Positions 1 to 53,560 of a DNA stretch of 53,560 bases are shown in pieces. Location: positions 1-53,560 of the IMG/VR virus record IMGVR_UViG_3300033182_000038, one strand, 5' to 3'. This DNA is from a virus. Lineage: Duplodnaviria > Caudoviricetes. Every line of letters begins with the position of its first letter. Position 1 is the stretch's first letter. The notes beneath the pieces are model-generated. The model did no database searches. It saw only the letters and a program-made list of their open reading frames with translations, and was not told where the DNA came from. The position numbers were made by a program, and so were the translations under genes.

Positions 1-123
1 GCCAGTGCTTGGACGATGTTCTCCGTTACCTTCCCGCCGTAGATACGAGTCCAGTCCACCTTCACGGTCGGGTCTTGTGCGTACTTGCGGTAGGTTCGTG
101 CGTCCGATATGTACTCGAATCCA
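1..123. repeat. Terminal direct repeat (circular assembly overlap), copy 1
   Basis: 1-123 is identical to 53438-53560, and the PolA reading frame continues across the join. Confidence 0.97.
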
Positions 124-1646
124 TCCGAGGTTGAACGCAAGGCTGAGTATCGTATGCGCAGAGAGTTGGGCAGTATGATTCCGTCACTATCATATGGAAG
201 CCAGTCGGTGATATTTCCTGCACCACCTGACAACATACCTGTGAGTGCGTGTCCGCATTTGTTCCACAGCGCCACGATCTTATGGTTCTTCTGGCGGTAC
301 AGCCTGACGATACGCTCGGCTTCGTTCTCATCGATGTTGACTGAGATACCGCCCTGTCCAAGCGCAAGCGTGTCGCGGAATTTCTTTGCACCCATGCCAT
401 AACCTAATCCAAGAATACAAGTCTTACCGACGAATCGTTCCACCTTGTCTGCCTTCGTGATGGTGCGTCCATATACATCAGTGGCAAACTCTGAGTACAC
501 ATCCCGCCCCTCTCGGAACGCTTGTACTAGATCAGCCTGCCCTGCTACATATGCAACCATGCGAGCCTCGATCTGCGACGAGTCACAAGCTACCAACATC
601 TGTCCTGCTGGGGCAGTTAGAGCCTTACGAATAGCACCGTTGCGTGGTAGGTTTTGCAGGTTCATCTTGTCGCCACCCGAGAATCTACCTGTGTGTGCGC
701 CGTAGTAGTTCAGCATGATGGGCAGTCGTCCACGAGCCGCAACCTTTATTAAGTTCTCGGTTCGTGTTTCCTCAATGGTTGATTTGGTTCCGAGCCGAGC
801 GGCAACTAGGTTCTGCACCCGAGGGTCGTCATGCTCCAACAAGTTTGTGAATACCTTGTCGGTTTTGGCAAACGCCCACGAGGTCTTACCTGTCTTGGGA
901 CTGATCTTGGTTGGGGGTTCGACACCTAAAGAGGTGAGCAACTTAGAGAACATGGCGTTACTCATCAGGACTTTCTTGATCTGCTCCTGCGTGAGTCCGT
1001 CACCTAGTCCTAAGTTCTCCAACAAGTTTGCCTTGTTCTCTTTGACCGCAGTCAAGTGGTCGCCAAGCACTTGCGTATCGAGTTCGATAGTCGGCTCGGT
1101 GTACATGCGTAGGGTCTGATCGATGATGAGTAGTTCAGAGATTGGGAATCCCTTACTCAGCTTTTGGAACAGGGTGTAAGTGAGGTCGACATCGTTGACA
1201 CAGTACGACGCATACCTGTCAAGTTCTTCTGGTGTGAAGTCCTTGCGTCGCTTACCCAGTGCGTTGATAACTTCGTCACCCTTCTTACCAATACCATAGT
1301 GATCGGCGAGTGCCTTCAAGCTACCACCTACCGTGGCATTGTGAGCAGGGCGAGCCATTGAGAGGGTGTCTAACCACAGCTTAGGCTTGATGCCGTAGTG
1401 CCATGACAGGATAGCCCCATCGAACGCGGTGTTGTGGCAAAGGATTGCCTTGTCTGAGTAGTCGAGTGACTTGAGGAACTGCCCTACATTGTCGCCTGAG
1501 TACCAGTCGGTAGGGTGATTGTTGACCTTGATACCTACACCGATAACCTCGAAGTCGGGGCTACGAATGTAGGCTTCCGTGGTCATCTTAGATAGGGAGA
1601 AGTCCCTGTCGTAGTAGGTTTCAAAGTCGATGGTGACTATATCCAT
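1..1646 (-). CDS. polA: DNA polymerase family A, 5' part (full gene 1646->1 then 53437->53221, ~620 aa)
   Basis: Absent from the ORF track; translated by hand. MDIVTIDFETYY (exonuclease I motif), motif A ACDSSQIEAR, motif B RFVGKTCILGLGYG. In frame with 53221..53502. Confidence 0.93.
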   Translation of the reverse strand, partial: MDIVTIDFETYYDRDFSLSKMTTEAYIRSPDFEVIGVGIKVNNHPTDWYSGDNVGQFLKSLDYSDKAILCHNTAFDGAILSWHYGIKPKLWLDTLSMARPAHNATVGGSLKALADHYGIGKKGDEVINALGKRRKDFTPEELDRYASYCVNDVDLTYTLFQKLSKGFPISELLIIDQTLRMYTEPTIELDTQVLGDHLTAVKENKANLLENLGLGDGLTQEQIKKVLMSNAMFSKLLTSLGVEPPTKISPKTGKTSWAFAKTDKVFTNLLEHDDPRVQNLVAARLGTKSTIEETRTENLIKVAARGRLPIMLNYYGAHTGRFSGGDKMNLQNLPRNGAIRKALTAPAGQMLVACDSSQIEARMVAYVAGQADLVQAFREGRDVYSEFATDVYGRTITKADKVERFVGKTCILGLGYGMGAKKFRDTLALGQGGISVNIDENEAERIVRLYRQKNHKIVALWNKCGHALTGMLSGGAGNITDWLPYDSDGIILPNSLRIRYSALRSTSDGFEYISDARTYRKYAQDPTVKVDWTRIYGGKVTENIVQAL

Positions 1647-1690
1647 ATGAACTCCTGCACCCAGTCGGGTGACTATTAAGTGTGGTCGAG

Positions 1691-2092
1691 TTAGAAACCG
1701 AAGCGCATCTCGGCTAGCTTCTCACGGTAGTGTTGTGCTTTAGCACCATCGTCACTGCCTTGCTTCCGTCCTGCTCGCATTGAGTACTTGATGATGTTGC
1801 CTTTCAAGAACCCTCGAAACTCCTCGGGTGTGAGGACTGCTTGCATAACATCCCACGGTTGAACCGGCATGTCCTTGTAATGAGAACCACCAACTTGTTT
1901 GTCGTTGGCTGACTGCTCGATCTGGATCTGGTTGTCCGTCGGATGTAACGCGACAGGCTCAACTGTTGACAGCACCTTGTGTGCATATGAATAGGAACAG
2001 CCTGCTCGCTTAGCGATCTGACCATAGTTGAGTCGTGGGTTGCTTGCAACAACTTCCAGTACTGCTTGTGCTTTCTTAGCTTTCTGCTTCAT
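1691..2092 (-). CDS. N-terminal HTH + DUF3310 (SaV-like/T7 gp1.7-like) domain protein
   Basis: HTH-like YGQIAKRAGCSYSYAHKV, then QVGGSHYK...FLKGNIIKYSMRAGRK. Confidence 0.75.
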   Translation of the reverse strand: MKQKAKKAQAVLEVVASNPRLNYGQIAKRAGCSYSYAHKVLSTVEPVALHPTDNQIQIEQSANDKQVGGSHYKDMPVQPWDVMQAVLTPEEFRGFLKGNIIKYSMRAGRKQGSDDGAKAQHYREKLAEMRFGF

Positions 2093-2537
2093 TGTTAATC
2101 TCCTTACCGTCGATAGCGAATACCTCTACACCTAAACCACAGTGTGCAGAGAACTTGTTTGCGGCTTCCACCGCTTGTACTGCATCGGCTCCCATAGCCA
2201 GTGCGCCGTAGGCAAACTCTCTGCCTGTGCCGAACGCACATGATCGGAACCCATGCGGTATTGGGGTAGGGCTACCCTCGAATCGGAATAGCCCATGCTT
2301 GTTGACTACGATTAGTTGTGATGTGGCATCAACCCTCGGAAAAAGATTGGGTGACGCACCGTTCTGATACCAGTCGCGCAAATCTAAAATATGTTTTAGC
2401 TTGCCGACACCTGACAGTATGTTCATGTACTTATCGACAATCGCATACCACGCTTTGGGTGACTCCCATTTGACGACACCATCACTAGCCTGTCGGTCAG
2501 TCGCTAGCTTGTTACCGTCCCATACGATTACGGTCAT
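2076..2537 (-). CDS. Ntn-hydrolase (HslV/proteasome-beta-like) peptidase
   Basis: Likely start MTVIVWDG..LATD at 2537 behind a GGAG RBS, which gives an N-terminal Thr; FGTGREFAYGALAMG motif. Confidence 0.7.
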   Translation of the reverse strand: MTVIVWDGNKLATDRQASDGVVKWESPKAWYAIVDKYMNILSGVGKLKHILDLRDWYQNGASPNLFPRVDATSQLIVVNKHGLFRFEGSPTPIPHGFRSCAFGTGREFAYGALAMGADAVQAVEAANKFSAHCGLGVEVFAIDGKEINNEAES

Positions 2538-2571
2538 CTGATTTTCTCCATTGCTTTCACACAGGTTGGAC

Positions 2572-2617
2572 AAGTGAGTTGCCGACGCACCCATAGGAAA
2601 CGCCGACAACACCACTT
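2572..2617 (-). promoter_or_regulatory. Long intergenic RNA hairpin (possible RNase III processing site)
   Basis: AAGUG..GUUGUCGGCG pairs with CGUCGGCAAC..CACUU, with G-U pairs on the minus-strand transcript and no U-tract. Confidence 0.45.
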
Positions 2618-2621
2618 ACAT

Positions 2622-3497
2622 TTACGCCACCGTCGCTTGCTCATCTGTTTCAAAGACACCAAGACGACGACGCAGGGTAGTACTCAGGTCGTTGCATACC
2701 TTGTCTACTGACACAAGGACTTCCTGTGCAGTAGGTTTCTTAGGTTGATACCATGAGTAGGGGCAGGACTGAACGAAACCCTTGAGTAATTCTTGCGGGT
2801 ACTCATCGTTCTCAATACTTGTTTGCAGGAGATTGACCCAGTTGTCGTGATGCCAGTCTGGTTTAGACCACTCGGAAGTTTTGCTCTGACGCTCTGCCCA
2901 TACCTGATCGATGACACCATCTAGTGCGTGGACTTTGGCACGGACTCTCATACCGCGCTTGAACTTGCGTAGCATTGCTCGCCACTCACGACGCTTCTCT
3001 GGAATCTCAGCAGGGTTGCCTGTCCATGTACCGTTCAGGCACTCGCCAGTTGTCAGGTCGAACTTGATACCCTGCTCATACTCGAACGCTACTTGTCGGA
3101 AGGTGTCATTCATAATGCGCCACCCATCGTAGCGGGACGCACCATTCTCCATCGCTTTAGTACGCGCCATCTCTAGTTGTTTGGTGTGGGCAATGCGGTA
3201 GACACCAGTGCGCAGTCGCTCAGTATGTATAGGAACAAGTCTATACAAGGCTTGCGTCAGGGTGTTTGACTGTCGGAGGTAATCGTTCTTCGGTAACACA
3301 AACTCAAGTATGTTGTCAGGTGTTACTCGGAACAGGGGTTGACTGCCATAGCCAGTAATGTGGACAACAATATCGTCGTTGTCCTTGTACATCCTAGCCC
3401 ACCGCTGACGCAGGGGCTTACCCTTCTCAGGGTTGCGAGCAGTACGCATCATACTGTTGAACTCGTTGTAGCTACGATAGTCTGCTTCGTCGTACAT
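2622..3497 (-). CDS. Hypothetical protein (291 aa)
   Basis: Long ORF with an AAGGAG RBS, in the operon. Confidence 0.85.
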   Translation of the reverse strand: MYDEADYRSYNEFNSMMRTARNPEKGKPLRQRWARMYKDNDDIVVHITGYGSQPLFRVTPDNILEFVLPKNDYLRQSNTLTQALYRLVPIHTERLRTGVYRIAHTKQLEMARTKAMENGASRYDGWRIMNDTFRQVAFEYEQGIKFDLTTGECLNGTWTGNPAEIPEKRREWRAMLRKFKRGMRVRAKVHALDGVIDQVWAERQSKTSEWSKPDWHHDNWVNLLQTSIENDEYPQELLKGFVQSCPYSWYQPKKPTAQEVLVSVDKVCNDLSTTLRRRLGVFETDEQATVA

Positions 3498-3506
3498 GGT
3501 CGCTCC

Positions 3507-4184
3507 TTACTTAGTGATTTTGCTGAGGGTTACTGCGGCGGTCATGCTATTCAGGTCAACATCCAAGTCATCGACGCTACGCTTGGTACGCTCGACGATC
3601 TTGAGGTGTCTGTCTTTAGCCTCTTGTGGAATCAAATCCCATAGTGGTTGCCACGCTTTGAGTGCAGGGGCTAGGGTTGCGTAGGACTCTATGACTTTCT
3701 TGACACCGTCCACGAACGCATCGCGTCGTGCTTGTACTACGAAGATGCGATTGGTGTAAGCCTTGAACTCCTCCTTGAGCCAGTCCCAACGATCATCGTT
3801 GAAGTCCAGTCGCATTGAACGCCATGAGAACTTAGTGCCAGTCGGTGCGTCGTCGTACTTGTAAGGCCACGGTCTAGGGGTAGTGAAGTGGAGTTGTACA
3901 TCCACGCCACGGTAGGTATCTACCTTAGTAGTGGCGGTCTGCCACACATCACCGTTGCAGTTATAGAAACCTTCGAGGTTGAATTCCTCGCGTTTGTCCA
4001 TTGCCCATGCAGGTAGGTTGTTGAACTTAGCTACATCATCTGCTGAGAACAACTTGTCGTAGATGCGATCACCCCATGTCGGGTCATAGCTAGCTTTAGC
4101 CTGCTTGATCTGGTCGACGAACACCTGCTCTGCGTTACGGATAATGTCTGCTTTCAACTGTTCACTGAATCGTACTGTTGCCAT
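3507..4184 (-). CDS. Nmad5-like protein
   Basis: N-terminal VRFSEQLK and C-terminal TLAPALKAWQPLWDLIP resemble Nmad5-family phage proteins. Confidence 0.5.
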   Translation of the reverse strand: MATVRFSEQLKADIIRNAEQVFVDQIKQAKASYDPTWGDRIYDKLFSADDVAKFNNLPAWAMDKREEFNLEGFYNCNGDVWQTATTKVDTYRGVDVQLHFTTPRPWPYKYDDAPTGTKFSWRSMRLDFNDDRWDWLKEEFKAYTNRIFVVQARRDAFVDGVKKVIESYATLAPALKAWQPLWDLIPQEAKDRHLKIVERTKRSVDDLDVDLNSMTAAVTLSKITK

Positions 4185-4206
4185 CTGGAAACTCCTATAA
4201 ATTTAT

Positions 4207-5319
4207 TTACATCTTCACGACTTCACCAAACGGTGCGTCGTCTGCGTAGGTTGATACCCACAGAACTGGGTAGTCAGGTGCATTGCCAAAGTCATGGCAC
4301 ACCAAGTCGGTTAGAAACACACAAGCGGTAGGCTCGATGTCATGCTCGTAGAGGTACTGGAACACAGGACTAAACGCAGTTCCTCCTCCGCCATGAGGAC
4401 GAATATCGAGAGCATCATCAGTACCATAGGATTCATAGTGCGATACCTCCGAGTCGAAGTAGACAACATGGATTCGAGTAGGCTTACTGTCCTCCTGAAC
4501 GGTGCGTATCTCAGCGGCGAACTGGTTGATCTCCTCTTGACCGATGGAGCCTGAACAGTCCACGGCAAAGACAACCTCGCCGAGCGTTTCACCTGTGACA
4601 CTAGGCAGATACAGTCCTTGTGAAATGAAGCGGCGGTTAGGTCGAGCAAAGCTACGCTCGTCAGTGCGAGCCTTCTCTACGAAGTTGCGTAGTACCTGAC
4701 GCCAGTCGACTTTAGGTTGCAGTACCTCATCGACTAAGCGTTGCAGTCCAGAACTCATCTTGCCCATCATCTTGGCGGCTTGCGCCGCTTGAGCAACACG
4801 CACTTTCCAGTCTGCTTCCTGCTCGGATATTTCAGCAGGGCTACCCTCTGCGTCTAAGCACTCGTCGAACGGCTGACCATCACCGCCATAGCCGCCACCT
4901 TCACCCTGATCGGGCAGGTTGTTATAGATACCATCGGTAGTGCCGTTGCCTGCTTGGTATATGTCGTCGCTCAGTAGCCCGCCCTCTGGCATCTTGCCGA
5001 TGCCTTCATCTGACAACAACTTGTTGATTACATAGTCGCCTGCCATGTTCCAACGGTATCCGTCACGGTTAGCACGGCGGAAGTTATGCTCCAACATGGG
5101 GTGCATACACTCGTGGGCTACTAGGAACTTCAACTGCTCGTCGTTCTGTTTGTCCACGAACTCAGGGTTGAACAGTACTTCCTTGCCATTGGTTGCGGCA
5201 GTAGGTACTGCATCGGTCAGCTTGAACGGCATGTTCAAAGCGATGTTGCCAATGAACGGATGCTCTAGTACTAGAGCGGTCTTGGCTTTAGCTAGTCGTT
5301 GGTCAGTGGTAAGAGCCAT
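4207..5319 (-). CDS. HExxH metallopeptidase-like + vWA domain protein (DUF2201-like)
   Basis: TAATNG, LVAHECMH, WNMAGDYVIN; MIDAS DCSGS, GGGGT, FLTD. Start MALTT at 5319 behind GAGGAG. Confidence 0.88.
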   Translation of the reverse strand: MALTTDQRLAKAKTALVLEHPFIGNIALNMPFKLTDAVPTAATNGKEVLFNPEFVDKQNDEQLKFLVAHECMHPMLEHNFRRANRDGYRWNMAGDYVINKLLSDEGIGKMPEGGLLSDDIYQAGNGTTDGIYNNLPDQGEGGGYGGDGQPFDECLDAEGSPAEISEQEADWKVRVAQAAQAAKMMGKMSSGLQRLVDEVLQPKVDWRQVLRNFVEKARTDERSFARPNRRFISQGLYLPSVTGETLGEVVFAVDCSGSIGQEEINQFAAEIRTVQEDSKPTRIHVVYFDSEVSHYESYGTDDALDIRPHGGGGTAFSPVFQYLYEHDIEPTACVFLTDLVCHDFGNAPDYPVLWVSTYADDAPFGEVVKM

Positions 5320-5515
5320 TGATCTTCTCCTCGTTAGTTGATTCATCAACATCTTTCTGGATGGCGGCTATCGTTATCAGACAGTCGCCGACTGCCATGT
5401 GGGACATAAGCAACTCGATCAGCAGGCTACGATCTAACTCCCATAACCTGTCCATCATCACATCCCACGCCGTGGGAAACTGCTTCTTCAGTTTCGTTAT
5501 ATCTTCGAGAGTCAT
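5303..5515 (-). CDS. Hypothetical protein (70 aa)
   Basis: TAATG coupling to the upstream gene; GGAGG RBS. Confidence 0.7.
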   Translation of the reverse strand: MTLEDITKLKKQFPTAWDVMMDRLWELDRSLLIELLMSHMAVGDCLITIAAIQKDVDESTNEEKINGSYH

Positions 5516-6366
5516 TACGCACCTCCCATGAACACTGCCATCTTGTCCATGATTGCCTTAGCTTCAGCGGCTTTATCACGGCGCAAGTCTGGGTTGTTAC
5601 GCAGGGCATCGGGATGGTTGTTGGCTAGTGACTGCTCAACTTCCTGACGCATAGCCTCTAGGTCAGGGTCATCAGCGAAGTTGAGTCGAGGTAGTAGCGC
5701 ACAGATTTCTCGTGTGTTCTCAACCATCGTGTCACGGAAGATTGCTTTAGGGTCAGCTAGCTTCTCAGCCATGTGCTTCACCTTGTCATATAGTCGTTGC
5801 CATACATCCTGCATAGCCTTCTGCTGCGCCTCAGCTACACGACGCTCGACATCGGACTGAATCCTAGTCAACTCATCGTCAGCAATCTGCACTCGGAAGT
5901 CGTTGCTAGGTACAGGGAACACCGCCATGTCCATGCGGAACTTGTTGGCAATCTCAGTAGCCGATGGGTAGTCACTCTCGTTGTACAGGTTGCCGAGGAT
6001 ACGCTGAGCGTCGTACTTCAACTGCTCATAGTTACTCAAGAACTGGTCAACAAGATGTTGCCATTCACCCTTCTCCTTGCGGAACTCAGTCATGAAGTTG
6101 AGGTAGTTAGCAGAGGGCAACATCATCGTGCCTTCAATACCCCACGGCAGGGTGTTGGCGTAGTACTTCTGACGGATTAGCGTAGCCTTCTGGTGTACAT
6201 GGGCTAGGTAATCGTTCATCGGAAGCAGGGACTTGTTGTACCTACCTGCCGCCATAGTAGTAGCGTTAGCTACTGCCACCTGCTCAGTAGCTTTGCGATC
6301 ATACTTACGCGCAGTCCACTGGCTGATTGATAACTGCACTAGCAGTGCTCGATCTGAAAGTTTCAT
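5515..6366 (-). CDS. DUF3150-like helical protein associated with MoxR/vWA
   Basis: Lies between the AAA and vWA genes; LVQLSISQWTARK N-terminus; helical composition. Confidence 0.55.
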   Translation of the reverse strand: MKLSDRALLVQLSISQWTARKYDRKATEQVAVANATTMAAGRYNKSLLPMNDYLAHVHQKATLIRQKYYANTLPWGIEGTMMLPSANYLNFMTEFRKEKGEWQHLVDQFLSNYEQLKYDAQRILGNLYNESDYPSATEIANKFRMDMAVFPVPSNDFRVQIADDELTRIQSDVERRVAEAQQKAMQDVWQRLYDKVKHMAEKLADPKAIFRDTMVENTREICALLPRLNFADDPDLEAMRQEVEQSLANNHPDALRNNPDLRRDKAAEAKAIMDKMAVFMGGA

Positions 6367-6377
6367 AGTCGTTCTCC

Positions 6378-7373
6378 TTAGAACAAGATGTCTTGATGCT
6401 CAACTGCCCAGTTCGTAAACGCTTGCGTTGAAGCCAACTCAGGTTTCTTGCGAGCCGCATACGATACGGACAGAACACTAAACTCTGGCGGCATGCGCTT
6501 GGCATAAGTACAAACACGCTCAAAGTTATTCTCAGTTGCTCGCTCTGCAATCGCACCGGACAGTGCATACAAAGTGGCAGGGTCAGTAGGAACCTCAGCA
6601 GTAGTCGGGTTGAGGATGATGTTGTCTGGGTTAGGTAGCTTGCGGTAAATCTGTATAAAGCCACGGAACTCAGCCGCCGCACCCTCACCTACTGCACCCT
6701 TGAAGCACTCGAACTCTGTTTCAACAGGGACAGTACCAAGCACAGCACTCACACCTTCGTCCCATGAACGAGGGCTAGGGTTAGAGTCACGCTGAGGGTC
6801 GAAGTCATGCAGTAGTGCAGGACGGAAGCGGATAAACGACACCACCTCTGGCTTAACACCGTTGTCGATAGCCCATGCACACCAGTCGTCGAGGTGTGTT
6901 TCTAACTCGATCACAGTTTCACGGTTACGCAAGTGACTAAGCACTCGGTTAGCACCGGCACGGTCAGACTGTCTGTTACCAGTACTGATGACCTGCCACC
7001 CCTTCTTGAGCGGAGTACCGTGGAGGTTACGAGCCTGTTGAATGTTAGCCAGTACCTTCTGCAAGTCGTTGTTCGCTTGGTTGCGGTCGTCGAATAGCAG
7101 GATACCCTCGTCAGGAATATCAGTACGATCTTCAGCAGGGAACCAGTCGGGCAGTTTGTACTCAAGCATCTTAGCCCCCTCGGATGGGTACAAGATACCG
7201 AAGTCCTCTACCAACATGGTCGGCATGTGCTTCTCGATGAAGCCTACACCCAACTCCTTAGCGACTTGCTGAACGATGGAAGTCTTACCACCACCTGGAC
7301 TACCCTCGATAGAAACAGGGCGCTTGATAGGAAACAGTGCTTTAAGGGTTTGTTTAACGAGTTCTGCTCTCAT
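6378..7373 (-). CDS. MoxR-type AAA+ ATPase
   Basis: Walker A GSPGGGKT, Walker B ILLFDD, STGNR, LRNR arginine finger, SPRSW sensor. Confidence 0.9.
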   Translation of the reverse strand: MRAELVKQTLKALFPIKRPVSIEGSPGGGKTSIVQQVAKELGVGFIEKHMPTMLVEDFGILYPSEGAKMLEYKLPDWFPAEDRTDIPDEGILLFDDRNQANNDLQKVLANIQQARNLHGTPLKKGWQVISTGNRQSDRAGANRVLSHLRNRETVIELETHLDDWCAWAIDNGVKPEVVSFIRFRPALLHDFDPQRDSNPSPRSWDEGVSAVLGTVPVETEFECFKGAVGEGAAAEFRGFIQIYRKLPNPDNIILNPTTAEVPTDPATLYALSGAIAERATENNFERVCTYAKRMPPEFSVLSVSYAARKKPELASTQAFTNWAVEHQDILF

Positions 7374-7561
7374 TGGTTTTCTCCTTTGTAGAGTTTGTGG
7401 TCAGGGCCATAAGACACGACAGTTCCCTGCCGTTGTTCTCTAGCGATCTTGGCATCGCGTTTCTCCCTGAAGTACAGAGCCTCACCGTTATCACCCTTAA
7501 CGATGGCTCCACCTTTACCGTGCCGAAGCACAAACAGTTTCAAAGCCGTTCTCATATTCAC
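7370..7561 (-). CDS. Hypothetical protein
   Basis: Overlap-coupled ORF with RBS. Confidence 0.7.
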   Translation of the reverse strand: MNMRTALKLFVLRHGKGGAIVKGDNGEALYFREKRDAKIAREQRQGTVVSYGPDHKLYKGENQ

Positions 7562-7725
7562 TCCTTGTTGTCAATAAACAGACATTCATGTTGATGACGC
7601 ACACCATATGCGTCGGTGTAAGACTCACCGCACCCTGCTAACCATTCGAGTATGGCTACCACCATGATGGTGCTGAATGCAGTGACGATAAGGATGCTTA
7701 CTAGCACCTCAATAAGTTTGCGCAT
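7558..7725 (-). CDS. Small membrane protein
   Basis: Start MRKLIEVL at 7725 behind GGAGG; one hydrophobic segment. Confidence 0.65.
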   Translation of the reverse strand: MRKLIEVLVSILIVTAFSTIMVVAILEWLAGCGESYTDAYGVRHQHECLFIDNKE

Positions 7726-7726
7726 G

Positions 7727-7861
7727 TCATCCTCCCGCCAAAAAGCTGACAGTAAGACCACCGATAGCACCGAGCAGAGAGCCTATGACAATCCACACGA
7801 TGTACCGCACAACTACCGGATACTGGTAGACGCGCCAAGCGAAGTTTTTTAACCAATTCAT
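7727..7861 (-). CDS. Small membrane protein (44 aa, not in ORF track)
   Basis: MNWLKNFAWRVYQYPVVVRYIVWIVIGSLLGAIGGLTVSFLAGG; ATGA overlap, AGGAGG RBS, fills the gap exactly. Confidence 0.65.
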   Translation of the reverse strand: MNWLKNFAWRVYQYPVVVRYIVWIVIGSLLGAIGGLTVSFLAGG

Positions 7862-8058
7862 CGGACTAATCCTCCTTTGTTGTTAAGACCCTTAAGGTCA
7901 GACAGGTCAGTGATGACCACATAGTTCGACTTGTGCATAGGGGCGATGGTATGCACCACCTCCCTAGCCTTAGCCTCACCACACTTTAGGCAAGTGCCAT
8001 AGCCCAACGACAAGCGTTGGGTAGGCACAGCCTCTGATCTACAAACTGTACACAGCAT
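7858..8058 (-). CDS. DksA/TraR-type C4 zinc-finger protein
   Basis: CTVC..VPTQRL..GYGTCLKC; TGATG coupling. Confidence 0.65.
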   Translation of the reverse strand: MLCTVCRSEAVPTQRLSLGYGTCLKCGEAKAREVVHTIAPMHKSNYVVITDLSDLKGLNNKGGLVR

Positions 8059-8420
8059 CAGTCGATTACCTCCCATCCTCGTGGGTTGTCTGTTACTACA
8101 CTCAAGCGGTTAGCGACTAGGCTTCGATAACCACCCTCAGCAAGTAGCATCATGTGATGCGTAGATAACTTTACAGTATCTGTGTGAGGGTGAGCCTGTG
8201 AACGGTGCTTGCTAGTACTGACTGAATACCTATCGGAGTTCTCCCACCAGTACTTGCCGCACTTGATAAACATAGGGTAGTGAGTGCCGTAACTATACAC
8301 GACATAGCGATCACCTCCCTTGCTATCGGTGACACTAACACCGTACAAGTTACTGCCCTGAAAGGGCTTGCACTGCTGAACATAGCTACGACAGTTCTTG
8401 TTGGCTACACGGTCAGTCAT
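8058..8420 (-). CDS. Hypothetical phage protein
   Basis: YVVYSYG...YSVSTSKH motif typical of phage early genes; coupled to its neighbours. Confidence 0.75.
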   Translation of the reverse strand: MTDRVANKNCRSYVQQCKPFQGSNLYGVSVTDSKGGDRYVVYSYGTHYPMFIKCGKYWWENSDRYSVSTSKHRSQAHPHTDTVKLSTHHMMLLAEGGYRSLVANRLSVVTDNPRGWEVID

Positions 8421-8638
8421 AGCGGCATCTCCATAGCAGAGTCATCACCGTCATAAAACCAGTCAAGATAGTTATGTATGCCGTTAGAGAAAGCGTTAGA
8501 GCCACCGAATATTGGCTGACTACCGGACTCCCTAGCGACGAAGTCGGTACATGTATCGTTGATAATCTCTACCAAGTCAGACAACTCGTTGTCATCGTCA
8601 GAGTAGTAGGCTTCAAAGAAAAGGTTTGCGTTTAACAT
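8417..8638 (-). CDS. Small acidic protein
   Basis: GGAG RBS; D/E-rich, 73 aa. Confidence 0.65.
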   Translation of the reverse strand: MLNANLFFEAYYSDDDNELSDLVEIINDTCTDFVARESGSQPIFGGSNAFSNGIHNYLDWFYDGDDSAMEMPL

Positions 8639-8663
8639 ACTTCATTGCTCCATATGTAAAGTT

Positions 8664-8692
8664 AAAATAAAGGGGGCTACAGTGTAGCCCCC
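8664..8692 (-). terminator. Intrinsic terminator
   Basis: GGGGGCTAC-act-GTAGCCCCC followed by TTTATTTT on the minus strand. Confidence 0.75.
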
Positions 8693-8698
8693 ATCGGG

Positions 8699-9064
8699 TT
8701 AGATCAGGATTGCAGTAGCCTTAGCTACAGTGTGTTTAACAGGGCTTGCGATAGTCATCTTAGGCTTGCCCCACTTACCAACACCGATGGTCGGTACATA
8801 GCCATCTTTGATAGCCTTGAGTACCTTAGTCAACGGCAACGCCTTACTATCCTTTGCGATAGTCTGGTTTACTTCAGGGATATAGAAGTCCCAACGGTTA
8901 AGCGACAACTTGTTAGCACTTGCATAGTCAATGATGTTTGACAAAGCAAGCTCAGCATCGTCAGCGTTGTACTTACCAGTACCGTCGCGGCTAGCAACAA
9001 GCTCCACAAGGTTAGTGTTAGGGTTTACACGGGCATTGAAAGTACCTTCATAGTTCTTAGCCAT
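8699..9064 (-). CDS. Early protein, paralogue A
   Basis: AAGGAG RBS; similar to 10132..10482. Confidence 0.85.
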   Translation of the reverse strand: MAKNYEGTFNARVNPNTNLVELVASRDGTGKYNADDAELALSNIIDYASANKLSLNRWDFYIPEVNQTIAKDSKALPLTKVLKAIKDGYVPTIGVGKWGKPKMTIASPVKHTVAKATAILI

Positions 9065-9122
9065 TTGATTGCTCCTTAAAAAGGGTTAATAAATTTACAC
9101 AACGGCAAGTGCCGAGGTGAGG

Positions 9123-9160
9123 TTCCAGCCTGCCCCAGACCCGCCGAGCCGTCAAGTTTG
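9123..9160 (-). promoter_or_regulatory. Leftward sigma70-like promoter P1
   Basis: caaac TTGACG-N17-CAGGCT ggaa; twin of 10548-10585. Confidence 0.65.
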
Positions 9161-9199
9161 GGGGTGTTTCGTATTTGTAGATGCTAGTCATGTAAGGTT

Positions 9200-9570
9200 A
9201 CATGTAGCACTATCTAGTAGGGGGCGGCAACTATCTGATAATTGTTTAGGGTAGGTAGGTAAAGTTAGATAGTCAAGTGCTAATAAAATCAAGGGGTTGG
9301 GAGGTACTATCTAAACTATCTAGGAATTTTTGGGTAATGTGGTACTAAAAAGAAAGTCCGCGACCTTACATTGTTGCGAAATATATTTTGTGAACAAAGG
9401 GTATATGTATTTTTACTAGATAAAATAGATAAAATAGATAGTAATACTGTACAGATATAGCGAATTGGCTTGTTTATCAGACACTTATGGTGCTTTACAT
9501 GTAAGGTTTAGGTATCTAAAAAGCGGTTAAGTTTACACCACCCTGATTTAGATAGTTAGATAGTTGCGTT
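9200..9570. other. Putative replication origin: TAGATA(G) iterons, AT-rich core, two IHF-consensus sites
   Basis: About 11 CTATCTA/TAGATAG-like copies; AATCAAggggTTG at 9287 and TATCAGacacTTA at 9475; no ORF. Confidence 0.65.
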
Positions 9571-9700
9571 TGACATACCGGATTGGCCTAACTTTACAGG
9601 AACCACACTACAAAGCGCCTCTTAGTGCGTGCCATAACCCCCCGATGTATGGGATTATACTAATACAGGAGAGAAAACTAACTTGACACGGATACACAGG

Positions 9701-9727
9701 CAATAAAAAAACCCGGCTTTCGCCGGG
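9701..9727 (-). terminator. Intrinsic terminator
   Basis: CCCGGC-gaaa-GCCGGG-TTTTTTT on the minus strand. Confidence 0.85.
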
Positions 9728-9738
9728 CTGTTGGTTGG

Positions 9739-9852
9739 TTACTGTCCGAAGCTCAATACGATCACTAGCAGTGCGTACAAGATCGGTGCTACAATCACTG
9801 CGGCTACTATCGCAGTGGCCTTTTCCTTGAGTGTCAATTCTTCTTCGCTCAT
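9739..9852 (-). CDS. Small membrane peptide (37 aa, not in ORF track)
   Basis: MSEEELTLKEKATAIVAAVIVAPILYALLVIVLSFGQ; GAGGAG RBS. Confidence 0.65.
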   Translation of the reverse strand: MSEEELTLKEKATAIVAAVIVAPILYALLVIVLSFGQ

Positions 9853-9880
9853 GGAAACTCCTCTTCAGTTGTGATGGTTG

Positions 9881-9902
9881 GGAGGGGGCTTGCGCCCCCT
9901 CC
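9881..9902 (-). terminator. GC-rich GNRA hairpin
   Basis: GGAGGGGGC-gcaa-GCCCCCTCC just after the 9908 stop; T-run only on the + side, so it may terminate + strand transcripts. Confidence 0.5.
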
Positions 9903-9907
9903 TCTTT

Positions 9908-10072
9908 TTACCAGCGAGCCACTAGGACTTCGTGGCCTTGGCGCTGCAACTTCTCCGCGAAGTTGGTTGCAGCATTTGCTCGACAGAACCAGCGCATGTA
10001 CAGCATGTCATACTCGATCCAGCGAACTTCGTAGCGGCGCGTCTCCGCCTTGCGCGTCTTGCGATCTTTCAT
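9908..10072 (-). CDS. Small basic protein (54 aa, not in ORF track)
   Basis: MKDRKTRKAETRRYEVRWIEYDMLYMRWFCR...VARW; GGAGG RBS. Confidence 0.7.
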   Translation of the reverse strand: MKDRKTRKAETRRYEVRWIEYDMLYMRWFCRANAATNFAEKLQRQGHEVLVARW

Positions 10073-10104
10073 AGTTTCCTCCAGATTCGCGTTGGGTTTG
10101 GATC

Positions 10105-10124
10105 GGCGGGGCTTTCGCCCCGCC
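10105..10124 (-). terminator. GC-rich GNRA hairpin
   Basis: GGCGGGGC-gaaa-GCCCCGCC after the 10132 stop; no U-tract. Confidence 0.45.
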
Positions 10125-10131
10125 TCTCCGG

Positions 10132-10482
10132 TTAGATCAGAGTGTATTTACCCTGACTTGCCTTGGGCTTCGGCTCGCCGATGGTGAGCTTCAGCTTGGG
10201 CTGTGGGAAGGGTCGCTTGACCAGAACCAGCTCGATTGAGCTTGCCTTGTCTTTGAACCCTTGGACTTGCTTGGAAGTCCAAGCCTTGCCAGCAGGATAT
10301 TTGACATCCGTGCCGTCGATCCAGAGCGAGTAAGTCGAAACCTTGAACCCTGATTCGATGATAGCGTCGAGGAATTCCTCAGCGTTATCAGCAGTCCAAC
10401 GACCGTTGGCATTAGGTGCAACCTTGCCAACCCCAGTGGTTGCGTCCACCTTGAACGCGACCTTACCTTCATATGTAGTCAT
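10132..10482 (-). CDS. Early protein, paralogue B
   Basis: GGAG RBS; first gene of the leftward arm; similar to 8699..9064. Confidence 0.85.
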   Translation of the reverse strand: MTTYEGKVAFKVDATTGVGKVAPNANGRWTADNAEEFLDAIIESGFKVSTYSLWIDGTDVKYPAGKAWTSKQVQGFKDKASSIELVLVKRPFPQPKLKLTIGEPKPKASQGKYTLI

Positions 10483-10547
10483 AAGACTATCTCCAGTGAA
10501 GTTAAAGAACGAACCCTTGCGGGTTACTGGCTGCTCTCAACCAGTGA

Positions 10548-10585
10548 TTCCAGACTGCAACATACTCGGGAATTTGTAAAGTTTG
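10548..10585 (-). promoter_or_regulatory. Leftward sigma70-like promoter P2
   Basis: caaac TTTACA-N17-CAGTCT ggaa. Confidence 0.65.
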
Positions 10586-10730
10586 CCCAGTTTGCAGGGC
10601 TTTTCTGGGTGCTATCAGGGCGCAAGCGAGCGCGTCCCGCGAGCGTAGAGAGAGGGGCACATGGACACGGCTACGACCCCCCGCCCCCATATAAGTAAAC
10701 CGCTCATAACAAGACCCAAAAAATAGAACG

Positions 10731-10753
10731 TGTAAAGTTAGCTCACCTTTACA
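10731..10753. promoter_or_regulatory. Operator-like inverted repeat
   Basis: TGTAAAG-N9-CTTTACA between the divergent arms. Confidence 0.5.
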
Positions 10754-10792
10754 ATTAGAGCCGCCTAGCTTGACAATTAAAATCCTGATTCC

Positions 10793-10822
10793 TTGACAGC
10801 CCCGTAAGTTAGAGACTACATT
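10793..10822 (+). promoter_or_regulatory. Rightward sigma70-like promoter
   Basis: TTGACA-N18-TACATT, ending 6 nt before the ATG at 10829. Confidence 0.55.
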
Positions 10823-10828
10823 CGGAGC

Positions 10829-11332
10829 ATGGACACACTACCGTTGAAACACACTAAGTGGTCGGATCGCTTAGCGTTCGACATGGCACTACTTCTTGAG
10901 GGAAGTGGTGAAACACTCGATGAGGTTAAGGCGAGGCATCACATCTCTGCCTCGGATCTGATCGTCTTCAACAAAGACCCTGTTTTTCTGAAGAAGGTCG
11001 AGTTCTATCGGGACGAAGTCCGCGATAAGGGCATGACGTTTAAGCTCAAAGCTAGAGCACAGGCGGAAGAACTCCTGACAACAAGCTGGACTTTGATTCA
11101 CAGTCCGGACGTATCGCCAGCAGTGAAGGCCGACCTGATTAAGTCGACAGTGAAGTGGGGCGGTCTTGAGCCTAAGAACGAAGTTACAGCGGAGGGTTCC
11201 GGTGGCGGAGTCAAAATCACAATCAACCTCGGTGGACAACAGCACCAAGCAACCATTGACGCTGAAGAGTACACAGACGTTACGCCAGAGCCGGACGAAC
11301 CGGAAGCCCTTGCCTACGCATCAGGAACTTGA
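10829..11332 (+). CDS. Probable terminase small subunit
   Basis: First late gene, upstream of TerL; helical, with a C-terminal GVKITINLG strand. Confidence 0.65.
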   Translation: MDTLPLKHTKWSDRLAFDMALLLEGSGETLDEVKARHHISASDLIVFNKDPVFLKKVEFYRDEVRDKGMTFKLKARAQAEELLTTSWTLIHSPDVSPAVKADLIKSTVKWGGLEPKNEVTAEGSGGGVKITINLGGQQHQATIDAEEYTDVTPEPDEPEALAYASGT

Positions 11333-11684
11333 CGAGCGCTTTGACGGGTTCCCTGCGCTTCGGTTTGACTCGCTAGTTGACTATGAGAACTGGTGTGACA
11401 GACTGACGAACATTGGGACTTCGTTCAAAACGCGTATAGTTAAGAAACGCAAAAAGCGGACTCAGTATCTTATCCTGCTGGTAGGAGGAGCTATGATTGA
11501 CGACGATGGCGATGATGTGTGCCCACACTGCGGTGCGGTGCTGATTGATTTCAACTGGTGCAAGCATTGCGGCGACATCGAGCAGCTTGACGAGTACAAA
11601 GAGCGCGACGAGATTAGAGAGTTAGACTTTGAGGACGATGCTTGCGTATACAGCGGGCTGAATGTGAATGGCGCTGAATATTAA
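11310..11684 (+). CDS. Hypothetical protein with C-terminal zinc ribbon (strong internal start at 11493)
   Basis: CPHC..WCKHC; AGGAGGAG precedes the ATG at 11493. The upstream start (TTG 11310) is uncertain. Confidence 0.55.
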   Translation: MPTHQELDERFDGFPALRFDSLVDYENWCDRLTNIGTSFKTRIVKKRKKRTQYLILLVGGAMIDDDGDDVCPHCGAVLIDFNWCKHCGDIEQLDEYKERDEIRELDFEDDACVYSGLNVNGAEY

Positions 11685-13053
11685 CTATACACCTCCTCCT
11701 ACGGGGGAGAAGTTCATGATGTCAGACGCGAAGATGCGCGTACTGATGGGGCCGGTTGGTTCTGGTAAGTCTGTAACGTCCAGCTTTGAGATAGTGCGGC
11801 GGGCGTCCATGCAGGAACCGAACGAACAGGGCGTGCGCAAGACCCGTGCGGCCATTGTGCGTGAGACCGCCCGCCAGCTCCAAGATACTACGATTAAAAC
11901 GTTTCTGGATTGGTTCCCGCCCGGACAGTGCGGGGACTACATGCGTACGACCAAGACCTACTTCTTCAAGGTGGGCGACATCGAGTGCGAGATTATGTTC
12001 CGTGCGCTGGACGACGCGGACGACGTGGCCAACTTGAACTCACTAGAACTTACATTCGCTTGGTTTAACGAGTGTCGTGACATCCACCCTGACATTGTCG
12101 ATGCGATGTCTAAGCGTATCGGGCGTTTTCCTTCGGCGAAGGACGGCGGGCCAACGTGGTTTGGTATGTGGGGTGACACCAACCCCCCGACTATGGACAC
12201 ATGGTGGTACTACCAGATGGAGCACCTTGATCCTAAGGACGGGGTGTCGCCTAACGATAACGGGTGGGATGTGTACAAGCAGCCGTCCGGTCGGACGCAG
12301 TTCGCTGAGAATATCGAGAACCTGCCTGAAGGGTACTACGACACGCAGGGTCGCTCGGAAGAATACATCAGAGTTTACATTGATGGTGACTACGGACTGA
12401 GTTCCGCAGGCCAGCCGGTTTACAAATACTTTAGACCGGACTACCACATGGCGACCGAGAAGCTGCGCCCCATCGTTAACGGGGTGCGCCCGGTGGTTAT
12501 TGGTATGGACTTGGGCCTCACCCCTGCGGCTGTAATCGGGCAACAGGATGCGCGGGGGCGAGTGCTCATACTTGACGAGGCTGTTAGCTTTGACATGGGC
12601 ATACAACGTTTCGTGCGTACAGTTTTGAAACCGCTGATCTACGAGCGCTTTACTGGTGCGCCGGTGGTTATCATCACTGACCCGGCGGGTATCCAGAGAG
12701 CACAGACTGATGAACGTTCCGCCGTAGACATTATCAAGGCTGAGGGTTTCCGTGTGTTTCCCGCAAAGACCAACAATGTTTCCGCTCGCCTGTCTGCGGT
12801 GGACGACTTCCTTATGCGCCAAGTTGATGGTGACTCAGCGTTCTTAGTTGACCCACGTTGCACGCACCTTAAAGCAGCGATGATGGGTGGCTACCGCTTC
12901 CATCATAAGAACGGCAACATCGAGAAGAACAACCACTCGCACGTTGCTGAAGCGCTCCAGTATTTGATGTTGCACATCTCAACAGCGGGTGAAGGGACTA
13001 TAATTCCTCAGAGGCGTGACATCGTAAGGGTTGCAGCCGGAGGCTGGACTTGA
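11668..13053 (+). CDS. terL: Terminase large subunit
   Basis: GPVGSGKS Walker A, AWFNE Walker B variant, DTNPP, nuclease GMDLG, SHVAEALQY. Confidence 0.95.
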   Translation: MALNINYTPPPTGEKFMMSDAKMRVLMGPVGSGKSVTSSFEIVRRASMQEPNEQGVRKTRAAIVRETARQLQDTTIKTFLDWFPPGQCGDYMRTTKTYFFKVGDIECEIMFRALDDADDVANLNSLELTFAWFNECRDIHPDIVDAMSKRIGRFPSAKDGGPTWFGMWGDTNPPTMDTWWYYQMEHLDPKDGVSPNDNGWDVYKQPSGRTQFAENIENLPEGYYDTQGRSEEYIRVYIDGDYGLSSAGQPVYKYFRPDYHMATEKLRPIVNGVRPVVIGMDLGLTPAAVIGQQDARGRVLILDEAVSFDMGIQRFVRTVLKPLIYERFTGAPVVIITDPAGIQRAQTDERSAVDIIKAEGFRVFPAKTNNVSARLSAVDDFLMRQVDGDSAFLVDPRCTHLKAAMMGGYRFHHKNGNIEKNNHSHVAEALQYLMLHISTAGEGTIIPQRRDIVRVAAGGWT

Positions 13054-13101
13054 TAATGTCTGCTTGTCATCTCGGTACGCTTTCACAAATACCGGACGTT
13101 A

Positions 13102-13140
13102 CCCCCCGTCGATTAGCCCCCGGCGGGGGGTTTCTTTTTT
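13102..13140 (+). terminator. Intrinsic terminator
   Basis: CCCCCCGTCG/CGGCGGGGGG stem followed by TTTCTTTTTT. Confidence 0.8.
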
Positions 13141-13144
13141 GCTA

Positions 13145-13174
13145 TTGCGTGTATACTTGTTGGCGTGTATAAAT
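13145..13174 (+). promoter_or_regulatory. Sigma70-like promoter for head genes
   Basis: TTGCGT-N17-TATAAA(T), directly after the terminator. Confidence 0.55.
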
Positions 13175-13203
13175 TAGCCTAGGTAAATGTAACGGAGCCT
13201 GCC

Positions 13204-13380
13204 ATGCACAGTAAGCCTTACACGATCTACTCGAACAATCCGAAAATGGACACGAGTGGTCTTGCAAAAAAGCCGAAAGAGTACAAAGCTGGCGGTGTCG
13301 TATACTCTGACAAGAATGACGACAAGACGAAGGTTCCTATGGATGAGATGCCATACCTTGAGAAAGAGGGCAAACTCTGA
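13204..13380 (+). CDS. Small protein (58 aa, not in ORF track) with YKAGGVV motif
   Basis: MHSKPYTIYSNNPKMDTSGLAKKPKEYKAGGVVYSDK...; GGAG RBS; TGATG coupling to the portal gene. Confidence 0.75.
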   Translation: MHSKPYTIYSNNPKMDTSGLAKKPKEYKAGGVVYSDKNDDKTKVPMDEMPYLEKEGKL

Positions 13381-15413
13381 TGCTTCAAGTAATCAGCAAC
13401 GACGATCTGCGTAGACAAGAGCGCGAGCTTGTCGATAAAGAACTCGCTGCCCGTCAGAACCAGTCTGTGGTTCTGGGACTGTCTTCGTATCTACGCGAGT
13501 GCTGGGATGCTGCGAAGCAAGCAAAGAAACCTATCGAATATGTAATGCTTCGTGCGATGCGCCAGCGCAACGGCGAGTACGAGGCTGACAAACTTAAAGC
13601 TATTAAGTCGCAGGGCGGCTCTGAAATCTACATGATGATTACAGAGGTAAAGTGTCGTGCGGCTGAGAGCTGGCTGCGTGATATTTTGCTGGACACCGGC
13701 GCTCCCCCGTGGGATTTGCAGCCTACCCCTATCCCTGATATGTCGCCTGAGCAGACCAAGGAAATCCAAGATGCGTTTGCCCAGCAGGTAATTCGTATCG
13801 TTGAGGAAGTAGGTAAGGCTCCTAGCCCTGATGAAATGGCGGAACTCAAAGAGATGGTCGGCCAAGACTATCGCTTTAAGGTTTTGCAGTCTGCGCAGAA
13901 TCGTGCGGACAAGATGAAGTTGAAGATCAGCGACCAGTTTGCTCAAGGCGGCTGGGGTGAAGCGTTCAACGACTTCGTTACTGACTTGGTTACATATCCT
14001 GCTGCGTTCGTGAAAGGGCCGATTGTCCGTCGCCAGCGTAAGCTAGGCTGGGCAAAGGGCGCTGATGGAAAGACCATTGTTGAAGCGGATGAAATTATTG
14101 CTCCTGAATATGAGCGAGTGGATCCCTTCCGTATCTACCCTGAACCGGGTATTTCTAACCTTAATGCTGGGTATATCTTTGAGCATCATCCTCTTAGTCG
14201 TAGTGAGCTTGCTGATCTTATCGGCGTTCCGGGATACGACGATGATGCTATTCGCAAAGTTCTGGAGATCGGTAACGGGCAGAGCTGGATCAGCGAAGAC
14301 GTTGAGTTCGAGAAAGACGAGCAGGAACGTAAGTTCCACACCCAGTCGCGCCCGACCGAAGTTTTTGACGCGCTAGAGTTCTGGGGTAAGGTCAGCGGAA
14401 AGATGCTGATCGAGTGGGGTTTGACTGAAGACGATGTCGAAGACCCTGCCCGTGAATACGACGCTAACGTATGGATCGTGGGTAACTACGTTATTAAAGC
14501 GGTTCTTAACTACGACCCGCTAGGTGAGAAACCATATGCTAAAACATCTATGTTCAAAGTGCCCGGAGCTTTCTGGGGAAAAGGTATTCCAGAAATTATC
14601 GAAGACATACAGAACGTATGTAACGCTGCTGCGCGTGCGCTGGTTAACAACATGGGCATCGCTTCTGGCCCTCAAGTCGAGGTTAACCTTGAGCGTATCC
14701 CGCCGAATGAAGACATTACTCAGCTCCACCCGTGGAAGATTTGGCAAGTAACGAACGATCCGTTTGGTTCTAGCTCACCTGCGGTGCGCTTCACTCAGCC
14801 AGACGACAACGCTACTACCCTGCTGGGTGTCTACGAGAAATTTGCCAAGTTGGCTGATGACCATTCCGGTATCCCGTCTTATGTGTCGGGCGACATTAGC
14901 GTAGGCGGAGCAGGGCGCACAGCGTCTGGCCTGTCGATGCTGATGGGTTCTGCTGGTAAAGGGATCCGCCAAGTTGTTATGCACATCGATGCTGATGTGA
15001 TTAAGCCCATCGTCCAGCGCCAGTTTGTTTACAACATGCGCTACGACGAGGACGAATCGATTAAGGGTGACGTTGAGATCATGCCACGCGGTGCGGTCAA
15101 CCTCGCGGTTAAAGAGACCGTCAACGTACGCCGACTCGAATTCCTTAACGCAACCGCCAACGAGATCGATATGGAACTCATTGGTAAGGATGGCCGTGCA
15201 GCGATTCTTCGTGAAGTGGCTAAAGGTTTGCAGATGCCTGTGGATGACATCGTTCCGTCTCGGGAGAAAGAAGGGTTCACGGCGAGGATGGCTGTTCGAG
15301 CACAAGCTGCTCAGCAACAGTCTGCTCCGACGCCTACACAACCTGACGGTTCCCCCAAAGGTGGAATGGAAGGCAACACAGTGAGTAACCGTGTGACAGG
15401 GGGCGCAGGATGA
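13380..15413 (+). CDS. Portal protein (podovirus-type)
   Basis: 677 aa after TerL; FWGKGIPE, GRTASGLSMLM motifs. Confidence 0.9.
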   Translation: MLQVISNDDLRRQERELVDKELAARQNQSVVLGLSSYLRECWDAAKQAKKPIEYVMLRAMRQRNGEYEADKLKAIKSQGGSEIYMMITEVKCRAAESWLRDILLDTGAPPWDLQPTPIPDMSPEQTKEIQDAFAQQVIRIVEEVGKAPSPDEMAELKEMVGQDYRFKVLQSAQNRADKMKLKISDQFAQGGWGEAFNDFVTDLVTYPAAFVKGPIVRRQRKLGWAKGADGKTIVEADEIIAPEYERVDPFRIYPEPGISNLNAGYIFEHHPLSRSELADLIGVPGYDDDAIRKVLEIGNGQSWISEDVEFEKDEQERKFHTQSRPTEVFDALEFWGKVSGKMLIEWGLTEDDVEDPAREYDANVWIVGNYVIKAVLNYDPLGEKPYAKTSMFKVPGAFWGKGIPEIIEDIQNVCNAAARALVNNMGIASGPQVEVNLERIPPNEDITQLHPWKIWQVTNDPFGSSSPAVRFTQPDDNATTLLGVYEKFAKLADDHSGIPSYVSGDISVGGAGRTASGLSMLMGSAGKGIRQVVMHIDADVIKPIVQRQFVYNMRYDEDESIKGDVEIMPRGAVNLAVKETVNVRRLEFLNATANEIDMELIGKDGRAAILREVAKGLQMPVDDIVPSREKEGFTARMAVRAQAAQQQSAPTPTQPDGSPKGGMEGNTVSNRVTGGAG

Positions 15414-15628
15414 TTCGTCCTGACGCTGAGGTTATTCAGGCTTTCGGCGCTGCCGTACGCCAGTACCCCGTGTTAGCGGAGTGGCTGGCTCAATGGCGAC
15501 AGCATGAGCTGGAGCAGTTACCCAACGTCACACAGAATCCGGCACTTGCGCAGGGGCGGTGTCAGGTTCTGGGCGAGCTTTCTAAGTTCGTCGCTGAGTC
15601 CCCTGAGTTAGCGGCAAAGTCTAAATGA
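15410..15628 (+). CDS. Small protein between portal and scaffold
   Basis: ATGA overlap; AQGR motif. Confidence 0.8.
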   Translation: MIRPDAEVIQAFGAAVRQYPVLAEWLAQWRQHELEQLPNVTQNPALAQGRCQVLGELSKFVAESPELAAKSK

Positions 15629-15669
15629 CAGCCTCTATTTAATTACGCACACCGATAGGAGCGTTCAAC

Positions 15670-16683
15670 ATGGCAATACCAGAGCAAGTTCGTAAACAGT
15701 CTGAGGCTGTACAGCAACTTTACAAAGAGTTAAATGGCGAGATTCAGGAATCAGAGGGCGTGACCGCCGCTGCTGAGGATGACTCACATGACGATGTAGA
15801 GCGTGCTGAAGCCGACAGTGGGGACGAAGGCGCGACTCCGTCTGCACCCGAGGAGCAAGGGAACGCAGGCACTCAAGACGGTAAGACAATAGAGCAGAAG
15901 TACAAAACGCTTCAGGGCATGTACAACGCAGAAGTACCGAGGCTCCATGCGGAGCGTCGTGAACTTGCAGCGCGTGTAAGCCAGCTAGAGCAGCTTCTTG
16001 GCAGCTTGTCTAATCAATCAGCTAAGCAGATAGCGGAAACGCCGACTGACAAACTGGTTACAGACAAAGATGTTGAGGAGTACGGCGAATCGATTGACGT
16101 TATGCGTCGCGTTAGCCGTGAAGAAGCTAGTGCCGCACAGAAGCGCATTGCGCAACTAGAAGGTATGGTTCGTCAGTTGCAGGCCAGCGTAGTTCCTAAA
16201 GTGGAACAGATTTCGCAGAGGCAAGCACAAAATAACGAACAGGCGTTCTGGACTGAACTCTCTAATGCAGTGCCACATTGGCAGGACACTAACGACAGTG
16301 AAAGATTCCAATCTTGGCTGTTGGAAGTTGACCCGCTGACTGGCATTAGTCGTCAGACATACCTAGAGGACGCACAGCGTAACCTCGACGTACGTCGCGT
16401 GGCGAGCTTCTTTAAGGCTTGGGATGAGTTGAATGGTAAGTCAGTTGCTCAAACCAATCGGAAGGCTTCTGCCTCCCAGTTGGAGCGCCAAGTAGCACCG
16501 GGCCGTGGGCGGTCAGGTGGGAACAGCACTGCAACAGACTCTAAGACGTACACGCCGGACGACATTAAGGGCTTCTTTAATGACGTGCGTATGGGTCGTT
16601 ACAAGGGTAGGGAACAGGAGCGTGGCCGAATCGAACGCGACATCTTCGCTGCACAGCGAGAAGGTCGCATAGTCACTGCTTAA
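15670..16683 (+). CDS. Capsid scaffolding protein
   Basis: Acidic coiled coil, YKTLQGMY, ends AQREGRI; precedes the capsid gene. Confidence 0.8.
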   Translation: MAIPEQVRKQSEAVQQLYKELNGEIQESEGVTAAAEDDSHDDVERAEADSGDEGATPSAPEEQGNAGTQDGKTIEQKYKTLQGMYNAEVPRLHAERRELAARVSQLEQLLGSLSNQSAKQIAETPTDKLVTDKDVEEYGESIDVMRRVSREEASAAQKRIAQLEGMVRQLQASVVPKVEQISQRQAQNNEQAFWTELSNAVPHWQDTNDSERFQSWLLEVDPLTGISRQTYLEDAQRNLDVRRVASFFKAWDELNGKSVAQTNRKASASQLERQVAPGRGRSGGNSTATDSKTYTPDDIKGFFNDVRMGRYKGREQERGRIERDIFAAQREGRIVTA

Positions 16684-16700
16684 TTTAAGGAGCACATATC

Positions 16701-17606
16701 ATGGCTTTCGCAGTTTCCTCAGGCCGCCCAAGTTACAGCGGCAACTTCATCCCGGAAATCTGGTCGGGCAAACTCATCGAGAACTTCTACGATGCGACCG
16801 TACTTTCGGCTATCTCTAACACCGACTATGAAGGTGAGATTCGTCAGATGGGTGACACGGTTAACATCCGTACCACTCCGGAACTGACCATCAAAACCTA
16901 CGTTAAGGGCCAGACTCTGTCTGTTGAAAACCCTGACAAGGCGAAACTCCAGTTGGTCATCGACAAGGGCGAGTACTTCGCTGCTGTTGAAGACGACGTG
17001 GATCAGGTTCAGACCGACATCAACCTGATGGATACTTGGACTAAGGACGCTTCTGAGCGTATGAAGATCAAGATCGATCAGCGCGTGTTGACTGACGTTC
17101 TTCCGGACGTTTCGTCTGCAAACAAGGGTGCGACCGCTGGCCGTATCTCTGCTGACATCAACCTCGGCGTAACTGGTACTCCAGTTGCAGTTACCTCTAG
17201 CAACGTTATCGATCTGATCGTTAACATGGGTACTGTTCTGGACGAAGCTAATGCTCCTGAGTCTGATCGTTTCTTGGTTATCCCGGCTAAGATGGCTGGC
17301 TACATCAAGCGTTCTGATCTGAAGGACGCATCGATCACTGGTGACAACACCTCTCCAATGCGCAATGGCCGCATCGGTATGATCGACCGCTTCACCATTT
17401 ACATGTCTCACAACCTGAACAAGTCAGGCTCTGAGTTCAGCATCCTTGGTGGCCACAAGATGGGCTTCACTTTCGCATCTCAGATGACGAACATGGAAAC
17501 CATCCGTTCTGAAACTACCTTCGGTAACATCGTTCGTGGTCTTCAGGTTTACGGCTACAAGGTTGTTAAGCCGGAAGCTTTGGCTACCGCTATCATCACC
17601 CTTTAA
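16701..17606 (+). CDS. Major capsid protein
   Basis: FIPEIWSGKL, NTDYEGEI..GDTVNI, VRGLQVYGYKV; strong codon bias. Confidence 0.93.
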   Translation: MAFAVSSGRPSYSGNFIPEIWSGKLIENFYDATVLSAISNTDYEGEIRQMGDTVNIRTTPELTIKTYVKGQTLSVENPDKAKLQLVIDKGEYFAAVEDDVDQVQTDINLMDTWTKDASERMKIKIDQRVLTDVLPDVSSANKGATAGRISADINLGVTGTPVAVTSSNVIDLIVNMGTVLDEANAPESDRFLVIPAKMAGYIKRSDLKDASITGDNTSPMRNGRIGMIDRFTIYMSHNLNKSGSEFSILGGHKMGFTFASQMTNMETIRSETTFGNIVRGLQVYGYKVVKPEALATAIITL

Positions 17607-17625
17607 GTCATAGGAGGAATTTGAC

Positions 17626-18087
17626 ATGGCTACTTACACTGACTCCCTTGGCTTTAACAAGGGTTCTGCCGCACACGTTGCGGCTGGTGTTAACAAGGTC
17701 AGCTTGCTGAGCGTTGAGTTGGACTTTGCAGCAATTACTGCTGCTCGTGCTGCTGCTGGCGCTACTGCGTTGACCTCTGGTGACGTTATCGAGGCTCTGC
17801 CTATCCCGGCTAACACTATGGTGTTGGCTGTTGGTCTGGACGTGTCTACTGCTGAAGGCGGTACTCTTACCGTTGACGTAGGTGACGGTACTGACCCGGA
17901 TGGCTACCTTGACGGCGTTGACGCTAATGCTGTTGCGGGTTACGCAACTAACGCTGCTGCGGGTACTCCTACTGGCTTGGCTGGTGGTAAGTACTACAAC
18001 GCTGCGGACACCATTGACGTAGTAACCGTTAATGCTGCTGACGCGGCTGTAATGAAGCTCTGGGCTGTAGTCGTAGACTGCGCTTAA
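17626..18087 (+). CDS. Capsid decoration/cement protein
   Basis: A/G/T-rich beta protein after the capsid gene, strong RBS, before a terminator. Confidence 0.65.
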   Translation: MATYTDSLGFNKGSAAHVAAGVNKVSLLSVELDFAAITAARAAAGATALTSGDVIEALPIPANTMVLAVGLDVSTAEGGTLTVDVGDGTDPDGYLDGVDANAVAGYATNAAAGTPTGLAGGKYYNAADTIDVVTVNAADAAVMKLWAVVVDCA

Positions 18088-18096
18088 GTGCTGACG

Positions 18097-18121
18097 AAGG
18101 GGGGCTTCGGCCCCCCTTTTT
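18097..18121 (+). terminator. Intrinsic terminator
   Basis: GGGGGGC-ttcg-GCCCCCC-TTTTT. Confidence 0.9.
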
Positions 18122-18139
18122 CCTAAGAGGTTTTCTAAG

Positions 18140-18415
18140 ATGGCTGAGCGTTCAGACAAATCAAAGATGGCTTGTAACAAGCCAAAGAAGACACCTAACC
18201 ATCCTAAAAAGTCTCACGTTGTAAAGGCGTGTGCTAACGGTAAAGAGAAAGTCATCCGCTTTGGCGAGCAGGGAGCAAAGACTGCTGGCAAACCTAAAGC
18301 TGGTGAGTCTGACAAGATGAAAGCCAAGCGTGCTTCATTTAAGGCACGCCACGGCAAAAATATCGCTAAAGGCAAAATGTCTGCGGCATACTGGGCCGAT
18401 AAGGTAAAGTGGTAA
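18140..18415 (+). CDS. Lys-rich basic protein
   Basis: IRFGEQG..RASFKARH..SAAYWADKVKW, a recurrent small phage family. Confidence 0.8.
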   Translation: MAERSDKSKMACNKPKKTPNHPKKSHVVKACANGKEKVIRFGEQGAKTAGKPKAGESDKMKAKRASFKARHGKNIAKGKMSAAYWADKVKW

Positions 18416-18448
18416 AGTACTACGCAGCAACACTGAAAGGAGTGAGAT

Positions 18449-18685
18449 ATGCGTTATTTGCGAAATAAAGTTGACGGGACTATCTACGGCTGGAGCGAAA
18501 TCCTCGCTGAGAACCCTAAATGTGAGGAAGTAACCGAGGAACAGGCGTTCCCTGAGCGTTTTGTCCCTACCAAGCAGAAGGGTCGCAAGTCAAAAATTAA
18601 CCTGACTACTGAAGAAACTTCTGTTGAAGTTGACACAACCCCTGTAGAATTGGCTGAAGAAGCATCCCGAGGGCTACCTGAATGA
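18449..18685 (+). CDS. Hypothetical protein
   Basis: AAGGAG RBS; coupled to the next gene. Confidence 0.75.
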   Translation: MRYLRNKVDGTIYGWSEILAENPKCEEVTEEQAFPERFVPTKQKGRKSKINLTTEETSVEVDTTPVELAEEASRGLPE

Positions 18686-19326
18686 TCCTAGATGATGTAA
18701 TCACAGAGGTTCGGCGAATTCTGCAAGACACGAACTCGCCGTTGCGCTACAGCGATGCTGTGCTTTTGGGGTTTGCTAACCAAGCCCTAAAGCGCATTGC
18801 CGTTTTGCGCCCTGACCTTTTTGCTTACATCGGCGAAATCCCCTGCACAGCAGGGGCTGTCGTTCAATCAGCACCCTCAGACTCCATCCGTATCATGGAA
18901 ATTTACAACGTGAAGGGTGGGGACGGCGTCATCGAGGTTAACCGTGAGGCGCTTGACCAAGCGTACCCACAGTGGATGAATGACACCGCTGGCCCAGCAG
19001 TAAACTGGATGCGCCATGTGCGCAACAACAACAAGTTTTTTATCTATCCGAAAGCCCCCTCAGGTCAGATTCTGATTGGTGAATATGCCCAGACTCCGCC
19101 GGATTACGCCGGTGCTGACACCGTAGCCCTTCTTTCGGATGCGTATTTCCCAGTTGTAGTGGACGCTACTGTGTTCTTGGCAGAGTCTGTCGATAACGAG
19201 CACGTCAACTCCAACCGTGCTCAGCTATTCCAGAAATCGTTTACTCAGTCGCTCGGTGCTTCGGGTGCGTCGCGCAGTATTACCGATACTGAGGAGAGCG
19301 GCATGACAGACGATGAGGTTATCTAA
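18682..19326 (+). CDS. Head-tail adaptor (DUF6682-like)
   Basis: RRILQD...RYSDAVLLGFANQA..RPD; position after the capsid genes. Confidence 0.7.
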   Translation: MILDDVITEVRRILQDTNSPLRYSDAVLLGFANQALKRIAVLRPDLFAYIGEIPCTAGAVVQSAPSDSIRIMEIYNVKGGDGVIEVNREALDQAYPQWMNDTAGPAVNWMRHVRNNNKFFIYPKAPSGQILIGEYAQTPPDYAGADTVALLSDAYFPVVVDATVFLAESVDNEHVNSNRAQLFQKSFTQSLGASGASRSITDTEESGMTDDEVI

Positions 19327-19979
19327 TGGCTGACCGTACTTTTAACTCGGTGGTTACTAGACTGGCTCCTAGTGTGCCGGGGTGTCCTAACCCAATCATC
19401 GAGCAGTATGTTCGTGACGCAGCTATCGAGGCGTGTGAGCGCACTCTAGCGTGGCGGTACGAGCAGCCGATGATTAGATTGACGCCGGGAGCGTACGATT
19501 ACGCGTACGACACCCCGACGCAAGCTGAAGTGCATGCGTTCCTTACAGCGTCTATCAACGGCGCTCAAATCGAGCCTGTAACGCTAGAGCAGTTGCACGA
19601 CATGATGCCAGACTGGCCCAGCCGTGACCCGAATAAACGGGCTACTCCGCGCTATGTAACGCAGCTAGACCCGGATCATTTCTCTGTTGCCCCCCTCCCT
19701 GATGACGCAGTCGATTACGACATTAAGATGATCGTAGCGTTAAAGCCGCTGCGAACAGCTACGGGGATGGACAAAACGGTTCTTGATGAACTTGAGAACG
19801 TCATCATGCACGGCGCGTTGCAGCATCTTTTAGTGCTCCCAGACCGTAACTGGAGCGACCGAGAGCTGGCTGCTTACCACGCCAAACAATTCACGTTCAA
19901 ACTTACTGAGCGTCGGGCACGGGCGAATATCGGGGCATCTCGTTCTTCCCTAACTGTACAAATGCGTCCTTTCGCGTGA
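19326..19979 (+). CDS. Second adaptor/tail-associated protein
   Basis: VPGCP..IEACERT..W motif; TAATG coupling. Confidence 0.65.
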   Translation: MADRTFNSVVTRLAPSVPGCPNPIIEQYVRDAAIEACERTLAWRYEQPMIRLTPGAYDYAYDTPTQAEVHAFLTASINGAQIEPVTLEQLHDMMPDWPSRDPNKRATPRYVTQLDPDHFSVAPLPDDAVDYDIKMIVALKPLRTATGMDKTVLDELENVIMHGALQHLLVLPDRNWSDRELAAYHAKQFTFKLTERRARANIGASRSSLTVQMRPFA

Positions 19980-19986
19980 GGTTGAT

Positions 19987-20322
19987 ATGGCAGACGTAAT
20001 TAAGTTAGTTCAAGGCGACGCACTACCAGTAATTATCCTGACGTTGACCGATGATGTGACGCTGGCGGCTATCGACTTGTCGGCTGCTACGACTACTGTG
20101 AGCATACGTTTTCGTGAAATGGGGACTACTACGCTGTTATCTACTATTTCATGTACGAAGCCAAACGGCGGGACTGACGGTAAAGTCCAGTTTGATTTCC
20201 GTGGCGGCGTGTTGAATGTAGACCCGGGCGAGTACGAAGGTGAAGTCGTGGTTGACTTTAACGGGTCAGCGCAAACTGTATATGACCTGCTGCGATTTAG
20301 GGTGCGTGAAGACTTGACATGA
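19987..20322 (+). CDS. BppU-N-like Ig-fold virion protein
   Basis: LVQGD..P, GKVQFDF, GEYEGEV, FRVREDL. Confidence 0.6.
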   Translation: MADVIKLVQGDALPVIILTLTDDVTLAAIDLSAATTTVSIRFREMGTTTLLSTISCTKPNGGTDGKVQFDFRGGVLNVDPGEYEGEVVVDFNGSAQTVYDLLRFRVREDLT

Positions 20323-22115
20323 GAATACGGCTAAGCTACTCAGTTATACCGAGCATATCGGTAGCTTTGGCTGCCGGGACGGTTAGCGCCAGCGTAGTTG
20401 TAAACTCAATTTCTGCGGATACCCCCCAACCACCGACGCTACAGGCGTCTGTGTACGTCGTTCCGCTTGTCCCGTTAGCGGCTGAGAATGTTGTCGCATA
20501 CGACGACTATCCGGTTTTTGATATTGGCGCAGTAGCTACTGACGCCCCGGTAGTAACCGACGCAGATGAAAAAGACTTCGGGAAGGTATTGACTGACTCA
20601 GTGATCGTCACCGAGTCCACATTCAAAGTATTCACTAACCCGATTGACTTCGATCCATCAGACGACGATGTAGACCCGACACCTGTGACGATGTCGGACT
20701 CTGACGCTAAGACGCTGTCTCGCCCAGACGTGGCAGACGCGTTTACCATGTCAGATTTACACTACAGCAGCGTAGGCAAACAACTGACAACATCTTTAGC
20801 TACGCCTACGGATGCAATCAACGACTTTACAGTCGGTAAAGTTTTAACCGATTCAGTTACTGCGTCTGAAACAATCAACAAGTTTGATGTAACAACTGCG
20901 TACTCTGACTCGGTGTCAGCGTCTGAGGCTGACGCAAAAGTCTTTACGCACGGTGGGTTTACTGACACCGTTGATATGCTTGGGTCAAACATTAAGGCGA
21001 TCAATTCTTCGGTCGACTTTGATCCATCAGATGACGACGTTGATCCAGACCCTATTACGGCTACTGATGCTGTTAATACGCTAGGGGTCGGTAAAACCCT
21101 TACAGACGCTGCTACAGCGTCAGATACTGACGCTAAGAGCCTGACTCGCCCTAACGTTACAGATTCTGTGACAGCTTCTGAGAGCGACAGTAAGGACGTT
21201 TCAAAACCGTTCAGCGACTCTGTTGGCGCGACGGAAGGCATCAAGAACAACCCGGGCTTAGGCAAGACCGATACGGCGACAGCTACGGACACAATCACCA
21301 AGTTCGACCCACGGCTTAGTAAGACTGACACAGCGACGGCTACAGACGCAGTTAACACGTTTGCGCAGAACAAGGCTCTGTCTGATACGGTATCGATCAC
21401 AGATGTCGCAGTTAAAAACTTTACAGAGAACGTCGACTATGACCGCAGCGATGCTGACGCTGATGCCGACCCGGTTACGGCGACTGACTCCCCCGCGTGG
21501 ATTACCGGTAAAACCCTTACTGATGTCCTCAGTATGGCTGACGGGATTACGTTTAGCGCGGCAAAAGCACTAACAGATAGCGTTACTGCTACTGAAAGTA
21601 TTTACACGTTGCTCACCCTCGGTGAGTCAACCTATCTGTACCCAGACTATGTAGTGGCTTCAGACGGCTCAGGATTAGAGCAGATTGAGGGCTACCACAT
21701 TGGCGTGGGGCAGAACATTAGCCGCACACCTGACACACGCTACGCTGTGAATGGTGAGCTAGGTATGGTCAATGGCTCTCAGATTTTTGGGTACGGCTTC
21801 GACCAGATCAAGCGCAATCGCGGATTTATCCAACACCGCAGGTTCAGCGTTCTACACGGCACGGCTGCGATCAACTCCGAAACTAGCATGGTCAATAACG
21901 CCGTGCTATGGGGTGTTGAGACCGCCAATGTTCTGTACGAAAACTATACCGGTGTGATAGGTGGGCCGGGCCTTTTGAATGAGGCGCTTATGAACACCGA
22001 ATGGGTCACATATCCTGACCAAAGTAATGCTGGACTCGCTGTAAACTTCATTTATACTGATGCCAGTGACCGTACCGTTGGCGGATATACAGTCAACGAA
22101 ACCCCGATCTTGTAA
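20319..22115 (+). CDS. Asp/Thr-rich repetitive fibre-like virion protein
   Basis: About 18-aa repeats (GKxLTDSVTAS/TD) and three DFDPSDDDVDP-like inserts. Confidence 0.7.
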   Translation: MRIRLSYSVIPSISVALAAGTVSASVVVNSISADTPQPPTLQASVYVVPLVPLAAENVVAYDDYPVFDIGAVATDAPVVTDADEKDFGKVLTDSVIVTESTFKVFTNPIDFDPSDDDVDPTPVTMSDSDAKTLSRPDVADAFTMSDLHYSSVGKQLTTSLATPTDAINDFTVGKVLTDSVTASETINKFDVTTAYSDSVSASEADAKVFTHGGFTDTVDMLGSNIKAINSSVDFDPSDDDVDPDPITATDAVNTLGVGKTLTDAATASDTDAKSLTRPNVTDSVTASESDSKDVSKPFSDSVGATEGIKNNPGLGKTDTATATDTITKFDPRLSKTDTATATDAVNTFAQNKALSDTVSITDVAVKNFTENVDYDRSDADADADPVTATDSPAWITGKTLTDVLSMADGITFSAAKALTDSVTATESIYTLLTLGESTYLYPDYVVASDGSGLEQIEGYHIGVGQNISRTPDTRYAVNGELGMVNGSQIFGYGFDQIKRNRGFIQHRRFSVLHGTAAINSETSMVNNAVLWGVETANVLYENYTGVIGGPGLLNEALMNTEWVTYPDQSNAGLAVNFIYTDASDRTVGGYTVNETPIL

Positions 22116-22127
22116 TAGGAGCGAACC

Positions 22128-22568
22128 ATGATTCAAGATTCTGTAAAGCTGACCGGCGAACTGAAGATCACGGTCACAAACCCTGAAGGTAACGTAACCC
22201 ACGAGACCGTGGTTCCTAACCTTGTCGTTACCGTAGGTAAAAATTACATTGCTTCCCGCATGAAGGACGCGACCGCTACCGCAATGAGCCATATGGCGAT
22301 TGGTACGGATAACACCGCCGCCGCTGTGGGAAACACTGCACTGGGTACTGAAGCAGGCCGTGTTGCTCTGACCTCTACTACCGTGACTGCTAACAGTGTT
22401 GCGTATGTTGCAACGTTTGGCGCAGGCACTGGCACTGGTGCAATCACAGAAGCTGGTATTTTTAACGCTAGTTCTTCTGGCACACTGCTTTGCCGCACTG
22501 TGTTCTCTGTGATTAACAAGGGCGCAGCCGATACCCTCGGTATCACTTGGACTGTGACCGTTAACTAA
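22128..22568 (+). CDS. Virion structural protein (fibre-associated)
   Basis: NLVVTVG, HMAIGT, ITEAGIFN, RTVFSVINK motifs. Confidence 0.7.
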   Translation: MIQDSVKLTGELKITVTNPEGNVTHETVVPNLVVTVGKNYIASRMKDATATAMSHMAIGTDNTAAAVGNTALGTEAGRVALTSTTVTANSVAYVATFGAGTGTGAITEAGIFNASSSGTLLCRTVFSVINKGAADTLGITWTVTVN

Positions 22569-22579
22569 GGAGTTCGGAA

Positions 22580-23416
22580 ATGGGCGTTAAGTTTGCAAAT
22601 AACGGTTACGCTACGCTCGCCTCTAGTGTTGCTAGTAGTGATACGAGCCTAACTGTAACGAGTGGGCAGGGCGCTCGTTTCCCTACCCTAGCTGGCGGAG
22701 ATTATTTCTACACAACCCTAATTGACGCGTCGAATAACTTAGAGATCGTCAAATGTACTGCGCGTACAGGCGACGTTCTGACTGTTGTTCGCGGGCAAGA
22801 ATCAACTGCTGCGCGGTCTTACACTGCCGGTGATCGTATCGAGCAGCGTATTACGGCGGCTGCTTTGGGTGCGATTTACACTGAGGCTGTAGCTGATGCT
22901 ACTCCGGGTACGGACACTATTACGGCGGCCATGATTCAGGCTAACGCGGTCGGAGCTTCTGAGCTAAACGTATCAGGTAATGGCTCTTCTGGTCAGGCAC
23001 TTCTTTCTGATGGAGACGGCACGTTTAGTTGGGGTACGGGAGGCGACGCCTTCGGCACTGAGAACGGTACTTATACGAATAGCGGCACATTCTCGGGTTC
23101 TTATGGTGCAAATACATTGAGAACTGTGTCTATAGCGGCAGGCAGATATTTTATTCTTTTCACATCTTCGATAGCGGTTCAGTACCCAAGTGGTGACCCT
23201 GACGGTGTAACAGTTAAGTATAGAGAAGATGGTTCAGACGTAGTAACCCACGCCCACGAAGAAGATAGCGTTGGGCCAGTATCATCAAGAACTACGGTTT
23301 TTGTCCGTACTTTTTCTAGTTCAACTAGCGTAACAGTTTATGTTCCATCCGGCGGCGATGGTGACGGCGGCGGTTTGCACCTTCACACAATGTTAAAACT
23401 TATCAAACTAGACTAA
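22580..23416 (+). CDS. Tail fibre/receptor-binding protein 1
   Basis: N-terminal anchor (EIVKCTAR..LTVVRGQEST) shared with 23780; distinct C-terminal tip. Confidence 0.75.
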   Translation: MGVKFANNGYATLASSVASSDTSLTVTSGQGARFPTLAGGDYFYTTLIDASNNLEIVKCTARTGDVLTVVRGQESTAARSYTAGDRIEQRITAAALGAIYTEAVADATPGTDTITAAMIQANAVGASELNVSGNGSSGQALLSDGDGTFSWGTGGDAFGTENGTYTNSGTFSGSYGANTLRTVSIAAGRYFILFTSSIAVQYPSGDPDGVTVKYREDGSDVVTHAHEEDSVGPVSSRTTVFVRTFSSSTSVTVYVPSGGDGDGGGLHLHTMLKLIKLD

Positions 23417-23431
23417 GGGGAGGAGTAAATT

Positions 23432-23773
23432 ATGGCATATGATAACCCTAGATTTGTAGCACTCGCTCTTACTGACTTAGGTATCAAATCGTTTTCAATA
23501 GACGACGCTACAGGCAGTTACCAAGTCTTCGGTACTAACGACACCGCCCCATCTCAGTCTGAGTTTGAAACTGCCTATGACGCAGCGGTAAGCGGGAATG
23601 ACCTGCGTAGACTGCGAAAAAGACGAAATGCTTTATTAACAGCTACAGATTGGTGGGCTGGCTCTGACCACACAATGACTCAAGCTCAGACTGATTATCG
23701 TCAGGCGTTGCGCGATATAACAGATACCTACTCATCGCTAAGCGATGTTGTTTGGCCAACTAAGCCGGAGTGA
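23432..23773 (+). CDS. Tail fibre assembly chaperone
   Basis: LRKRRNALLTATDW...YRQALRDIT...WPTKP. Confidence 0.85.
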   Translation: MAYDNPRFVALALTDLGIKSFSIDDATGSYQVFGTNDTAPSQSEFETAYDAAVSGNDLRRLRKRRNALLTATDWWAGSDHTMTQAQTDYRQALRDITDTYSSLSDVVWPTKPE

Positions 23774-23779
23774 TAGATC

Positions 23780-24664
23780 ATGGGCGTAAAAGTCACGAAC
23801 AACGCTTACGGTACGCTCTCGACCGGTATTGATTCGAGTGCAACAACGATTACGCTTGACGGTGGTCAGGGGTCTCGTTATCCGTCACTTGGCGCTGGTG
23901 ACTACTTCTACGCCACGCTGATTGACACGGCTAACAACCTTGAGGTTGTTAAAGTAACCGCACGCTCCAGTGACTCTATGACGGTAGTGCGTGGGCAGGA
24001 CAACACAACTGCCCGTGCGTTTGCTATCGGCGACCGCTTCGAGCTTCGCCCAACAGCGGCTTTGTTTGAAGCTATCTATACGGAGGCGGTAGCAGATGCT
24101 GTCCCTGCGGATGGCTCCATCACCGCAGCAAAGCTGGCAAGCACATTGGACTTGTCCGGTAAGACGGTGACGTATGGGCTGACTGATTCAGATATGCCGT
24201 CAGGTGCGGTGTTGCAAGTGGTGCAAACCTATTTCAACACAAAGGTAGGGCTAACTGGTTCGGCTTATGTCGGGCTTGATGTCAGCATAACCCCAAGCTC
24301 TAGCACAAGCAAAATTTTGCTTATTGGCTCAATTGCTTTTGGTAAGTCTAATGTAAATGGCGCAGTAAAAATGCTGAGAAACGGCAACACGTTTATGCCT
24401 AATCTTGTAGGATCCTACGTGGGCGGTACAAATTCTAGTACAGGCGGTTGGAACACTGCTGACGATGGCGTAAGTGGAGACGGCGATTGGAACATCTCAA
24501 ATCAAAGTTTTGTATATTTAGACTCACCATCTTCCACTTCTTCTTTGCAATACCGCCTTTACTACTATGAGGCGGAGAACGGCGACTTATATGTAAATAG
24601 ACAACGTAACGACAATGGCGGCACAAGTTGCTCAGTTTTAATTGCCGTGGAGGTTGCAGGATGA
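23780..24664 (+). CDS. Tail fibre/receptor-binding protein 2
   Basis: Paralogous N-terminus; GAVLQVVQ..ITPSSSTSKIL..LDSPSSTS..EVAG tip domain. Confidence 0.8.
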   Translation: MGVKVTNNAYGTLSTGIDSSATTITLDGGQGSRYPSLGAGDYFYATLIDTANNLEVVKVTARSSDSMTVVRGQDNTTARAFAIGDRFELRPTAALFEAIYTEAVADAVPADGSITAAKLASTLDLSGKTVTYGLTDSDMPSGAVLQVVQTYFNTKVGLTGSAYVGLDVSITPSSSTSKILLIGSIAFGKSNVNGAVKMLRNGNTFMPNLVGSYVGGTNSSTGGWNTADDGVSGDGDWNISNQSFVYLDSPSSTSSLQYRLYYYEAENGDLYVNRQRNDNGGTSCSVLIAVEVAG

Positions 24665-24963
24665 TTTACGGAAAATTTGAAGCAATTAGGTCATTAAAAC
24701 CAGACGCAAAGTTTGCTGTTCGTGGTGATGATGTCGAATGGTTAGATGATAACCAAACAAATCCAACCGATGCCGAAATCCAAGCCGAACTCGTTCGTCT
24801 GCAAGCCGACTACGATGCAAAGCAATACGCTCGTGACCGTGCTGCTGAATACCCACCTGCCGCCGACTACCTTGATGGCATTGTGAAGGGCGATACCGCA
24901 CAGGTGCAGGCATACATTGACGCTTGCTTGGCGGTGAAGGCCAAGTATCCGAAGCCGGAGTGA
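24661..24963 (+). CDS. Fibre chaperone-like protein (XkdW-like)
   Basis: ATGA start at 24661; YARDRAAEYP...VKAKYPKP. Confidence 0.75.
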   Translation: MIYGKFEAIRSLKPDAKFAVRGDDVEWLDDNQTNPTDAEIQAELVRLQADYDAKQYARDRAAEYPPAADYLDGIVKGDTAQVQAYIDACLAVKAKYPKPE

Positions 24964-24964
24964 C

Positions 24965-25135
24965 ATGAACAAGACCCCGCTCCTCATGATGCCAGACGGA
25001 TCGTTCATACGATCTGCGGATATTCCTGAGGGGGCGATAGTTGTAGAAGAACCGGAACTCCCTGAGGAGCCTGAATTCAAAGTTTTCGATCAAACCGCTG
25101 CTGTCTTGGAGGCACAACGTGGAAATGCAGACTGA
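24965..25135 (+). CDS. Small acidic protein (56 aa, not in ORF track)
   Basis: MNKTPLLMMPDGSFIRSADIPEGAIVVEEPELPEEP...; GGAG RBS; fills the gap. Confidence 0.6.
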   Translation: MNKTPLLMMPDGSFIRSADIPEGAIVVEEPELPEEPEFKVFDQTAAVLEAQRGNAD

Positions 25136-25364
25136 TAATCACTGGCACTTGGACAAGCGCGTCCCTGTTGCGCTCATGGTCACGATGGTGTCATGGATCA
25201 TTGCTACAGTGTGGTGGGCGTCTGCGCTAACTAACCGCGTTGAAGTACTCGAAGAAATGGCACTTAAGAACAACTCGCTTGAGTCTAGGCTCGTGCGTAT
25301 TGAAGAAGGGCAGAACTGGATGAAACAAATCCTCCAGCAAATGGCTTCTAAACTTGACAAGTAA
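25119..25364 (+). CDS. Single-TM + coiled-coil protein (holin/antiholin-like)
   Basis: WHLDKRVPV, one TM, RLVRIEE coiled coil. Confidence 0.6.
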   Translation: MEMQTDNHWHLDKRVPVALMVTMVSWIIATVWWASALTNRVEVLEEMALKNNSLESRLVRIEEGQNWMKQILQQMASKLDK

Positions 25365-25373
25365 GGATCAATC

Positions 25374-25514
25374 ATGGCCTGTAAATCTAAAGCAGCACCG
25401 AAGAAGATGGCATACAAAACCGGCGGCGTTGTCTTTAAGCCATGTGCGGCGTGCAAGACTCCCGCTAAATGTAAAAAGGCGGGTAAATGCCTAACAAAAA
25501 GCTCGCGTGGCTAA
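25374..25514 (+). CDS. Lys/Cys-rich peptide (46 aa, not in ORF track)
   Basis: MACKSKAAPKKMAYKTGGVVFKPCAACKTPAKCKKAGKCLTKSSRG; TAAGGA RBS. Confidence 0.7.
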   Translation: MACKSKAAPKKMAYKTGGVVFKPCAACKTPAKCKKAGKCLTKSSRG

Positions 25515-26038
25515 CGCTACTTCCACTGCTTGTTAGCGCGGCGTACGCCGCTGACCCTATTGTTACCGAGTCTACCTCGGAGAGCACCGTTACGACTAAC
25601 GGTAGCATGACCACTACGGTCAAGTCCCCACCCCCTTCAGCAATTTCACCCCAGTTCAGCTCAGGGTCTAACTCAGACCTCTGCACCGTCGGCGCTTCTG
25701 GTGCAGTGCAGACGCAGATTCTAGGTATCTCGGTAGGCTCGACCTTTACCGAGGAGAACTGTATCCGCCTCAAGAACGCTAAGACGCTGTACGACATGGG
25801 GATGAAAGTCGCAGCAATCTCCGTGATGTGTCAGGACAAAAAGGTCTTTGACGCAATGATGCACGCTGGTACTCCCTGTCCATACGACGGCATGATCGGT
25901 GCTGACGCGAAGGCTGCGTGGAAGACCCACACTGTAGATCAACCCGAGGAAAACAAGGAGGAGCTAAATGCAGAGCAGAAACGCAACCGCGCTCTTGGCA
26001 TTATTGGCACTATGGTCGGCGCTTTCTTGGTCTTCTGA
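25487..26038 (+). CDS. Exported protein with Cys-clamped beta-hairpin and C-terminal hydrophobic anchor
   Basis: Signal peptide ...AAYA|ADP; 4 Cys; ends ALGIIGTMVGAFLVF. Confidence 0.75.
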   Translation: MPNKKLAWLTLLPLLVSAAYAADPIVTESTSESTVTTNGSMTTTVKSPPPSAISPQFSSGSNSDLCTVGASGAVQTQILGISVGSTFTEENCIRLKNAKTLYDMGMKVAAISVMCQDKKVFDAMMHAGTPCPYDGMIGADAKAAWKTHTVDQPEENKEELNAEQKRNRALGIIGTMVGAFLVF

Positions 26039-26843
26039 TTATGTCTTTGGGCAGTCTAATAATGCTGCTGCTGGGGGTAGTCCTTGGAGCATGTCTGGTT
26101 CTCTATTCTCTCTGGATTCAGTACAAGGACTGGACATTAACGGTGTCCTCTATAAGTACACCGCAGTCAAAAACCCAGCAGACCCAATGCAAGTCCACGT
26201 CCAGAACGAGGACGCAGTCAACGGCGGGTACATATTCCGCGAGACCGACGACTGGTCTGGGCTACCCGGGTCTACGATCAACAAGTTCACAGTTATCCCT
26301 AACATACCAATCAAGTACTGGGGCGCAGGGTCAATCGAGGTGGAAGGCGTAGGGCAGGTAACTGATCCAACCGTTATCTACTCGTATCGACTCAACCCTT
26401 GCGCTGGCGTACAGAACGACCCAGCCTGCGGTAATGTTATTGACCCCCTTAGCCTAGTCCCCAAGACAGAGGTCGAGGTGTACAACGCATTAGAAGATCC
26501 TAATGTAGCTAATGCTACGCAGGAAACTGACCGCGAAGTGTACGACGACAACGACGAGAAAGAAGATAAGCAGAAGGAAGACAAGCGCCGTAAGGACGGT
26601 GCTAAAGCTGCGGCAACAGCCGTGGCCTCAGCGGTCGGTATCTCGCAGGACGCGATGATTCAGGCTATGAATAGTGTTAATAATTTGACACCATACCTTA
26701 CAGCCACAATTCCCGGCGGGTCTTATGGGGACACTGTGGCGTTAATCGACTCCAAACTGCCGGAGAGTAGACAGGGTCTACGCAATGGCTTAGCCCAACA
26801 AGTCCTGCATAACCGCATGGTCGGCATGCAGTACGGGAGATGA
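25968..26843 (+). CDS. Exported protein (adhesin/tip-like candidate)
   Basis: Signal peptide ...ALSWS|SD; beta-rich domain, Cys pair, charged linker. Confidence 0.7.
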   Translation: MQSRNATALLALLALWSALSWSSDYVFGQSNNAAAGGSPWSMSGSLFSLDSVQGLDINGVLYKYTAVKNPADPMQVHVQNEDAVNGGYIFRETDDWSGLPGSTINKFTVIPNIPIKYWGAGSIEVEGVGQVTDPTVIYSYRLNPCAGVQNDPACGNVIDPLSLVPKTEVEVYNALEDPNVANATQETDREVYDDNDEKEDKQKEDKRRKDGAKAAATAVASAVGISQDAMIQAMNSVNNLTPYLTATIPGGSYGDTVALIDSKLPESRQGLRNGLAQQVLHNRMVGMQYGR

Positions 26844-27343
26844 ATATGAAAAGTGTCAAAATTCTGGTCGGAGTGTGTTTTCTTTCTGGCGTAGTACAGG
26901 CTGAGACCGTCACTATTACGGGTACTGTGCAGTCACGTTGCATCATCAACACGGACACGGTGGGTATTTATGGAAACCCTAACGCTTACACTCTTACTAC
27001 TTTACCTGCTGACGGGGGCGTGGTTCCTGTGGTGCGTTATGACGTGTCGCTCGCTGATGCCTATAAGGCTCGGATTACTCACCCAACTAGCTTTAGCACT
27101 AGCCCTTCTCTTAGTGACAGTGTGACGTGGACGGGTGCTACCGAGGTACAGCAGGTATCTGACGCAAACATGGCGGCGTACGAAACTGACAAGGTGACGT
27201 ATGACCAGACCACTGAGTACGACTTGACGCTGGCAGGCTCAACTTGGTTTAAGACCAGCTCGACTGCTGTCTACGGCGGCAACAAAGCCTTCCCCGGTGG
27301 TACTTACCGAGCGCTAGTGGTAGCGGAATGTATAGCAAAATAG
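26840..27343 (+). CDS. Fimbrial pilin-like subunit
   Basis: Signal peptide VQA|ETVTITGTVQSRC; C-terminal PGGTYRALVVAEC. Confidence 0.6.
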   Translation: MNMKSVKILVGVCFLSGVVQAETVTITGTVQSRCIINTDTVGIYGNPNAYTLTTLPADGGVVPVVRYDVSLADAYKARITHPTSFSTSPSLSDSVTWTGATEVQQVSDANMAAYETDKVTYDQTTEYDLTLAGSTWFKTSSTAVYGGNKAFPGGTYRALVVAECIAK

Positions 27344-27729
27344 CCCTCTGGGTAGCTACGCTGCTCGGTTTGTCGTTTTGGTTTGGCGTCTACACAGTTG
27401 CGTACGCGCATGAGATGACGCCGACGTACCCTAAGTGGAGTCCGTCGTATGTCGACGGTGTTATGCAAACATCTATGGAGATGTTTAATAAACGCCAAGA
27501 TGTAGAGTATTATGAAGTTGGAATATTTGACAGTGAGTGGGAGCCTGTACCGTTTGTTAGTAGCTATAAGTTATTGCGGCTTAGGTACTTGGGTCATGTT
27601 AAGTTTGATCTTTACATTCGCCGAGAAGATGTAAAGCGGGCAGAGTATGTGTGTTCAAAGTCAAAGCTGAGGTCAGATAACGGTAAATCGCCGTTGATTT
27701 CCTCGCGGATATGTTCGAGGTTTAAGTGA
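27328..27729 (+). CDS. Exported single-domain pilus-chaperone-like protein
   Basis: Signal peptide AYA|HEMTP; MEMFN strand; C-terminal Cys pair. Pattern resembles the PapD N-domain. Confidence 0.5.
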   Translation: MYSKIALWVATLLGLSFWFGVYTVAYAHEMTPTYPKWSPSYVDGVMQTSMEMFNKRQDVEYYEVGIFDSEWEPVPFVSSYKLLRLRYLGHVKFDLYIRREDVKRAEYVCSKSKLRSDNGKSPLISSRICSRFK

Positions 27730-28160
27730 AAGCTTTGTTTTACCTCGTCGGTTGGTGGCTGCTGATTGTTATTTCTTCGGCTAAAGCCTTAGCTGACAGC
27801 AGCTCACTAAACTTGCAGCTTCCTAACGCGGGTGGCAGCTATCAGTCCGACCACTTTCGAGCCGGTGATTTAGACTGCTCCAACGCTATCGGTGGTAGCA
27901 CGAATGTCGAGTTTGGTGTGACGGGCATTATCAATAATGCGACTAGCCCATTTTCTAGTAACGATCCGCTAAACCCGGAGACTAAAGATATAGGGATGTA
28001 CGCTCGGATTATTATCCCGCTGGACGGCCCTAAAGAACGGATTAACTGCAATACGCTTTACCAACTGGAGCTACAGAAGAAACGCTTAGAGGTGCAGAGG
28101 CTTCAACAGGAACTGGAGAACCTGCGTAAACTACAGTCAACCAGTAAGTTTGAGAACTGA
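27726..28160 (+). CDS. Exported protein with amphipathic beta-hairpin and coiled coil
   Basis: Signal peptide ALA|DSS; NVEFGVTG...IGMYARIIIPL between two Cys; C-terminal heptads. Confidence 0.65.
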   Translation: MKALFYLVGWWLLIVISSAKALADSSSLNLQLPNAGGSYQSDHFRAGDLDCSNAIGGSTNVEFGVTGIINNATSPFSSNDPLNPETKDIGMYARIIIPLDGPKERINCNTLYQLELQKKRLEVQRLQQELENLRKLQSTSKFEN

Positions 28161-28161
28161 T

Positions 28162-28653
28162 ATGGCAGACCTTGGTGACGATCTTGAAAAACTGGAAGGC
28201 TTGGCTGACAAACGGCTCAGCCTATTTGGCTATCGGTTTACTCCTACTCAGTTAGGCATGGCTTTGGCTGCCCTTAGTTCTGTGGTTGGAACTCTCTACG
28301 GCGGCTTCCTCATGTACCAAAAGGTGGAAGAAGTGGCGGGGCTTGACCTAGGTGCGTACCAGCAGAAGATGGATGTGATGGACGCTAAGGTTCAGGAAGC
28401 ACTGGACTACTCCCGTGACATCAAGAATGGGTTGCGTGACGACATATTGCGTATTGAGAAGCAGGCTGACCGAGTCGAGGACATGGTGCGTAACACCGAA
28501 GAAAAAGTCCGCACTTTGATCGATGACGCTGAAATACGTTTTGAGACGAAGCGTGAGCAGCTTAGAATGTCCCAACGAGCTGACCTAAAGGAGCTTGAGG
28601 ACAAGCTTAACAAGCGGGTGCAAGAAGCCCTAGACAACCCTTTAGCGAAATAG
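28162..28653 (+). CDS. Membrane-anchored coiled-coil protein
   Basis: TM (LGMALAALSSVVGTLYGGFLMY) then a long coiled coil ending ALDNPLAK. Confidence 0.75.
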   Translation: MADLGDDLEKLEGLADKRLSLFGYRFTPTQLGMALAALSSVVGTLYGGFLMYQKVEEVAGLDLGAYQQKMDVMDAKVQEALDYSRDIKNGLRDDILRIEKQADRVEDMVRNTEEKVRTLIDDAEIRFETKREQLRMSQRADLKELEDKLNKRVQEALDNPLAK

Positions 28654-28661
28654 GAGGCACT

Positions 28662-28979
28662 ATGTCTGAACTGCTAGATAAATACGACGAGAATGGTAAC
28701 GGTAAGATTGACCCGCACGAGCTGGCGCTTATTGAGCTTGAAGACAAACGCCGTCGTATGGAAGATGACGATGCACAGCGTGACCAGCAGCGCAAGATGA
28801 TCTGGTATGTATTGTTTGGCATGCTGGGCTACCCGTTGTTTGTACTAGGTGCGTCTGTCGCCGGTGTAGACAAGGCTGCTGATCTGATCGCGTCGATGGC
28901 TACGATTTACTTCCCATCTACCAGTTTGCTGGTGGGTGTATTCTTCGGCGTAGACGCCATTAAGAAGAACAAGGATTAA
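28662..28979 (+). CDS. EF-hand + two-TM protein (holin candidate)
   Basis: DENGNGKIDPHE loop; two TMs; basic tail; directly before the spanins. Confidence 0.7.
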   Translation: MSELLDKYDENGNGKIDPHELALIELEDKRRRMEDDDAQRDQQRKMIWYVLFGMLGYPLFVLGASVAGVDKAADLIASMATIYFPSTSLLVGVFFGVDAIKKNKD

Positions 28980-28981
28980 CT

Positions 28982-29431
28982 ATGTTTGGCCTTGGCGGAA
29001 TCCTACCGATGCTGCTTGTGATCTCCACGTTGAGTGGTGGGGTGTACTTTTACTATACATCCACGCAAGAGACGATCCAGCAACTTCGTGAAAACAACTT
29101 TGCGTTAGAAGCTGCTAACAAGACCAATCAGGAAACTATCAGCCGAATGGAAGAGGCAGCAGAGCTTTCTAAGAAGCTGAACAAGGAGCTGACTGAGAAG
29201 TACAACGAAGCTGAATCACGGGTAAATACGTTGAGAGATAAGTTGATCGATCACGACCTAACCAACCTGTCACTGAAAAAACCCGGGCTAATCGAGAAGA
29301 GAATCAACAATGGCACAGATAAAGCATTTAAGCATCTTGAGTCTATTACTACTATTAAGCGGGTGCAGCCTATGGCGGACACCGGAGCCGATAGTAGTAA
29401 CGGAAACAAAGATCAAAACAATTCAGATTGA
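28982..29431 (+). CDS. Inner-membrane spanin (Rz-like)
   Basis: N-terminal TM plus coiled coil; overlaps a lipoprotein gene. Confidence 0.8.
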   Translation: MFGLGGILPMLLVISTLSGGVYFYYTSTQETIQQLRENNFALEAANKTNQETISRMEEAAELSKKLNKELTEKYNEAESRVNTLRDKLIDHDLTNLSLKKPGLIEKRINNGTDKAFKHLESITTIKRVQPMADTGADSSNGNKDQNNSD

Positions 29432-29699
29432 CGTTAAGGAGCATCCTCGCCCACTGTCCATGAAGAATGTTTCGTGGTATGTGGTTACAGCGGATAATCT
29501 GGAAGAGTTTAAGGAACGCTTTAAGAAGGAAACCGGCGGCGAGCTGGTGTTCTATGTGATCTCTGTCGGTGACTACGAGCGGATGGCGATAAACTTTGCG
29601 GACATTACCCGCTATATCGAGCAGCAAAAGCAGTTGATTGTGTACTACGAGCAAGCGATTGAAGCACAAACTAATAGGCCGAAAGGGGACTTACAGTGA
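29310..29699 (+). CDS. Outer-membrane spanin (Rz1-like lipoprotein)
   Basis: Lipobox LLSGC; overlaps the Rz 3' end by 122 nt. Confidence 0.8.
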   Translation: MAQIKHLSILSLLLLLSGCSLWRTPEPIVVTETKIKTIQIDVKEHPRPLSMKNVSWYVVTADNLEEFKERFKKETGGELVFYVISVGDYERMAINFADITRYIEQQKQLIVYYEQAIEAQTNRPKGDLQ

Positions 29700-30205
29700 G
29701 AGATAATTTTGAGAAATGCCTAGACATGTTGCTCCACCACGAAGGTGGGTTCGTGAACCATCCGCAAGACCCCGGTGGCATGACCAACTTGGGTGTGACC
29801 AAGAAAGTTTACGAAGAGTTTGTAGGCCGTGAGGTTGACGAAGCTGAGATGCGTGGACTCACGCCCGCTGATGTCGGCCCACTTTACAAGAAGAACTACT
29901 GGGATAGGGTGAAAGGTGATGATTTACCGTCTGGTGTGGATTGGTGTGTGTTTGATTGGGCTGTCAATTCTGGTACTGGACGCGCAGCCAAAGCCCTCCA
30001 GCGAGCAGTTGGAGCTGAAGCTGACGGAGCCATCGGCCCGGGTACGTTACGTCATGTAGCTGAGCACTCCCCAGAAGATGTTGTCAGAAAAGTACATGCT
30101 GAGCGCCAAGAGTTCTATGAGAATTTGAAAACTTTTGGTACATTTGGTAAAGGCTGGACTCGCCGTAATAACGAGACCCTTGAACAGGCTCTGGAGATGG
30201 TCTAA
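29696..30205 (+). CDS. Endolysin, GH108 + peptidoglycan-binding domain
   Basis: HEGGFVNHPQDPGGMTNLGVT, FDWAVNSG, FGKGWTRR. Confidence 0.93.
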   Translation: MRDNFEKCLDMLLHHEGGFVNHPQDPGGMTNLGVTKKVYEEFVGREVDEAEMRGLTPADVGPLYKKNYWDRVKGDDLPSGVDWCVFDWAVNSGTGRAAKALQRAVGAEADGAIGPGTLRHVAEHSPEDVVRKVHAERQEFYENLKTFGTFGKGWTRRNNETLEQALEMV

Positions 30206-32578
30206 ATGGCTGCCGTAAAGTTAATCAAGTTCTTAGGCGAAGCGCCTAAAATCTCGTCGGAGCTACTGCCCGATGGTGTAGCGCAGCTTGCCTACAACGT
30301 AAAGTTGTATTCAGGGGACTTGATTCCTTACCGCATACCAGCCATCGCCCACAATGCAAACCGTACCGGCACGATCAAAAAGCTGCACGCTTTACGCGAT
30401 CCATCTACAAACGATCTCGTATGGTTGTCATGGACTTCCGATGTAGACATCGTTATCGCGTCTTCGACTGAAGATAACGAGCAGCGTTTCTACTACACCG
30501 GCGATGGCATACCTAAAGTTTCTAACTATGAGCTGGCAACTAACGGGGCAGAACCATACCCCGTCGGGTACTACGATCTTGGTTTGCCACTACCTGACGA
30601 CAGACCGTCGGCGTCTTCTACTTCTTTTACCGTAGTCAGCGCTACACACTACGAGCGAGATTCAGGTAACACTGCTACGTTCTGGTGCTCTGGCAATCAC
30701 AACCTACGCACAGGCAACGTCGTAACTGTCCGCGATTTTGGTACGAGCGACGAGGCAAAAGCCTTCAATGCTAAGAACGTGGAAGTTACGGTTATCAGCG
30801 ACACTGAGTTCCAGTACTACAGTCCGGGTGACGCAGTATCAAAAACTTCTAATACCTCAGGCCGCGCTGATCTAGCCGGTAACACACAGATTCGCACATA
30901 TATTTACACATGGATGACACCGTGGGGTGAGGAATCAATCCCATCGAACCCGTCTGCGGAGGTGTACGTTAAGGAAGGCCAGACCGTTACTGTGTCTAGC
31001 CTACCGACGAGCCGACCATCTGGAGATAACTTTATCCGTGGTATTGCTCTGTACCGGTCTGTGTCGTCTGCGTCAGAGACAGAGTTCCTGCGCCTTGGCT
31101 ATCTATGGTTCCCGCTGGCTACTGCGCGTGTTGAGCGTGTGAGCAACGAGTCGATTGTTACCTTCGCTGACCACCACAACCTTATCGTTGACGACCGGTT
31201 CAAGCTCAATGGCTGTACCCAGTCCAGTTTTGATGGGGAGTGGACGGTTAAAGAAGTCGTGGACGACTACACCGTTGTGTTCGACCAGACTGCGTCCGAT
31301 GTGGGCGATACCGCAGATACCACTGGTACGATGTACCACGACGTGTCCGAACTCCTAGATTTCCCTGCCCGCTACTGGGGCGACGGCAGCTACGACTTTA
31401 CAGATGATTTCAACGTCAACAACCTGTTCGACGCGATTGAGTCTGAGATGTACGATCCTCCTCCTGAGGGTTTACAGGGGCTGCGTGCCGCGCAGAACAA
31501 CGTTCTCGTAGGTTTCTTCGATAACCAAGTATGTTTCTCCGAACCTGACCACCCGTGGGCATGGCCGGTTGACTACCGCATTACCCTTGAATCTAACATT
31601 GTCGCGGTCGAGCCTGTCGCGGGCTTTATCGTGGTGCTGACGGAAGAATACCCATACCTAATCGACGGTAGTGACCCTGCAATTATGAAGGCGTCGCGTA
31701 TCGATACGCTCTACCCATGCTTGTCCAAGCGCTCTGTAGTAAACATGGGTGCAAAGTCAGGCGGGGTTATGTGGGCAACTCACGGCGGACTAGCGGTGTT
31801 CTCGCCAGCTTCTGGCATAGACATCGTAACCAAACTTGTCCACGACTGGGATACTTGGGAGACAAACCTAGACCCGAGTACCCTAGTAGGGCACTTCTAC
31901 AATGGTAAATACTTCGGCTCACACTCAGCCGGGTCGTTTATTTTTGAGCGTGATGACAAGGTTGGCGGGTATTTCGTAACTATCCAGTACACGTTCTCGA
32001 CTGCGTATACCGACCAGCTTAACAACATCCTGTATTACGTCGGGGATAACAACGGTAATATTTATGAGTGGGATAACCCAGACCAAGTGTTGTCCCCAAT
32101 GGAGTGGAAGTCCAAAACGATTGTAACTAGGGACTACATGAACCTAGGTGCTGCACGCGTTATCGCTGATTACACTCTGCCGGACACTGAGGCGGAGAAT
32201 ATTGCTGCGTATAACTTGACAGTGGCTCCGTATAACAACGCTATCTGGGCTAAGAGTATCCAGCTAGGCTGTGTCAACGGCCCGACAGACTATACGGACG
32301 CAGGCTCTCGCGTGGAAAACCAAGGGTGCTTAAATACTTTCCCTATTAACGGAGATGGGCAAACCCGCTCGCTCAAGGAAATAACCGGCACACTTCCTGT
32401 AACGTTTAAGCTGTGGGCAGATAAGACGCTGATCTTCCAAGGTACAGTTGCGTCGTCGGATATTTTCCGCTTACCTACGGGGTATCGTTCTGATACGTTT
32501 GAAGTGGCTGTGTCAGGTTCTGCTAGAGTTAGGGCCATTCACATTGGCGAAACACCTTACGGATTGAGGACAGCATAA
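30206..32578 (+). CDS. Tail hub/nozzle (P22 gp10/T7 gp12-like) with two inserted beta domains
   Basis: 790 aa, beta-rich; FSEP..PWAWP, CLSKRS, FRLPTG; precedes the ejection genes. Confidence 0.7.
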   Translation: MAAVKLIKFLGEAPKISSELLPDGVAQLAYNVKLYSGDLIPYRIPAIAHNANRTGTIKKLHALRDPSTNDLVWLSWTSDVDIVIASSTEDNEQRFYYTGDGIPKVSNYELATNGAEPYPVGYYDLGLPLPDDRPSASSTSFTVVSATHYERDSGNTATFWCSGNHNLRTGNVVTVRDFGTSDEAKAFNAKNVEVTVISDTEFQYYSPGDAVSKTSNTSGRADLAGNTQIRTYIYTWMTPWGEESIPSNPSAEVYVKEGQTVTVSSLPTSRPSGDNFIRGIALYRSVSSASETEFLRLGYLWFPLATARVERVSNESIVTFADHHNLIVDDRFKLNGCTQSSFDGEWTVKEVVDDYTVVFDQTASDVGDTADTTGTMYHDVSELLDFPARYWGDGSYDFTDDFNVNNLFDAIESEMYDPPPEGLQGLRAAQNNVLVGFFDNQVCFSEPDHPWAWPVDYRITLESNIVAVEPVAGFIVVLTEEYPYLIDGSDPAIMKASRIDTLYPCLSKRSVVNMGAKSGGVMWATHGGLAVFSPASGIDIVTKLVHDWDTWETNLDPSTLVGHFYNGKYFGSHSAGSFIFERDDKVGGYFVTIQYTFSTAYTDQLNNILYYVGDNNGNIYEWDNPDQVLSPMEWKSKTIVTRDYMNLGAARVIADYTLPDTEAENIAAYNLTVAPYNNAIWAKSIQLGCVNGPTDYTDAGSRVENQGCLNTFPINGDGQTRSLKEITGTLPVTFKLWADKTLIFQGTVASSDIFRLPTGYRSDTFEVAVSGSARVRAIHIGETPYGLRTA

Positions 32579-32925
32579 TGGCTAGATTTACCACTATCCC
32601 TAACGTCCCGCAGGGCGGCATGACCGACTGGCAGACTATCTTGATCTCACAGGTCAAAGAGAACATCGAACTGCTAACTGGACAGCGGAATGAAGGCGAC
32701 GGCGCTAGCCGCGCTGTAACCAAGGGTGATATTACGTTGCTCGAACTGCCACTACAGGACATGAAACAAGTGTCAGCTAAGGGTACAGGGTATACAATTA
32801 GCAGTCAGGAAGTGGCAGGGCTTGATGATTATGGTAAGTTAATTAACGATGTACAAACTTTGGCAAACGACTTAGCATATACACGACAAGCACTTAACCT
32901 GCTAATTCGTCAACTTAAGAGGTAA
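32578..32925 (+). CDS. Virion protein (tail needle/plug candidate)
   Basis: KENIELLTGQR; C-terminal coiled coil; position after the hub. Confidence 0.55.
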   Translation: MARFTTIPNVPQGGMTDWQTILISQVKENIELLTGQRNEGDGASRAVTKGDITLLELPLQDMKQVSAKGTGYTISSQEVAGLDDYGKLINDVQTLANDLAYTRQALNLLIRQLKR

Positions 32926-33801
32926 GTGATGGAGACTAACGATACAAACCAAAACAACGGACTCGCCCCACAAGGCGACCCAATGGCGGAAATTTCTAGC
33001 TTTCCATCAGAGCCTATTACTGCGCTTGTCGCAAACACCACTTCTTTAGATGTACCGCCACCTCTTTTGGCGATCATGCAAATGCCGACTACTGCTATTA
33101 ACCAGCAAGGTATCGGCCAGATTCCTACAGGAGTATCAGCCGGTATGAACCCACAAGCACCCGTACTAGATTTTCGTTCACAACCATCGTATGCCGTAGG
33201 CGGTCAAGTTGGCCCGGGCGGTACACCGATTCGCCCTGCTGGTATCCAGCCGCAAGGTGGTCAGGCTGGTGGCAACATGAACCCTAAGATGCTGGACATG
33301 CAAGTTCAGGACTTTATGAATAAGAACCCTGAAGTTGTTGCTCGTATCCGTGCGGCGATTGAAGCTGGTTTACAGTCCGGTGAGTTGACCCAGCAAGAGC
33401 TGAACATGGCAATCCAGTTGGCGCAGGTTGTCCTACAGAATCCTGAGATGTATCCGCAGATTCGCCGCTTCGCCATCCAGCAAGGCTTGGCTGATGAGCA
33501 GGATTTGTCTCCGCAGTACGACCAAGGTCTGGTTATGGCAATCCTTATGGCTGCTAAGGCGATGCAAGCTGATGTACAGATTCAGTCTGCTGGTGGCCAA
33601 GGTATGCAGTCTGCTCAGATGCAGCAGCCGATGGCTTCTATGCGTTCTGGCGGTAAGTTGCCTGAGAACAGCCCTAACCAAGACGGCTCAATTCCGATTA
33701 CTGCCCACGAGGGTGAGTATGTAATTCCAGCCCATGTCGTAAAGGCGAAGGGTACTGAGTTCTTCGATAGTCTGTTGACCAAGTACTCGGAAGGTAAGTG
33801 A
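32926..33801 (+). CDS. Gln/Met-rich internal virion protein with C-terminal GG..GEYVIP domain
   Basis: YAVGGQV; MRSGGKL...AHEGEYVIPAHVV..KGTEFF. Confidence 0.65.
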   Translation: MMETNDTNQNNGLAPQGDPMAEISSFPSEPITALVANTTSLDVPPPLLAIMQMPTTAINQQGIGQIPTGVSAGMNPQAPVLDFRSQPSYAVGGQVGPGGTPIRPAGIQPQGGQAGGNMNPKMLDMQVQDFMNKNPEVVARIRAAIEAGLQSGELTQQELNMAIQLAQVVLQNPEMYPQIRRFAIQQGLADEQDLSPQYDQGLVMAILMAAKAMQADVQIQSAGGQGMQSAQMQQPMASMRSGGKLPENSPNQDGSIPITAHEGEYVIPAHVVKAKGTEFFDSLLTKYSEGK

Positions 33802-34292
33802 TGCTGTCTGTGGTAGAAAAAGAGCAGGAAGTTAAGAAGCCGTCGTTAGACGACTACCATCCTGTACTGCTCGCCACACAGGAACTTCTTGATAGATACT
33901 GGCCTCAGGCAGCGGTTCACCTAGAGCGCGTGGTAAACGAAGCCATGCACGGTGAGCTAACAGTAGACGATATTTACGACGCGGCCTTACATGGCCGTAT
34001 GTACGTTATGGTAGCTAAGAATGACGACTTAGAACTACCAGATGTGAAGTTTGTATTGGTGATGGAAATTCGCCAGTACCCACGCTATGCAGCTATGAAT
34101 GTAGTGGCTATTGCAGGCTCTGATCTGCGTCATTTAATGAAGCGGTTTTGGGGCAAAATTTGTTCTTGGGCGTACATCAACGGTGTACGAATGATTGAAT
34201 GTTCAGTTGCACCAGCAATGGAGCGCATCCTGTCAGGTGCTGGGTTTGAACGCCACTATGTCCAGATGCGACAGGATTTAACGGAGGTCTAA
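33798..34292 (+). CDS. GNAT-fold protein (P22 gp14/T7 gp13 positional analogue)
   Basis: VAIAG..W...IEC..PAMERIL..GF pattern; directly before the ejection genes. Confidence 0.6.
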   Translation: MMLSVVEKEQEVKKPSLDDYHPVLLATQELLDRYWPQAAVHLERVVNEAMHGELTVDDIYDAALHGRMYVMVAKNDDLELPDVKFVLVMEIRQYPRYAAMNVVAIAGSDLRHLMKRFWGKICSWAYINGVRMIECSVAPAMERILSGAGFERHYVQMRQDLTEV

Positions 34293-34293
34293 C

Positions 34294-35883
34294 ATGACGC
34301 GTATCGATTACTTCCCCCTCAATCCGATTGCGGAAGCTATCGGTCAAGCTTATGAAACCGAGCATAAAGGCGGCGGCATCACTAAGGTTGTAGCAGTTGT
34401 TGCGGCAGTTGCTATTCCGATTGCTGCTCCGGCTATCGCTAGCTCGCTCGGTGTCTCCGCTGCTGTCTCAGGTGCGCTAGGCGCGGCTGCTGGCGTAGTG
34501 ACTACCGCTGGTTCGGTGATTGGTTCAGCCATCGTTGGCGCTGGTCTGGGTGCGATTACCGCAGCCGTGACCGGCCAAGACATTAAGAAGGGCGCTCTGA
34601 TGGGCGGTCTGTCTGGCGGTGTATCAGGTTACATCAGTGCTCCTACCCAGCAGGCTCAGATGCTTGCGGCTCAGGAAGCTGCGTTTACAGAAGGTGTGGT
34701 TAACCCATCACTGACTGCTCCGGGCGCTACTGCTACCGGTTATGACGCTGCCTTTGCATTGGGTGGCGGCGCTCCTGTTACGACCATTGATCCTATCACT
34801 GGTATGGAGACTACGACTAACGCTTACGGCGAGACTATTGATCCTAACACTGGGCAGCCTATCTCTCAGACTGGTCAAGGCTCACTCGGAGATCAGTTGT
34901 CTAACACCGCACCTCAGACTGAGCAGGCTCGTATGCTTGCTGAGCAAGACGCTGCGTTCTTAGGCGACACTCCTGCTTACACCAGTGCCAATCAGTACGT
35001 TTCTCCGGGCGGTATGACTGACCAGCAGTACATGTTGGCCCAGCAGGGCGCAGGTATGGAAGCTCCGATGACTACGGCTAGCACGGTGAACCCACCGGCT
35101 GGCCTGAACACCGCATCGGCTCCGGTTGCTCCGCCTTCAGCTCCGCCTGTAGCCCCTGTTGCAGCTACTACGGTTCCAAAGGCTAACAGCTTCCTTGAAG
35201 CGATGAAGCAAGTACCGTCAGCACTGGCTAATAAGTTTACTGATCCTAACCGTCTTGCTGACCTTGCGTTGCAAGCTGGTGCTCAGTTGGCTGGTCAGGC
35301 TATTAACGGTACGCCTCCGATGTCTGAAGCTGAACAGCAGTTCTATGACATGCAGTTGGCTGAACTCGGTGCTCTGAAAGAGAAAGACGAAGCTGCGTTC
35401 CAAGCTCGCTTGGATGGTGCAACTGACTTGCTGAATCAAGCTGGTTACTGGGATCCAAGTTACATGGCTGGTCAGTCTGCCAATACTGCGGCTATCAGTG
35501 CGGCCCGTGCTAAACGTGAGGCTCAGCGTTCCGCTGGCCTGCGTACTGGTAGAGGCTTCTCGGCTGCTGATGAGCGTCGTTTCAACTTGCAAGCTGCTCG
35601 TAACGTGGGTTCTGCGTACGATAAGGGCTTCCAACAAGGTATGGAAGGTCAGACTAAGTTGACTGAAGCTGGACTCAAATCCATCCCAACAGCTAGCACT
35701 ACCTACATGTCTCAGTTGGCTAACCTCAATACTCAAGCGAATAAGATGGAAGAGCGTCGTGCAGCGGCTGCTGAGAACACCACTGACTTCTTGGGTCGTT
35801 TGATGGGTACAAGTAGCACAGTATCTGATGAAGACAAACAATACCTAGCAGCAGGTAAAGCACTCGCTGGCAAAATCGGCTAA
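34294..35883 (+). CDS. DNA ejection protein (P22 gp7-like N-terminus)
   Basis: Short leader ending EHKGGG, then long G/A-rich hydrophobic helices and an A/Q-rich body. Confidence 0.65.
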   Translation: MTRIDYFPLNPIAEAIGQAYETEHKGGGITKVVAVVAAVAIPIAAPAIASSLGVSAAVSGALGAAAGVVTTAGSVIGSAIVGAGLGAITAAVTGQDIKKGALMGGLSGGVSGYISAPTQQAQMLAAQEAAFTEGVVNPSLTAPGATATGYDAAFALGGGAPVTTIDPITGMETTTNAYGETIDPNTGQPISQTGQGSLGDQLSNTAPQTEQARMLAEQDAAFLGDTPAYTSANQYVSPGGMTDQQYMLAQQGAGMEAPMTTASTVNPPAGLNTASAPVAPPSAPPVAPVAATTVPKANSFLEAMKQVPSALANKFTDPNRLADLALQAGAQLAGQAINGTPPMSEAEQQFYDMQLAELGALKEKDEAAFQARLDGATDLLNQAGYWDPSYMAGQSANTAAISAARAKREAQRSAGLRTGRGFSAADERRFNLQAARNVGSAYDKGFQQGMEGQTKLTEAGLKSIPTASTTYMSQLANLNTQANKMEERRAAAAENTTDFLGRLMGTSSTVSDEDKQYLAAGKALAGKIG

Positions 35884-35895
35884 GGAGACTCAGCA

Positions 35896-37743
35896 ATGGC
35901 TGGATTATTCCAACGTGCGTTCGCAATGGATCCCGGTGCGTACCAACGCGGAGCCGAGAGCCAGCTACGCCTAGAAGCACTACAACGTGCCGAGACTGAA
36001 CGTCGACTTCAGCAGCAGTATGGCCCGGGAAACCTTGAACTGCCTGATCTTGGGCAGTTGAGTCAAAGCCGTCCGCAGATTAACGTACCCCCACCGCCTG
36101 AGCCTAAACCCGCTCCGGCTCCTGCTGCGCCTAAAGCGCAAGCAGATGTAAGTGTTGGTACTCCAGTACCTCAAGCTCCGGCTAAGGGTACGGTTGCTGC
36201 TGACCAAGCTGCGTTCATGGCTCCTAAGGAATCGACCAGCGACCTAGACTTCTACTTCACCAACAAGTATCCAAACTTGTTTGAAACTCCGGCTGACCCT
36301 AATGACCCTGAGTCATTCGCCACCGGCGGTATCGATACGGCTGCGTTGTACAACGCTCGTAAGATGGAAGCACAGGCTCGTCAGTTCGCTGCTGCTGGCG
36401 CGTATGACCGCGCAGATAAGCTGATGGAAGACGCCAAGAAGCTACGTCAGGGTAAAGGTTATTCACCTGCTGAGCGCATCGAGGCACTGGTTACGGCTGC
36501 TGAAGACACAGGTTTCTTCGGTCTTGGCGGTACAAACGTAGAAGCATCAGGACAGTACATTGCGCAAGCGCGTGAGATGTACAACGAACTGCTGGCTATT
36601 AACACTCCTGAGTCACTGGCTCAGGCTCGCGCCGTAGCTACTAAGTTCCGTCGCCAGTTGGGTGTTAACGAAGCGGACATTCCTGCTGCTCCGACTGCAC
36701 CGGCTACGCCTGCTGCAACGCAAGCGCCTGCACAGGGCCAACAGATGGTGGCTCCTAACCAGAACGCTACCGTTGAGAATTTACAAGTTGCTCCGGCTGC
36801 TGCACCTACACCTGCGGCTCCGGCTGCGCCTACGTCAGTCCAGTCTAGTAACACTGGAAACTGGGTGGCAGCTAATGTACCACCGGGGATTACCCAGACT
36901 GGCACTCCGGTTCCGCAAGCTGGCGTTAAGACTGCGGCCTCTCCGTCTGTAGTTGACCAGAATGTGACCAAGCCTGAAGGTGCAATCGTTCAGCCTAACA
37001 GCGCCTTCTACATGGCGCAGCCTAGTGCGATTGGGTTCGATCTTCGCCGTGGCATCCAGCAGCGTCAGGAACTTGCACAGTTGGCGCGTATTGCACGCAC
37101 CTCTGGCAACATGGATCGTTTCTATAAACTATACGCTCAGCTTCAGACTGCTGACCAGAATCTGTACTACCTGAACGGTATGCAAGGGTTGGCTGATCTT
37201 GATGTGAACTCCACCGGTCGTGCTGAAGGTATCCTTCGTCACTACTCAGGTACGCCTTACACCATTACTTCCCGCTCTGACGGTAAGTTTGAGTTGGGTA
37301 TTGAGGGTCAAGAAGGTAAGAAGGTAATGGAGTCTAAGGACTTGACCTCTTGGCTTCGAGGTTTCTTTGACACCCAGTTCCGTGCAGCGCAGACTGAACG
37401 TGCTGTTAAGCGTGGCGACCAGATGTTCGAGGCACAAATCGACATCTATAAGGAGCAAGCTAAGATCGCTGCGAACACCATCAAAGACCTCACGGTTGAA
37501 GAACTCAAAGGTGCGAATACTTACCGCACTGAACAGCTCAAGCAGATGGGTGTTCAAGACCTTAAGGTTACGCCGGAAGGCGCAGTGGTCTACCGCATTG
37601 GTGGCCGAGTGTTCCGCGCTGATGAGCGCGTCGTAGAAATGCCAGATGGTACTAAAGCACCACAGACAGTAGTGACTGAAATTCCTACTCCGCAGGCCGG
37701 AGGCGGGTATACTGCTCAACAGTATCAGTCAGCAGCCCAGTGA
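35896..37743 (+). CDS. DNA ejection/internal virion protein
   Basis: A/P/Q-rich; lies between the gp7-like and giant genes. Confidence 0.65.
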   Translation: MAGLFQRAFAMDPGAYQRGAESQLRLEALQRAETERRLQQQYGPGNLELPDLGQLSQSRPQINVPPPPEPKPAPAPAAPKAQADVSVGTPVPQAPAKGTVAADQAAFMAPKESTSDLDFYFTNKYPNLFETPADPNDPESFATGGIDTAALYNARKMEAQARQFAAAGAYDRADKLMEDAKKLRQGKGYSPAERIEALVTAAEDTGFFGLGGTNVEASGQYIAQAREMYNELLAINTPESLAQARAVATKFRRQLGVNEADIPAAPTAPATPAATQAPAQGQQMVAPNQNATVENLQVAPAAAPTPAAPAAPTSVQSSNTGNWVAANVPPGITQTGTPVPQAGVKTAASPSVVDQNVTKPEGAIVQPNSAFYMAQPSAIGFDLRRGIQQRQELAQLARIARTSGNMDRFYKLYAQLQTADQNLYYLNGMQGLADLDVNSTGRAEGILRHYSGTPYTITSRSDGKFELGIEGQEGKKVMESKDLTSWLRGFFDTQFRAAQTERAVKRGDQMFEAQIDIYKEQAKIAANTIKDLTVEELKGANTYRTEQLKQMGVQDLKVTPEGAVVYRIGGRVFRADERVVEMPDGTKAPQTVVTEIPTPQAGGGYTAQQYQSAAQ

Positions 37744-37751
37744 GGTAGATA

Positions 37752-40700
37752 ATGGCTAAAGCCGGTCTTTCGTTCGCTAACCCGATGCTGGGAGCGATGG
37801 ATGTAAACATACCTTCAACTCCGATGGAGATCATGGAGGCGAACAAAGACTTTGGTCTCCAGTCGCTTGGCCCCACTATGGCTGATGCAGCCGTATACGG
37901 TCGTGCTCTGACTGAGAACGCTAGGTTTACACTACCTGACATGGACTCTCCGCAGGCTCCCCAAGGGCCACAGGTTAAGTACAGTCCATCTACCAAAAAG
38001 ATGTTTGTCAATGGTGCGTTGTTCGATGTCGAGAACGCAACGGCAGCACTTGAGTCCGAGCAGTACCTAGGCACAGAGCCTAAAGCTGCGCCTACCGATG
38101 TAGCTAACGACTGGATGACCCTGAGTCCGCAGGACTACGGCGCGTACATTAAGACAATCAAAGACCCATCAATCGGTCGCTTGATGTCTAAGAACTGGGA
38201 CATCGGTGTTAGCAACCTGAAACTTCTTGGTGGTCGTGGCCTACAGTTCCTCGGCTTTGAAGAAACTGGACAGGGTATTGTCGACCGGGCCGCAAAAGAA
38301 CTTGAGTACAACGAACCGTACCAGCGTGAGTTCACCAATATCGATTCAGTAGAGGGTGGTGTCGACTGGTTTGTCGCTAACCTTATGCAGCAAGGCCCGA
38401 ACCTACTTGAGTCTATTGCAGTAGCACTGGCGGGTTTCTTTGCCGGTACTACTCAGACTGGTAGCCCACTGGTCGGTGGTGGTACTGCCCTCGCTGCCCT
38501 TGCAGGTAAAGCTGAGTTCAAACGCCAAGTACTTGCTGCGGCACGCAAGCGCATGGCGGGCGAAGCCCTTAACCAAGCTGAGAAACGTGTGCTCCAGTCG
38601 GCTGCGGCTATGTCTGCGGTGGCTGCTAACAGCTATGCGATGGGTGTATCTGATATTTATGGTGAGTTGCGTGACACTGGCTCAGATGCTGGTGATGTCA
38701 GCTCTCGTTTGACTGCCCTTCTCGGTGGTATTCCTTACGCTGCTCTTGAGTCCATCCCTGAATTCATGATCGGCAAGCGTTTGCTTGGCGGTAAGATGAT
38801 CGGCGGTGCGAAAGGAGGTGCGTTGCGCCGTGGCATGACCGGTCTCGGTGTCGCTGGTACTGCTGAAGGTCTGACTGAAGCAGGTCAAGAAGGCTTACTC
38901 ATGGGTGCTGGTGCTATTGAGAACCAGTACGACTACTCTGACGAAGCCCTGAACCGTTTGGTCAACTCGTTCGCCGCAGGCTTTGCAGTCGGTGGCCCAA
39001 TGGGTGGTGTTGCCAACCTGCGTAAGGGTAAAGAATCTAACCTGCTTGACTCCGGCAGTGGCCCGAAACTTAGCGACAGCCGTGAGGTTGGCCCATACAC
39101 TGGCCCACGAGAAGGTGAGTTACTTGGCCCTGAAATGCCACCTGCTGCTCCTACTCCGCCGCTGCTCAGCGCACCGGTTCCGGATGTGGCAGTTGGTGAA
39201 CAGCCTAACTATGTGGTTGGCCCAGACGGAACAACCCGTCCTGCTACTGCACTTGACACCCCTGTAACTATCAATGCTCCTACCGTTCCGGGTCAGGCAG
39301 CAGGACAGCAAGGCGTGCTTAACGTGTTTGGCGGTCAGCCAATGACAGCAGAAGAACTTGCCACGCGTTTGAACCCGCAGTTGGCCGTAAGCGAACAGCT
39401 AAGCGGTGAACCTGCGCAGCAAGAAGTGGTCGGCCCACAGCAACCATCCCCACAGATGGAACTGCCGCTCGACTTTCAAGGTGCAAACGTACAGTCACAA
39501 GTTGCACAGACTCAGGCTCAAGGTCAGCCGATTAACGCGATGCAGGCGGCAATGCTTGCCGCTACGGAGAAGCGTGCTCAAGCTGCTGAGAAAGCAGCAC
39601 AGGAAGCAGAGGCCGCACGAGCGCGTGCCGAGCAGGAGCGTCAGGCTGAGCGTGAGAAATCCCAGCTACTTGAGCGTCAGTACCGCGAGATGGAACTGTC
39701 GATGGCGGAACAAGACCGCCGTGAAGCAGCCGCTCGCCCACTGGTACAGCAACAAGAATTACCTACCGTTCCGGCACAGCCTACTCCGCCTAAGCAACTC
39801 GATCTTTTCCGTGGTCAAGTCAAACTGCCACGCATGTCTAAGGCTCAGCAGGCAGCACAGCGTAAAGCACTGCGCCAGCAAGAGCGTGATGCACAGGCAG
39901 CACAAACTGCGGCTGAGCAGGCAGCATTACCACTGAGCGCACGAGTTACCCCTGCTGAGGCGTACCGTGAAGCTGGTCAGCTACCTCTCTTTACACAGCG
40001 TGGTGAGCCTTCGGTTGCCGCTCTAAGAAGTGCGGCTCCGACTACCCCTGTTGCAGCACCTGTAGTTGAAGAAGGTGCGACGCAAGCGCCTCCAACCGGC
40101 AGACAGGTTAATGCTCTGACTGCTGCGGTGGCTCGTGCTGAAGCGGCAGCTAAGGCTGCTGAGGAGGCAACCAAGAAAGCAGAGGAGGCAGCAAATGCCG
40201 TTCAAGAGCGAAGCACAGCGCAAGTGGATGTACGCGAACAACCCCAAGCTGGCACGGAAGTTCGAGGCAGAGACACCACAGAACAGCCAGTTACCACAGC
40301 GAAAGGCCAAACCCTCAGGAGAGGCAAAGCGCCGCAGGGAGCGGGAACTGTACGCCAAGAGGAAGCGGCAGCGACCGTTCGGGAAGCTGGTGACAGACAA
40401 GATAACGTACGGACAGATCAGGAAAAAGTCGATCAGCAAGTAGACACAGGCTTCGCTACACCAGTTGAAGCATGGGAAGAGATGGTCGATGTACTGCCTA
40501 ACGGCAGACCTGTTGTCGAGTTCGACAACCTACCTGATGCAGCTAAAGCTGAGTGGGAAGCGATTTACAAACGTGGCGAAGTTAACGGCTACGCTGCTGA
40601 AAACCTCATGTCTAAGTACGAAGACGACATGAACGCAGTCGACCGTTTGCACCAAGCAATCGCTACGGCTGAAAGCACCAGTGACATGAACGAGTTTGAG

Positions 40701-43700
40701 AACGCGATTCTCACCGTCATCGAACTGGCGTTTATCAACACCGACTCTAACAACGCCAAGACCCTGTCTACCTTCGGGTACTCAGTACGCGAGCGTGCTG
40801 AAGCCTTTATGAACAACACCACGTTTACAGGTGCGCAGTGGGAAATCATTGACGACGCTTTTGTAGGCGAGGTCAATGCGTTCGGCAAGATTGAGGGTGC
40901 GTACAAGTCTGGTGCTAACAAGGGTCAGGCCAAAGCGTGGATGAACTTCGCTGCACAGCGCGGGTTACTAGATTCCATCAAGGCCACCATTACCAATCCG
41001 CCTAAGTGGTACACCGATACTCTGGCTGCAACCAAAGGTGAACGTATTGGTACGACTGAGCAGGAAGCTGCTAAGGAAACCTTAACCTCAGCAGAGCAGA
41101 AGAACGCAGCTAAGCTGGCTGCGGAGTCTATTGCTGACCGCATCAAACGCATTGCCACTGGTGTGGATGTTATCCGCAACAAGGCAAACAGTAAGTTCGT
41201 CAAAGCTATCGAGGCTCTGTACGAAACCGCTGACAAGAACTACATGACTGACCGAGGTAAGATCGGTGAGTACTTCGACAAGGACGGTAAGCTGCGTCTA
41301 CGCAAGCGCGTGGACACTGGCACATTTACCCCTGTCAATAAAGAACTGACTGCTGAGCAGCTTAAGCAGCTTGAAGCCGATGAGCGTGCTGCAATGCAGG
41401 CTCGCAAGGACGCTGAGAAAGCTGAAGCTGAGGCAGAAGCTGAGGCAGTTAAACGCCTCAAGCGTGGTCAGAAAGAAACCGTTGTCCAAGAGGACACGTT
41501 CGACGACACCGTTTACGACGACGAGTACCAAGACATTATCGACTCGTTTGATAACTCGACTGACTCTAACGAGGGTATGTTCTACCGTGATGATGGATCA
41601 GTCATCAACACCACTGTTGGTATTGGTAAAGTCAAGCTGTTGGCTAAACAGTTCCTCGCTAAGCTGAAAGTCAAACCTAATCTAACTGTCGTCCGCAACA
41701 TGGCTGAACTGGCTGCTAAGTACCCAGAACTTTACGCTCGTGCGGCTAAGTCTGTTAAGAACTTTGAAGCAATGGCGGGTCGTGCTGTCGGCTTCTCTGT
41801 AGGCGATCAGGTGATTGTGTTCGCTGACCGTGTACGCACCGAAGATCAGCTTAAGTTTGTACTGGCTCACGAAGCACTAGGCCACTTCGGTCTGAAGTCT
41901 ATCCTGTCTCCGGCGCAGTTGAAGGCTGTCCTCAACGACATCTACAACAGCGATCCGTTTGTCCGTGCGCGTGTTGACCGCATGATGGCTACGGAAGGCA
42001 TGAGTCAGATGGAGGCTACCGAAGAAGTGCTAGCTGACATGGCTGGTGCTATCGACGCATCTACCATCGTGAAGATTTGGAACTTCATTAAGTCTGCTTT
42101 GAACAAGCTCGGCATGAAGTTCGGTGATGAGATGGCCCGCTACTGGGTAGGTCAAGCTCGTAGAAACATACGCACAGGTCATGGCGTTGTCAGTGCGCAG
42201 GTACTTGCGCGTAACCTTGACCGCCTAGCTAAGGAAACTAAATTCGGTCGCTTCTCACTGGAGCAAGACTCGGCTCGCCTAGCTAGTTCAGCGTTCGCCG
42301 CTAACGCGTTCAACAACAACTCGTTCGGTGTTCGTGGGTTCAAAGCCTTCTTCGAGCGCATTGCTGACGCTGACTTCACCTCTATTAGAGGCGGCATCAA
42401 TGACGTGGTATCTGCACTTTCTGAAACTGTCCAGACTCTGGATAACATGGCGACCCGAAGCGAGGGTCTTCAGAAGGTGTTTGAAATCTTCCAGAAGCAA
42501 GCGGCTCGTACTAAACGCTTCCTAACTAAGTACGAAGGTTTGACCACGTTCTCGCACACACCTAGCTGGACTGGTGGCCCAACTCAGGAAGAACTCCAGC
42601 AAGCTGGTGAACTCCTAGCCTACGCAGCACTGCTCAAGCGTGGTCAGTTGACCGACAAGATGATGAAGGACATGGGCGACCTGTTCACAATCGATCAGTA
42701 CGGCAACCCGCAACCTAACCCTGCCGTTGTGCAGCGCGTTATGGACGCAGGTAAAGTAAACCGTCAGGAGTTTGAAAAGGGCTTTACTGTTACTAACTCA
42801 TTGGGTGAGGAGATTCAGTACAAACCTGAGTTCGAGATCACTGACCGTATCTGGAAGGTGTTTGAGGAGCAGCGTAACGCTGTGAACCAATCGGCTCTTG
42901 ACGTACTGGAGGCTAACTTCTATGCCGCACACGAGCGTAAGCAGGCTGCGGTCGAAGGCTTCAAGGACTTTACCGGCACTGGTGGTGCGTTCACCGATGT
43001 AGATATTCAGGTACTCCAGCGAATCCTCAAAGAGTACGGCGACCTGTACACTGAAAACTCTGTCGACCAAGGCGGAAGCATCAAGATGAATCCGGAGTCT
43101 ATGAAAAAGGCTAACCGATTCCTTGCGGCTATCAACCGTGCTTTGTGGAACAAAGAGAAAGTCAAAGACTGGCAAGGCGGCACTGATACTGCGGCTGAGT
43201 TCCAAGACGAAAAGTACAAGGACATCATCAGCGCATTAGAGCGTTTGAATGGTATAGGTCTATCTGAAAATAAAGCGTATGAGGTTACTAACACCATCGC
43301 TAACATGTTCATGATGGACTCGCAGATTCAATCTGCACAGTTCTACGCCAAGCGTACCATCATGGGTGCATACGTTCCGTTCGTACGCCGTGGTAAGTAC
43401 CAAGTGGTGATGAAGGCATACGACAAAGACGGTAAGGCAGTCCGCTTGAACGGCGCATACCAGAGTTCAATGCCTTACTTCCAAGATGATTCTCGCTCCG
43501 GTGCGGACAGTCTAGTTTCAGAACTAGATGAGGCGTTCGGTGGAGACCGTGAGTTCGTGGTACTCAACTCTGACAATGAGGAGGTAACTGTAACCTTCCG
43601 TGCAGAGCGTTCGCGTACATTAGAAACCGCTCAAGTATCTAACAGCGTCGACTTCAACGAGTTCATCAACACAGTCAACCGCCTGAAGATCAGCATTACC

Positions 43701-45782
43701 CCGCAGGAACGCCACACAATCGTGGAAAACCTGACCAACATTAACTCTCGTGCTCGTAAGAACCTTGAGCGTAGTGGCTCTCCGGGCTGGGATAAGGATG
43801 TAATCCGTGCTACTTCTGAGTTCCTTGAGACTCAAGGTCACGTTGCAGGTAAAGCGTTCTACCGCCACAAGCTGAACGACATCATGGTCGACAAGAACTT
43901 GTGGCGCGGTAATCCAGAGAAACTACGCCGCTTGAAGAAGGCATACGAAGACGCTAAGAAGGGCGGCAACGAAGCACAGATCAAACAGGCTAAGACCGAG
44001 TACGACCGTTACGCATATATGTATATGCACATGGCGGACGCAGGTCAGGGTAAGACTGTTGAAATCAACGGTAAGAAAGAACCTACGTTGGGACGCGGCA
44101 ATGTGTACCTCGATCAGGCTAACCGTTTGCTCGATTGGTACTCTGACTCAGGCAACATCGTCGACAGTACTGAAGACTTGCTCTCCAGTGGTATCGGCTC
44201 GAAGCTGAAGATGTGGGCAGTGGTCATGCAGTTGGGTGGTTCAGTAGCCACGGCTGCTATCAACCTTGTGTCGTTGGTAACACACACCATCCCATACCTC
44301 TCGACCTATAACCCTAAGCGTGGTTTCGGTGGCGGCTTCGGTGCTTCTAAGACTGCGGCTAACGTATATCGTGCGGCGGCTAACCTTAAGAATCCTAAGC
44401 TGTCAGATGTTAAGCACCTCGATGAAGTCGTTGCTAGTAAAGAACTCCAACAGAAGTATGGTCTATCGCAAGCGGAAGCGCAGTTCCTGCGTGACGCCAC
44501 GGCTGAGGGTGTACTTCAGGCGGCACAGTTCAACGCCCTAGTAGGTACGGCACGCGGCGGCGTCCGTAATAACAACACCGCAGGATTTATCCAAGCGTGG
44601 ATGAGCATGTTCTCATACACCGAGCAAATGAACCGTCGCGTAACGGCACTGGCTGCGTACCGTATGGAGCGTGAGCGTTCACTGGCGGCAGGATTGTCCG
44701 AGCAGGCGGCACTGGAGCGTGCTGCTGAAGAAGCATACAAGGCTGTGAACAAATCGCAGGGTGAGTACGCTATGTACAACCGCCCAGAGATGGCTCGCGG
44801 TAACGTACTCCAATACATCTTTATGTATAAGCAGTTCGTAATCATCAGCGTCCAGTTGATGAAGGGTCTGAGTCCGAAGGGCCGCGTGATGTTCCTCGGT
44901 ATGCTTTTCCTGATGTCAGGTATGAAGGGTATCCCGTTCGCTGACGACATCATGGACTTGATCGATACGCTTGCTCAGATGTTCGGCATCAAGATGGGTA
45001 GCTTCGAGAAAGAAATTGCAGGGTTCGTTGACGAGATCGCACCGGGCATGTCACCGGTTGTCATGCGTGGTCTGATGGATAGATACACTGGTATGACAGT
45101 GTCCACGCGCCTCGGTTTCGGTGACTTGATTCCTCTGTCTGGTGCGTTCAGAGCGGGTGCTGACCCTGCTCGTGAGTTGGAAAACTTTGCAGGCCCAGTA
45201 TGGTCAGGCATGGCAGGACTGGTAGGTTTGGGTACTCAGCTTGGTCGTTATGGCGCAGAAGCTATCGGCTTGCGTGAGGATGTCACATCGCTCAGTTCAA
45301 TCATGCGTAACCAACCTATCGCGGCAGTCCGTAATATGGCAGATGGCCTGACCTACTTGAACGACGGTTCGATCACCAATGCTCAGGGTAAGTTAGTATC
45401 ACCTGAGGTTTCAAACGTAGTGGCACTTGGTCGTATGTTCGGCTTCTACCCTGCGGTAGCTACGAGAGATAACGACGTAGTTCGTATGAGTAAGTTTGCA
45501 GGAGATCACGCCAACGCAATTCGTAAGGAGTTCACTGATGCCTACGTTAAGGCGGCGGTATCGAACGACAGCGAAGAAATGATGCGGGTTAAGATGCTCG
45601 TGAAAGAGTGGAACATGGACAACCGTGGTACTCCATACGAGTACAGAACTTGGTTCCAGACTGCTCCGAGAGCGGCGCGTGAAGCTAAGAAGCCAACCCT
45701 TCTCCGCTATAAGAAGTCGGCCCCTACCAGTATGCGTAAGGAGATCGACGACTTAATGCGGATATACGGTGTGGAATACTGA
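37752..45782 (+). CDS. Giant ejection/polyvalent protein (2676 aa)
   Basis: N-terminal G/A membrane helices (EGLTEAGQE), zincin-like LAHEALGHFGL, PLxRFG-like YVPFVRRGKY, C-terminal YAMYNRP..QYIFMYKQF. Confidence 0.8.
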   Translation: MAKAGLSFANPMLGAMDVNIPSTPMEIMEANKDFGLQSLGPTMADAAVYGRALTENARFTLPDMDSPQAPQGPQVKYSPSTKKMFVNGALFDVENATAALESEQYLGTEPKAAPTDVANDWMTLSPQDYGAYIKTIKDPSIGRLMSKNWDIGVSNLKLLGGRGLQFLGFEETGQGIVDRAAKELEYNEPYQREFTNIDSVEGGVDWFVANLMQQGPNLLESIAVALAGFFAGTTQTGSPLVGGGTALAALAGKAEFKRQVLAAARKRMAGEALNQAEKRVLQSAAAMSAVAANSYAMGVSDIYGELRDTGSDAGDVSSRLTALLGGIPYAALESIPEFMIGKRLLGGKMIGGAKGGALRRGMTGLGVAGTAEGLTEAGQEGLLMGAGAIENQYDYSDEALNRLVNSFAAGFAVGGPMGGVANLRKGKESNLLDSGSGPKLSDSREVGPYTGPREGELLGPEMPPAAPTPPLLSAPVPDVAVGEQPNYVVGPDGTTRPATALDTPVTINAPTVPGQAAGQQGVLNVFGGQPMTAEELATRLNPQLAVSEQLSGEPAQQEVVGPQQPSPQMELPLDFQGANVQSQVAQTQAQGQPINAMQAAMLAATEKRAQAAEKAAQEAEAARARAEQERQAEREKSQLLERQYREMELSMAEQDRREAAARPLVQQQELPTVPAQPTPPKQLDLFRGQVKLPRMSKAQQAAQRKALRQQERDAQAAQTAAEQAALPLSARVTPAEAYREAGQLPLFTQRGEPSVAALRSAAPTTPVAAPVVEEGATQAPPTGRQVNALTAAVARAEAAAKAAEEATKKAEEAANAVQERSTAQVDVREQPQAGTEVRGRDTTEQPVTTAKGQTLRRGKAPQGAGTVRQEEAAATVREAGDRQDNVRTDQEKVDQQVDTGFATPVEAWEEMVDVLPNGRPVVEFDNLPDAAKAEWEAIYKRGEVNGYAAENLMSKYEDDMNAVDRLHQAIATAESTSDMNEFENAILTVIELAFINTDSNNAKTLSTFGYSVRERAEAFMNNTTFTGAQWEIIDDAFVGEVNAFGKIEGAYKSGANKGQAKAWMNFAAQRGLLDSIKATITNPPKWYTDTLAATKGERIGTTEQEAAKETLTSAEQKNAAKLAAESIADRIKRIATGVDVIRNKANSKFVKAIEALYETADKNYMTDRGKIGEYFDKDGKLRLRKRVDTGTFTPVNKELTAEQLKQLEADERAAMQARKDAEKAEAEAEAEAVKRLKRGQKETVVQEDTFDDTVYDDEYQDIIDSFDNSTDSNEGMFYRDDGSVINTTVGIGKVKLLAKQFLAKLKVKPNLTVVRNMAELAAKYPELYARAAKSVKNFEAMAGRAVGFSVGDQVIVFADRVRTEDQLKFVLAHEALGHFGLKSILSPAQLKAVLNDIYNSDPFVRARVDRMMATEGMSQMEATEEVLADMAGAIDASTIVKIWNFIKSALNKLGMKFGDEMARYWVGQARRNIRTGHGVVSAQVLARNLDRLAKETKFGRFSLEQDSARLASSAFAANAFNNNSFGVRGFKAFFERIADADFTSIRGGINDVVSALSETVQTLDNMATRSEGLQKVFEIFQKQAARTKRFLTKYEGLTTFSHTPSWTGGPTQEELQQAGELLAYAALLKRGQLTDKMMKDMGDLFTIDQYGNPQPNPAVVQRVMDAGKVNRQEFEKGFTVTNSLGEEIQYKPEFEITDRIWKVFEEQRNAVNQSALDVLEANFYAAHERKQAAVEGFKDFTGTGGAFTDVDIQVLQRILKEYGDLYTENSVDQGGSIKMNPESMKKANRFLAAINRALWNKEKVKDWQGGTDTAAEFQDEKYKDIISALERLNGIGLSENKAYEVTNTIANMFMMDSQIQSAQFYAKRTIMGAYVPFVRRGKYQVVMKAYDKDGKAVRLNGAYQSSMPYFQDDSRSGADSLVSELDEAFGGDREFVVLNSDNEEVTVTFRAERSRTLETAQVSNSVDFNEFINTVNRLKISITPQERHTIVENLTNINSRARKNLERSGSPGWDKDVIRATSEFLETQGHVAGKAFYRHKLNDIMVDKNLWRGNPEKLRRLKKAYEDAKKGGNEAQIKQAKTEYDRYAYMYMHMADAGQGKTVEINGKKEPTLGRGNVYLDQANRLLDWYSDSGNIVDSTEDLLSSGIGSKLKMWAVVMQLGGSVATAAINLVSLVTHTIPYLSTYNPKRGFGGGFGASKTAANVYRAAANLKNPKLSDVKHLDEVVASKELQQKYGLSQAEAQFLRDATAEGVLQAAQFNALVGTARGGVRNNNTAGFIQAWMSMFSYTEQMNRRVTALAAYRMERERSLAAGLSEQAALERAAEEAYKAVNKSQGEYAMYNRPEMARGNVLQYIFMYKQFVIISVQLMKGLSPKGRVMFLGMLFLMSGMKGIPFADDIMDLIDTLAQMFGIKMGSFEKEIAGFVDEIAPGMSPVVMRGLMDRYTGMTVSTRLGFGDLIPLSGAFRAGADPARELENFAGPVWSGMAGLVGLGTQLGRYGAEAIGLREDVTSLSSIMRNQPIAAVRNMADGLTYLNDGSITNAQGKLVSPEVSNVVALGRMFGFYPAVATRDNDVVRMSKFAGDHANAIRKEFTDAYVKAAVSNDSEEMMRVKMLVKEWNMDNRGTPYEYRTWFQTAPRAAREAKKPTLLRYKKSAPTSMRKEIDDLMRIYGVEY
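40195..40443 (+). CDS. Overprinted +1-frame basic protein (82 aa, MPFKSEAQRKWMYAN...)
   Basis: GAGGAGG 6 nt before the ATG; the N-terminus resembles a recurrent stand-alone small phage protein (from memory). Confidence 0.7.
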   Translation: MPFKSEAQRKWMYANNPKLARKFEAETPQNSQLPQRKAKPSGEAKRRRERELYAKRKRQRPFGKLVTDKITYGQIRKKSISK

Positions 45783-48629
45783 TTACTTCACCGCCTGCAT
45801 TTGACCGAAGGTTAGTTCATCAGCGTTGACATCGGCGGTCTCAAGTACGCCGAGCAATTCAGGATGGCTTAGGTTGAACCCGACCACATAGGTCTGAGAT
45901 AAGCGCACTGGAGTATTCTTGCCCAGTGAGGCTTTCTCGGACTTAGGTGTGGCGTTCACATTCTCTGCAATAAGTTCATCTTTGAATGACTTGTAGTCAG
46001 CTCCACGGGTAGACAGCCACTTACGGAAGTGGGTGCGGTCAAACAACATAGTGCCTTTGTCGAATGGGTCAGCCGGTGACTTACGGAATACCTCAATCCT
46101 GATGCGAATGTCAGACTTCGGAATACGCGAGTAGTCTGGTTGCGGCTCTTGCCCTGCTGTGTGCATGATCGTAACGGTGGAGCCTGCACAGTCAGCCATA
46201 TACTCGGCAACCAGCGTGCTCCAAGTCTGCTTGTTCTCCTGCACAGTCCGGCGGATAGCACCGATCTGGGATAGAACCCACTCAACACCTAACTCGTAGT
46301 TGAACTTAATCAATCCCCACTGGTGTGCCAGTCGTAGTGACAAGTCTGCAAGCATGATAGCCTGCTCCCAGTAGCGTTCCTGACCAGTGAAGTTGCACTT
46401 GTACCGTTGCTTGAATGACTCAGCCGCCTCGACAATCGTAGCCTGTATCCCTTCCTCGCCCAGTTCCATCAGCTTGCGTATGAATACTTTACCTGCATGA
46501 CCGTAGTGCGTATGCAGTGCGTCGTAAATCATCTTGCCTGCGGTGGTATCCTTAGCGAACAGCGGGTTAGATGGGACAGTAACTTCGAGTAGACGCGCCA
46601 TCTGTGCGTCAGTGTCCAGACCACTGGCGATCAACTTACTTGCCAGAGATTTGTTGGTAGATACTATGACAGGCGTTGCCCAAGTCTTCGCGTCGCGCTC
46701 CTCAGCATTGCGGTTGAGTCGTGCCTTGTCCCTGCCCTGAGATACCCAGTAGCAGAAGTCACCCACTTCCTTATCGTTCATCATGGTGACTTCGTCGATG
46801 GTCAGTGGCAGGTGGGCATAGACACCAAGACGTGAGAACAAACTGTTCTGTGTGTACTTAGCCGCGAAGTGTAGCTTGTCGGGGTTGCCGTAGATGGACT
46901 GTACCCAGTACTGAGCCAGTGTCTTACCACCACCAGTAGCGCCGTACAGAGATACGGTCAGACCCTTGAGACCTGTAAAGTTGTATAGAGGTGCTGATAG
47001 TCCGACGCCCAAGGTGAACATTAGGTAGCGCAGGTCAGCCTTCTCTAGGATGCGGGTCATGTCAGTCCACGCTTTAGCGTCACCCTTAGTGGCGAACATC
47101 TCGCGGCCCTGTCGCTGTACGCCAGAGGATAAGTTGATCTGCTCCTCGGTTACGGAACCATCAGAGGATTTCTTAAAGATGTGGTCGCCGAGTACAAACG
47201 CCGTGTTCTTCTCTTTCCAACCCATAGTCGAGTACAGGTTAGTCATTGCACGGATTTGTCTCAGTTCATCCATGTATGATCTGAGCATGAGTTGAAAGTA
47301 CTCCGTCTGTTTCTTGCCGTTTAACACAATGCCTTGGTCAGCAATCGCGGTAGCGAACTCACGGTTGCCATCGGTCAGATATGCCTGCCGCAGTACCAAG
47401 TCCTGCCATCCCATATGTAGGCGATTCCAGTGGTAGCGTACAGTTTCATACCCGAGGGATTCATCCATACCATACCCGACTGGGTACACGTCGAACTTAC
47501 ATACGTCGATGTCCGTCTCGTCAATGGTCATCTTGATGCCATCAGCAGTGCGCTTGAAGGGGCGTGGCATAGGAACCATGTGTGCCGTTTTGTCTTTGAC
47601 TTCTTCCGGCGGAGCGATCTCTTGGTATTGTGTGCCTAGTCTGACAGGGGAGCCGATCTTGTCTTTGAACTTACAGCCCCGGCAGCCTGAAGGATTATCA
47701 TCCCCAAACTTCTTACACGTTGTTGGGCCTGTCGCGTCCCGCTGCCAGTGGGCAAGTTTAGAAAGCGTGGCTTTCTCGGAGTAGGTTGGATGCCCTTGAC
47801 TCCACAGGATTGCGGTAGCTTCAGGGTCAATACAGTGTGCGGCTACGCCGATCATGTCGTACCACAGTGGCTCGTCAACCTTGTCAGGGTTCTCCAGTGC
47901 GGTCTTGATCTGTTGGCATTTGTTAGCAACCACAGCGCCGATGGCAGGAGGGAACTCCTGCTTGACTGCGAGATTTCCTAGCAACGTATTCTCACGAGGA
48001 CGATCTACTAGGCTCACGGGTTGAGCCTGCATGTATGCAGAGAGCGCATGAGCTAGTTGAGCTGAGCTGACAGGCTCAGCATCCACCAACAACTTCACCT
48101 CGTTGCCGTTCTTAGGGTTGTGTGTTCCGACTGGGCGTAGGATTCTAGCGATGTCACCTGTAACAACAGGGTCAGCTTCAAAGCCTCGGTCGACGAACGC
48201 CATCTTCATAGCGTTAGCCAGTGGTCGCCATGCGTCTGGTTCCAGTTCTTCTTCTAGTACCCAGTAAACATGTAGACCGTTGCCAGATGATACGATCATC
48301 GGCTTAGGTAATTTCATATCGGCGATAAACTTGCCGAGTTCAGTTAGCCCTACCTTCCAATCCGCATACGGTTTCGTATCGCCACAGTCCACGTCGATGG
48401 CAACTAGCTTGGTTGCTCGGACGTTGTCCTGCTTACGGTTCCCCCTTTCGCGGAACGAGGAGATTGCAAAGTAAGTATTATTATTGGCTTGGTCTAACTT
48501 TACACAAGCCTTTGCAAGTTCTTCTACGGTATTGAAATAGCCCTGCTGACGATGCTCGCCGTTGATTACAGTGACTACATAAACACCAGTCGGTGGAAGA
48601 ACTCGCTGAAGAAATTTCAGCGTGTCCAT
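45783..48629 (-). CDS. Primase-helicase (AEP/RepB-like primase + DUF927 + ATPase)
   Basis: AIDVD, SSGNGLHVYW, Cys cluster TTC..CRGC, MGW, GATGGGKT, LTIDE. Confidence 0.88.
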   Translation of the reverse strand: MDTLKFLQRVLPPTGVYVVTVINGEHRQQGYFNTVEELAKACVKLDQANNNTYFAISSFRERGNRKQDNVRATKLVAIDVDCGDTKPYADWKVGLTELGKFIADMKLPKPMIVSSGNGLHVYWVLEEELEPDAWRPLANAMKMAFVDRGFEADPVVTGDIARILRPVGTHNPKNGNEVKLLVDAEPVSSAQLAHALSAYMQAQPVSLVDRPRENTLLGNLAVKQEFPPAIGAVVANKCQQIKTALENPDKVDEPLWYDMIGVAAHCIDPEATAILWSQGHPTYSEKATLSKLAHWQRDATGPTTCKKFGDDNPSGCRGCKFKDKIGSPVRLGTQYQEIAPPEEVKDKTAHMVPMPRPFKRTADGIKMTIDETDIDVCKFDVYPVGYGMDESLGYETVRYHWNRLHMGWQDLVLRQAYLTDGNREFATAIADQGIVLNGKKQTEYFQLMLRSYMDELRQIRAMTNLYSTMGWKEKNTAFVLGDHIFKKSSDGSVTEEQINLSSGVQRQGREMFATKGDAKAWTDMTRILEKADLRYLMFTLGVGLSAPLYNFTGLKGLTVSLYGATGGGKTLAQYWVQSIYGNPDKLHFAAKYTQNSLFSRLGVYAHLPLTIDEVTMMNDKEVGDFCYWVSQGRDKARLNRNAEERDAKTWATPVIVSTNKSLASKLIASGLDTDAQMARLLEVTVPSNPLFAKDTTAGKMIYDALHTHYGHAGKVFIRKLMELGEEGIQATIVEAAESFKQRYKCNFTGQERYWEQAIMLADLSLRLAHQWGLIKFNYELGVEWVLSQIGAIRRTVQENKQTWSTLVAEYMADCAGSTVTIMHTAGQEPQPDYSRIPKSDIRIRIEVFRKSPADPFDKGTMLFDRTHFRKWLSTRGADYKSFKDELIAENVNATPKSEKASLGKNTPVRLSQTYVVGFNLSHPELLGVLETADVNADELTFGQMQAVK

Positions 48630-48654
48630 TGTGCCCCTTCATCTCAGTGAGTGA

Positions 48655-48672
48655 GGGGGACTTTCGTCCCCC
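48655..48672 (-). terminator. GNRA hairpin upstream of the primase gene
   Basis: GGGGGAC-gaaa-GTCCCCC; no U-tract. Confidence 0.4.
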
Positions 48673-48682
48673 ACCCTTCACC

Positions 48683-48973
48683 TTATTCTGGTTTATCTAA
48701 AATCGCAAGAAGCCGCTCAAGCCTTTGACTTTGGTCTAACGCAATCACTTCCGGCGTAGGCCAGTTGTGATCGGACATCACCATTAGTAGTTGCTTAAGT
48801 ACTTCACGCACCTTCTCGTCGTTGCTCTTACGGATGGGCTTCCCTTTGACCCACCCATAGTAGGTCATTCGGGAGACTCCTAGCAATTTCGCCATGTTAG
48901 CGGTAGTCAGGAGCATATGCTTCCGTAGAGCCTCGACCTTCGCAAAGTCGAGCGGAGGCATATTAGGCATCAT
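48683..48973 (-). CDS. XRE-family HTH regulator
   Basis: LRKHMLLTTANMAKLLGVSRMTYYGWVKG. Confidence 0.85.
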   Translation of the reverse strand: MMPNMPPLDFAKVEALRKHMLLTTANMAKLLGVSRMTYYGWVKGKPIRKSNDEKVREVLKQLLMVMSDHNWPTPEVIALDQSQRLERLLAILDKPE

Positions 48974-49949
48974 CAGCGTTCACCTCACCAACGAGAGCGG
49001 CGATTTCATCCGCCAGACTGGCAGTAGCCGCGTCTGCAACAGGAGCCGCCTTCGGTTCCTCTGCAATCTTAGCCTTAGCCGGAGCAGGCTCAGCCGCCTT
49101 TTTAGCACCGAAGCCACGCTTAGGTGCTTCCGGCTCACCGCCGTTCATCTCAACCGCTTCAGCAGGTGCGGCAGGGGCAGGAGCCGCTTCCACAGGAGCA
49201 GGTTTAGGGATGGCAACAGGAGCCGGAGCGGTGACTGCTACTTCACCAGTGATCTGCTTAACGTGCTCAGTACCGAACAACTTATCCACAGATGCTTGCG
49301 TTGCCTCATCAATGAAGCCACCGAATCCGAACTTCAGCTTCGGGAAGGAAGCGTCAGTGTCGAAAGTGATGCGAGTCTTAACGATCTCAGCAGGGATGCC
49401 ACGCATGGACAGTTCTTTCTGGTAGGAGTTCAGACCTTTCAGTGCCGCAGGAGTTACTTGCAACAAGTACACTGGGCCTTCAGGGTCATCAGCAGACACG
49501 ATAGCCAAACGCTTCTGGTCAGCACATGCTTTGATCTGCTGTCCTTGTGGAGTTACTTTAGAACCCCATGCGTTTTGAGGGCATGACGCACACAAATCGT
49601 TTTGTGGTTGCGTGCTATCAGGGTGTGGCCCAACACCATCAAGCGAGAAACAATCAGGTGCGGCAGGCTCACTGTCCGGAGTCCATGCCTTTGCGTACCA
49701 AGTCTTTGACAGACGTGGGTTAGCGCCGACGATTACAACGTCGAGGGCAGTGGTATCCAGTACGGTTTCATTACCGTCCTCAACGATACGGAAGCGTGAA
49801 CCCTTGATCGAAATACGCGGGAAGCCATCGCCACCAGTACCACTGATGCCACCCATCAAAGACTGAGATAGTACAGAAGGCTGTGCCATCTTCGCCATTA
49901 GGTGTGCAGGGACTTGTACATTGGAAGGAATCAAATTACTCATGGTCAT
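48963..49949 (-). CDS. SSB/ssDNA-annealing-like protein
   Basis: PRISIKG, PDCFSLDG, CASCPQN.WGS, KAC; acidic tail; replication context. Confidence 0.6.
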   Translation of the reverse strand: MTMSNLIPSNVQVPAHLMAKMAQPSVLSQSLMGGISGTGGDGFPRISIKGSRFRIVEDGNETVLDTTALDVVIVGANPRLSKTWYAKAWTPDSEPAAPDCFSLDGVGPHPDSTQPQNDLCASCPQNAWGSKVTPQGQQIKACADQKRLAIVSADDPEGPVYLLQVTPAALKGLNSYQKELSMRGIPAEIVKTRITFDTDASFPKLKFGFGGFIDEATQASVDKLFGTEHVKQITGEVAVTAPAPVAIPKPAPVEAAPAPAAPAEAVEMNGGEPEAPKRGFGAKKAAEPAPAKAKIAEEPKAAPVADAATASLADEIAALVGEVNADDA

Positions 49950-49960
49950 CTCCTAGAGAG

Positions 49961-50365
49961 TTAGTCATCAACTTTTGCCGCAGGTTTGCGGACGTTTACA
50001 TCAATGCGTGTACCGTAGTTCACGCCGGACGGAACCGCTTTAGTAGCTTCGATATAGCCACGCACTGCGGTTTTACTGACACGCTTTTCTAGCATGTCGT
50101 ATGCGTCGTTCTCGACAATGAAGTTAAGAACGGCGTCCCAATCGGCTACGTTTGCGTAGTCGGTTGTGGTTAGGAAGGCAGTACCGTGTGCAGTCTTGAA
50201 GGACGTTACACCATCAGTGTCAGCCTTTTCTTTTATCCACGCTTCTAGCTTCGCCATCTGCTCCTTCAAGCCTTTGACCTTGTCTTTGGTCTCAGCCTCG
50301 ATGGACTCTTTCTTGTTGCGAAGTTTTAGATACGCAGAAATAACTTGGTCTATGGTTAAAGACAT
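49961..50365 (-). CDS. Conserved replication-module protein
   Basis: Coiled coil, then KTAHGT, VADWD, LEKRV, VPSGV. Confidence 0.75.
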   Translation of the reverse strand: MSLTIDQVISAYLKLRNKKESIEAETKDKVKGLKEQMAKLEAWIKEKADTDGVTSFKTAHGTAFLTTTDYANVADWDAVLNFIVENDAYDMLEKRVSKTAVRGYIEATKAVPSGVNYGTRIDVNVRKPAAKVDD

Positions 50366-50368
50366 GTG

Positions 50369-51916
50369 TCACCTCGTCTGTTGTTGAATCAAATCAAGAA
50401 GCAATCCCTGAAGTTTCTGCTTGTTCTTCAGTCGGTCATACATCCGGTACTCAAGGTCAGTCGCCTCAATGTGGATGATGTTCGATACATGCTTCTTACC
50501 GATACGCTCGATACGTCCGTTCGCCTGAACATATTGCTCGTTGCTAGTGATAGGCCCATACCAGACAATCGTTGAAGCCGATGTCAGAGTTAGCCCATGA
50601 GCCATCGTCGCAGGGTGAGCAATCAATACATGTGGGTCTTTAGCGTGTTGGAAGTTATGGAAGATCACGTCGCGCTTCGATGAGGACACCGCTCCGTTCA
50701 CTACGCCAACTGTCCAGTGCTTAGACAGTTCTTTCTCCAACATGTGTAAAGTTCCTGTCAGGGGGACGAACACAATTACCTTGCCGCCTACTTCATCTAT
50801 CACCTCCTTTACTAGGTTGACTCGTGGAGCGCAGTCGATCTCGATGTTCTGGCCATCGTCACCGTATGCAACGCCACAAGATATTTGGATTAGCTTCTGC
50901 ATCTTCACCGCTTCGTTTACAGCAGTGATCTCACCACCCTCAGCCTCGGTCACGAAGTGCCTCAGCATCTTGGTGTAATGTTCTTTCTGAGCCTTAGTCA
51001 ACTCTACCTTGCGTGTCTGGAACACAGTGTCCGGTAGGTCGAAGCACTCGTCGCGGGTGTACCGCACCGACGGTTGAAGAATATGTTTGACAATCTCCAC
51101 TGACTCGGGTCGCGGAACAAACTTCCACTGTCCAATCTTCATCATCACCTGCTCACGAAACGCAGTGTAAGTTTTGGTACAGAACGGACTGTCGACTAGC
51201 TTGGCTAACGCCCAAGCATCTGTCGGGTCATTGGGTGTAGGCGTGCCGGTCATCAACCACAAACGTACATCTGGTTGTTTGTCCATCCACTTCCGGAACA
51301 CTTTGAACCTGTTAGTCGATGGGTTACGCAGGACTGCCGCCTCGTCCACAATGATGAGGTCGAACATACCGACGGCGTCCTCAGAGATAATGCTGAAGCC
51401 ATCGTGGTTGATAATGTAGAAGTCAGCATTGGTCTTGAGTAGCTTCTTCCGTCGTGCCGCAGTGCCGTGTAAAGTTACTGACTTGCGATTCGGGAACCCC
51501 ATGAATACGCCATCACCCCACACACGCTCAAGCGTGGACAGTGGAGAGATGATGAGTGCCTTCTTAACCGCACCCACCTTCATCAAGTAGTCAGCCGCCC
51601 ACAGTGCGCTCTGAGTCTTACCAGTACCGATCTCGTTCAGCACCAGTGCCTTCCTGTTCATAGTCAGGAACGCCGCTGTCATGCGCTGATGTTCATACGG
51701 TGTAAACTTACCCTGCCAATCGTAGTAGTGCAGGATAGGGGACGGTGCTTTGATACCGAGGTTGCGTAGTACACGCACCTCATCAAGACGATGCGGCGTT
51801 ACGACTAGATCGACTCCGTCATACGTCAGCTTCTTGGCAGTAGGGATACTGTCAAGCACCTTGTTCGGGTTGTTTAGTTTGAGGGCTATCGCCTGCGCCT
51901 GTTCAACGACGATCAT
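50369..51916 (-). CDS. SNF2-family SF2 helicase
   Basis: EIGTGKT, IVDEA, MTGTP, HGLTLT, QANGRIERIG; ATGA start at 51916. Confidence 0.93.
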   Translation of the reverse strand: MIVVEQAQAIALKLNNPNKVLDSIPTAKKLTYDGVDLVVTPHRLDEVRVLRNLGIKAPSPILHYYDWQGKFTPYEHQRMTAAFLTMNRKALVLNEIGTGKTQSALWAADYLMKVGAVKKALIISPLSTLERVWGDGVFMGFPNRKSVTLHGTAARRKKLLKTNADFYIINHDGFSIISEDAVGMFDLIIVDEAAVLRNPSTNRFKVFRKWMDKQPDVRLWLMTGTPTPNDPTDAWALAKLVDSPFCTKTYTAFREQVMMKIGQWKFVPRPESVEIVKHILQPSVRYTRDECFDLPDTVFQTRKVELTKAQKEHYTKMLRHFVTEAEGGEITAVNEAVKMQKLIQISCGVAYGDDGQNIEIDCAPRVNLVKEVIDEVGGKVIVFVPLTGTLHMLEKELSKHWTVGVVNGAVSSSKRDVIFHNFQHAKDPHVLIAHPATMAHGLTLTSASTIVWYGPITSNEQYVQANGRIERIGKKHVSNIIHIEATDLEYRMYDRLKNKQKLQGLLLDLIQQQTR

Positions 51917-52218
51917 AGACCCATCCATTTGCAGATAAAGTCACGCACTTCACAGATCGTTTCGTCGTCATAGACTAGGAAACATTTGCCACCTGCCGCT
52001 TCAATTTGTTCCATCGCTTTCACCTGTAACGCAGTCGGTTTCTTTGTGGCATCAGCTTTACACTCGATACCTACGAACCTTCCTGCAACTATGGCAATCC
52101 TGTCAGGGATGCCCGCCCTTCCGAATGGCCCTGCTTGTGGAGAATAGAACCACACGCCGTGCCGCTTTAACATCGTGTCAAGTTTTCTCTTGATCTTGTT
52201 CTCTGGAGTAGTAGCCAT
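51913..52218 (-). CDS. VRR-NUC nuclease
   Basis: PE..GIPD..GIECK..PTALQ..AGG. Confidence 0.9.
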   Translation of the reverse strand: MATTPENKIKRKLDTMLKRHGVWFYSPQAGPFGRAGIPDRIAIVAGRFVGIECKADATKKPTALQVKAMEQIEAAGGKCFLVYDDETICEVRDFICKWMGL

Positions 52219-52247
52219 TGTAGTATGCTTTACATCCTTGTCAAGTA

Positions 52248-52907
52248 TTATACCCTAGCATATTCGCACATGTGTCGTGCAGGGCAGAATCTACATAGCC
52301 CACTAGGTTTCGGGGGCCAGTTATCATGCTCCACCGACTCGTAGATACGCTGTATCCTGCCCATTAGCCGCGCCCACATCTCGTTGGTCTGCTCTCGGGT
52401 AAAGGTTTCTGAATCCATGCTCATGTCTTTGAGCCATATGAATGAGGTCTTGACCTTGTTCACTTCGGGGAAGTGCTTAAAGGTTTGGAGGGCAAACATT
52501 TCCAACTGTGTAAAGTCGGGATTACGCTTACCTGTTTTCCAGTCCATGACCGTGGCGGTATCGCCCTTGATGATGAGGATGTCTAGCTTGGAGCGTAGCC
52601 ATGCGTCCGCATCCCACCAACCTGTTGGTGTAAGGTTGTCTGTGAGAGTCATCTCTCGTTCGACTTGTAGTTCACCACCCTCTGCCGCTTTGACTATGGA
52701 CTGGCACAACGCCTCGTACCGACTAGCTTCTTGGGGTAGCGTCCTGTCCTCCTTGAGCCTGTACTCCAGAGCCTCGTGGATTCTTTCGCCATACTTACTG
52801 GCTTCACCCCCTTCATCCTCAACCTCCTTCAGCACACGCTGATGCAGGTATCGTTTCGGGCAGTTCTCGTAAAGTTTGATAGACGAATAAGAATGTGAAA
52901 GGCGCAT
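52248..52907 (-). CDS. Cas4-like PD-(D/E)XK exonuclease
   Basis: SYSS..CP, GERIH, KLD, DWKTGK, QLEMFA, CRFCPARHMC. Confidence 0.9.
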   Translation of the reverse strand: MRLSHSYSSIKLYENCPKRYLHQRVLKEVEDEGGEASKYGERIHEALEYRLKEDRTLPQEASRYEALCQSIVKAAEGGELQVEREMTLTDNLTPTGWWDADAWLRSKLDILIIKGDTATVMDWKTGKRNPDFTQLEMFALQTFKHFPEVNKVKTSFIWLKDMSMDSETFTREQTNEMWARLMGRIQRIYESVEHDNWPPKPSGLCRFCPARHMCEYARV

Positions 52908-52928
52908 GTATCCCCCAAAAGAATATGA

Positions 52929-52953
52929 ACCTAGAGGGGGTTTCCCTCTAGGT
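52929..52953 (-). terminator. Intergenic hairpin (possible terminator)
   Basis: ACCTAGAGGG/CCCTCTAGGT perfect 10-bp stem; T-rich sequence downstream on the minus strand. Confidence 0.55.
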
Positions 52954-52999
52954 GTCCACCCCACTCAGTGGGTTGGTAAGTCAGCAGGTCGACTGTACA

Positions 53000-53224
53000 T
53001 CAACCTGCCATACGCCGCAACACATCGTGCTTGAGCAGTTCCAAGTGGGCGACAAGCGACATGGTGTCGTCGATTGCCGTTGAGTACCGGACGAATCCAC
53101 CGTCGACTTTGAGTAGCAGGATGGCATCGCCGATGACCTCCGCCCTGTCAACTTCTGCCATAGCTTCTTCCAGTACCCGCTTGATCTCGTCGCGCTTTGG
53201 GTTGGTGATTTCGGTAACGCTCAT
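53000..53224 (-). CDS. Hypothetical protein
   Basis: ATGA overlap with the polA stop. Confidence 0.75.
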   Translation of the reverse strand: MSVTEITNPKRDEIKRVLEEAMAEVDRAEVIGDAILLLKVDGGFVRYSTAIDDTMSLVAHLELLKHDVLRRMAG

Positions 53225-53560
53225 TTCGCTTCTCCATAGTTAAAGCCTACGCCTGATTCACAGGCAACTGGTAAGTCCTTCGCCCAGCTCGGTGCGGCAG
53301 ACATTCTTTCCTCAACAAATTTCTGTGCGTTTGACACTTCATCTGCCGGGGCCGTGATGATTACCTCATCGTGTACCTGAAACGCAACGTGGTACTTGCG
53401 TCCGATGCTCGCCATCTGTTCTGCCACAACGATACGAGCCAGTGCTTGGACGATGTTCTCCGTTACCTTCCCGCCGTAGATACGAGTCCAGTCCACCTTC
53501 ACGGTCGGGTCTTGTGCGTACTTGCGGTAGGTTCGTGCGTCCGATATGTACTCGAATCCA
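53221..53560 (-). CDS. polA: DNA polymerase family A, 3' part
   Basis: YGGKVTENIVQALAR and motif C FQVHDEV; continues the frame from 1646. Confidence 0.93.
   Translation of the reverse strand, partial: GFEYISDARTYRKYAQDPTVKVDWTRIYGGKVTENIVQALARIVVAEQMASIGRKYHVAFQVHDEVIITAPADEVSNAQKFVEERMSAAPSWAKDLPVACESGVGFNYGEAK
53438..53560. repeat. Terminal direct repeat (circular assembly overlap), copy 2
   Basis: Identical to 1-123. Confidence 0.97.

What the first reader, a model, noticed from the sequence alone, without database searches (positions are those of the whole stretch)
40182..40443. Hidden overprinted gene inside the 2676-aa ejection gene
Seen: a strong Shine-Dalgarno (GAGGAGG, 40182-40188) 6 nt before an ATG at 40195 in the +1 frame. 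It encodes the highly basic 82-aa MPFKSEAQRKWMYANNPKLARKFEAETPQNSQLPQRK... The host frame here is a low-complexity linker (NAVQERSTAQVDVREQPQAG). From memory, unverified: MPFKSxxQxxW/YxxANxPxxAxxW/F is a recurrent stand-alone small phage protein, and AVQExSTxxVxVxEQ is a recurrent motif in giant virion proteins. Inference: that motif is the shadow of a conserved, routinely unannotated nested gene, perhaps a DNA-binding core protein or a partner of the ejection protein.
Basis: partly seen in the sequence, partly recalled or inferred. Interest (0 to 1): 0.85.

Follow-up and report, generated by a model that had tools for sequence, protein, structure and literature searches.

The report
Small gene hidden inside giant gene
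A small, very basic protein gene sits out of frame inside a phage's giant virion-protein gene; it is conserved, is under its own selection in many related uncultured phages, and gene callers miss it.

Summary

**The window.** GAGGAGG (40182-40188) lies 6 nt before ATG 40195. This opens an 82-aa, pI 11 ORF in the +1 frame of the 2676-aa giant gene, a PLxRFG-domain virion protein.

**Family.** The first ~40 residues belong to a large unnamed family. A profile search found 3748 representative clusters. The module almost always sits at the extreme N-terminus.

**Unbiased tests.**
- Relatives of the giant gene were fetched by its C-terminus alone. 28 of 36 complete homologues carry the ORF in the same slot and frame.
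- In the 26 of these that were scored, including the window, all have ATG or GTG and all 26 have an SD-like site. The background rate is 7.5%.
- Host third-codon positions are the most variable sites along nearly the whole gene. Over the nested ORF they drop to 0.23 and the periodicity switches to the nested frame.

**Other arrangements.**
- A second clade of giant genes carries the ORF nested in 39 of 80 loci. In 11 loci it is a separate gene 1-9 nt after the giant's stop.
- Five homologues that lack it hold a different small basic gene in the same slot.

**Function (inferred, not shown).** It is probably a virion or head-associated basic protein.

**Classification.** A new variant of phage gene overprinting.

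The parts
40182..40188 (+). Shine-Dalgarno-like GAGGAGG, 6 nt upstream of the nested start
   Evidence: Read directly. An SD-like core at -16..-4 is present in 26 of 26 clade-A nested copies. The background is 7.5% of positions in the same genes, and the flanking bases are otherwise not conserved.
40195..40443 (+). Nested (overprinted) gene, +1 frame. Product is 82 aa, pI 11.1, with 25 K+R and 7 D+E (P0001).
   Evidence: Homology. Selection signature.
40195..40308 (+). Conserved N-terminal module (aa 1-38): MPFKSEAQRKWMYANNPKLARKFEAETPQNSQLPQRKA. It is predicted to form two short helices (6-15, 17-26).
   Evidence: Alignments A1 and A3. AlphaFold2 pLDDT is 87-95 over residues 1-20. The module is at the N-terminus in 135 of the 150 best representatives.
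40309..40440 (+). Basic, less conserved tail of the nested protein (aa 39-82). It has a predicted helix at 42-59 and shares an RPFGKLV motif with L024.
   Evidence: The selection signal here is weaker but still has nested-frame periodicity (host aa 838-864: 0.516/0.452/0.448).
37752..45782 (+). Host gene: a 2676-aa giant virion-type protein (pI 5.5). It has an N-part (aa 1 to ~570), a variable linker, the nested-gene slot (aa 815-897) and a conserved C-part (aa ~900-2676).
   Evidence: Natural split versions L119 and L161 break between the N-part and the C-part.
40194..40241 (+). Host-frame 'shadow' peptide NAVQERSTAQVDVREQ (host aa 815-830)
   Evidence: The same shadow is seen in all 20 nested cases. 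It is the only BLASTP similarity between clade-A and clade-B giants.
44187..45662 (+). PLxRFG domain (NCBIfam NF032893 'tail-700') at the C-terminus of the host protein
   Evidence: 191.8 bits against a cut-off of 100, E 2e-56. E 6.3e-58. Isolates with the same domain are annotated as structural, internal virion or DarB-like proteins.

Best explanation
The ORF 40195-40443 is a genuine, separately translated gene embedded in the +1 frame of the giant PLxRFG virion-protein gene.

**Expression (inferred from sequence).** Ribosomes start at an internal SD plus ATG on the late mRNA. They make an 82-aa, pI 11 protein.

**The module (shown).** The first ~38 residues form a two-helix module beginning MPFKS. 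This module is a widespread, unnamed N-terminal module of phage proteins.

**Direction of overprinting (inferred).** The small gene is the older partner. The giant gene's variable inter-domain linker reads through it in another frame. Special codon choices, such as Phe3 = TTC, keep the host frame open.

**Function (inferred, about 40-45%).** It is a virion or head-associated protein. The N-terminal module would anchor or target it inside the head, together with the giant ejected protein. The basic tail would contact DNA.

**Slot behaviour (shown).** The slot acts like a cassette position. A different small basic gene replaces the MPFKS gene in some relatives.

Shown: homology, conservation, dual-frame selection, and linkage with the giant gene. 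Not shown: translation, virion location, binding.
For: 1. **Homology.**
   - The N-terminal 42 aa hit 22 small proteins, E down to 2.6e-10.
   - The profile search gave 3748 representatives at E <= 1e-3 and 581 at E <= 1e-10.
   - The module is at the N-terminus in 135 of the 150 best.

2. **Unbiased conservation, clade A.**
   - Loci were fetched with the giant's C-terminal 577 aa only.
   - 28 of 36 complete giants hold the ORF at aa 755-1153, always in frame +1.
   - 26 copies were scored, the window among them. Starts are 22 ATG and 4 GTG. An SD-like core is present in 26 of 26, against a 7.5% background.

3. **Unbiased conservation, clade B.** Loci were fetched with a central conserved region.
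   - 39 of 80 loci hold it nested, all in frame +1 with ATG.
   - 11 of 80 hold it as a separate gene 1-9 nt after the giant's stop.

4. **Selection.** In a host-guided codon alignment of 26 giants, host position 3 is the most variable site (0.48-0.67) in every scored 27-codon window except:
   - aa 811-837 (0.446/0.359/0.228),
   - aa 838-864,
   - aa 865-891,
   - a marginal linker window at aa 595-621.

   Nested-frame identity exceeds host-frame identity in 9 of 9 window-versus-relative pairs. Clade B shows the same periodicity: 0.333/0.225/0.416, n = 33.

5. **Dual coding costs.**
   - The host-equivalent frame is open in 46 of 46 nested copies but only 6 of 55 stand-alone copies.
   - Phe3 is TTC in 38 of 38 nested Phe codons. 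In stand-alone copies it is TTT 38 and TTC 17.
   - Pro2 is only CCG or CCA in nested copies.

6. **Function leads.**
   - Four of 10 long fused members carry NUDIX, SAM-lyase, Mu-F plus peptidase, or InPase domains.
   - PHROG hits on two of them are to minor head, head-morphogenesis, virion structural or DarB-like families.
   - These are domains Iyer et al. 2017 assign to virion-packaged polyvalent proteins (PMC5512222; I read passages only).
   - Among neighbours of stand-alone copies, the most frequent annotated families are large terminase and portal.
   - Another host type is a ~400-aa ORF between the portal and a capsid-like protein.
Against: - There is no expression or proteomic evidence of any kind.
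- The gene is dispensable.
  - 8 of 36 complete clade-A giants lack it, and 3 of these have no nested gene at all.
  - 0 of 5 such contigs, 3 of them rated 100% complete, hold a copy anywhere.
  - 28 of 80 clade-B loci show none within about 10 kb, and only 1 of 5 of their contigs has one elsewhere.
- The diversity statistics are not corrected for phylogeny. The 26 sequences were the giants with an HMM hit. I dropped three near-duplicates (L100, L159, L160) and the 8 giants without a hit from the count.
- The open frame itself is unremarkable: there are 7 such +1 segments in the gene. GAGGAGG also encodes Glu-Glu in a purine-rich linker.
- Pfam and NCBIfam give nothing. phrog_1375 matches only at E 0.11.
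- The tail is poorly conserved, and its last 20 residues are modelled at pLDDT 52-57.
- The functional inference is thin.
  - 6 of the 10 fused proteins examined had no Pfam domain.
  - Most neighbours had no informative PHROG.
  - One GenBank copy (P-RSP2) lies in an early region, not a head module.
Confidence: 0.8

Rival explanations
1. Relic. The small gene was swallowed when two virion genes fused. It is no longer translated, and its frame simply has not decayed yet.
For: - The giant gene exists in split form in L119 and L161, with the break at this slot.
- T-poor basic-protein genes stay open in several frames. The nested ORF is 9.6% T against 21.7% for the giant.
- The gene is dispensable in some relatives.
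Against: - Giants that share only 31-44% protein identity keep the start codon, the SD and nested-frame periodicity, with host synonymous sites suppressed.
- The same holds in a second, unrelated giant clade.
- A relic would show host-frame periodicity or none.
Confidence: 0.06
2. The selected element is the host-frame peptide (DAVQExSTxxVDVxEQ) of the giant protein. The alternative-frame ORF is a by-product.
For: - The shadow motif recurs in three giant clades and in a ~400-aa ORF.
- Pro2 codons in nested copies are restricted to those giving V or I in the host frame: 46 of 46, against about 60% in stand-alone copies. This suggests some host-frame constraint.
Against: - Host third positions are the least variable sites here (0.228), which is the opposite of a host-frame-driven pattern.
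- The same protein exists as a stand-alone gene whose host-equivalent frame has stops: 49 of 55 copies and 6 of 7 adjacent copies.
- The nested frame is more conserved than the host frame in 9 of 9 pairs.
Confidence: 0.03
3. Recoding product. Ribosomes translating the giant gene shift into the +1 frame here. This gives a truncated N-part with a basic tail, rather than a free 82-aa protein.
For: - The slot lies at the boundary between the N-part and the C-part.
- In L119 the nested ORF lies near the 3' end of a separate N-part gene.
Against: - No conserved slippery sequence exists. The 20 nt upstream differ among relatives except for the SD.
- The family always begins with Met-Pro-Phe at residue 1.
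- ATG or GTG is kept in 26 of 26 clade-A copies scored and in all 39 nested clade-B loci.
- In sister phages it is a free-standing gene.
Confidence: 0.05
4. The conservation reflects a nucleic-acid element (an RNA structure, regulatory site or packaging signal) rather than a protein.
For: Suppressed host synonymous variation alone is also what an RNA or DNA element would give.
Against: - Variation has three-base periodicity in the nested frame.
- There is no Rfam match at E <= 1 in 39500-41000.
- The RNA folding energy is ordinary: z = 0.07, and 56 of 100 shuffles fold as well.
- Relatives are recognisable at protein level but not at DNA level. blastn against phages found no match.
Confidence: 0.02

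Closest known systems
Lambda Rz/Rz1 embedded spanin genes (recalled from general knowledge, not from a call)
   Same: A small gene lies wholly embedded in the +1 frame of a larger gene on the same strand. It has its own start and RBS. In other phages the pair also occurs as overlapped or separate genes. Here the arrangements are nested versus adjacent.
   Different: There is no sequence relation. The host gene is a 2676-aa virion protein, not a lysis protein. The nested protein is basic and soluble-looking, not a lipoprotein. Here the nested gene family is far wider than the host arrangement. This suggests that the host linker overprinted a pre-existing gene rather than the reverse.
Polyvalent, virion-packaged effector proteins (Iyer et al. 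2017, PMC5512222, passages read) and P1 DarB-like giants
   Same: The host protein shares the PLxRFG C-terminal domain with proteins annotated as DarB-like or internal virion. Long members of the MPFKS family carry Mu-F, InPase, NUDIX and SAM-lyase domains typical of such proteins.
   Different: In the passages I read, the paper has 0 occurrences of 'PLxRFG' and only one of 'reading frame', a passage I did not see. I found no mention of this N-terminal module or of a nested gene. I did not see the paper's supplementary files, which may list more domains.
phrog_1375 (unknown function, 70 positions)
   Same: Positions 17-67 of the profile align with residues 3-48 of the nested protein. A fused family member matches at E 7e-5.
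   Different: The window protein reaches only E 0.11 and relatives reach 0.016-0.46. Membership is therefore not established. The PHROG has no annotated function.
Small head-associated phage proteins: T4 internal proteins with an N-terminal capsid-targeting sequence, SPP1 gp7 (Mu-F-like, portal-bound), and lambda gpW encoded between terminase and portal (all recalled, none tested)
   Same: The product is small. Its genes sit in the terminase-portal-scaffold region. Its N-terminal module is also prefixed to larger cargo-like proteins.
   Different: No sequence or fold similarity was found. Foldseek gave 0 matches in PDB and the PDB profile search gave only E 0.95. Virion location is not shown.

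Membership tests
MPFKS small phage protein / N-terminal module family (unnamed; defined here by alignments A1 and A3) | Motif MPF[KV]SxxQ[RK]xx[ML]Y/HxxxPxxAxx[WF] starting at residue 1 | tested here: met
   The window protein aligns from M1 with no gap. The phmmer search gave E down to 2.6e-10. The module is at the N-terminus in 135 of the 150 best representatives.
MPFKS small phage protein / N-terminal module family (unnamed; defined here by alignments A1 and A3) | Second conserved block, TP(K/x)GxKLPxxV, followed by a basic tail or a larger C-terminal domain | tested here: met
   The window has TPQNSQLPQRK. T27, L33 and P34 are invariant or nearly invariant in A3. Small members have tails with a K+R fraction of 0.28. 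The window protein has 25 K+R in 82 aa.
Embedded out-of-frame phage genes (the Rz1-in-Rz kind of overprinting) | Wholly inside another gene, on the same strand, in a different frame | tested here: met
   The ORF 40195-40443 lies inside 37752-45782 at frame offset +1.
Embedded out-of-frame phage genes (the Rz1-in-Rz kind of overprinting) | Own conserved start codon and ribosome-binding site | tested here: met
   Starts are 22 ATG and 4 GTG. An SD-like core is present in 26 of 26 copies, against a 7.5% background. Clade-B copies have ATG but no SD, in A-rich low-GC contexts.
Embedded out-of-frame phage genes (the Rz1-in-Rz kind of overprinting) | Purifying selection acting on the embedded frame | tested here: met
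   Codon-position switch over host aa 811-891. Nested-frame identity exceeds host-frame identity in 9 of 9 pairs. Clade-B periodicity matches. The measures are not corrected for phylogeny.
Embedded out-of-frame phage genes (the Rz1-in-Rz kind of overprinting) | The product is demonstrably made | not testable with these tools
   No Ribo-seq or proteomics is available for this uncultured phage.
PLxRFG domain-containing proteins (NCBIfam NF032893), for the host gene | Score above the curated cut-off of the domain model | tested here: met
   191.8 bits against a cut-off of 100, over aa 2146-2637. Confirmed on the genome.
phrog_1375 | Significant match to the family profile | tested here: inconclusive
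   E 0.11 for the window protein. E 0.016-0.46 for three relatives. E 7e-5 for one fused member.
Virion-packaged (head-internal or ejected) proteins | Physical presence in virions, or ejection into the host | not testable with these tools
   Only indirect support exists: gene context and fusion partners.

The most novel reading that the evidence does not exclude
The 38-residue MPFKS module is a general N-terminal 'ticket' that loads proteins into phage heads, to be escorted into the host with the DNA. It would serve small basic DNA-binding tails and enzymatic cargo (NUDIX, SAM-lyase, InPase, Mu-F) alike.

The inter-domain linker of giant ejected proteins would then be an exchangeable cassette slot. 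There, pre-existing small escort genes from at least two unrelated families survive as overprinted genes, because the giant gene arose by fusing two genes straight through them. That would be 'reverse overprinting': the large gene is the newcomer frame.
Probability: 0.25. Interest if true: 0.85.

Novelty: new variant of a known kind. Interest (0 to 1): 0.74.

Why it matters
**Missing from annotation.** A conserved gene is absent from the annotation of a group of phages that looks abundant and partly marine. The window's portal alone has more than 5000 relatives at E <= 1e-20, some from Tara ocean data. None of the 10 nested products looked up exists as a called protein.

**A clean test case.** The locus offers a replicated natural case of dual coding. 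The same small gene occurs nested, adjacent, free or fused. The cost of overlap can therefore be read directly as codon choice and lost synonymous freedom.

**Direction of overprinting.** The evidence suggests that a giant gene can be built by fusing two genes through a third.

**A new module.** The work defines a large uncharacterised N-terminal module (3748 representative clusters). It is linked to virion-cargo domains, which gives a concrete handle on how phages load proteins into heads.

**Practical lesson.** Low-complexity linkers of giant virion proteins deserve a scan for embedded genes.

Tried and rejected
**Family and sequence searches that gave nothing useful**
- Pfam and NCBIfam had no credible match for the 82-aa protein.
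- blastn of the region against GenBank phages found no match.
- tblastn with a typical family member found only 2 isolate records. The family is mostly in uncultured phages.
- tblastn of the second nested family against phages found no match.

**Structure**
- The AlphaFold2 model had 0 Foldseek matches in PDB.
- In BFVD it matched only uncharacterised small phage proteins (best E 5.9e-3), that is, its own family.
- The PDB profile search gave only a chance-level hit at E 0.95.
- Three long fused members had no PDB relatives.
- In the protein atlas, the nearest clusters are unnamed viral small proteins (0.89). DUF3008 at 0.78 is a lead only.

**Complex prediction**
- The job pairing the window portal with the nested protein returned 'no answer'. 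It says nothing either way.

**Strict complementarity (a relative without a nested copy has a free copy elsewhere)**
- It is only partly true.
- It held for 0 of 5 clade-A contigs and 1 of 5 clade-B contigs beyond the locus.
- However, 11 of 80 clade-B loci have the adjacent copy.
- 0 of 5 records with stand-alone copies have a PLxRFG gene (positive control).

**RNA element**
- No Rfam hit, and an ordinary folding energy.

**Literature**
- Searches for 'MPFKS', 'PLxRFG' and general overlapping-gene or small-protein terms found nothing describing this gene. I saw listings and abstracts only.
- For PMC5512222 I read passages.
- Supplementary files were not consulted.

Full report
**Observation.** The stated features are present at the stated coordinates. 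GAGGAGG is at 40182-40188, followed by six bases and then ATG at 40195. The ORF runs to the stop at 40441-40443 and encodes 82 aa. It lies in the +1 frame of a 2676-aa ORF, 37752-45782. Taken alone, this is not beyond chance. The giant gene contains seven +1-frame open stretches of 82 codons or more. SD-like tetramers precede 7.5% of all positions in such genes.

**Homology.**
- tblastn against GenBank phages gave weak hits, each starting at residue 1 of the query.
- In P-RSP2, C75C1, S-CBS2 and 023Pt_psg01 these hits are small free-standing ORFs of 34-40 aa with Lys-rich tails. They read MPFKSEKQRK.LYAN.P..AKK. Three of the four are unannotated.
- A pattern scan of IMG/VR confirmed 492 of 600 candidate stretches.
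- A search of 5.8 billion proteins with the first 42 aa gave 22 small proteins, E down to 2.6e-10.
- A profile search of 1.84 billion cluster representatives gave 3748 hits at E <= 1e-3 and 581 at E <= 1e-10.
- In the best 150, the motif is at the N-terminus in 135. In the other 15 it starts 3-40 residues in. Lengths run from 51 to 1178 aa. 79 are 110 aa or shorter and 71 are longer.
- The family has no Pfam or NCBIfam model and only a marginal PHROG match: phrog_1375 at E 0.11.

**Nested copies are common and always in the same frame.** Among the 80 best loci:
- the ORF is embedded in a same-strand, other-frame ORF of more than 1100 codons in 12;
- it is embedded in a ~400-codon ORF in 7;
- it is the N-terminus of a 190-802-aa protein in 6;
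- it is free-standing in the rest.

In all 20 embedded cases, counting the window, the offset is +1. The host frame reads [DN]A[VI]QE.ST..VDV.EQ.

**The host gene.**
- The giant protein carries the PLxRFG domain: NF032893, 191.8 bits against a cut-off of 100.
- Its isolate relatives, which match over the C-terminus only at 25-28% identity, are F116-like and other phage proteins. They are annotated as structural, internal virion or DarB-like.
- BLASTP sorts the giants into three clades.
  - Clade A: the window, L005, L010, L024 and L021, at 31-44% identity over the full length.
  - Clade B: L008, L009, L015, L020, L064 and L068.
  - Clade C: L007 and L038.
- Between clades A and B, the only detectable similarity is the shadow of the nested gene.

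**Unbiased test, clade A.** I fetched relatives with the C-terminal 577 aa only: 115 relatives, 80 kept. I then searched their six frames with an HMM of the 27-aa N-terminus.
- Of 36 loci with a complete giant ORF, 28 hold the nested ORF. It is always in frame +1, at aa 755-1153.
- Eight do not hold it.
- Seven truncated giants also hold it, as does one split giant (L119).
- In the 26 non-duplicate copies analysed, the window among them, the start is ATG in 22 and GTG in 4. I left out L100, L159 and L160 as near-duplicates.
- An SD-like core stands at -16..-4 in 26 of 26, although the surrounding bases differ.

**Unbiased test, clade B.** I fetched relatives with a central conserved region: 217 relatives, 80 kept.
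- 39 loci have the nested ORF, all in frame +1 with ATG.
- 13 have it outside the longest ORF. In 11 of these it starts 1-9 nt after the giant gene's stop codon. The other two have split giants.
- 28 have none in the locus.

Sister phages therefore keep the same gene pair either nested or adjacent. In the adjacent copies the host-equivalent frame contains stops in 6 of 7 unique sequences, and Phe3 is TTT in 6 of 7. In nested copies Phe3 is TTC in 32 of 33.

**Selection.** I made a host-protein-guided codon alignment of 34 clade-A giants and computed diversity on the 26 that carry the ORF.
- Host third positions are the most variable sites (0.48-0.67) in every scored 27-codon window of the gene, with four exceptions.
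- The exceptions are aa 811-837 (0.446/0.359/0.228), aa 838-864 (0.516/0.452/0.448), aa 865-891 (0.588/0.507/0.556), and a marginal case in the unconstrained linker at aa 595-621.
- The nested ORF spans aa 815-897. Host position 3 is nested position 2, so the periodicity has switched to the nested frame.
- No other alternative-frame ORF in the gene shows this signature.
- The window's first 45 nested codons are more conserved than the overlapping host codons in 9 of 9 comparisons, for example 0.76 against 0.60 with the closest relative.

Comparing nested with free copies shows the price of the overlap.
- The host-equivalent frame is open in 46 of 46 nested copies and in 6 of 55 free copies.
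- Pro2 uses only CCG or CCA in nested copies, which gives host V or I. Free copies use all four codons.
- Third-position diversity falls from 0.585 in free copies to 0.427 in nested copies.

These measures are not corrected for phylogeny. The 26 sequences were those with an HMM hit, so the size of the effect may be somewhat inflated.

**The slot is a cassette.**
- Of the eight complete clade-A giants without the MPFKS ORF, five (L087, L096, L104, L105, L156) hold a different 59-61-aa basic ORF at the same place and in the same frame. So does the truncated L108. The ORF reads MPLKKGSSNKVVSANV...QAVAASLSSAGRSK.
- It has its own AAGGAG and an ATG or GTG start.
- It matches phrog_2423 at E 2e-8 to 6e-8, over its first 22 residues only.
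- It is far better conserved in its own frame than in the host's: 0.84-0.96 against 0.54-0.91. Substitutions are concentrated at its third positions, for example 3/4/21.
- Three giants have neither gene.
- None of five such contigs, three of them rated complete, has an MPFKS copy anywhere (positive control).

**Origin.** Two relatives carry the giant gene in two pieces, separated by two unrelated genes.
- In L119, the N-part gene ends just after the nested ORF. The C-part corresponds to window aa 922-2675.
- In L161, the parts correspond to window aa 1-433 and aa 896-2674. L161 has no nested gene.

The slot is therefore the seam between two modules. The small family is vastly wider than the nested arrangement, and the host sequence over it is a variable linker that barely aligns. 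Few columns pass 80% occupancy at aa 676-810. I infer that the host frame is the newcomer here.

The host-equivalent frame is rarely open in free copies (6 of 55), while the other frame is usually open (43 of 55). Yet every nested copy uses the first. This points to few origins of the dual-coding cassette, followed by spread. A host-frame requirement is the alternative explanation. I could not decide between them.

**Function (inferred).**
- The product is very basic: pI 11.1.
- The model shows a confident N-terminal pair of short helices (6-15, 17-26), an extended TP..LP stretch and a basic helix (42-59). Mean pLDDT is 78. No fold or sequence relative of known function was found.
- Four of ten long family members carry a NUDIX, SAM-lyase, Mu-F plus peptidase, or InPase domain. 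PHROG matches on two of them (the Mu-F and InPase proteins) are to minor head, head-morphogenesis, virion structural or DarB-like families.
- Iyer et al. 2017 assign such domains to proteins packaged in the head and injected with the DNA (PMC5512222; passages read).
- I scanned the 76 nearest large neighbours of free copies. The commonest annotated families were large terminase (8, 2 and 1 members for three families) and portal or portal-like (5, 5 and 4). One protein can match several families, so these counts overlap.
- The ~400-aa host ORFs sit between the portal and a capsid-like structural protein, which is the usual scaffold position.
- Together with the tight linkage to the giant virion gene, this makes a head-associated protein the best guess, at about 40-45%. 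The module would serve as the anchor and the tail as a DNA contact.

**Comparison and novelty.** Embedded out-of-frame genes are well known in phages. Rz1 inside Rz is the nearest analogue in architecture, including the coexistence of embedded and separate arrangements. That comparison is recalled, not tested.

The following appear to be new:
- this gene family;
- its systematic embedding in giant virion-protein genes and in a scaffold-position gene;
- the alternative occupancy of one slot by two unrelated small genes;
- the likely direction of overprinting.

Full-text searches for the motif, for 'PLxRFG' and for general terms found no description of it. None of ten nested products exists as a called protein among about 15 billion sequences. 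I rate it a new variant of a known kind.

Noticed in passing
L087 6231-6407; L096 6141-; L104 6045-6227; L105 6114-; L108 ~1007-1186; L156 6102-: A second, unrelated small basic gene occupies the same +1-frame slot in giant-gene homologues that lack the MPFKS gene. It reads MPLKKGSSNKVVSANV...QAVAASLSSAGRSK, is 59-61 aa long and has pI 11.3. It has its own SD, matches phrog_2423 over its first 22 residues, and shows strong nested-frame conservation.
   Followed up: partly
L172 14960; L174 8795; L181 15165; L188 14652; L203 14485; L205 15616 (and near-duplicates L173, L175, L179, L189, L202): In 11 clade-B loci the MPFKS gene is free-standing and starts 1-9 nt after the stop of the giant gene. 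Its codon choices (TTT at Phe3) close the host-equivalent frame.
   Followed up: yes
L029 1576; L056 894; L069 4613; L072 6001; L077 3885; L080 6001; L083 1895: The MPFKS gene is also embedded, again at +1, about 35-75 codons into a ~400-aa acidic ORF. That ORF lies between the portal and a capsid-like structural protein, the usual scaffold position. It shares nothing with the giants except the shadow peptide.
   Followed up: partly
L119 3-11743; L161 368-11740: These are natural split forms of the giant gene. An N-part gene and a C-part gene are separated by two unrelated ORFs: 330 and 637 aa in L119, 245 and 539 aa in L161. The break is at the nested-gene slot. I did not identify the inserted ORFs.
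   Followed up: partly
contig behind L192 (handle G012), 41331-41471: An MPFKS-family match (E 5.6e-9) contains two in-frame TAG codons. This may hint at TAG reassignment in that phage, or at a broken copy.
   Followed up: no
L032 4835; L034 5789; L035 910: Here the small ORF is overlapped on the opposite strand by long open frames, up to 880 aa and running past the locus end in L035. I did not examine whether this is an antisense overlap or a spurious frame.
   Followed up: no
window 1-53560; portal gene 13380-15413: The window is a whole 53,560-bp virus record with direct terminal repeats, rated 100% complete. Its portal has more than 5000 relatives at E <= 1e-20. The 119 closest listed relatives are 76-91% identical (a further row is the window's own portal), and some come from Tara ocean data. 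The giant protein is only 31-44% identical among the clade-A giants compared. The giant gene is thus much less conserved than the portal.
   Followed up: no
window 40161-40167: A second GAGGAGG lies 21 nt upstream of the first, also inside the Glu/Ala-rich host linker. No in-frame start follows it at SD distance.
   Followed up: no
L015 ~7203-8705 and clade-B relatives: Clade-B giants share an invariant IHE[FM]GH[IV] stretch, which is an HExxH motif (pattern reported; invariant columns). This suggests a zincin-like peptidase domain. I did not test it against any family model.
   Followed up: no
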